Source: a virus | Taxonomy: Duplodnaviria; Caudoviricetes | DNA: 33,810 nt | Strand: one strand, 5' to 3' | Virus record (IMG/VR): IMGVR_UViG_3300048041_000145 | Span: 1 to 33,810 of that record | In this document: piece by piece, positions 1 through 33,810 of the stretch | How positions within the stretch are numbered: position 1 is the first letter of the stretch | Layout: each line of letters opens with the position of its first letter | Made by a program: the position numbers and the translations under genes | Notes under the pieces: model-generated | What the model was told of the DNA's origin: nothing | What the model saw: the letters and a program-made list of their open reading frames with translations, nothing else | Database searches by the model: none

Positions 1-225
1 GTGCTACAATTGGAAGATTTAGTAGATGAAACTAATAAAAGTATCGTAGAAATAGGATCAAAACCAGAAATTAAAACTTTAAATTTTGATGAATTAGAAA
101 ATAAGTTCTGGGATAATCATTATAAATTGAAGAAAATTAAGCGAACAGATCCTGAATATGATGAAATATTAGATGAAGACGATACAATAGTAGAGCAGAT
201 ACATCTCATTAATCATCAGGGATAG
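1..225 (+). CDS. Hypothetical protein, probably a 5'-truncated C-terminal fragment
   Basis: Open frame from the window edge to TAG at 223-225, followed by a T-rich tract; no recognisable motif. Confidence 0.55.
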   Translation: MLQLEDLVDETNKSIVEIGSKPEIKTLNFDELENKFWDNHYKLKKIKRTDPEYDEILDEDDTIVEQIHLINHQG

Positions 226-275
226 CTTTTTATGCTGTCCTCATCTAATTTTGAATTTAAAAAAAGTAATTTAAG

Positions 276-461
276 TTATTCTTTATTCAATTCTTGTTTT
301 ATTGGTGTAACTGTAACTGTAACACCTTTTTCACTGACATCTGCATCCCAGCGAATTTTATTACCTTTTTCTATTTTAAGTAAATTCGCTATTGCAGCTG
401 GAACAACAGTCGTTATTGATCCACCAACTAAACCCGCTTTAGTTTCATATGTCATTTTCAT
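276..461 (-). CDS. AbrB/MazE/SpoVT-like DNA-binding protein
   Basis: 61 aa with GGSITTVVPAAIANLLKIEKGNKIRW, matching the swapped-hairpin AbrB pattern; similar to 1395..1580. Confidence 0.8.
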   Translation of the reverse strand: MKMTYETKAGLVGGSITTVVPAAIANLLKIEKGNKIRWDADVSEKGVTVTVTPIKQELNKE

Positions 462-625
462 ACTCCAATCTATTTCTAAACTTCATATTTATATCTATAC
501 CTATATATATATAAATCTTTCTACTAATATTCTAATTTTACTTAATATAAAACTATATAGTATATATACTAAGACTTTCTTAATAAAGTATATAGATTTC
601 TTTATAGAAGATCTGGAGGTTAAGA

Positions 626-1384
626 ATGCAAAACGAAATAAAAATCTTTGAATTTGAAAAGCATGACGTAGAAACTGTTTTTTTAAATGGAGAACCTTTA
701 TTCAATCCTTTAGATGTTGGAAAATGTTTGGGTATGGTAGAAGGTTCTATTAGGAATTTTATTAGTAGAATGGATGAAGATGAGCGAATCAAAATACGAA
801 ATAGTTTAGATGAAAAATTAACAGGAACTATTAAAAAAGGTGATATGGGTTTATGGTTACGTGAACCTGGTTTATATCGTCTTATTTTTAAATCAACTAA
901 ACCAGAAGCTGAAAGATTTAGAAGATGGGTTACACATGAAGTTCTCCCAAGTCTCCGTAAAACAGGATCTTATGAACTTAATGAACGTGAAATTCAACTG
1001 AAAAAATTATCTGATAATTTCTGTCAGATGGTTGAAGAAAATTATGGAATTAAAGTAGCTGAATTATCTGTTTTGCAGGATGAGTCGTATAATAAGCGTT
1101 TAGCTAATCTGATAATTGACAGTTGTAGTAAGGGATTAGGTCGAATTAATAATCTTTATAATATGTTGTTTGATGCTTATTATGAAGAAACTGGTGTGGA
1201 TGTTCCTGCAATAGCTGAGGGTAGAGGGGTAGAACGTAAATATTATATTAAAACTCATCCTGTACTTGCTAAGTCTTTATTTGATTTTGCTCAGCATTAT
1301 TTCAATCAAACTGATAGGATGGTTCAAATAATTCCTTTGGATCAAAGCAGGTTAGATCTATTCCAAGGTGAAAAAGGATTATGA
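626..1384 (+). CDS. BRO-N domain protein (phage antirepressor-like)
   Basis: GEPLFNPLDVGKCLG ... EPGLYRLIFKSTKPEAERFRRWVTHEVLPSLRKTGSY is a classic Bro-N signature; GGAGGT SD upstream. Confidence 0.92.
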   Translation: MQNEIKIFEFEKHDVETVFLNGEPLFNPLDVGKCLGMVEGSIRNFISRMDEDERIKIRNSLDEKLTGTIKKGDMGLWLREPGLYRLIFKSTKPEAERFRRWVTHEVLPSLRKTGSYELNEREIQLKKLSDNFCQMVEENYGIKVAELSVLQDESYNKRLANLIIDSCSKGLGRINNLYNMLFDAYYEETGVDVPAIAEGRGVERKYYIKTHPVLAKSLFDFAQHYFNQTDRMVQIIPLDQSRLDLFQGEKGL

Positions 1385-1394
1385 AAAATAGTAA

Positions 1395-1580
1395 TTATTC
1401 TTTTTCTTGTTTAATGGGTTTAACGATTATAACCCATTCGTCTTTTATTTTATCTAATTCCCAGTTTAAAGAGTCGCCTTCTTTAAGGTCTAATTGGTTT
1501 TTTATAGAAGCGGGAAATGTGGTTCGTAAACTTAAGCCATCTCTTCCGGCTTTTGTTAATTTTGTTGTTATTCCTTTCAT
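1395..1580 (-). CDS. AbrB/MazE/SpoVT-like DNA-binding protein
   Basis: SLRTTFPASIKNQLDLKEGDSLNW is typical of archaeal AbrB-family proteins. Confidence 0.85.
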   Translation of the reverse strand: MKGITTKLTKAGRDGLSLRTTFPASIKNQLDLKEGDSLNWELDKIKDEWVIIVKPIKQEKE

Positions 1581-1613
1581 AATATTATTATATGTTATCC
1601 TGTATTTATACTT

Positions 1614-1659
1614 ATTAGTTAGTCTATTAGTTAGTAGATAAGTTTATATATTAGTTAGT
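1614..1659 (+). promoter_or_regulatory. Early-operon promoter (TATA box TTTATATA 1643-1650) overlapped by three ATTAGTTAGT direct repeats
   Basis: ATTAGTTAGT at 1614-1623, 1626-1635 and 1650-1659, in the divergent intergenic region between the AbrB-like gene and the early operon. Confidence 0.6.
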
Positions 1660-1773
1660 ACAAAGGTTTACTTGCAGAAGAGAAAAAAAGTTATCTTCAT
1701 TCTCTTTTGCCATCCCTTCCTAACTAAAATCAAGGATGGGGTGAACTTGAAAATAATTATTGGGGATGTAAAA

Positions 1774-1923
1774 ATGGCAGAAACAATATTGGAAAAATAT
1801 TTTAGGTTAGAAAAAGAGTTAGCAGCTGAAGGCGGGGAATGTACTTTTAACCTGGAGAAAGCACTTGAAAGAAATATGCTCCAAGGTCTTGTAAATGATG
1901 GTTTTGGTCAAGGGATGGCTTAA
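1774..1923 (+). CDS. Small hypothetical protein (49 aa)
   Basis: GGGGATG SD then ATG at 1774 (the track start at 1672 is probably too long); TAAATG junction to the next gene. Confidence 0.65.
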   Translation: MAETILEKYFRLEKELAAEGGECTFNLEKALERNMLQGLVNDGFGQGMA

Positions 1924-2202
1924 ATGGCAAACAAAACTGAAATAAAAAATATTTTAATGAGCGTAACTCATGAATGGTGCGGAATTGTAACCCATCCAAG
2001 CGGTGTGAGAAAAAACGCAATAGCAGCCTTACAGGAATATGATGGTGATTTAGAGCAGCTGGCATATGCTGCGTTTGATGTAACCTACCATGCTGCACGT
2101 AGAGTTATAACTCTTATGGATGTGCTAATGGCTATTGAGAATATTAAAAATCCACCCGAATATCTTTTTGAATTTCTAAGAAAACAGTCCCAGGTGGTTT
2201 AA
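1924..2202 (+). CDS. Hypothetical protein, helical
   Basis: Tightly coupled ORF in the early operon. Confidence 0.7.
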   Translation: MANKTEIKNILMSVTHEWCGIVTHPSGVRKNAIAALQEYDGDLEQLAYAAFDVTYHAARRVITLMDVLMAIENIKNPPEYLFEFLRKQSQVV

Positions 2203-2203
2203 G

Positions 2204-2446
2204 ATGAGAAAAATCTTTGTTGTTGTTATGCCTTGGAATACAAATGATATAACAATGAAACCCGTAGAATCCTTTAATACATTAAAAGAAGCCGAATCTT
2301 ATGTAGATGTTATTAATGGATGGGAAATAATCGAAGTAGAAGTTCCTAAAGAAAAGAAATTATGTGGATGTGGAGAACGAGCTACAACCACTTCTCATGG
2401 ATTCCCTATTTGCGAAACCTGTAAAGATGGATTAAGGAGTTGTTAA
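2204..2446 (+). CDS. Hypothetical protein with C-terminal Zn finger (CxC...CxxC)
   Basis: CGCGERATT...PICETC; AGGTGG SD. Confidence 0.7.
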   Translation: MRKIFVVVMPWNTNDITMKPVESFNTLKEAESYVDVINGWEIIEVEVPKEKKLCGCGERATTTSHGFPICETCKDGLRSC

Positions 2447-2447
2447 A

Positions 2448-2660
2448 ATGGTTCGCAAAGAAGATTGTACACATATAGACCAAGCCATGAAAGCCTATGC
2501 AGAAAAACATGGATTTAAAGGAATTAAAATCGATTATGAACATACTAAAATCACAGAATATGATGGAGTGATTCATTTCACACATGAAGTCAGTATTCCT
2601 GAGAAATCCAAAAATGATGATGCATTTGAAGAATTTGAAAAAGTGTTAGCGAGGAATTAA
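2448..2660 (+). CDS. Hypothetical protein
   Basis: AGGAG SD; 1-nt spacing from the previous stop. Confidence 0.7.
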   Translation: MVRKEDCTHIDQAMKAYAEKHGFKGIKIDYEHTKITEYDGVIHFTHEVSIPEKSKNDDAFEEFEKVLARN

Positions 2661-2662
2661 AA

Positions 2663-2863
2663 ATGCAATTCTATACCGAACAATCTAGACTTCCAGCTGG
2701 TGTAAAGAATGGTTTATTACTTGTTTTGAATCAGTGGAGGCATACCTGTGATGACGGTCAGATCATGGAGGATCTGGAGAACATTATCTGTGATAATTTG
2801 GATGAAATTGCAGAAGCCAACGGAAAACGGGTTTTAGATGAAGATGAAGTGGGAGAGATTTAA
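2663..2863 (+). CDS. Hypothetical acidic protein
   Basis: GAGGA SD; operon context. Confidence 0.7.
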   Translation: MQFYTEQSRLPAGVKNGLLLVLNQWRHTCDDGQIMEDLENIICDNLDEIAEANGKRVLDEDEVGEI

Positions 2864-2864
2864 G

Positions 2865-2990
2865 ATGTTTTGCAGTACTAAAAAACTCTTAGATGCAGCT
2901 GGTAAATATTTCTTCCAAAAAGCATTAGAACAGGAAGGAATCACCATCGGTCCTCACTGGAAAAAAGGAAATAGGAGTTATAATAGGTAG
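2865..2990 (+). CDS. Small hypothetical protein (41 aa, not in ORF track)
   Basis: ATG 2865 to TAG 2990 (MFCSTKKLLDAAGKYFFQKALEQEGITIGPHWKKGNRSYNR) fills the operon gap; GGGAG SD. Confidence 0.55.
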   Translation: MFCSTKKLLDAAGKYFFQKALEQEGITIGPHWKKGNRSYNR

Positions 2991-3000
2991 GTGATTTCTG

Positions 3001-3249
3001 ATGATAAAAAAAGGAATTAACAGAGTTACCATTAGCATTCCTGAGAAGTTAGATCTGAAATTCAGACAAAAAGCATGCACCAAATTCAAGTTTAAAAGAG
3101 GATGGTATGGTTTAGCATTTATGGAAGGGATGAGGCTTTGGTTGAACAAAGAAATCCAATTAAAGCAAATAAAAGAATCTAAACGGGATTTCAGTCTTTT
3201 AAGCAGCATTCCATTAACTAATGAAAATGAAATTGAACAGGTGATTTAA
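3001..3249 (+). CDS. Ribbon-helix-helix DNA-binding protein
   Basis: RVTISIPEKLDLKFRQ...AFMEGMRLWL fits the RHH strand-helix-helix pattern; AGGTGAT SD. Confidence 0.7.
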   Translation: MIKKGINRVTISIPEKLDLKFRQKACTKFKFKRGWYGLAFMEGMRLWLNKEIQLKQIKESKRDFSLLSSIPLTNENEIEQVI

Positions 3250-3444
3250 ATGATGGATCATATTGCAGAAGAAGAAGCCAGTAACATGGCAGCATGCATT
3301 CATACCATGCATGAATGTGGAATAAACCAGGATGAACCGGATAAAGACTGCGAGCTTATGGAATGCCGGTTTGTTTGTCCATTAATAACACTTGAAAAGA
3401 AAAAAGAAAGAGCTTTAAAAAAACTTATGGATTTGGGATTATGA
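3250..3444 (+). CDS. Cys-rich hypothetical protein
   Basis: Five Cys; AGGTGAT SD; TAAATG coupling. Confidence 0.65.
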   Translation: MMDHIAEEEASNMAACIHTMHECGINQDEPDKDCELMECRFVCPLITLEKKKERALKKLMDLGL

Positions 3445-3629
3445 GCCTTAAAACACGAAGACGAGCAGATTTACTCAGACCACACCGGAAGGATGTCTAT
3501 GAACAGACTTATGATTACCTTACAGCCAGACCTGCTATAATCATTTTAGCATTATTAATTGTTATGTGGGCTGCGATCATAATCTGGAGCTTTGAATTAA
3601 TGACACTCGCAAGTATTGGAGGTGGTTAA
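3441..3629 (+). CDS. Small membrane protein (1 TM)
   Basis: Basic N-terminus plus hydrophobic AIIILALLIVMWAAIIIW; ATGA overlap with the previous gene. Confidence 0.65.
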   Translation: MSLKTRRRADLLRPHRKDVYEQTYDYLTARPAIIILALLIVMWAAIIIWSFELMTLASIGGG

Positions 3630-3631
3630 GG

Positions 3632-3829
3632 ATGGAATGTCCTGTATGTGAAAATCAAATGAGAGAACACATCTCACATTTTAAATGTATTAAATGTGGA
3701 ACTGTGATGAATAAAACCCACCGTAAAGCCGATTTACGGAAACAAGTCGAATCTGAAATAATAGACCCGTTCTTTATATTACAACGGTTATGGAAGTTTG
3801 TATTTCTGAAAATTGCAGGGGAAATTTAA
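3632..3829 (+). CDS. Zn-ribbon protein
   Basis: CPVC...CIKCG; GGAGGTGG SD. Confidence 0.7.
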   Translation: MECPVCENQMREHISHFKCIKCGTVMNKTHRKADLRKQVESEIIDPFFILQRLWKFVFLKIAGEI

Positions 3830-3844
3830 AAATTATTTATCTTT

Positions 3845-3916
3845 TGCTGGGTAGTTAGGATTTCATAATTTAACCCCCCCGTTAATATCCTTTGTCTTTT
3901 ACGAGACTACCCAGCA
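3845..3916 (+). ncRNA. Putative small structured RNA with a C-rich loop
   Basis: Perfect 11-bp closing stem TGCTGGGTAGT (3845-3855)/ACTACCCAGCA (3906-3916); inner stems AGGAT/ATCCT and TTAAC/GTTAA with a C6 loop. Confidence 0.5.
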
Positions 3917-3918
3917 TC

Positions 3919-3947
3919 TCAACCTTTTTTAAAAGGTTGATCAAAAA
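3919..3947. repeat. Dispersed REP-like palindrome, copy 1
   Basis: TCAACCTTTT-TT-AAAAGGTTGA followed by TCAAAAA; related copies at 7204, 9465, 10068 and 11801. Confidence 0.7.
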
Positions 3948-4044
3948 GGGCGTTTGGTTCAATCCGGTAGAGCTAATAGGAGTCACTGGCTTTCTAGAGG
4001 TTATACTTCTAATTGAGATGGAGGTTCAAATCCTCCAACGTCCA
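3948..4044 (+). tRNA. tRNA-like RNA with elongated anticodon arm (pseudo-tRNA or intron-containing; identity undetermined)
   Basis: Acceptor GGGCGTT/AACGTCC plus discriminator A; D arm GTTC-AATCCGGTA-GAGC; T arm GGAGG-TTCAAAT-CCTCC; anticodon region about 23 nt longer than canonical. Confidence 0.6.
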
Positions 4045-4050
4045 TCTTTA

Positions 4051-4123
4051 GGGAGTGAAGTATCAATGGTGATACCCCCGGCTCCAGACCGGGAAGAGGC
4101 GGGTTCGATTCCCGTGGTTCCCA
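4051..4123 (+). tRNA. trnW: tRNA-Trp(CCA), intronless
   Basis: Acceptor GGGAGTG/GGTTCCC (one G-G mismatch); D stem GTAT/ATAC; anticodon arm CCCGG-CTCCAGA-CCGGG; T arm GCGGG-TTCGATT-CCCGT. Confidence 0.85.
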
Positions 4124-4357
4124 CTCATAAATTAAAATAAAATTGAGTTGAATTAATCATGAAAACAAATAATTTGCAAGGATTTTGTGTGTGTGCAAGT
4201 GATCTAATCAGATATGTTTCAATGCGTTCAAAAAATAGTTATCAATTATTAATTTTTATATTTTATTTTAATAAAAATATTATAAAAAATTTTATACTGA
4301 TATTTTATTATTTATCATTATATTTAAATGTTACTATTAAAAAATTATTTTCTCTAT

Positions 4358-4440
4358 TGCAAAAAGATGGTCCCCAAGATGGTCCCCATCTTACACAAAA
4401 AAAGGGAGATGGTCCCCATGTTGGTCCCCATCTTTTTGCA
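4358..4440. repeat. Iteron-like repeat element (candidate origin or operator)
   Basis: TGGTCCCCA x4 (4368, 4380, 4410, 4422) enclosed by a perfect 13-bp inverted repeat TGCAAAAAGATGG/CCATCTTTTTGCA; a very AT-rich tract (about 4229-4357) lies next to it. Confidence 0.75.
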
Positions 4441-4451
4441 GGTGATTCAAT

Positions 4452-4928
4452 TTGAGTATAAGACCAAGGGTTAGATTTTCAGATCCTAATATTTGGAATG
4501 ATTTTTTAGCCTTTGTTAAGGACAAATATGGGACAAATTATCGTTATACTGGAGAAGAACTTCAAAATATAATTTATAAGTATTTAGCTGAAAATAAGTG
4601 GAAGAATTATTCTCCAGATGATCAGAATTCTAAGGGTACCAATGATCAGGATCATAGTACACACACAAAATATCGTCCTAGAAAATTAAGTTTCATGAAA
4701 GCATTTTTCTTTGAATTTAAATATGATCCTCATATACTCAATGATGTTTTAATAGAATATATAGAAAAGGAATTAGGTATAAGTGATAATAGAGCCGTTA
4801 ATGGTTGGATAAGGTTTTTAAAAAGTTTAGGATGGATTACAGAAGTGTCTTATGATGATTCAACAGCATGGGAAATAAATTTACCAGAAACTAAGATTAG
4901 GAAGATGTTAGGATTAGTTAAAGGGTGA
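4452..4928 (+). CDS. DNA-binding protein: N-terminal RHH-like plus C-terminal winged helix
   Basis: RVRFSDPNIWNDFLAFVKDKYG...GEELQNIIYKYL (archaeal RHH) and IEKELGISDNRAVNGWIRFLKSLGWITE (wHTH); AGGTGAT SD, TTG start. Confidence 0.7.
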   Translation: MSIRPRVRFSDPNIWNDFLAFVKDKYGTNYRYTGEELQNIIYKYLAENKWKNYSPDDQNSKGTNDQDHSTHTKYRPRKLSFMKAFFFEFKYDPHILNDVLIEYIEKELGISDNRAVNGWIRFLKSLGWITEVSYDDSTAWEINLPETKIRKMLGLVKG

Positions 4929-4933
4929 TATAA

Positions 4934-5239
4934 ATGAATGAAGGAAAATTGGGTAAACCAATATTAAAGCCATGTCCTCAATGTGAAAATGATGTTATAA
5001 CTCAATGGTACTGGACTTATGAAGAGATTGAAATTGAAAGAGTTTTAAAGGCTGTTGAATGTAGTCATGAAGTTGAACCAATTCATTTAGGTTTTGAGAA
5101 TTATTTAACCTGGAAGAATGATCCTGATAATTTTTATCCCCAACCTTTAAAAAAGGTTGGATCCAAAGAAAAAGATTTCACAAATATTATTCCTGAAAGT
5201 AGGAAGGTTTCACATTCATCGGTTGATGAAAAAACATAG
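4934..5239 (+). CDS. Hypothetical protein with Zn-binding motif (CPQC...CSH)
   Basis: GGGTGAT SD; CxxC/CxH. Confidence 0.65.
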   Translation: MNEGKLGKPILKPCPQCENDVITQWYWTYEEIEIERVLKAVECSHEVEPIHLGFENYLTWKNDPDNFYPQPLKKVGSKEKDFTNIIPESRKVSHSSVDEKT

Positions 5240-5254
5240 TATAGGTGATAAAAA

Positions 5255-5893
5255 ATGGTTGAAACAAAAGAAGAAAAAAAGATTTGGGTTAAAATGCCTA
5301 ATAAGTCAGGTGTTTGGAAGGCTGAAAAGAAAGGTGATGAAATTACAGGTAAATATTTAAAAAAATTACCAGCACCATTCATGAACCGACCTAATTTTAA
5401 ATATTGCTTAGAATCGGATCATCCCTTAAATGTGGGTGGAAAAGTCTTAATATATGGAACTACTGGTTTAAACAATGCTATGGAAGATGTGCCTATTGGT
5501 TATAAGGTTCGCATCGTGTATCAAGGTGATTCTAAAAAATCGGATCCTAATAAAAAACCATTCCAAAATTATGATGTTTATGTGTTGATGTCCAAGGAGG
5601 ATAAATTATATCAGAAAATTTTAGATGAAAATAGAGATCCACAAACTCAAAATAATGGAGTTCAAATGAAAACAGGTGAAGATAGAGAAGCCAAAAATAT
5701 GATTGATCATTTTATTGAGGTCTTAAAAGATAAGCATGTCACTATTAATTGTGAGGAAGTTATAAAAGAAGCTGAGAAGGATGAGGATCTTAAGAAAAAA
5801 CCCGAGACTTTGACTAGGATTAAAGTAGAACTTTTAAGAATGTATAAGGCTGGTGAAATATTACAAGCAGTCAAAGTTGGTGTCGGAGGATAA
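5255..5893 (+). CDS. Putative OB-fold ssDNA-binding protein
   Basis: WKAEKKGDEITGKY...VLIYGTTGLNNAMEDVPIGYKVRIVYQG...FQNYDV resembles viral OB-fold SSB-like proteins; function inferred. Confidence 0.55.
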   Translation: MVETKEEKKIWVKMPNKSGVWKAEKKGDEITGKYLKKLPAPFMNRPNFKYCLESDHPLNVGGKVLIYGTTGLNNAMEDVPIGYKVRIVYQGDSKKSDPNKKPFQNYDVYVLMSKEDKLYQKILDENRDPQTQNNGVQMKTGEDREAKNMIDHFIEVLKDKHVTINCEEVIKEAEKDEDLKKKPETLTRIKVELLRMYKAGEILQAVKVGVGG

Positions 5894-5931
5894 ATAAATT
5901 TAATTACTTTATTATTTTTTTGGAGAACTAA

Positions 5932-6165
5932 ATGGATCGTATTTTGAAAGCTCAGGAAATCATTGATAATGATAGAATTGAACTTCTTTTAAAGAATGAA
6001 GAGGTAATTCAGTTTTATGTTATCGGTAAATTTGGTGATTACCTGGTGACTTGTAACAAGTGGGGTTCCTGGTGGTGTAGTTGTAAAGATCATGAGCATC
6101 ATCATGCTACATGTAAGCATATTATAGCTGCTATTTTGAAGGTTAAAAGTGAAGTGGTGGGTTAA
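5932..6165 (+). CDS. SWIM zinc finger protein
   Basis: YLVT...WWCSCKD...TCKHIIAA = SWIM CxC..CxH motif. Confidence 0.85.
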   Translation: MDRILKAQEIIDNDRIELLLKNEEVIQFYVIGKFGDYLVTCNKWGSWWCSCKDHEHHHATCKHIIAAILKVKSEVVG

Positions 6166-6546
6166 ATGCAGAAATACGATTCACTTAAGATTGAATGTGA
6201 TAATTGCGATTTTGTTTTAGAAACACCAGATATTCATGATAAATTTAAACTAGGTCCTATCGATGTTTTATGTGATAAATGTGATGGAAACCTGGTAATC
6301 ACGAACATCACAACACATATTTACAGTGAATATGAATTAGTTCAATGTATGATATGTAAAACTCAAGAGATAGTTCATACAAATGTCATAGGTTCAAATA
6401 GGAGTTGGATATGTCCTAATTGTGGAGATGATGGTGGTAGTTTTAGTATGCTTCAAGAAATTTTTTATCATAAGGATAGATGCACAAATCTAAAAAAATT
6501 ATTCCAGGAAAATCAAAGTTCCTTGGATATTTTCATGGTGGGTTAA
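6166..6546 (+). CDS. Double Zn-ribbon protein
   Basis: Four CxxC pairs. Confidence 0.75.
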   Translation: MQKYDSLKIECDNCDFVLETPDIHDKFKLGPIDVLCDKCDGNLVITNITTHIYSEYELVQCMICKTQEIVHTNVIGSNRSWICPNCGDDGGSFSMLQEIFYHKDRCTNLKKLFQENQSSLDIFMVG

Positions 6547-6789
6547 ATGGTTAAATCTAAAATTGGATTGGAAGTTGATGAAATCTTTAGAAAAAATGAT
6601 AATAGAGATGATCTCGAAGAAAGGCTCAAATTGAGAGGATGGGAATTATATCTCTACCCCAAATATAAAACTCGTAGTCGATGGAATGATGACTTAGAAT
6701 TCTATTATTATAAAGATTATCTCTTGATTATTGATTTTATAAATTGTAATTATGAATTATACAAATTAGAGGATAAAGGGGATTTATAA
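6547..6789 (+). CDS. Hypothetical protein
   Basis: TAAATG-coupled ORF. Confidence 0.7.
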   Translation: MVKSKIGLEVDEIFRKNDNRDDLEERLKLRGWELYLYPKYKTRSRWNDDLEFYYYKDYLLIIDFINCNYELYKLEDKGDL

Positions 6790-7067
6790 TGACTAATATC
6801 ATGGATCGTGGTGATAAACACCTAAGAATCCGGAAAAGAAAAGGTGAGGATGAGATTTATTATATCCTCTGCTTAGAAGAGAAGGATTATGCTGAATTTA
6901 TTGATGATTGTTTGATTATTTACATGGACGCAAGTGAGGATAAGATTTTAGAACATTTTAAAGAGTTAGGATTTGATATAAGAATGAAAAAACAAGAATC
7001 TGAAATAAAAGAAGGTATAGAAGAATCTAAAAAGGATTTAAAAGAAGTTCAAAGTATCATAGCTTGA
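6789..7067 (+). CDS. Hypothetical protein
   Basis: TAATG overlap; AGGGGA SD. Confidence 0.7.
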   Translation: MTNIMDRGDKHLRIRKRKGEDEIYYILCLEEKDYAEFIDDCLIIYMDASEDKILEHFKELGFDIRMKKQESEIKEGIEESKKDLKEVQSIIA

Positions 7068-7078
7068 GTTGAGAAATT

Positions 7079-7240
7079 TTGATAGGTTTCTGTGGTAACT
7101 GTGGACAATATACAAAATTATTCCACATTATTAAATTAACTGAAAGGGGAGCTTTTAAGAAATTCGTATGTAGAATCTGTTTAAAACGGATAATGGAGTA
7201 TAACAACCTTTTTGAAAAAAAGGTTGATCAAAAAACTTGA
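7079..7240 (+). CDS. Small Zn-finger protein (53 aa, not in ORF track)
   Basis: TTG 7079 to TGA 7240: MIGFCGNCGQYTKLF...FVCRICLKR; fills the operon gap. Confidence 0.6.
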   Translation: MIGFCGNCGQYTKLFHIIKLTERGAFKKFVCRICLKRIMEYNNLFEKKVDQKT

Positions 7241-7251
7241 GGTGATTGGTG

Positions 7252-7449
7252 ATGGATAGTTCTAGAGAAAATATAGTAGAATATGATGATGAGGGTAAGG
7301 TAATTGATCAACACAATATAAAAGATTTTAATCAAAGAATGAGTACTCCTAAACCTATTGGTGGTTGTAGAACTAAAAATGAATTAAAACAGTATTTAAA
7401 GGATGTAAAAGAAGCTAAAAAAGAGTTAGTGGTTGAAAAGGTGGAATAA
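7252..7449 (+). CDS. Hypothetical protein
   Basis: GAGGTGA SD favours ATG 7252 over TTG 7246. Confidence 0.65.
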   Translation: MDSSRENIVEYDDEGKVIDQHNIKDFNQRMSTPKPIGGCRTKNELKQYLKDVKEAKKELVVEKVE

Positions 7450-7704
7450 TTGAACTTATCATTAATTTTATTTTGGTTTGCGTCTTTTTTATCTCTTTTA
7501 GGTGCTTATTGGATAGCTGAAGGTAATAAAGCAGGTTTTTTAGTGTGGTGTTGCAGCAATCCATTAATTATATTGCAGACTTATTTATCAAATTCATGGA
7601 ATCTTGTTTTTTTATATATTATATTCTGGATTTTAGCTGTAAGGGGTTATACTAAGGGAAGTGTTAATATTGGCGCGAGATGGACTTCATTTTTTGGAAA
7701 GTAA
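7450..7704 (+). CDS. Small 3-TM membrane protein, PnuC-like half transporter
   Basis: Three hydrophobic helices; W...SLLGAYW...GFLVW..SN...Y...AVRGY resembles PnuC-like short proteins. Confidence 0.6.
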   Translation: MNLSLILFWFASFLSLLGAYWIAEGNKAGFLVWCCSNPLIILQTYLSNSWNLVFLYIIFWILAVRGYTKGSVNIGARWTSFFGK

Positions 7705-8410
7705 AAAGAATAGGAATATAATCAAGTCAATGGTTAATAAAAAAGAAGTAAATAATTCAGAGGTGGAAAATGTGGGAAAAGAATTAAATCCTCAGGAATG
7801 TCCGATTTGTGGTGGAGTTAAAAAATCTAATTGGGAAACGTGTATGGAGTGTAAGGAAAGGGAATTCAGGAATTTATTTGATGTTAAATTAAAACCTTTA
7901 TTCGGTGAATATGATGAAATAATTACAAGCTTGATTAAAAGCCAGATTGACAAGCCAGTAGGTTATATTCAAAAGTTAACAGCGTTTCTAATTGATAATA
8001 AACTTTTAAATGTCCGTAGAGATGGTAATAAAAATTATTATACTTTACCTGGAAAAACTGTCGCGGAAGAAATTTCAAAACCAGTTGAAGAAATTAAGTC
8101 TAAAAATAGACCTATTGAATCACCAAAAACAGTTGCAAATACACCAGACCATAGAACTTATGCAGATCCTGAAAATACTCCTAAGACTACTACTCAAATT
8201 CTCCTTATCACTGAATTATTACCAAGTCTTATCAATGCTGCCTTGATAACGATAGATCCTGAGGATAATATCTTAAAAGCTGATTTTCCTCAGCAAAAAT
8301 CATTATTGGACTTATATGAAACATTGCCGAATCATTTGAAAAGCTTAGTTAAACTCCATATCGATCAGGAAAGTACAGTTCAAAAAATTACTATTCCATT
8401 AGAAGGTTAA
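7661..8410 (+). CDS. Zn finger plus winged-helix protein (true start may be GTG 7772)
   Basis: CPICGG...CMEC; TSLIKSQIDKPVGYIQKLTAFLIDNKLLNVRRDGNKNYY is wHTH-like; GAGGTGG SD precedes GTG 7772. Confidence 0.65.
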   Translation: MLILARDGLHFLESKKNRNIIKSMVNKKEVNNSEVENVGKELNPQECPICGGVKKSNWETCMECKEREFRNLFDVKLKPLFGEYDEIITSLIKSQIDKPVGYIQKLTAFLIDNKLLNVRRDGNKNYYTLPGKTVAEEISKPVEEIKSKNRPIESPKTVANTPDHRTYADPENTPKTTTQILLITELLPSLINAALITIDPEDNILKADFPQQKSLLDLYETLPNHLKSLVKLHIDQESTVQKITIPLEG

Positions 8411-8437
8411 AATCTAATTTCTTTAGGGGCGGTGATT

Positions 8438-8902
8438 ATGATAGATTGTAATACAGATCCGGGAAGACCTGTAGGTATGTTATTAAATTTATATAAAAAT
8501 CCACAAAAAGGGGAATCTAAAAAACTTCAAGAAGATGCGAAACAGCAGCAGAGGTTATATGAACGGTTGAATTATGTTAATTATGTCGCTGAGGAGTTGA
8601 ATATAAAGAATCACAGAAAAAGGATTAGACATATCATTAAAAATTTGGATAGTTTGAATGATTTATGTAAGCGTTGTAAATGGCAGACAATTGTAATTGC
8701 TATTGCTTTTTATGTGAAATGTTATTATCATAATTGCAAAACTAGCCAGATACATAGATATAAAGTATGTAGGGAGAATGATTTAACCCTTTCCACTTAT
8801 TCTATGATTGTTACACGCTTGGCTGCTCAATTCCAGACCAATATATACTTATCCCCACTGTGTCCTACAGAGAAAGTAAAGAACAGTTCAATGTTGATGT
8901 AG
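8438..8902 (+). CDS. Protein resembling a TFB/TFIIB cyclin-fold repeat
   Basis: NYVAEELNI...RHII...LCKRCKWQTIVIAIAFYVK resembles the TFB core repeat pattern (..L.L......IY......L..GRS.E.IVAA..Y); GGTGAT SD before ATG 8438. Confidence 0.5.
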   Translation: MIDCNTDPGRPVGMLLNLYKNPQKGESKKLQEDAKQQQRLYERLNYVNYVAEELNIKNHRKRIRHIIKNLDSLNDLCKRCKWQTIVIAIAFYVKCYYHNCKTSQIHRYKVCRENDLTLSTYSMIVTRLAAQFQTNIYLSPLCPTEKVKNSSMLM

Positions 8903-8909
8903 TTTTCTC

Positions 8910-9368
8910 ATGATAAGCTTATCAAAATTAAAGGGGGACATTACACCCCTTGGACATGGTGGAATGCAAACAGTTGGAAACAAACCTAAACATCACTTTA
9001 AATATAACCATGAATGGTTAAAAAAAGTGTTAAATAAGGAATGCCCCGATTGTGAAGAACAGATGACTAAAAAGGGCATTATAAGAAGCTGTACTAATTG
9101 CACATTGAAAATATATGGAAGCCCCATGCTGGTAGCTTATGATAAAATAACCATAATAAATCCTTATTACCTCGTAACTAAAGACCACTGCCCAGATTGT
9201 AATGGAACAGAATTTGAAGAAATATATAAACATGGCAACACTGTTTGTAAAAGCTGTGGATTGGTACTCGCAGGACCTGCTGACAATGATATTATATATC
9301 CTTGGCATTTGAATTTCTATGACACTGAACCCAAAAATCAGAAGAAAGTATTTATACAAAAGAATTGA
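8910..9368 (+). CDS. TFIIB-type zinc-ribbon protein (two Zn ribbons)
   Basis: CPDCNGTEFEEIYKHGNTVCKSCGLVL matches the TFIIB Zn ribbon; a second CPDC...CTNC lies upstream. Confidence 0.75.
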   Translation: MISLSKLKGDITPLGHGGMQTVGNKPKHHFKYNHEWLKKVLNKECPDCEEQMTKKGIIRSCTNCTLKIYGSPMLVAYDKITIINPYYLVTKDHCPDCNGTEFEEIYKHGNTVCKSCGLVLAGPADNDIIYPWHLNFYDTEPKNQKKVFIQKN

Positions 9369-9529
9369 CTTTGACGGAACTTACGAGTTTCTTCAATTGA
9401 ATCACCATATAAGGGGGATAGGTTTTTTTTTACTACTCGCTCAACATCTTTTTTCCTATCCCCTAAACTTTTAAAAGTTTTAATCAAAAATTCACGGTTA
9501 GGAAACTGTTTTATTTAGGAGGCGGTAAA

Positions 9530-10012
9530 ATAGTTAAAGAAATTTCATTAACACAGGATAAAATTGCTTTAGTCGATGATGAAGACTTTAATTTTTTAAA
9601 CCAATATAAATGGTTTGCTAAAAAAGATTCTAATAATGTATATTATGCATGTAGAAATGGAAGTCGTTCTAAAAAACCTAGACCATATTATAGGATGCAT
9701 AGATGCATTTCTAATGCTACAGATGGTCAAGAATGTGATCATATTAATGGAGATGGACTTGACAACCGTCGCTGTAATTTAAGAATCGTAACGAGAAGAC
9801 AGAATACTCAGAATAGACATGATGAAAGGTTTAGTAAATATCCTGGGGTAGTTAACAGTAAGAATGGATTTCGTGCTGTTATTAATATTAAGGGCAAAAA
9901 TAAATATTTAGGTAGTTTTAAAAAAACCCCAAAAGGTGAAAAGAAAGCATTTGAAGCTTATAAAAATGCCGTCCATAAATTAACAGGTGAGAAGTTGATT
10001 TGTGAATTATAG
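9530..10012 (+). CDS. HNH homing endonuclease with AP2-like C-terminal domain (probable ATA start)
   Basis: The frame upstream of the track ATG 9695 encodes the conserved KEISLTQDKIALVDDEDFNFLNQYKW; MHR...DHINGDGLDNRRCNLR (HNH); SKYPGV...KYLGSF (AP2). GGAGG at 9518-9522 precedes ATA 9530. Confidence 0.88.
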   Translation: MVKEISLTQDKIALVDDEDFNFLNQYKWFAKKDSNNVYYACRNGSRSKKPRPYYRMHRCISNATDGQECDHINGDGLDNRRCNLRIVTRRQNTQNRHDERFSKYPGVVNSKNGFRAVINIKGKNKYLGSFKKTPKGEKKAFEAYKNAVHKLTGEKLICEL

Positions 10013-10019
10013 ATATCAT

Positions 10020-10520
10020 AAATTCATGGTCGGAAAACTGTTTTATTTGGAGACGGTTTTAATACATCACTTTTTAAAAAAGGGTGCATCCAAATTATTA
10101 ATTCACAGAATTTACTGGCATTTGTATAATCAAATGACTAAAAAACCCTGTTTTACATTAAAAATAGGTAATTGTGTAAATTTTTCCTTCCCTTCGGGGA
10201 AGGTTTAAACTCATCAATTCATTGATGAGATAGCTTTTTCTGCAATAAAAAGCCGATCTTAGATCACTTTGTGAGTGCTCTTTACTGCCATTTAGAGCAC
10301 CTCCTCATTTTTAAAACCCTGTATGAGAGATTAATCACCTCTGTTTTACATGCCATTATGGGGTTTTAATATTTAGTCTTACATCTGATAAACCCCCAAA
10401 CCACCTACTATTTTACCTTACTCCAGATGTAGATATGGGTTTTAAGGACTTTCTCACCCTTAAAAACCTTTTTTTTTAATTCTCATTAAATTATCAAAAC
10501 AACTTCATCAATTGATGAAA
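10020..10520 (+). ncRNA. Hairpin-dense non-coding region, candidate ncRNA(s)
   Basis: At least nine consecutive stem-loops, including C(TTCG)G at 10186-10203; G-U pairs favour the plus strand; several loops carry anti-SD sequences. Confidence 0.5.
10504..10519. promoter_or_regulatory. Perfect 16-bp palindrome TTCATCAATTGATGAA (operator-like)
   Basis: Related to CTCATCAAT-TC-ATTGATGAG at 10210-10229; about 40 bp upstream of the first late-region gene. Confidence 0.45.
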
Positions 10521-10558
10521 AATTTTTGCAAAAATATAAAACCTTTGGAGGTATAAAA

Positions 10559-11128
10559 ATGACAAAATTTGAAAATAACACTGTACAAGTGATAGGAATA
10601 GGTGGAATAGCTGCCATAGGAATTGTAGCTTTGATCACCGGAAATAGTAATATAGGTTTAGTTGTAGTTTCCGGTATTATAGGCTATCTGACAGCTCCAG
10701 CAGTTGGGAAAGCAGCCCCAGTGCTAGCAGCAGCGCTGCCAATTACACCAGTAGTTGATGAAACACCGGTAACTGATGGGGATGCATCAGATGATAATGT
10801 GGTAGTTCCAGATGCAGATTCCAGTGTAATAACAGATCCAACGATAGGTTCAACAACTGGTAATGGTGATGCAGCACAAGTTCAAACTCCAGTTGTTATA
10901 AACCCAAATGATGTAATTACACAGGCAATAAACCTTGTACAAAACAACCCAACATTACTTAATGATATAATAAATGTAGTAGGTGTCGTTTCAGGTGACC
11001 AGAACTTATTAGGCCAAGTGCAAACTGTCCTGAATAATAGTAATGGTGATTTGAAATTGATAACTAATGGAATTGCAGCTGTTAAAAATTTAATTCCAAA
11101 TGATAATACCGTTCCAGTTGGGGCCTGA
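10559..11128 (+). CDS. Membrane protein (2 N-terminal TM, acidic linker, helical C-terminal domain); holin-like candidate
   Basis: GGAGGT SD before ATG 10559; VIGIGGIAAIGIVALI and IGLVVVSGIIGYL; C-terminal domain shared with the 11255 protein. Confidence 0.7.
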   Translation: MTKFENNTVQVIGIGGIAAIGIVALITGNSNIGLVVVSGIIGYLTAPAVGKAAPVLAAALPITPVVDETPVTDGDASDDNVVVPDADSSVITDPTIGSTTGNGDAAQVQTPVVINPNDVITQAINLVQNNPTLLNDIINVVGVVSGDQNLLGQVQTVLNNSNGDLKLITNGIAAVKNLIPNDNTVPVGA

Positions 11129-11132
11129 TTAT

Positions 11133-11249
11133 TTGATATTTCTTAACTCCACATACAAATCAAATCCTTTTAAGAAATATGAAGATGATTTTAATGAATT
11201 CGTGAATGATGCATATATAAGTGATATAAAACGGAAAATTGAGGAATGA
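11133..11249 (+). CDS. Small hypothetical protein (38 aa, not in ORF track)
   Basis: TTG 11133 to TGA 11249 fills the gap between flanking genes. Confidence 0.35.
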   Translation: MIFLNSTYKSNPFKKYEDDFNEFVNDAYISDIKRKIEE

Positions 11250-11254
11250 TATTT

Positions 11255-11812
11255 ATGGTTTTAACTCAAACACAAATAAATGGATTACAAACACAATACA
11301 CTGCTATGAGTGCAGCAGCTAAAGCTAATTTTGTAACCGCAATCTCAGCGGCCGCATCACCGAATGATGTAGTTGTAGCGGTGAAAGCAGTGGAAGATGA
11401 ATTGGATGCTTTAGATTATTTAAATGATGTGATTAACAGGGAACAAGAATTAGTAGATGCATCAGGTAATACTGATGATGATAGTGATTCGGATAGTACA
11501 ACTGCAACAACTGATCCAACAGTAACAGCTGATCCGAATGTAACACCAGCAGCCGACCCCAACGCCACAGCACCAATAACCGATCCAAATGCAACTTCAA
11601 CTCCGGCTGACCCTAATGCAGCAGCTACAAGTGCACCGGATGCGACTACAACGCCACAGGCACCGGTACTGCAAGATGTGATAAATAAAGCAACCAGTGT
11701 TGTAACTGCTAACCCTGCATTATTGCAGGATATTGTTAATGTCGCAGGATCAGTTCAATCAAATCCGGAATTACTCCAGAAAATTAGTGACGCGCTTAAA
11801 TCCAACTTTTAA
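11255..11812 (+). CDS. Acidic protein with (T/A)DPN linker repeats and a C-terminal domain paralogous to 10559..11128
   Basis: TDPTVTADPNVTPAADPNATAPITDPNATSTPADPNA; QDVINKATSVVTANPALLQDIVNVAG. Confidence 0.75.
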   Translation: MVLTQTQINGLQTQYTAMSAAAKANFVTAISAAASPNDVVVAVKAVEDELDALDYLNDVINREQELVDASGNTDDDSDSDSTTATTDPTVTADPNVTPAADPNATAPITDPNATSTPADPNAAATSAPDATTTPQAPVLQDVINKATSVVTANPALLQDIVNVAGSVQSNPELLQKISDALKSNF

Positions 11813-11867
11813 AAAAGTTGGAACAAAACTATTTTTTTTTAAATATATTCTATAAGGCGGCGGTAGG

Positions 11868-12491
11868 GTGGAAAATATACATGAATCTGATAATAAATCA
11901 TTCTTATGTCCTTACGAAGGAACACGACAAAAGATAATTACGAAAGTTGAATTCCTCCAGCGTGATTGTGAAAATAATGAAAAGGACATTAAAGCGATAA
12001 CGGAAAAATTAGAGGAGAACCACGATCTTCTTCTTGATGTAAAAAAAGACGTGGCTATAAAGAAACGTTTGAATGGTAAAAGGGATAAAATTATAGATGA
12101 GTTGGGGATACAAGCTGAAGAGAATAGGAGAATTGCGAAAGATGATGATATAACGCTTGGAGATAAAGTTCAAGTGATGCATGAGCAGTTAAATGAGATT
12201 GGAACGGAAATTAGGATTATGAAAGAAACCCGTGAAGCACTTGAAAAAGAAGAGAATAAAAAAAAAGAAGAATTAAGGAATCAGAAAGAGGATGAGAATA
12301 TAGAACGAAGTATTAAACAGCACATCCAAAATCTGAACTGGACTAAAATAATAATAATATTAACTATTATTGCATTGATTGTAGCATTCTTTGGAGCGTT
12401 ATATGGTTATTTTGGGCAGAACAGCAGAGTAGCTCCTAATGAAACTATATTACTGATTTATTCTTATTTTAAAATAGCAGCTTTAATGTGA
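11868..12491 (+). CDS. Coiled-coil protein with C-terminal TM helix
   Basis: E/K-rich heptads followed by IIIILTIIALIVAFFGALYGYF. Confidence 0.75.
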   Translation: MENIHESDNKSFLCPYEGTRQKIITKVEFLQRDCENNEKDIKAITEKLEENHDLLLDVKKDVAIKKRLNGKRDKIIDELGIQAEENRRIAKDDDITLGDKVQVMHEQLNEIGTEIRIMKETREALEKEENKKKEELRNQKEDENIERSIKQHIQNLNWTKIIIILTIIALIVAFFGALYGYFGQNSRVAPNETILLIYSYFKIAALM

Positions 12492-12496
12492 TTTTT

Positions 12497-12712
12497 ATGG
12501 ATGATAAAATTGTTCAAGAGTTTAAGGAAGTAAGACAGGATATAGCAAATTCTAATGAGAGGATTAAAGCATTAGAAACTCAAGGAACTACAGAAGATGC
12601 GGTTCAAGAAGATTACTCGCAGGAAAAACAGTGGAATACATCTAACATTATAGCTTTCAGTGGCTGGATATTCTTAGTCGCGTATATTTTATTTAACTAT
12701 TTCCATCTTTAA
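12497..12712 (+). CDS. Small coiled-coil plus TM protein (XhlA/holin-like architecture)
   Basis: NERIKALETQ followed by IIAFSGWIFLVAYILF; holin role inferred from architecture and position. Confidence 0.6.
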   Translation: MDDKIVQEFKEVRQDIANSNERIKALETQGTTEDAVQEDYSQEKQWNTSNIIAFSGWIFLVAYILFNYFHL

Positions 12713-12723
12713 GGTGAAATACA

Positions 12724-12945
12724 ATGATAAAATTAACTCTTACCTGTGAAAACCCTAAATGCGCATTAACACTCACAGTTGAATCAAAAGATAAGAAATC
12801 AGCATCTGCAATCTATGACTATGGAAAAGTGAGTAAAGTCTCAGGTAAGGTAAGAGAGTTTAATTGTTTAATGTGCGGGCATCCACTAGTTAAAGCAGGT
12901 ATTAAACCTTCAAAAATATTATCAGATTCAAGGACAATTTGGTAA
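12724..12945 (+). CDS. Zn-finger protein
   Basis: CENPKC...CLMCG; AGGTGA SD. Confidence 0.7.
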   Translation: MIKLTLTCENPKCALTLTVESKDKKSASAIYDYGKVSKVSGKVREFNCLMCGHPLVKAGIKPSKILSDSRTIW

Positions 12946-13069
12946 TCCAAATGAATGAAAGAAATAATGAATTTCCAACAGCTCAAGATCACCTAAATTT
13001 TCTAAAATATTTAAAATGTCGTTGCAGTAGAATTGATAAAAATATGAACAAAAAATGAACGGTGTTTAG

Positions 13070-13633
13070 ATGGTGAATTATAATTGGGAAACCATAAAAA
13101 GACAATATATACAGGGAATTACACCTGAAGACGGTGATAAATACTACCCTAGTTATCAAGACCTTGTAGATAAACACGGTTGCAGTAAAGGAGCTATAAC
13201 ATCACATTCAAAAAAAGACAAAGATGGACCTTGGGATAAGCAACGTGAACGATATATTGCTAAAGTTGAACGAAAAACAGAGGAAAAAAAATCTGAAATT
13301 GAAGCTGAAAGTGTTGTTGAATCTGATCTTAAATTTGAAGGTACAGGTGAAAAACTTCGTAAAGGTGTTGAATTAAAGATTGATGAATGTATAGAAATTT
13401 TAGAAAATAATGATCCTGATGATAGGAGATTTGTTAAAGCTTCTGATTTTAAATATCTTGGTGATGGGTTAAGAGATGCTCAAGAAACCATTAAAATAGC
13501 TCAAGGTGAAATAAGTGAAAGGATTAGAATTGAAACTCCTAAATCAAACGATGAACTATTAAATGATCCTGATTATGTTCAAGCCAAAAGTAAAGCGATG
13601 AATGATTATTATGCCAAAAGGAGAAAAGAATAA
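13070..13633 (+). CDS. terS: Terminase small subunit (putative)
   Basis: N-terminal HTH (NWETIKRQYIQG...SYQDLVDKHGCSKGAI...W), coiled coil, overlaps terL. Confidence 0.75.
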   Translation: MVNYNWETIKRQYIQGITPEDGDKYYPSYQDLVDKHGCSKGAITSHSKKDKDGPWDKQRERYIAKVERKTEEKKSEIEAESVVESDLKFEGTGEKLRKGVELKIDECIEILENNDPDDRRFVKASDFKYLGDGLRDAQETIKIAQGEISERIRIETPKSNDELLNDPDYVQAKSKAMNDYYAKRRKE

Positions 13634-15116
13634 CACTCCACTTGACTTATGGGATTTCAGTAAAATAGTTACCTATGGACACTGGGATCCAGTTCCACAT
13701 CTAAATGTTATAATTGAATTTATACATTATGCCCTGGCAGGTCAATTAGAAAATTTTATGTGTGCATTATCCCCAAGATTAGGGAAGTCCATGCTAATGT
13801 CGGAGATTTTCCCGGCTTATTATCTTGGTATGCGACCTTATGCGAAGGTTATACTCGTATCATATAGTGATGAATTGAGTAGACGGTTTGGAGAAAAGGC
13901 ACGTAATACATTTAAAGAGTTTGGATATTTATTTGATCCACATATTAAGTTAAGTCCAGATACACAAAGTAAAAGCCGCTGGACAATTAATGGTAATACG
14001 GGTGAATTTTATTGTAGCAGTACTAGAGGTGGAGTTTTAGGCCGCGGTGGTAATCTTATAGTAATAGATGACCCTACTAAGAATATGGAAGAGGCCCGTT
14101 CTAGTAGGCATCAAGAAGAGTTACGTTCACTATTTGATACTGCTATTACTACTAGAAAAGAGAAAGACCCTGTTACAGGTCAGAATGCTATTGTATTTGT
14201 TTTACATCAAAGATTAGATGAGAATGATTTAATAGGCATTATTTCAGAAAAAGAAGAATGGATTACTGCTGAAGAAGCACTGCCAAGATTGAGAAACGGA
14301 GAGAAGTTAGGCAGCACATGGGTTTATTTACGTTTACCGGAATTAGCTGAAGAAGAGGATATGTTAGGCCGTCTTCCAGGTGAAGCATTATGGCCTGATA
14401 AAAGAGATGAAAAAAAGTTAGCTGAAATAGCTAAAAATATTGGTGAAAGACAATTTAATGCAATCCACCAACAGGATCCTAAACCTAAACAGGGTCAATA
14501 TTTTAATGAAGATTATTTTGAAGTAATTGAAATCAAACCGACTAATGTCGTTGAAGAGATTCAATGGTGGGATTTGGCAGCTACTAGTTATCCTGATGAT
14601 ATGCCCCTATCTCAAAGAGGAGCTGCAACTGCATCGGTAAGGTTGGCATTAACAGCTGATAGAAAGCTTGTTGTAACTGACCTTCAAGAATTCTGGAAGG
14701 AATCTGAAGATGTGCAAACAGAGATAATTAACAATGCAAAAATAGCTGGTAAAGGTATTAAGCAACGTATACCACAAGATCCTGGTCAAGCTTCCAAGGG
14801 CCAAATTAAAACTTATAGCATACATTTACCTGGACATAATTTTAATGGAATAATTGAAAGTGGAAGTAAAGAAGACCGAGCCGAACCGGTCGGAAACTGG
14901 GCTAAAATTAATAAAATATATATTCTAAATAAGGATGTTTTAGCAGCTGATGACCAAACTCCAATTATTAAACGGTTTATTAAGCAATGTGCTAATTTTC
15001 CAACCGGTAAACAAAAAGATTTTGTAGATGCTCTTAGTGGAGCTTATTCTGAATTAGAGATTCCAGAAGAAGAAGAAGATGTAACCCCGTTTGTGGGTAC
15101 AGTACCGTTATGGTGA
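13602..15116 (+). CDS. terL: Terminase large subunit
   Basis: Walker A SPRLGKS, Walker B LIVIDDP, nuclease WWDLAA...GSKEDRAEPV...FPTGKQKDFVDALSG (psiM2 ORF9/Terminase_6C type). Confidence 0.95.
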   Translation: MIIMPKGEKNNTPLDLWDFSKIVTYGHWDPVPHLNVIIEFIHYALAGQLENFMCALSPRLGKSMLMSEIFPAYYLGMRPYAKVILVSYSDELSRRFGEKARNTFKEFGYLFDPHIKLSPDTQSKSRWTINGNTGEFYCSSTRGGVLGRGGNLIVIDDPTKNMEEARSSRHQEELRSLFDTAITTRKEKDPVTGQNAIVFVLHQRLDENDLIGIISEKEEWITAEEALPRLRNGEKLGSTWVYLRLPELAEEEDMLGRLPGEALWPDKRDEKKLAEIAKNIGERQFNAIHQQDPKPKQGQYFNEDYFEVIEIKPTNVVEEIQWWDLAATSYPDDMPLSQRGAATASVRLALTADRKLVVTDLQEFWKESEDVQTEIINNAKIAGKGIKQRIPQDPGQASKGQIKTYSIHLPGHNFNGIIESGSKEDRAEPVGNWAKINKIYILNKDVLAADDQTPIIKRFIKQCANFPTGKQKDFVDALSGAYSELEIPEEEEDVTPFVGTVPLW

Positions 15117-15121
15117 GTAAT

Positions 15122-16291
15122 ATGAGAGGATTCAGCACCATTACAGGTAAAAATATGATGATAAGATACATCCTGGAAAACCTCAAAACAACAGATAAAA
15201 TATTAGATGTAGGATTTGGACAAGGAGCATACGGTTACCTCCTACGACAATACGGTTACAGGAAGATAGACGGTGTAGATGCTTACCCAAAGAACATGGA
15301 TAATTGTATTAAAAAAACATATCGCAAACTATTCTTCCAGCCAATACAGGATTTTAATTTTAACTATTACGATTTAATAATCATGGGTGATGTATTAGAA
15401 CATTTAACCCTAAGTGAAGCTCAGAAATTACTTGAGAATTATATTAATAATTATAAGTGCACCCATCTACTGATAAGCATACCCTATGAGATGCCAGTTG
15501 AACCTTGGACTGATAACCATTATGAAAAACATTTACAGAATACAGTAAACAAAGCATATATAGAAAAACATTATCCTTACCTTACTTGTATTTTTGAAGC
15601 CGAAATGGATGATTATAAAGGAAATACAATCGCAATATACAAATGGAATCAAAAGGAATCATCCAGACCGGAATATGATAAATATGGTAAAATCCCGAAA
15701 ATCATCCACCAGATATGGCTTGGAAATCCCATGCCTAACAGGTTAAAGAAATACTGCCAGTCATGGAAAGAACACCATCCAGATTGGGAATATAAGTTAT
15801 GGACTGAAGAAAACCTTCCAGAGCTGCAGAATCAGGAATTATATGACAATGCTAAAACCTACGCGGAAAGATCTGATATAATTCGATTGGAAATTCTAAA
15901 GAAATATGGTGGAATTTATGTTGATTGTGATATCGAATGCAAACATAATATTGAATATTTAATCGGTGACTCGGAGTTTATTGTATGTCAAGATTTGCCT
16001 GAATGGCCTCGCTTCAAAATACCTTATTTAAACAATGCACTCATGGGATGCACCCCGAATCATCCTTTAATTAAACGATTAATTGATGAATTACCGGAAC
16101 ATTGTAATGAATATAGTAATGAGCATGTAGTTTTTAGAACCGGTCCCGGCTTTCTATCGCTTAGGTTAAGTGGTGAGGATGTTAACCGTATTGAGCATGG
16201 TGTTAAGATAAGAGGTGAACGGGTTTTTATTCATCGTTATCAGAACACTTGGGTGAATGTTGAACCGCAGCCCCGTAATTTTTGGAAGTGA
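15122..16291 (+). CDS. Fusion of a class I SAM-dependent methyltransferase and a GT32 (DXD) glycosyltransferase
   Basis: ILDVGFGQGAYG and YDLIIMGDVLEHL (MTase); KIPKIIHQIWLG, SDIIRLEILKKYGGIYVDCD, TGPGFLS (GT32/Och1-like). Confidence 0.9.
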   Translation: MRGFSTITGKNMMIRYILENLKTTDKILDVGFGQGAYGYLLRQYGYRKIDGVDAYPKNMDNCIKKTYRKLFFQPIQDFNFNYYDLIIMGDVLEHLTLSEAQKLLENYINNYKCTHLLISIPYEMPVEPWTDNHYEKHLQNTVNKAYIEKHYPYLTCIFEAEMDDYKGNTIAIYKWNQKESSRPEYDKYGKIPKIIHQIWLGNPMPNRLKKYCQSWKEHHPDWEYKLWTEENLPELQNQELYDNAKTYAERSDIIRLEILKKYGGIYVDCDIECKHNIEYLIGDSEFIVCQDLPEWPRFKIPYLNNALMGCTPNHPLIKRLIDELPEHCNEYSNEHVVFRTGPGFLSLRLSGEDVNRIEHGVKIRGERVFIHRYQNTWVNVEPQPRNFWK

Positions 16292-16298
16292 TTTAGAT

Positions 16299-16418
16299 AT
16301 GGATTATGATGAAGTATGCCCTAATTGCGGTAGAGGTAATTGTATTTATGATGCTTTATTTGGTGAATGGGCCTGTAATAACTGTGATTATAAATGGTAT
16401 GGGGATTCAGATGAATGA
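16299..16418 (+). CDS. Mini TFIIB-type Zn-ribbon protein (39 aa, not in ORF track)
   Basis: MDYDEVCPNCGRGNCIYDALFGEWACNNCDYKWYGDSDE; GGAAGTGA SD. Confidence 0.65.
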   Translation: MDYDEVCPNCGRGNCIYDALFGEWACNNCDYKWYGDSDE

Positions 16419-16554
16419 AGAAAAAACTGTTAGACACATAGCAGAACAAACAGCTAAGACCCTTGAATCAAAGGGGTTGGATAAAGAATACTATATATGT
16501 ATTTTAAAGAAAGATGTGACATTATATGATATTTTAACAGGAAACCGAAAGTAA
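16411..16554 (+). CDS. Small hypothetical protein (47 aa)
   Basis: GGGGA SD before ATG 16411; this is the 3' half of track ORF 16306..16554. Confidence 0.55.
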   Translation: MNEEKTVRHIAEQTAKTLESKGLDKEYYICILKKDVTLYDILTGNRK

Positions 16555-16636
16555 TACTTTTTATTTTATTCTTTTATAAGTAACAACAAAAACCACCATA
16601 TATTGTAATACTTTTATCAAATAGTAGCTGATTTCT

Positions 16637-17617
16637 ATGGCAGATTTATTAAACAACATAATAGACTCAGCCATAAATGAAACTCTAAAAACACTCCAGG
16701 AAGCCGCGACAGACCCACCCACTTTCAAACCAAACCCAAATAGTAGTGAAGGCAAACCATCACCGGAAGAATTAAACCACCGCCAACAATTACAGGATAC
16801 ATTAGAAGACCTCTACAACCAAATAATCAAAATCATAAGAGCAAAAAATAACACCCCAGATACTGATATAACTCAGATAGACAACCTTACAGCACAATTA
16901 ACTCAAGATTTACAGACTTATAATACAAAAACAGTAAATTCAAGATTCCAGGACGGATGGGATCTAATGATAAAATATGTTCAAGCAGCTATAAAAAAAG
17001 CAAAAAAGAACATTCGAATACCACAACAACCCACAGTACAGCCAAGATTACAGTCTATTCAGACCCAGCAGAATCAAAACGTAGAAGATATAAGCTATTT
17101 TTTAAGAGGACGTATAAGGCAAATAATCAACATGCGAAGTGTTAAGAGTTACTATCAGACTAATCAGAAGATTAAACAATCATTAAATTTACTAAAACAG
17201 GATGTAGATCAGACTAATTGGACACCTTGCATGAAAGCATTACACACTAAAAATCCCAACCTCACAGAGGATGAATTAGAAGACCAATGCGAAGCCGAAG
17301 ACAATACAAACAGCGCATTCAACCGAGCATCCAACAACCTAGACCAGCTGGGGATATTTGGCTGGCTTGAAAGTCAAACTGCAGGATTCTTAGCAGCTGC
17401 AATTTGGATTATGGCTGTTATATCTACTTTAAATATTAAGATCCCCTGGGTAACCTGTGACGATAATGGTAACTGTGCATCACCAGGTCCGGTTTGTGAT
17501 GACTGTGAAGGATGTAAAGCAGATGGTCCTTATGATCCTAATGATTTCCCTCCATGGCAGCATGATGGTGACCGGTGTAATGATCCACCTGGTGAACCTG
17601 TTATAACTTTTTCATAA
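16637..17617 (+). CDS. MuF/SPP1 gp7-like head morphogenesis protein
   Basis: C-terminal WVTCDD...VCDDC...GPY...PPWQHDGDRC resembles the MuF Cys/His motif; lies between terL and portal. Confidence 0.7.
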   Translation: MADLLNNIIDSAINETLKTLQEAATDPPTFKPNPNSSEGKPSPEELNHRQQLQDTLEDLYNQIIKIIRAKNNTPDTDITQIDNLTAQLTQDLQTYNTKTVNSRFQDGWDLMIKYVQAAIKKAKKNIRIPQQPTVQPRLQSIQTQQNQNVEDISYFLRGRIRQIINMRSVKSYYQTNQKIKQSLNLLKQDVDQTNWTPCMKALHTKNPNLTEDELEDQCEAEDNTNSAFNRASNNLDQLGIFGWLESQTAGFLAAAIWIMAVISTLNIKIPWVTCDDNGNCASPGPVCDDCEGCKADGPYDPNDFPPWQHDGDRCNDPPGEPVITFS

Positions 17618-17675
17618 AATTACTCTTTTTTATTTATAATTTAACTATAATATTTCGAGTTGGTGAAAATATAAA

Positions 17676-19097
17676 ATGAAATTTATAAACCAGGCAATGG
17701 CAACCATCCGTCAAGCCATTCCCAAAATCCAAATAGGGAACTATCCAGGTCAATCATCCGTAGTGGGTGATGATATAATTGATGTTTTAAATTCCTGGAC
17801 GGGGATGAGATTCCAGAATATTGGAGATTTCTTCAGCTTTTACAGGCAAAACTATTTCAAAACAGCTTATAACCAGCTCGGAATGAACCCTTACGGATGC
17901 TACCAGTTAGCAATGGGAAACCCCTGGGTAGGTGGGGCAGTAAAAGCAATCAGCGGACCCATCGAATCCAGCGATATAATAGCAGTACCAACCGCTGATG
18001 AGGTTAAACCGAACGAGGTCATGATAGATTACATGGAAGATCTATTACTCTATCCAAACCCAACTCCGAACGCTAATTTCTTCAAAGAGCAACTAGTAGA
18101 AGATAAAAAAATAGCCGGGGCATATTATGTTGAAGTAAATTATAATGCTGCTGGTTTTCCTGCAAGATTTGACCGTATAAGCCCCGCACAGATACAGATT
18201 AAACAAAAAGGTGGCGTAGGATTTTATATTAAAGATAATGGATATGTATTCCCACCTGAAAGCCTGATTGTAGGAATGGAACCGAACCCCTTAGACAATT
18301 ACCGAGGATTAACACCACTTGTAAAATTATTCGATCATATGATGCTAGATGAAGCTCTAACTGAACACAACCTAAGATTTTTCACTAAAGACATGCTCAA
18401 GGGCATTATCAATATGGATCCCAAGGTGCATACTAATACAAAATCAGCCCAAGCCGAAGCCATAAGAATTAACCAAGATTTATCCTCAATGGAAGAGAAA
18501 GGCGAATCCGGCCATTTATTAGTCTATGGTGCAACCTATCAATCCCTAAATACCAGTAATCGTGATATGCTCACCCCATCCATAACAGAGAACATAATCC
18601 AAGCAGTTAAAACGGTGTATCGTGTGCCGCCAAGCAAGATGATGCAAGCAATACCTGGAAGTTTAGGAGGTCAGGATGAAACTCAAGATGACAGTATGAA
18701 TGAAACACTGATGGATGAAATAAGTAAATTCCTTAAACCGTTCAATTACTTCTTTGCTAATGTAATGGGCATCACAGATACCACTTTAAGCTATGATAAC
18801 CTCACAAACACCGACCAGACACGGCAAGCGAATCTGGATAATATTAGCCTGATGAATAGTTCCACCAGTATTGATGAGGTTCGTACAAATCGTGGAGATA
18901 CTCCTTATGGTGAGGATTGGAGTAAGTATCCATTACTCAATAAAAATATGATGCCACTTTCTTGGGCTTTAAACGATTATAGTAATCCCGGCGATGCTCA
19001 GGCATCAAATAATCCCGCATCTGAAGCAGCATATGACCAACAAACCATATTGGAAGATAAGATTCGTGAACGTGTACGTGACTTAATACGGGGATGA
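17676..19097 (+). CDS. Portal protein (HK97-like)
   Basis: NPWVGGAVKAI, LLLYPNP, GAYYVEV, YRGLTPL, VYRVPPSKM, SIDEVR...G..P motifs. Confidence 0.93.
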   Translation: MKFINQAMATIRQAIPKIQIGNYPGQSSVVGDDIIDVLNSWTGMRFQNIGDFFSFYRQNYFKTAYNQLGMNPYGCYQLAMGNPWVGGAVKAISGPIESSDIIAVPTADEVKPNEVMIDYMEDLLLYPNPTPNANFFKEQLVEDKKIAGAYYVEVNYNAAGFPARFDRISPAQIQIKQKGGVGFYIKDNGYVFPPESLIVGMEPNPLDNYRGLTPLVKLFDHMMLDEALTEHNLRFFTKDMLKGIINMDPKVHTNTKSAQAEAIRINQDLSSMEEKGESGHLLVYGATYQSLNTSNRDMLTPSITENIIQAVKTVYRVPPSKMMQAIPGSLGGQDETQDDSMNETLMDEISKFLKPFNYFFANVMGITDTTLSYDNLTNTDQTRQANLDNISLMNSSTSIDEVRTNRGDTPYGEDWSKYPLLNKNMMPLSWALNDYSNPGDAQASNNPASEAAYDQQTILEDKIRERVRDLIRG

Positions 19098-19102
19098 TGA
19101 TA

Positions 19103-19249
19103 ATGATAAAAAATAAAAATGAACCTTTCAGTGATTCTTTCAAACACATTGATCCGGTGGAAGATGAGAAACTTCAAGAGAAAATTAAAAAGAAATTGAA
19201 ACAACGAAAGAAGAAAGTAATTCAAGAGAATTATCAAACATTAAGCTAA
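19103..19249 (+). CDS. Small basic protein (48 aa, not in ORF track)
   Basis: Lys-rich ORF immediately after the portal stop. Confidence 0.45.
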   Translation: MIKNKNEPFSDSFKHIDPVEDEKLQEKIKKKLKQRKKKVIQENYQTLS

Positions 19250-19292
19250 TTATTTATCAATTTTATTTCTTATTTTAACTAATTATACGGAG

Positions 19293-20900
19293 GTGAATAT
19301 CATATCAAACTTACGTGAAACAATAATAAAAGAAAACATACCATTTAACGTAATTGTACCAGTAGTCCAACAATCCACACCCACCGATCCTAACAAACCA
19401 GTCACAATTGAAGGATTAGCAAGAACCACAGATATGAGCATATCTCATCACTTAACCACTGAAAACTGTATACAATCAATGAAAGACCAAATAACCAATG
19501 CAGCAAAAGCAGAACAGCCAATTCCATCATTTTTAGACCACGACCCGAATAAGATCATTGGAAATATCACAGGTGTTAAGGATTCAAAGACAACTGAATT
19601 ATGGCCCATAACTGAACTCTTACCCTTAAGCGGCAATCAACAAGTAGATGCACCCGTCCAACAAGTCCAGCACTGGATTGATAATAACATCCGTCTAGGT
19701 ATGAGTATATCAGGTTTAATGACTGATTCAAAATTCATAGAAGACATGGACACTGAGAACTGGTGGATTGAAATCAATGACATACAATTAATGGAGAACA
19801 GTATCACACCAATACCAGCTCAGGAAGAGACACAAGGAACAGTAGCAATAAAGAACAGTTGCAAATATGGTTTCTGTGAACAGTTAGGACCCCAAATAAA
19901 AGAATATCTCAAGTTAACCAATCCAATGATAACAGAACAGATAGATAGGATAGAAGAGGCTAAAAAAAGTGATTACGTTGTAAATCAAACATGTGATGAC
20001 AATGCGGTTAAACAAATCAAAGCCGGAAATGTTGATAATGGTACATGGAGTAAACCTAACGCTTCAGATTTCAGCAGTATAGATGATTATATCAAAATAG
20101 CCCTAGCGAAACATCCTGATGGCGATCCGAAACTTGCAGGTACTTATGGTTTTGAGATAGGTAAAAGTAATGGTAAAATCTCAAGACAAGGTGTTATATC
20201 AGCTAAAACAATGGCCGCTGGTGGTCGCAGTACTGCTGGTAAAAACACAGCGATTTATAACGCCGCTGATAAACTGTTACAATTAATAGACGGTTCCGAT
20301 GATGGTAAGCAGGAGGATTCCGTTAAAACTGATAATCAAAATATTGGAGGAGATATTATGGAAGAAGATAAAAGATTTAAAAAATTAGAACAGAATACCG
20401 AATTTGTAATGAATTATATCCAAGACCAACAGGAAAAAGAGGCTCAAGCTGCCTTAGAACAGGATAAACAATCCGCCGTAGACAAAGCACTGAAAGAAGA
20501 GAGAGAGAAACATAAAGAAGAACTAAAAACACTCAAAGAATCCTATGAAAAAGGAGCAAAAGAAGCAGTTCAAGAAGTCCTCAAAGAAGTTTTAGGCGAT
20601 AAAAAAACCGTTAAACAAAACAGCAGACACCCTGAACAACAGAAAAGCCAGGAAAACTTTATAGCCCAGGGTCTTATTAAACCTGCGGGTGTGAATCTTA
20701 AAGGCATCCCAGGATATGAGAATATAACCCTGGAAGAAAACACCGATAAAACTATCACTCAACAGGTATCAGAGCAATTACCAATGAACCAAAGACTTAA
20801 ATCAGTATTATATCGACCAGCTGTAGTTAGAGGTAAAGTCCTAGAAAACGCCGGTCAAACTGCTGAAGAATTCCTAGACACAATAGCTAAAAACCAATAA
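19293..20900 (+). CDS. Prohead protease with an inserted domain and C-terminal scaffold region
   Basis: TIEGLA, FLDHD..KIIG, GMSISG, LMENSITPIPA (HK97/S78-type); coiled-coil C-terminus; position between portal and MCP. The start may be ATA 19302. Confidence 0.85.
   Translation: MNIISNLRETIIKENIPFNVIVPVVQQSTPTDPNKPVTIEGLARTTDMSISHHLTTENCIQSMKDQITNAAKAEQPIPSFLDHDPNKIIGNITGVKDSKTTELWPITELLPLSGNQQVDAPVQQVQHWIDNNIRLGMSISGLMTDSKFIEDMDTENWWIEINDIQLMENSITPIPAQEETQGTVAIKNSCKYGFCEQLGPQIKEYLKLTNPMITEQIDRIEEAKKSDYVVNQTCDDNAVKQIKAGNVDNGTWSKPNASDFSSIDDYIKIALAKHPDGDPKLAGTYGFEIGKSNGKISRQGVISAKTMAAGGRSTAGKNTAIYNAADKLLQLIDGSDDGKQEDSVKTDNQNIGGDIMEEDKRFKKLEQNTEFVMNYIQDQQEKEAQAALEQDKQSAVDKALKEEREKHKEELKTLKESYEKGAKEAVQEVLKEVLGDKKTVKQNSRHPEQQKSQENFIAQGLIKPAGVNLKGIPGYENITLEENTDKTITQQVSEQLPMNQRLKSVLYRPAVVRGKVLENAGQTAEEFLDTIAKNQ
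20358..20900 (+). CDS. Nested in-frame scaffolding protein (internal start)
   Basis: GGAGGAG at 20346-20352 followed by in-frame ATG 20358 (MEEDKRFKKLEQ...), coiled coil. Confidence 0.6.
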   Translation: MEEDKRFKKLEQNTEFVMNYIQDQQEKEAQAALEQDKQSAVDKALKEEREKHKEELKTLKESYEKGAKEAVQEVLKEVLGDKKTVKQNSRHPEQQKSQENFIAQGLIKPAGVNLKGIPGYENITLEENTDKTITQQVSEQLPMNQRLKSVLYRPAVVRGKVLENAGQTAEEFLDTIAKNQ

Positions 20901-20914
20901 GGAGGATGATTATT

Positions 20915-22042
20915 ATGGCAGCAGCCAAATCACAAATAGAAAATGATTTTAAACAAGGAATAATAAATAATATCCATAAAGAAATGAAAATGGATTTCTC
21001 TAGAGGGATAACTGAACACAACTTTTCACGAGAAGGAATTAATGCAGAATCGTTATCTGATGCTCAGGCGGAGTTCATAAAAACCCAACTCAATGATATG
21101 ATGTTAAGACAGGATGTTAACTTACCATCATCAGCGAATTTCTTCCCAATACAATTAGATCCTAATGTATATAATGAAAAAATATTATTCATGAGAACAC
21201 CGCTCTTAACTTATCTTGAATCATTAGGAGTGCGTAAACCAGTTAGTACAACTAAATTTAATTATATTGAGTTAACCGAAGGTTTCCAGGAGGAATGGAT
21301 TGGAGAAACCGATGCCACTGAAGGAACGGGTACTAATGCCGCTACTAACCTTGGAACTGCTCAAATCTGTTTTGAAGCAGTACCATTCAACCTATCAGAC
21401 TTACTAGGTGCTGGTCAAACTGTCACTACACGTGCCCAGTTAATGAACATGATATTACAAACCCTGCGAGAAGGATATGAAAAAGTATTACTAAACGGCT
21501 CTGGAGGATCAGGATCACCTTCAACCAACCAGTTTGATGGGTTATACACCATAGCGGGAAACAGCGGATACTCCACCAGTAATGGTGGAGATGCTATGAC
21601 TCTTAACGCAATGAGGATATTACATGCTAATTTAAGACAGAGACAGAAAGGAATGGCAACATTCATATTAACAGACGAATTCACTCACACAAATATCCAG
21701 GATGAAATGGCCGCTACAATCAGAAACATAAACACCACTAATGAAATTGTTGCCGGTGTAAATCCAACCGCATATCAAGCATCAGCCGCTGAAATACCAA
21801 TTATAGTCAGTCCATTCAGTCCAATGACCGTACCATCACCAGATGATGGCAGCATCCCAACCAACAGAAACCTTGGAATGTTCAACGAACAATTCGTGAA
21901 TGTTCAAGATCTGATCACTTCAAGTTGGGTGGAAGCTGGTAAGACCAGACCACTCGCTACCAATGGTTGGATTATGCAGGCATCTGTGATGTTCTATACT
22001 GTACCTCCACAATCAGCTGTTATAACTGATATTGCGGAGTAA
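20915..22042 (+). CDS. Major capsid protein (HK97 fold)
   Basis: Position and size; QLDPNV...RTPLL...WIGE, EKVLLNG...NQFDGL, IPIIVSPF; GGAGG SD favours ATG 20915. Confidence 0.88.
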   Translation: MAAAKSQIENDFKQGIINNIHKEMKMDFSRGITEHNFSREGINAESLSDAQAEFIKTQLNDMMLRQDVNLPSSANFFPIQLDPNVYNEKILFMRTPLLTYLESLGVRKPVSTTKFNYIELTEGFQEEWIGETDATEGTGTNAATNLGTAQICFEAVPFNLSDLLGAGQTVTTRAQLMNMILQTLREGYEKVLLNGSGGSGSPSTNQFDGLYTIAGNSGYSTSNGGDAMTLNAMRILHANLRQRQKGMATFILTDEFTHTNIQDEMAATIRNINTTNEIVAGVNPTAYQASAAEIPIIVSPFSPMTVPSPDDGSIPTNRNLGMFNEQFVNVQDLITSSWVEAGKTRPLATNGWIMQASVMFYTVPPQSAVITDIAE

Positions 22043-22085
22043 AAAATCTTTTATTTAATTTTTTTTATGAGGAGGTAAAAGATTT

Positions 22086-22565
22086 ATGACAATAGCAAAT
22101 TTAACAGCTGATAAAATTGAAAGATTAAACCAAGCATTACCGGTATTCTATGAATTAGGAATAGGAAACCTTATACAAAACTTAATCACCGAAGCAAACA
22201 GCGAAACGGGAGAGATACCAGCAGCTTTAGCTAATGGTGATATATTTGTAGGGAACAGTTCCAACGTACCCGCAGCGGTAGCAGTCACAGGTGATATAAC
22301 ATTAACCGATTTAGGAGTAGCTACAATTGGAGCAGGTAAAGTTAGCAGCGGTAAGATGGCTCTTTTTGTTTCCACTTTGCAAACAGGATCAGGAGGAGCT
22401 CAAAATATTGCACATGGATTAGGGGTTACACCAACAACTGTTTTACTTATACCTGCCAGTGTACCTGCAACTGGTGGACTCGCAACATCATTCACTAAAG
22501 GCAGTACAAATGTGGTTGCTACCGTGACCAATGGCGCAACATATTATGTAGTTGCAATAGCTTAA
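22086..22565 (+). CDS. Putative capsid decoration/head fibre protein
   Basis: Follows MCP; Gly/Ala/Thr/Val-rich beta protein with LANGDIFVGNSSN and IAHGLGVTP motifs. Confidence 0.6.
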   Translation: MTIANLTADKIERLNQALPVFYELGIGNLIQNLITEANSETGEIPAALANGDIFVGNSSNVPAAVAVTGDITLTDLGVATIGAGKVSSGKMALFVSTLQTGSGGAQNIAHGLGVTPTTVLLIPASVPATGGLATSFTKGSTNVVATVTNGATYYVVAIA

Positions 22566-22606
22566 ATTTACTATTTCTTTTTTTTAAATTATCGAGGTGA
22601 GAATAG

Positions 22607-23470
22607 ATGGCACTCCCTACTTATATCATAATCAACCCACTATCATGTCAAACTGGTGTAAATGCTACCATAACCGCCATACTCACTAGCAACGGTTTAC
22701 CCGTAGCAGATAAGGAAATAGTTTTCTCAGTAAACGGTCAGGAAATAGAAACCGCCACTACAAATGAAACAGGAACAGCCAGTATAACTTATAATAACTT
22801 ACTTACCTTTGGCACTTATTCACTTTCAGCTATATTTGGAGGTGATAGTAATTATGAAGAATCAAAGAATAATACCAGTTTTAATGTACCAGGACTAGTA
22901 ACACCATACTTAACACCAAAACAATTACGTGAACGTGCAATTCCCAAAAACATAGATTTAACAATCTACTCTGATGACATGTTAAAGGGAAAAATAGCCC
23001 AAATGCAATATCAAATAGAAGAGAGTACTAATCGGATATTCGCAATGAAACAGGTCACTGAATGGATCCCCCGTTTCGATGGAACTGGTTTTAATCTCAG
23101 ATGGTTTCCGGTGCTTCCGCAATCCTTAACAATCAACAGTGGATCTGAAGGACCATTACTTAACAGCTTTACTATGGATGGTCAGGTAGTTACCTGGTAT
23201 CTTACACAACCGGAATATGGGATAGTTATTTTTGACATGCCAATATTTAATTGGGGACCGTATCGTGTGAATAACATTGAATTAAATTATACAGTGGTAT
23301 ATGATTTGAATGATCCAACCGGTGTGCATCCAACAGCTCAGGCGTTATGTGCTGATATGGCTTTACAATCAGTTAAGGATGCAAGAAGTCAGGGTGCGAG
23401 TGATATGAGTAAGTTTGATGATAGAATAAGAAGACTCAGCAGACCATTATTAACGGTTGTTGGGCGATAA
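22607..23470 (+). CDS. Ig-like domain fused to a head-tail connector (HK97 gp6/SPP1 gp15-like)
   Basis: N-terminal TATTNETGTAS...GTYSLSAIFGGDSNYEES (Ig-like adhesin repeat); C-terminal YLTPKQLR...DDMLKGKI...IEESTNRIF...NIELNYTV (adaptor). Confidence 0.7.
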   Translation: MALPTYIIINPLSCQTGVNATITAILTSNGLPVADKEIVFSVNGQEIETATTNETGTASITYNNLLTFGTYSLSAIFGGDSNYEESKNNTSFNVPGLVTPYLTPKQLRERAIPKNIDLTIYSDDMLKGKIAQMQYQIEESTNRIFAMKQVTEWIPRFDGTGFNLRWFPVLPQSLTINSGSEGPLLNSFTMDGQVVTWYLTQPEYGIVIFDMPIFNWGPYRVNNIELNYTVVYDLNDPTGVHPTAQALCADMALQSVKDARSQGASDMSKFDDRIRRLSRPLLTVVGR

Positions 23471-23485
23471 GGAGATTATAAGAAT

Positions 23486-23785
23486 ATGACTTTTGCAAAT
23501 TCTGATACAGTTAAGATGAGAGCCAAGAATTTTCCTAACTATAATGATGACCTGGCGGATGATGCAATATCAGCAGCTGATGGAATGATACTAGCCCTAG
23601 TTCCCGGTGCCAGTTCATTTGAAGGCAGCCCACCAACTACACCGAATAATATAGTTTTAGCTGCTAATATGTTTGCACTTGCAGATATAATTGATACATT
23701 ATTCGTGGCTGCTGATGGAAACCGAAACCAAACAGCCCAGGCATTTGAGAACCGTGCTATGAAACTACTGAAACCGTACATCTAA
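23486..23785 (+). CDS. Head-tail adaptor-like protein (Mu gp36/gp15-like)
   Basis: FANSDTV...DAISAADGMI...P.NIVLAA...FENRAMKLL; neck-module position. Confidence 0.65.
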   Translation: MTFANSDTVKMRAKNFPNYNDDLADDAISAADGMILALVPGASSFEGSPPTTPNNIVLAANMFALADIIDTLFVAADGNRNQTAQAFENRAMKLLKPYI

Positions 23786-23797
23786 GGGGTTGATTTT

Positions 23798-24238
23798 ATT
23801 GGTGAAATAAAGGTTAACCTAGATAAAAGCGATGTAGAAGACTATATCACTGATATCCTTGATAACATAGAGGAATTAACCCAGAGTGCCCTTGATGATA
23901 TAGGGGATATATTTAAGGATTACATGTCTACCTATGCACCACGTGGTGAAACAGGGATGTTAGCAGATTTAACAGTAGTTGAAACCAGTGGAATGGATCG
24001 TTATATATACAGTGCCGATGACCCTATATTCGGTTATATCATACTCGGAACACCAGCGCATGAAATATATCCAGTAACTGCTAAAGCCCTTTACTGGCCT
24101 GGAGCATTACACCCAGTTATGCATGTGCATCACCCAGGTACTATAGCGAATGATTATGCAATGCAAGCATTTATGGATGGTAGTTCACCAGCTGATGATA
24201 GGGCAGACCAACTGTTAGATGAAATATTAGGTGATTAA
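23798..24238 (+). CDS. HK97 gp10-like neck/tail completion protein (probable ATT start)
   Basis: APRGETGMLAD, ILGTPAHEIYP..AKALYW, VHHPGT; the frame is open 42 codons upstream of the track ATG 23924. Confidence 0.75.
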   Translation: MGEIKVNLDKSDVEDYITDILDNIEELTQSALDDIGDIFKDYMSTYAPRGETGMLADLTVVETSGMDRYIYSADDPIFGYIILGTPAHEIYPVTAKALYWPGALHPVMHVHHPGTIANDYAMQAFMDGSSPADDRADQLLDEILGD

Positions 24239-24240
24239 AG

Positions 24241-24720
24241 ATGAGTCGTTATAATTATACAGACATTTTGGATACCTTACATGAAAAGATAACCGCATTA
24301 ACCAACTCTAGCAGCCCACCCACACCAATTTATAATGATGTGGTAATAGGTGAATCCCCAAATATCAGCCTAATCAATGGAACTTTAGCTGAAATATTCC
24401 TAAGTAGAGTGTTAAAGGAAGGTTACAGGGGATTAAAAAATCAAGGCCGAGCAGCCTTAGTGGAAGGGGTGATTATAACCATAGTTCCCGGTACTAATGA
24501 AGCGGCTTTTAAAACATGTATTGATAGCTGTGATTTTGTTGAAGAGTTTTTTGAGAATAAAAAATCATTAGGTTTGGATGGTGTGTTAACTTCAACACCA
24601 GGGTCTATGAATCAGAATTGGCGTATTGTGGATGTGAATAAACCTCGTTTCCCTAAAACTCCTAATCTATGCATTGCAGGTGCAACTGTTTTCTATGTTA
24701 CTGTAACAAAAGCAGCTTAA
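24241..24720 (+). CDS. Putative tail terminator protein
   Basis: Position and size; ILDTLHEKI N-terminal helix and SLGLDGV motif. Confidence 0.6.
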   Translation: MSRYNYTDILDTLHEKITALTNSSSPPTPIYNDVVIGESPNISLINGTLAEIFLSRVLKEGYRGLKNQGRAALVEGVIITIVPGTNEAAFKTCIDSCDFVEEFFENKKSLGLDGVLTSTPGSMNQNWRIVDVNKPRFPKTPNLCIAGATVFYVTVTKAA

Positions 24721-24765
24721 AACTTATTTTTTATCTTTATAAAAACGATTTGGAGGTAATATACC

Positions 24766-25041
24766 ATGCTTGAAATAACTCAAGCAAACTTAGATGAACT
24801 CGTAACATATTACGTGAATGCAAATGACAAGCAGACAGCTAAGAATTTCATAAACAGTTGGGGTCCTAAGATTCCAGGATACGATATACAAGCAGCATTA
24901 AACAAAATAGATAACCCCACACCACCAGCTCCATCAAATCCAACAGGACCTCAACCTAAAACTGAAAGTCAACCAAATACTCAGACTCCGCAGTCTGAAG
25001 GGGTAAGTACACCCCCAAATATAGATGAAACTAAAAAGTAA
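24766..25041 (+). CDS. Hypothetical protein with Pro/Thr/Gln-rich tail
   Basis: GGAGGT SD; low-complexity C-terminus. Confidence 0.7.
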   Translation: MLEITQANLDELVTYYVNANDKQTAKNFINSWGPKIPGYDIQAALNKIDNPTPPAPSNPTGPQPKTESQPNTQTPQSEGVSTPPNIDETKK

Positions 25042-25056
25042 TGGAGGAATAAAATT

Positions 25057-25845
25057 ATGGACCAAGATATAAACATAATGGATATATTAATGAATGATAG
25101 TTTCGCCTTTTACCTAGGCGTTCCACATATACAAGAAGCAATGGATTTAGCAGTCATAGGCAGCCCAAACAGTAACACCACTGTTTATAATTTAGCCAAC
25201 TACCCTCTATACTGCCAGAATCCGGTGGGAATCACTCCCACAGCAGCCGATGTATTAGTCCAAACTGTCTCAGGTGGAACTGCCACTAACTTAGCATTAG
25301 CCTTAAGTGAACCAATTCAGGATGTAACCGATAGTTTAGGGAATAGTGTACCCGGCGCTGTGAAATTAGCAGCAGCACCAGGAAGTGGAGTAACACCAGT
25401 AGCAACTTATTATGAGCAACTAGAACCGTTCATAGCTCAGGATATTACACCAGCTGTGAAACAGAATGTAAAGAAAGTAGAAAAACTTGGTGATACTAAT
25501 ATCATGTACGGTTACGGTAGTATTGACATATCACTGAAATCTGATCAGATAATAAGCAATGACAGTATGGAAATGTTCCAAAAATTAATGTTCCAAAATT
25601 ACAGTGGAAACCAGCTCCCAGAAAGTGGATACAATGCTTATCAGATGCTAACCAAACCTATATCATTATTTGCACATATACCAGTCACAGATTACAATGA
25701 TGAGGTTATAGGTATCTTTAAATTCGCTCAGTGTAAATTATCTCCAACATTCCCCGGAGTGAAGGCAGGAGACACAGGGAAATTTACGCTCGATATGAGT
25801 ATCCAAGAGAATCCTACTTTGCTTGTACCATCAGTAGCTGTTTAA
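25057..25845 (+). CDS. Putative major tail (tube) protein with inserted beta domain
   Basis: Position upstream of chaperone and TMP; beta-rich; GAVKLAAAPGSGVTPVATY insertion motif. Confidence 0.65.
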   Translation: MDQDINIMDILMNDSFAFYLGVPHIQEAMDLAVIGSPNSNTTVYNLANYPLYCQNPVGITPTAADVLVQTVSGGTATNLALALSEPIQDVTDSLGNSVPGAVKLAAAPGSGVTPVATYYEQLEPFIAQDITPAVKQNVKKVEKLGDTNIMYGYGSIDISLKSDQIISNDSMEMFQKLMFQNYSGNQLPESGYNAYQMLTKPISLFAHIPVTDYNDEVIGIFKFAQCKLSPTFPGVKAGDTGKFTLDMSIQENPTLLVPSVAV

Positions 25846-25968
25846 AACCTTCTTTTCTTTTTTGGAGATTATTTTACTTCTTTTTTTATTTTTTTAATGC
25901 TGAATATTAACTTAAAACTTTTTTTATTAAAAAATTTTAGAGAATAAAAAAGATGAAGGAATAAAAGA

Positions 25969-26355
25969 ATGTATAAAGATGAATTTGAAGAACCAAAAAA
26001 TAATATAACAAATGAAGATGCATGTAACATAATTGAATCAGTTGTTAAAGAACTTAAAGACCCTGATAGAATCAAAATAGTTAGGAAACTATATTACAGC
26101 AAATATCCTTTAAGTATTTACACTATTGCAGAGGAGTTGGTAAATCATTTGAATGCACTGGAAAACTTAGGGATTATAGCTAAAACTGATAAGAGCAGTT
26201 ATGAGAATCAGAAATATTATTTAACTGAATTTGGACAGAAATTATTTAAATTAGATAAGGATGCTCAATTAAAAAAGATAAATAAAGCACATAATAAATT
26301 CCAATATAAAGCAAAAGAATTATGGAATAAAGAAGAAGACGAAGAGGTAATTTAA
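25969..26355 (+). CDS. ArsR-like winged-helix protein inserted in the tail operon
   Basis: LKDPDRIKIV..L...LSIYTIAEEL..HLNALENLGII...YYLTEFG. Confidence 0.7.
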   Translation: MYKDEFEEPKNNITNEDACNIIESVVKELKDPDRIKIVRKLYYSKYPLSIYTIAEELVNHLNALENLGIIAKTDKSSYENQKYYLTEFGQKLFKLDKDAQLKKINKAHNKFQYKAKELWNKEEDEEVI

Positions 26356-26892
26356 ATGGTAAACATACCTATGCTCTATAGAACAGAAAAAATAGATTTA
26401 AATGGACATGAACTAGTATTAGGTGGATTCAGAGCATCTGATTTTCCACATGTGAAGATAATTGACCATAACCAGAATCAGAGGATGCGAATACAGGGAT
26501 TATTGAATGTGTTGACAAATGGTAAAGAGAAAGACACTGATTACAGTAAAGAGGAAATATTGGAAATTATGGATATGAGGGATGAGGCCCTTGAATTAAA
26601 CAATGGAATTAAAGATTTAAGAAGCATAATAGCTCAAAGAGGATTAAAACGGTTCTATTATAAAAATGAACCTGAATTCAAGCAAGCCGAGAAAGAAGGT
26701 ACACTTACCGATTATATTGATTCATTAGAAGATGTTCCTTTAGATCTTGTGGATGAATTAACAGTATACAATGCTATGAGCAGAATTAGCAAAACCAGGC
26801 GACCGCTGGATTTTCAGGAAACGAAAGAAAAGGACCTTACAGAAAAACCAGGAAACAAATCGAAGAAGAAATCGAAGATTTCTACGAGCTAA
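26356..26892 (+). CDS. Tail assembly chaperone (gpG-like)
   Basis: Between major tail and TMP; contains a slippery heptamer at 26808-26814. Confidence 0.7.
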   Translation: MVNIPMLYRTEKIDLNGHELVLGGFRASDFPHVKIIDHNQNQRMRIQGLLNVLTNGKEKDTDYSKEEILEIMDMRDEALELNNGIKDLRSIIAQRGLKRFYYKNEPEFKQAEKEGTLTDYIDSLEDVPLDLVDELTVYNAMSRISKTRRPLDFQETKEKDLTEKPGNKSKKKSKISTS

Positions 26893-27083
26893 TTACTAAA
26901 ACAGCTTATAATTGGGGTAAAGATTTAGGTTATGTTTTTGAACAGCCTTTAATTACTATTTTAGATATTATAGCTCCACCTGGTAAACGTGGAAAATCTA
27001 AAGGAGAATTATTGGAAGGGTTGAAAAAGTTAGATAAATCTCATAGAAGATTTCAGGAGATCGGGAGAAATAAGAGAAAGTAA
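26814..27083 (+). CDS. -1 frameshift extension of the tail chaperone (gpGT-like C-terminus)
   Basis: -1 frame open from 26790 to TAA 27083 with no ATG; entered at G_GAT_TTT (26808-26814); encodes SGNERKGPYRKTRKQIEEEIEDFYELITKTAYNWGKDLGYVFEQP... Confidence 0.7.
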   Translation, partial: SGNERKGPYRKTRKQIEEEIEDFYELITKTAYNWGKDLGYVFEQPLITILDIIAPPGKRGKSKGELLEGLKKLDKSHRRFQEIGRNKRK

Positions 27084-27135
27084 TACTTTTATTTTTAGTC
27101 CTTTATAAGTAAAAAATAAAACACCCGTATTTTAG

Positions 27136-27429
27136 TTAATTTTGTAATACTTTTTTATTGTCTTTTCTATATTCACTCCTCAAGAATAGTATGAATATTA
27201 TGAATCCGCCAATCGCCCCTAAGAATATGCCAACATTTACTACAAGTCCTATAAGTGCTATAATCCCAAAAAAGATGAATGCAAACAATAGGATGCTAAT
27301 TAAACGGCCTGATGTCATTTTTTTATGAGGTCTATCCTTGGCAGTGATTGGCCTCCCACACTTAGGGCAAGATTTTGCTTTTTCACTTATTTGATGATTA
27401 CAATCAGGGCAATCAATTAAATTTGTCAT
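27136..27429 (-). CDS. Double Zn-ribbon membrane protein (moron-like)
   Basis: CPDC..QISEKAKSCPKCGRP plus two TM helices; opposite strand within the tail operon. Confidence 0.8.
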   Translation of the reverse strand: MTNLIDCPDCNHQISEKAKSCPKCGRPITAKDRPHKKMTSGRLISILLFAFIFFGIIALIGLVVNVGIFLGAIGGFIIFILFLRSEYRKDNKKVLQN

Positions 27430-27491
27430 GAATATTCTTTTATTATTTTTTATTATTTAACATTTTCCTATCTAATTTCTGGAGGTTTAAC

Positions 27492-30400
27492 ATGACAGAT
27501 AAAGAATTAGGTATCACTGTAGCTGGTGATATTGAATCTATAGAGGAAGCATTGAGCAATTTAACTGAGTTACTCGAAGATTTACCAGATTCAGTATCAA
27601 TAGACATGGAATTATCGGGTGATGTAGTTGAACAGATCCAAAATCTCCAGGACAACCTTAACGAACTCCAGGGGGAAGATGTAGAACCTGAAGTAGATTT
27701 AGGTGGAGATGGTCAAGACCAAATTGATGATATTCAAACGACTCTTGATGATATCAACGGGGAAAGTGTAGAACCGGATCTTGAAATTTCAGGTGATGGT
27801 CAATCAGAAATACAAAATATCCAAACCACATTAGATGATATCAATGGAGAATCAATCGAACCGGATATAACACTTAATGATGACGCTGAAACACAAATAG
27901 ATACTATTAAAACTGATTTAGAAGATATTAATGGTGAAACGGTCACTCCGGAGGTTAATGTTGATGGCGATGCTATAACAAACTTACCAGCTATAAAAGA
28001 TGATATAGAGTCCTTACCAGCCACTCAGGATATTGAAATAAACCAGGAAGGAGATGCGGATACTCAAATCGAAACAATTAAAAATGATATCGAAAGTATC
28101 CCATCAGAGCAAGATGTATCTATCAACCAAACAGGTGATGCGGATACTCAGATTGAAACAATTAAAGACGATGCCGAATCCATACCTACTACTATAGATA
28201 TTGATGTTGAAACTGATGCTGGTGATGCTGATAGCCAACTAGAAAATACTAAAAGCGACGCTGATGATTTAAGTAGTTCTGAAGGCGATGCTGGTCAAGC
28301 GGGTGAACAGGCTGGAAGTGACATTAGCGATGGTATGGGTGTAGCAGCTACTGGAATAACCGCGGTTAGTGCAGAAGCGGAAAATTTGACACAGCAATTA
28401 TATGACGATCAAACCGCTATGCAACAATTAGCAATATTCACCGGTGAAACCAACAGTCAAATGACTACATTAGTTAATAATGTTACAAGTGCTTCCGTTT
28501 CTCAGCAATATGCTGAACAATATATTCAAACACTCATGCAGTTAGGAGTTCCTAATGATTTACTTCAGAAAAATGCGGAGGAATTAGCTAAAATCGGAGA
28601 AGCCACAGGCAATGACTCTGAAACTACCTCAGCTTTCGCTCAGACTGTGGTGGCGTTGGGTGGTGATGCTCAGGATATGGGTGATTATCTTGGAATGGCT
28701 GGGTATGAGCAGCAGAACTTCGTAGGAGGTCTTCAAAACTTCTCGCAGATGGCACCGATGTTCGCTGTTCAAATGAGTGCGATGGGATTCAGTACGCAAC
28801 AATCAGCGGTGATAATGGCTGATATGAGTCAGAAAACCGGTGGAACTAGAAAAGGAATGATGGCGTTAATGACTGCTGCGAATGGAAGCGGAGCTGCATT
28901 ACTAAATGAATTGAATACTACTACTCCGGCGGTTAATGATCAAGCCAATAGTTTCGGGAATTATACGGATAAAGTTAATGCAGCATCAGCTGCAGATGAG
29001 AACAATCAATCATGGGTAGCTCAACTACAAACAGAGTATACTAAATTAATGCTTACTTTAGGAGATATCGGACCAGAGATTCTCACAATAGCTGGAGCTA
29101 TTGGTACGTTGGTTGCAGGACCATCAGCGGCTGCATGGCTTGTTGATAAACTATTCCAAACGGATTTCCAAACTGCTTATAACGGTTGGTTAAAAACTAA
29201 ATTAGAGCCAGTTACAGATTTAATGAAAAGTGCTTTGCAGAAAGCAGGAGTAGATATAGGCGATTCCGCAGAAGATGCAGGTAAAACAGTAGATAATGAT
29301 GTAGGAAAAGCAACAGAGGATATGGGGAATAGTTTTAAAAGCGGTTTTAATTATGTGAATGAAACTATTGAGAATGCTGGAGATGAATTAAATTTCAGCG
29401 ATATAGGTGAAAGATTTGATACTGAGTTTGTCGATGTTGGAAATGGTATAAAGAGTGGAATTAGTGATATTGGTAGTACAATTAAATCAGGATTAGGAAA
29501 TGTTGGGAATACAGTTACAGACGGTGCAAATTCGCTTAAATCTGATTTTGATTATATTGGCAGCTCAATTAAAACATCAATTGGTGACTGGAAAGACGGT
29601 TTTTCAGGTGCTGATGATGGCGTTATCGATATGTTCAAGAATTTAGATGGAACATGGGAAGCTCAATCTCCAAATTTCTTAGAGAAAATTGTAACTTTCG
29701 GTAAGAATATTACCGGAGATTTAACAGATGGAATTAATCTTCCAGATTTATCCAGTTTAGGAGGTAAAATTCCGGATAGTTTAACGGAAGGAATAGGTTC
29801 TAAAGTTGGAGATTTAATTCCCGGTGTTGGTGAAATATTAGCTGTGGTTACTACCGGTATTCAGGGAGTTTATGGTTATACTCAGAATACGAAGGAAGGA
29901 CCAATAGGAGTTATGTTAGGTCTGTGGGGATTATCATTACCAGCTCCTTTAGAGAAGATTGAAAGTTTATTAAGTGCGGATAGTATTTTGTCAGGTCTTT
30001 TAGGACCAGGTGAAGGAGAAAAAATAACTAGTCAGCTTAATCAAACTTTCAATGTTCCTATAATGAATGCTTTAAATCCGATTCCAGGAGAGGTTGAAAA
30101 AGATTTAAGTGGAATACCATCAGCGATAACTAATGCTTTCAAAGGAAGTGGTGGTAATCCGTTAGCGGGTTTAGAAACTGATTTCGATAACGGACTTAAC
30201 GGTATTAAATCAGATGTAACCGGTTTTGTTAGTTGGATTAGCGGAGAACCTATGAAGATGACTTCATGGAAATGGAGTAATGTAACCGGAAATATAGGGG
30301 ATATAATAGGTGGAATAGAGAAGGATTTAGGTGGCTTACAGAGTTGGGTAACTAGTTTTAAATTACCGTCCAGTTATCAGTTAGGACAGGATTTAGTAGT

Positions 30401-31871
30401 AGGATTAACTGATGCTGTTTGGGGAATAGTAGATGCGGTTAAAGATATTGAAGGCGGATATAATGATTTAAAATCTTTCTTAGGAAAACTGCCTAGTGAA
30501 ATATCAGCCGATGCGAATAATATTTGGAAAAGCATAACCGGTGGATTAAGTGAAGCCGAGAAAGATATAACCGGCGGTATTAAAACAGTTGAAGCCGATT
30601 TTACAAACTTTGAGAGTGATATTAAGAAAATACCTAGTGAAATAGAAGCTGATGCTAAGAATATTTGGAATGGACTGGTAGCTGGATATAATGATGTTAA
30701 AGCAGATATTTTAGGTGGAATAAATGATGTTAAGAAAGATTTCACAGATTTTGAAAGTTGGATTACTAGTATTCCTAGTCAAATTGAATCCGATGCTCGG
30801 AATGTTTGGAATGGATTAGTAACTGGATATAATGATGTTAAAGCAGATATATTTAATATACCTAATGAGATTAAAAAGGATATAACCGATTTTGAAAGTT
30901 GGCTTACCGGTATTCCGGGGCAGATTGAAACTGATGCAGAAAATATTTGGAAAGGATTTGTTACTGGAATAAAGAATGAAGAATCAGCCATAGAAACTGA
31001 AATAAGTAATTTAGAAACGGATTTCTGGAATGATGTTAAATGGATTGAAGATTTACCGGATGAAATGTTAAAATATGGAGAAGGGGTTATAACTGGTTTT
31101 ATTCAGGGAATGGAAAACAAAGTTCCCGGATTAAATCAAGCATTAGCAGCTTTATCCGCATTATTTCCACATAGTCCTCCAGAAACAGGACCATTAACTG
31201 ATGTAAATCCAGATAATATGACAAATTATGCAGATACATTGATGAATGGATTCATAACCGGCGTAACGAATAATATAACTGGAGTTTTAAATGCTTTAAA
31301 AACTATTGCGAGTTTATTCCCTCACAGTCCAGTAGAATCCGGACCATTAGCGGAGGTTAATGATACTAATATGACGGATTACGGTGGTAGTTTAATGACA
31401 GCTTTAGCTACCGGTATAACTGATGGTACTCCAGCGGTTAGTAGTGCTTTAAAAGCAGTATCATCTGATATTAATTCAACAGTAAGCTCAAGTTCTGCTG
31501 GTGGTTCGTTAAATGCTTTATCAGTTACTAATACAGCGGATTCTACTCTTTCAGCTTTAACTACTACTGCAACTACCGCAGCTAGTGCTTTGAATGCTTT
31601 AACTCAAGCTTCATTGGTGGCTGCTAATACCTCCACATCATCGGCGATTGAACAAGCATCTGCTGCGGCGAATGCAGGGGCAACTGCCCAACAAGTAACA
31701 GTGAATTTCCATCCTAATAGTATTCAATTACCGGAGGGAGTTACACCTGATTCAGCGAGAGCAATTGCAGGAGCTTTTGGAGATGAAGTTGCGAAAAGGA
31801 TTAACAGAGGTGCGATAAGTGCGGGTATAAAACCTTATAGTATTTATAATAATCCGAATTTGAATAGATAA
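27492..31871 (+). CDS. Tape measure protein
   Basis: 1459 aa, helical, follows the chaperone; Trp/Phe-spaced repeats and FPHSP..GPL motifs; GGAGGT SD. Confidence 0.9.
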   Translation: MTDKELGITVAGDIESIEEALSNLTELLEDLPDSVSIDMELSGDVVEQIQNLQDNLNELQGEDVEPEVDLGGDGQDQIDDIQTTLDDINGESVEPDLEISGDGQSEIQNIQTTLDDINGESIEPDITLNDDAETQIDTIKTDLEDINGETVTPEVNVDGDAITNLPAIKDDIESLPATQDIEINQEGDADTQIETIKNDIESIPSEQDVSINQTGDADTQIETIKDDAESIPTTIDIDVETDAGDADSQLENTKSDADDLSSSEGDAGQAGEQAGSDISDGMGVAATGITAVSAEAENLTQQLYDDQTAMQQLAIFTGETNSQMTTLVNNVTSASVSQQYAEQYIQTLMQLGVPNDLLQKNAEELAKIGEATGNDSETTSAFAQTVVALGGDAQDMGDYLGMAGYEQQNFVGGLQNFSQMAPMFAVQMSAMGFSTQQSAVIMADMSQKTGGTRKGMMALMTAANGSGAALLNELNTTTPAVNDQANSFGNYTDKVNAASAADENNQSWVAQLQTEYTKLMLTLGDIGPEILTIAGAIGTLVAGPSAAAWLVDKLFQTDFQTAYNGWLKTKLEPVTDLMKSALQKAGVDIGDSAEDAGKTVDNDVGKATEDMGNSFKSGFNYVNETIENAGDELNFSDIGERFDTEFVDVGNGIKSGISDIGSTIKSGLGNVGNTVTDGANSLKSDFDYIGSSIKTSIGDWKDGFSGADDGVIDMFKNLDGTWEAQSPNFLEKIVTFGKNITGDLTDGINLPDLSSLGGKIPDSLTEGIGSKVGDLIPGVGEILAVVTTGIQGVYGYTQNTKEGPIGVMLGLWGLSLPAPLEKIESLLSADSILSGLLGPGEGEKITSQLNQTFNVPIMNALNPIPGEVEKDLSGIPSAITNAFKGSGGNPLAGLETDFDNGLNGIKSDVTGFVSWISGEPMKMTSWKWSNVTGNIGDIIGGIEKDLGGLQSWVTSFKLPSSYQLGQDLVVGLTDAVWGIVDAVKDIEGGYNDLKSFLGKLPSEISADANNIWKSITGGLSEAEKDITGGIKTVEADFTNFESDIKKIPSEIEADAKNIWNGLVAGYNDVKADILGGINDVKKDFTDFESWITSIPSQIESDARNVWNGLVTGYNDVKADIFNIPNEIKKDITDFESWLTGIPGQIETDAENIWKGFVTGIKNEESAIETEISNLETDFWNDVKWIEDLPDEMLKYGEGVITGFIQGMENKVPGLNQALAALSALFPHSPPETGPLTDVNPDNMTNYADTLMNGFITGVTNNITGVLNALKTIASLFPHSPVESGPLAEVNDTNMTDYGGSLMTALATGITDGTPAVSSALKAVSSDINSTVSSSSAGGSLNALSVTNTADSTLSALTTTATTAASALNALTQASLVAANTSTSSAIEQASAAANAGATAQQVTVNFHPNSIQLPEGVTPDSARAIAGAFGDEVAKRINRGAISAGIKPYSIYNNPNLNR
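30489..31052 (+). repeat. Four 141-bp (47-aa) tandem repeats in TMP
   Basis: Units begin at 30489, 30630, 30771 and 30912 ((L/I)PSEI.ADA.NIW). Confidence 0.85.
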
Positions 31872-31892
31872 AAAAATAGAGGAGATGATTTT

Positions 31893-32393
31893 ATGGGAGG
31901 AATAGAAGGGGTTGAACCTCAATCATCAGAGGAAAGTGGGAATAGTAGACATATAACTACTGTTAAATGGCAGGATAGTGATGGTAAATGGCATAATGCC
32001 CTTGAAGTAAGTCCTACATCAGTTACTGCAATAGTAGAACCGCCAACCGGGGGATTTGCACAGGAAGCGGATGGTAATTTAGCAGCATTAGTGGCTAATA
32101 CTAAACCATTACAAACAGCTACATCAGATATAACTAATGAAACTGCAACTGCTGATGGGGTTATAACGGTAACTACTAATGAGGATGGTTCCGTAACTTA
32201 TACTTTCCCAACTGCGATGAATGGAATAAATATTCTTAACACATCCACTAGTACGAGCATGAGTTTCATTATTGGAGGATTAACAACAAATTTAGCAGCA
32301 GGTCAAGGATATAGAGATAGATTCCCCTCATTCCTAGCGGTTACAGTTAGCAGCGGTGCGGATTTCGTTTTAAAGGGTTTACAAAATGTATAA
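31893..32393 (+). CDS. Beta-rich virion/tail protein (putative)
   Basis: GAGGAG SD; directly after TMP; Thr/Gly-rich. Confidence 0.65.
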   Translation: MGGIEGVEPQSSEESGNSRHITTVKWQDSDGKWHNALEVSPTSVTAIVEPPTGGFAQEADGNLAALVANTKPLQTATSDITNETATADGVITVTTNEDGSVTYTFPTAMNGINILNTSTSTSMSFIIGGLTTNLAAGQGYRDRFPSFLAVTVSSGADFVLKGLQNV

Positions 32394-32407
32394 AGGAGAT
32401 GTAAAGA

Positions 32408-33340
32408 ATGGTATTCAATAATCCTTATACAACATTTAATGGAGATGTATCGGAACAAGAGGATAGTGTAAATGCTGTTGAATCTTTAGACCTACATAAT
32501 CCCGGCGGTTCACCTGCAATTGCGAGCAGAGCTATAACAGAGAATACAGGTGAATGGGAAATACAAGTTCGGTTAGATAGTTCTGATAATAGGGAACTCT
32601 TTGGTTATGTTTTTTTAGGAACTGATATATTCGATGTAGCAAATGTCCTACACTCTGTGGGGAGTGCAAATTCTTACGCTGTTGAAATAGCGGGTGTTTG
32701 GGCTGTATTTGGTGCTCCTTCAACTCCTTCGGTAAGATTGGTAAAATTGAATGATACAATCAATGATGATGGTTCTTATTCGCCAACTATTCTATTATCA
32801 CAAGCTATAAATCAAGCGGATATTAATGGAACTCATATTTTGAATGTAACTAGAGTGGTAAATGAAGATAGCAGTGTTACTTTTACTTTAACCTATAATG
32901 GAGTTGAAATAGGAACTGTTAATGATGAAACTTATACAGAGTTTAATACAGAATATTTAGTGAACACTCAAAATCCTAGTTCTAATGCTTATGTGGATTA
33001 TGTTAAGAAAGATGGAGTTACTCTATTGGGAACTGTTATTTCTCCACCAACACCCAGTTTTACCAACACCCCGAAACCATTAACTGTGAACTTCACAGAT
33101 ACATCCACCGGAAGCCCGACTAGTTGGTTATGGGATTTTGGAGATGGGAATACATCAACAGAACAGAATCCAACCCATATCTATGAGGAGGCAGGAACTT
33201 ATAGCGTAACTTTAACCGCAACCAACGCCGGAGGTAATAACACCAGCACAGCACAGTCTATAACCGTTTCTAATGCTCCAGCTCAGGGTGCGAATAGTAA
33301 TGCTAAGAATGTGAATGAAAATATTTACGGATTTTATTGA
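32408..33340 (+). CDS. PKD-domain tail/adhesin protein
   Basis: [46 protein letters not shown] is a canonical PKD domain; N-terminal beta-sandwich/lectin-like region. Confidence 0.88.
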
Positions 33341-33396
33341 AATAGAAAATTAAAAATTTTGAAATAATATTTTTTTTTATAGGAGGTTAATAGAAA

Positions 33397-33810
33397 ATGG
33401 GAAGTTACAGTACATATTTATCGGATGCAATTTTAGGTCATATTGTAGGAAAAACACCTTATACTATGCCGGAAGCTTTTTTAGCGGTTAGTACAGCTAA
33501 TCCTTTAGTTTCAGGTTCTGGAATAGCCGAACCTGTGGGTAATGGTTATGCGAGGGTGGCTACTGTTGCGGGTGATTGGAATACTCCATCAGCGGGTGCG
33601 ATTAATAATGCGAATGCTTTTAATTTTCCCGCAGCGACTGGAGCGTGGGGTACGATAGCTTATTTCATGTTAATGGATGCATTAACAGGAGGAAATATGT
33701 TAGCTTTCGGTCAAACACTTGATCCATCAGGGAATGTAACTACGAAGGTTATTGCTAATGGTGATGTTTTAAGTATGGCAGCGGGAAGTTTAGTGATTAC
33801 TCAACTCTAA
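33397..33810 (+). CDS. Phage tail-associated protein
   Basis: YLSDAIL, GYARV, FPAATGAWGTIAYF...DALTGGNML motif set common in phage tail proteins; GGAGGT SD; ends with TAA at the window edge. Confidence 0.8.
   Translation: MGSYSTYLSDAILGHIVGKTPYTMPEAFLAVSTANPLVSGSGIAEPVGNGYARVATVAGDWNTPSAGAINNANAFNFPAATGAWGTIAYFMLMDALTGGNMLAFGQTLDPSGNVTTKVIANGDVLSMAAGSLVITQL

Follow-up and report, generated by a model that had tools for sequence, protein, structure and literature searches.

Does a row of hairpins placed directly before the late genes of an archaeal virus act as an antisense RNA and, if so, against which messages? The stretch of DNA in which we address this question (33,810 nucleotides; hereafter, the window) belongs to the partial genome of a temperate tailed virus with hosts of Methanobacterium type. 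It encodes a terminase (13602-15116) in addition to portal, prohead protease, and tape-measure-like genes (Pfam), and the clade of this terminase (40-85% identity) includes a protein annotated from Methanobacterium paludis. The record consists of one 33.8 kb contig, and because an identical terminase is also recorded on a 47.5-kb contig, part of the genome is missing from the window. The array sits in the gap 10013-10558, with an HNH gene on one side and, on the other, the first two genes of the late cassette (10559-11128 and 11255-11812, plus strand; no family match), whose homologues also come after the array in four other genomes (G050, G081, G112, and G154). Both its position before the late genes and its terminator-like end are those of a late leader.

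The surroundings of the array hold further features. The two downstream proteins are acidic and of low complexity, with few relatives and no family, and RNA contigs cover the 10559-11812 region in each of four runs. A 44-nt direct repeat (84%; 9483-9526 and 10015-10057) flanks the HNH gene, and each copy can cover a Shine-Dalgarno (SD) sequence; the HNH frame is open from 9533, with an SD followed by ATA, not ATG, which possibly reflects a non-AUG start or an inactivated homing endonuclease under hairpin control. An adjacent gene pair (8432-9368), the second member with a TFIIB-type zinc ribbon, precedes the array in G154 also. Elsewhere in the window, two small AbrB/MazE-like genes (276-461 and 1395-1580, minus) flank a Bro-N gene, and this stretch (276-1580) is likely a regulatory switch region. 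Short GATGGTCCCCA/C repeats at 4370-4433, upstream of ORF 4452, fold strongly (z -4.9) and possibly represent an origin or operator array, and a methyltransferase fused to a DXD glycosyltransferase (15110-16291) directly follows the terminase.

The original prediction described consecutive plus-strand hairpins with G-poor loops, and every feature that it listed was found in its place, including similar units at 3845-3916 and 9394-9464; the loops are indeed poor in G (3 of 87 hairpin-loop bases). On the plus strand, the array opens with a C(UUCG)G hairpin (h1, 10186-10203), which folds, is unconserved, and could serve as a 5' end cap or an upstream terminator; h1 is missing in G081, and one metatranscriptome contig (X9) diverges at h1 as a loose end. 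Two small A/U-rich hairpins follow (h2, 10210-10229; h3, 10233-10253), which are present in G081 with altered loops and for which we found neither a target nor tuning to starts. Hairpin a (10275-10307; stem 10275-10281/10294-10300) exposes a 12-nt loop (10282-10293) antisense to AAAUGGCAGUAA and carries an anti-SD tail, with CACCTCCT, which we take to be the 16S 3' end, at 10298-10305; a search for the 16S tail in the host stretches examined found none. Hairpin b (10311-10369) is a swappable module with the inner loop AUUAAUCAC (anti-SD plus spacer) and the 3' bulge CAUGCCAU, and AATCACCTC lies in its region (10333-10341). Hairpin c (10380-10431) consists of an 8-bp stem (10380-10387/10424-10431) that closes a 36-nt loop without G, and hairpin d (10437-10477) presents the loop ACUUUCUCAC (10448-10457) and ends in a 9-U tract (10469-10477), a combination that appears terminator-like. 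At the next gene (start 10559), a palindrome (10504-10519) and a 4-bp hairpin (10541-10552) over the SD form an element (10504-10561, plus strand) that is present in all variants, with six invariant pairs.

Folding of the array beats chance on both strands (0/100 shuffles each; z -4.42 for plus and -4.62 for minus). Folding alone therefore cannot choose the strand; the G-U exchanges and both long host matches described below require the plus strand, and on these two grounds we infer a plus-strand RNA. The array folds at -72.7 kcal/mol (296 nt) with five unpaired anti-SD sites; among 660 host non-coding windows of 250 nt, five have four such sites, and none of these five also falls below -50 kcal/mol. 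Stable stem-loops with exposed pairing sequence, as expected of an sRNA, are present. Rfam recognized only two tRNAs in the whole window at E<=1, leaving the array without a family, and gave 0 matches at three homologous loci. Part of 9300-11200 is held by 20 peat metatranscriptome runs from 17 studies (ten hold a small share only); six runs were compared as contigs, and array pieces occur in at least X2, X5, X9, and X6, the X2 contig (10243-10860) being identical to the G050 version. These contigs place the array sequence in RNA libraries and run across the U tract as far as the next gene; they are unstranded, carry no information on ends or level, and may stem from DNA carry-over. Peat RNA contigs change over to the G050 type at 11528.

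A terminase profile picked out 21 of 301 family genomes at E<=1e-100, and relatives of the array were sought by pattern search and by DNA search of 314 family genomes. Homologous arrays were recovered on contigs of four host-genus genomes (G050, G081, G112, and G154). The one in G050, whose genus comprises 19 genomes, belongs to an integrated provirus with adjoining host genes, a tRNA-Thr at the junction, and an ORF that we presume to be integrase-like; it matches the window at 98.8% over 7462-11552, and the only two differences within 7466-10683 (10344 and 10393) both fall in the array. This 4-kb module (7462-11552) is near-identical between two viruses whose terminases are only 45% alike, which we read as a recent module exchange. 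G081 is a one-contig genome with a provirus at ~1.79-1.83 Mb and a diverged array without h1 and b; the G112 array retains b, c, and d, its hairpin a being longer; and the G154 array keeps a, carries a b-like loop in another stem, and has no c. Conservation among relatives was thereby borne out in these four genomes, with stems kept by paired changes and whole hairpins gained or lost. Hairpin a carries TGCCA in all four distinct variants, and its G154 stem is altered by paired substitutions; automatic alignment of the four versions gave no consensus fold, and their homology rests on manual reading. The outer stem of b shows G-U/Watson-Crick exchanges in G112, and the stem of d is kept in G081 and G112, with a different loop in G112. 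Across c, d, and the 3' palindrome (window, G112, and G081), 4 of 25 pairs are altered at both bases, a figure that comes from three sequences only and that 17 of 500 shuffles equaled; in the stem of c, 3 of 9 pairs are. The upstream unit u2 recurs in G081 and G112, and the loop core of u1 recurs in a new stem in G050. Hairpin clusters also occupy the same position in distant relatives (G001, G075, and L004), some with anti-SD loops, in sequence that cannot be aligned (L004 1153-1236; L082 6283-6733; L221, from G075, before the first late gene). In viral contigs, three pattern searches picked up 16 loci, none related to the window, and a search of a phage collection returned short HNH matches only.

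Searched as a pattern, the 5' portion of hairpin c has an exact host site in G050 and G081. This site spans +176..+211 (codons ~59-71) of the coding sequence of a host FAD-dependent oxidoreductase (460 aa; PF07992 and PF21688), over the glycine-rich motif of a protein whose only solved relative is the uncharacterised VP0956, and four blocks of the hairpin are complementary to it (10382-10391, 10393-10397, 10400-10409, and 10413-10417). It was the top site for hairpin c of the window in 1.6 Mb of G081 (-48.1 kcal/mol vs. -35.6 for the next; both strands, seeded), in energy scans that covered ~64% of G081 and a minor part of G050, and none of 60 dinucleotide shuffles that kept the C-richness did as well (mean -35.9, best -46.8). 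The G112 version scored -54.8 at the same G081 site (next, -39.3; 0/60 shuffles, best -43.5), ~6 SD beyond its shuffles; complementarity beyond chance (0/60) was thus found in two variants. As to multiplicity, one shuffle among the 60 fell just 1.3 kcal/mol short of the window score, and the scans took in more than a dozen elements. The G050 version also has the oxidoreductase as its top G081 site (-45.6) and reaches -43.7 against the orthologue in its own genome. The G081 provirus's own hairpin c gives -34.6, within shuffles and with the oxidoreductase not its best site, and the G112 version gives only -34.0 against the G112 orthologue (the G112 contig may be no more than a small co-binned fragment). 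Only one of three co-occurring virus-host pairs shows strong own-host pairing (G050; weak in G081 and G112), and this is the main weakness of the target. At orthologous sites in 14 genus genomes, energies below -43 occur only in G081 and G050 (others, -20 to -36), and the match is thus specific to the G050/G081 lineage, home of the closest provirus to the window.

The window duplex comprises 28 Watson-Crick and 2 G-U pairs, and the G112 duplex 29 and 6. All five substitutions that distinguish the two hairpins at paired positions preserve pairing, and the indels lie in unpaired linkers; note that some pair-preserving changes are to be expected, C>U and A>G being frequent transitions. With the cost of unfolding both partners counted, a net -27 to -29 kcal/mol remains, and the best of 400 random host windows reached -21. 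BLAST with the G112 hairpin returned the oxidoreductase site as best host match in the whole of G081 (E=0.022) and in G050 (E=0.14); BLAST with the window hairpin, whose exact blocks are only 10 nt, omits it. The 3' half of loop c has a 19/20 match at orthologous G050/G081 sites, which we rejected at -31 to -36 as background level. Separately, 12 exact bases of loop c (10391-10402) match the SD region of a gene that we presume to be kdpC in G081 and G050 (L307 2079-2109, L241); this match adjoins the kdpD site matched by u2 and alone is not above chance.

The unit u2 (9383-9464, plus strand) combines an anti-SD/start segment (9383-9412) with a long-loop hairpin (9412-9464). Its positions 9442-9461 are an exact 20-nt antisense of the host kdpD coding sequence (+161 in G081; PF02702), a match equaled by 1/300 shuffles by length and by 3/60 by energy; it is the best host match of u2 by BLAST (whole G081, E=9e-4; G050, E=0.07), and the G050 site has mismatches (18/19). 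The element u2up ranks the same PMT_2 glycosyltransferase start first in G081 in all three variants (-30.2, -25.0, and -29.1), and pairing with own-host PMT_2 orthologues is weaker (-24.5 in G050 and -17.1 in G112). The unit u1 (3845-3916, plus strand) stands before tRNA genes, and its loop is antisense to a generic SD+AUGAAA start; a specific target was rejected, about 100 one-mismatch matches in 77 of 201 genomes falling at unrelated genes. The two tRNA genes (3948-4124) encode Trp(CCA) and an unusual tRNA with a long arm, called as Ser(ACT), in which a C precedes the anticodon, and the G050 provirus has a tRNA-Thr(TGT) at the same place, directly after the same u1 hairpin.

According to the original prediction, these loops occlude translation starts of host or virus. 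Plus-strand antisense copies of GGAGGTG and GAGGTGA occur in the 33.8 kb only at 10298 and 10335, and the anti-SD enrichment of the array is modest: sites of at least 7 nt exceed shuffles (2 sites, P=0.013, 3000 shuffles), and pentamers do so marginally (5 vs. a mean of 2.9, P=0.09, 1000 shuffles; P=0.04, 0.25, and 0.33 in three diverged homologues). We scanned 15 elements against the -30..+30 windows of 1506 genes called in 1.66 Mb of G081 and, as controls, against six sets of recombined windows. Only three elements exceeded every control (u2up of the window and of G081, and the u2 loop of the window); none of the nine array elements had a best start-site duplex beyond all six, the site of loop c is intracoding, and no preference for starts is seen with hairpin c (z -0.7, +0.5, and +2.2), so occlusion of a start by every loop is not supported. 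Hairpins a and b and the 9383-9412 segment do pair with host starts better than their own shuffles, a comparison biased by the choice of these elements for their anti-SD. Viral starts fare no better as targets, with no strong one among 107 candidate starts in the window; the best duplexes (-23.0 for a, -20.0 for b, and -18.2 for d) were unconvincing, and a 12-nt match of 9395-9406 to the ORF 4452 start reached only -19.3.

Hairpin a does show tuning to starts, its top-20 duplex mean (-27.5) beating 25/25 shuffles that keep the anti-SD. Its start-tuning z is -3.7 in the window, -3.4 in G081, -3.5 in G154, and -1.4 in G112, and that of u2up is about -6 (700 of the 1506 starts, 8 shuffles). Hairpin a thus appears tuned to SD+AUGGC starts and is predicted to cover them, with rps15 the best single match. 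Its top start matches include mvhG-like, rps15, fwdB, mcrG, and mtrA; an aim at highly expressed genes was rejected, its top 40 holding 6-8 of 75 codon-biased genes and an anti-SD-only control holding 8. Positions 10280-10294 are an exact 15-nt antisense of the rps15 start in 5 of the 19 genus genomes, including G050, and the loop-spanning part is shared by 8 of the 19; the chance of one such 15-mer is ~0.002-0.003, or roughly 0.04 after the elements tried, and a 13-nt version also matches a second G050 start. After accessibility, rps15 is among the top 1% of starts for hairpin a, but another start ranks best; the G081 rps15 site carries a mismatch, and the a-loops of G154 and G112 cannot pair far into rps15. 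The genome-wide scan found no convincing target above shuffles for loops b, d, and u1. We leave unclaimed a phoU coding site for b, a site for the G154 hairpin a, and other single sliding-scan matches (2-4 shuffles each), and exact-pattern searches with loops c and d and the G112 a-loop gave only proviruses or control-level matches; the longest exact host match of the whole array is ordinary (P=0.92). Of the predicted sRNA cluster, the evidence supports an element that is structured, modular, and conserved, with a plus strand complementary to host mRNA; it does not support start occlusion by all loops.

We put at roughly 60% the probability that the array is a modular viral antisense RNA, a hairpin row made as a plus-strand RNA that would pair with and down-regulate host mRNAs through its open loops, each probably acting as a toehold. 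The C-rich loop c would first pair with the G-rich coding stretch of the FAD-oxidoreductase mRNA, and the 5' stem strand of c would then be displaced from its partner to give an interrupted duplex of 30-35 bp (net ~-27 kcal/mol). The u2 hairpin would act likewise on kdpD, and hairpin a would cover SD+AUGGC starts broadly, rps15 best. Pairing, which could block ribosomes, recruit a nuclease, or protect the message, is predicted to lower translation or stability of the target, and down-regulation is the outcome that we favor. The proposal is plausible because sRNAs of M. mazei and the phage RNAs c4, sar, PreS, and 24B_1 pair with mRNAs. A bolder extension, which we offer tentatively, would make the array a programmable, protein-free antisense cassette, a polycistronic RNA whose interchangeable hairpins are individually adapted to host messages and which remodels the host and drives synonymous escape in host genes. 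Its targets would be the redox flavoprotein, KdpD as K+ sensor, surface glycosyltransferases, and strong SD+AUGGC starts, and it would act in lysogeny or late infection.

These observations have to be weighed against readings in which pairing with host mRNA plays no part. The array could be a cis-acting leader of the late operon, its hairpins serving as terminators, attenuators, or antiterminators and its loop sequences being largely incidental; we hold this to be unlikely, if still a serious competitor. It lies directly before the first late genes, as do the hairpin clusters of G001, G075, and L004, it has a U tract after d and the conserved SD-covering hairpin (10541-10552), and contigs bridge it to the next gene; such a leader leaves unexplained, however, the 30-35-base host match of two diverged variants and the 20-nt kdpD match, and sits poorly with the gain and loss of whole hairpins. 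A cis role as late leader may also coexist with the antisense role. The host matches themselves could be recombination relics of host DNA, or lucky hits of many scans, in an RNA inactive there, in keeping with a match at synonymous positions specific to G081/G050, with weak own-host pairing in G081 and G112, and with the many elements tested. This we find improbable, since the helices are split by linkers whose lengths are unlike those of the target and differ between variants, G-U pairs are used, the match overlaps a covarying stem, both long matches face the mRNA strand, and -54.8 lies so far outside the shuffles.

We give little credence to loops that work not by pairing but through their shape or a short motif, mimicking the small-subunit rRNA tail or serving as decoys or protein binding sites. 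UGCCA in both a and b, AUUWAUCAC-type loops in different stems, and loops b and d without specific targets would all suit such loops; against them, no RNA-binding effector family was found among the 49 window proteins (Pfam; the genome is partial), and hairpin c and u2 would be left unexplained. Minus-strand minigenes (SD-start-short ORF) with hairpins as a by-product, an alternative raised in the original prediction, scarcely seem credible. A strong minus-strand SD+ATG does exist at a in three variants, with a 10-codon frame in the window and G081, yet 3 of the 4 codons that differ between these two change the residue, and the frames are unconserved among variants (lengths in codons: hairpin a, 10, 10, 2, and 4; c, 1 and 5; u2, 14, 26, and 10; u1, 3 and 22), on which this alternative fails.

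If the modular antisense reading is true, the array would be an RNA by which a virus regulates its methanogen host through named targets, its long-loop hairpins would be retargetable like guides without a known effector, and Methanobacterium genes could be knocked down with it as a natural scaffold; it would also imply that lowering the uncharacterised PF21688 flavoprotein family and KdpD benefits the virus. In the literature searched, which leaves most subscription papers outside its scope, we found no archaeal-virus RNA with a host mRNA target.

Among known systems, lambda pR'-6S and HK022 put are late leaders or antiterminators that act in cis on RNA polymerase and are defined without host complementarity; like the array, they combine hairpins with a U tract where early genes give way to late ones. 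For viruses of archaea, the accessible part of one report describes only host sRNAs as changing during MetSV infection (PMC9694453), and that of another lists 10,006 viral candidates (PMC10690425). As far as the accessible text of PMC5867862 goes, sRNA154 of M. mazei has two loops, one with an anti-RBS that masks glnA2, and alters the stability of other mRNAs by pairing, and sRNA41 masks ribosome binding sites. The array would share with these two the character of an archaeal, trans-acting pairing RNA; they are chromosomal, single, and experimentally shown, whereas the array is virus-borne, is built of exchangeable hairpins, has its best duplex within a coding sequence, and is known from sequence only. 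The phage RNAs P1/P7 c4, P22 sar, lambda PreS, and Phi24B 24B_1 pair with mRNAs; PreS and 24B_1 target those of the host, and c4 probably uses its loops to pair at a ribosome binding site (PMC12197685, accessible part); in contrast to the array, with its archaeal host, several modules, and longer predicted duplexes, they are bacterial, often Hfq-dependent, and mostly one RNA with one seed. TIGR-Tas (PMC12045711) and VIPR (10.64898/2026.04.26.720920) are, in the portions available of both sources, viral guide arrays with target-matching units. The array differs from them in that periodic repeats are absent (judged from its sequence, the stems differ in sequence and spacing), no RNA-guided effector family (Pfam) was found beside it among the 49 ORFs of this partial record, and its G-U pairing points to RNA targets. 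The novelty would lie in a modular viral array with coding-sequence targets, whose mode of action would resemble that of a trans-acting sRNA.
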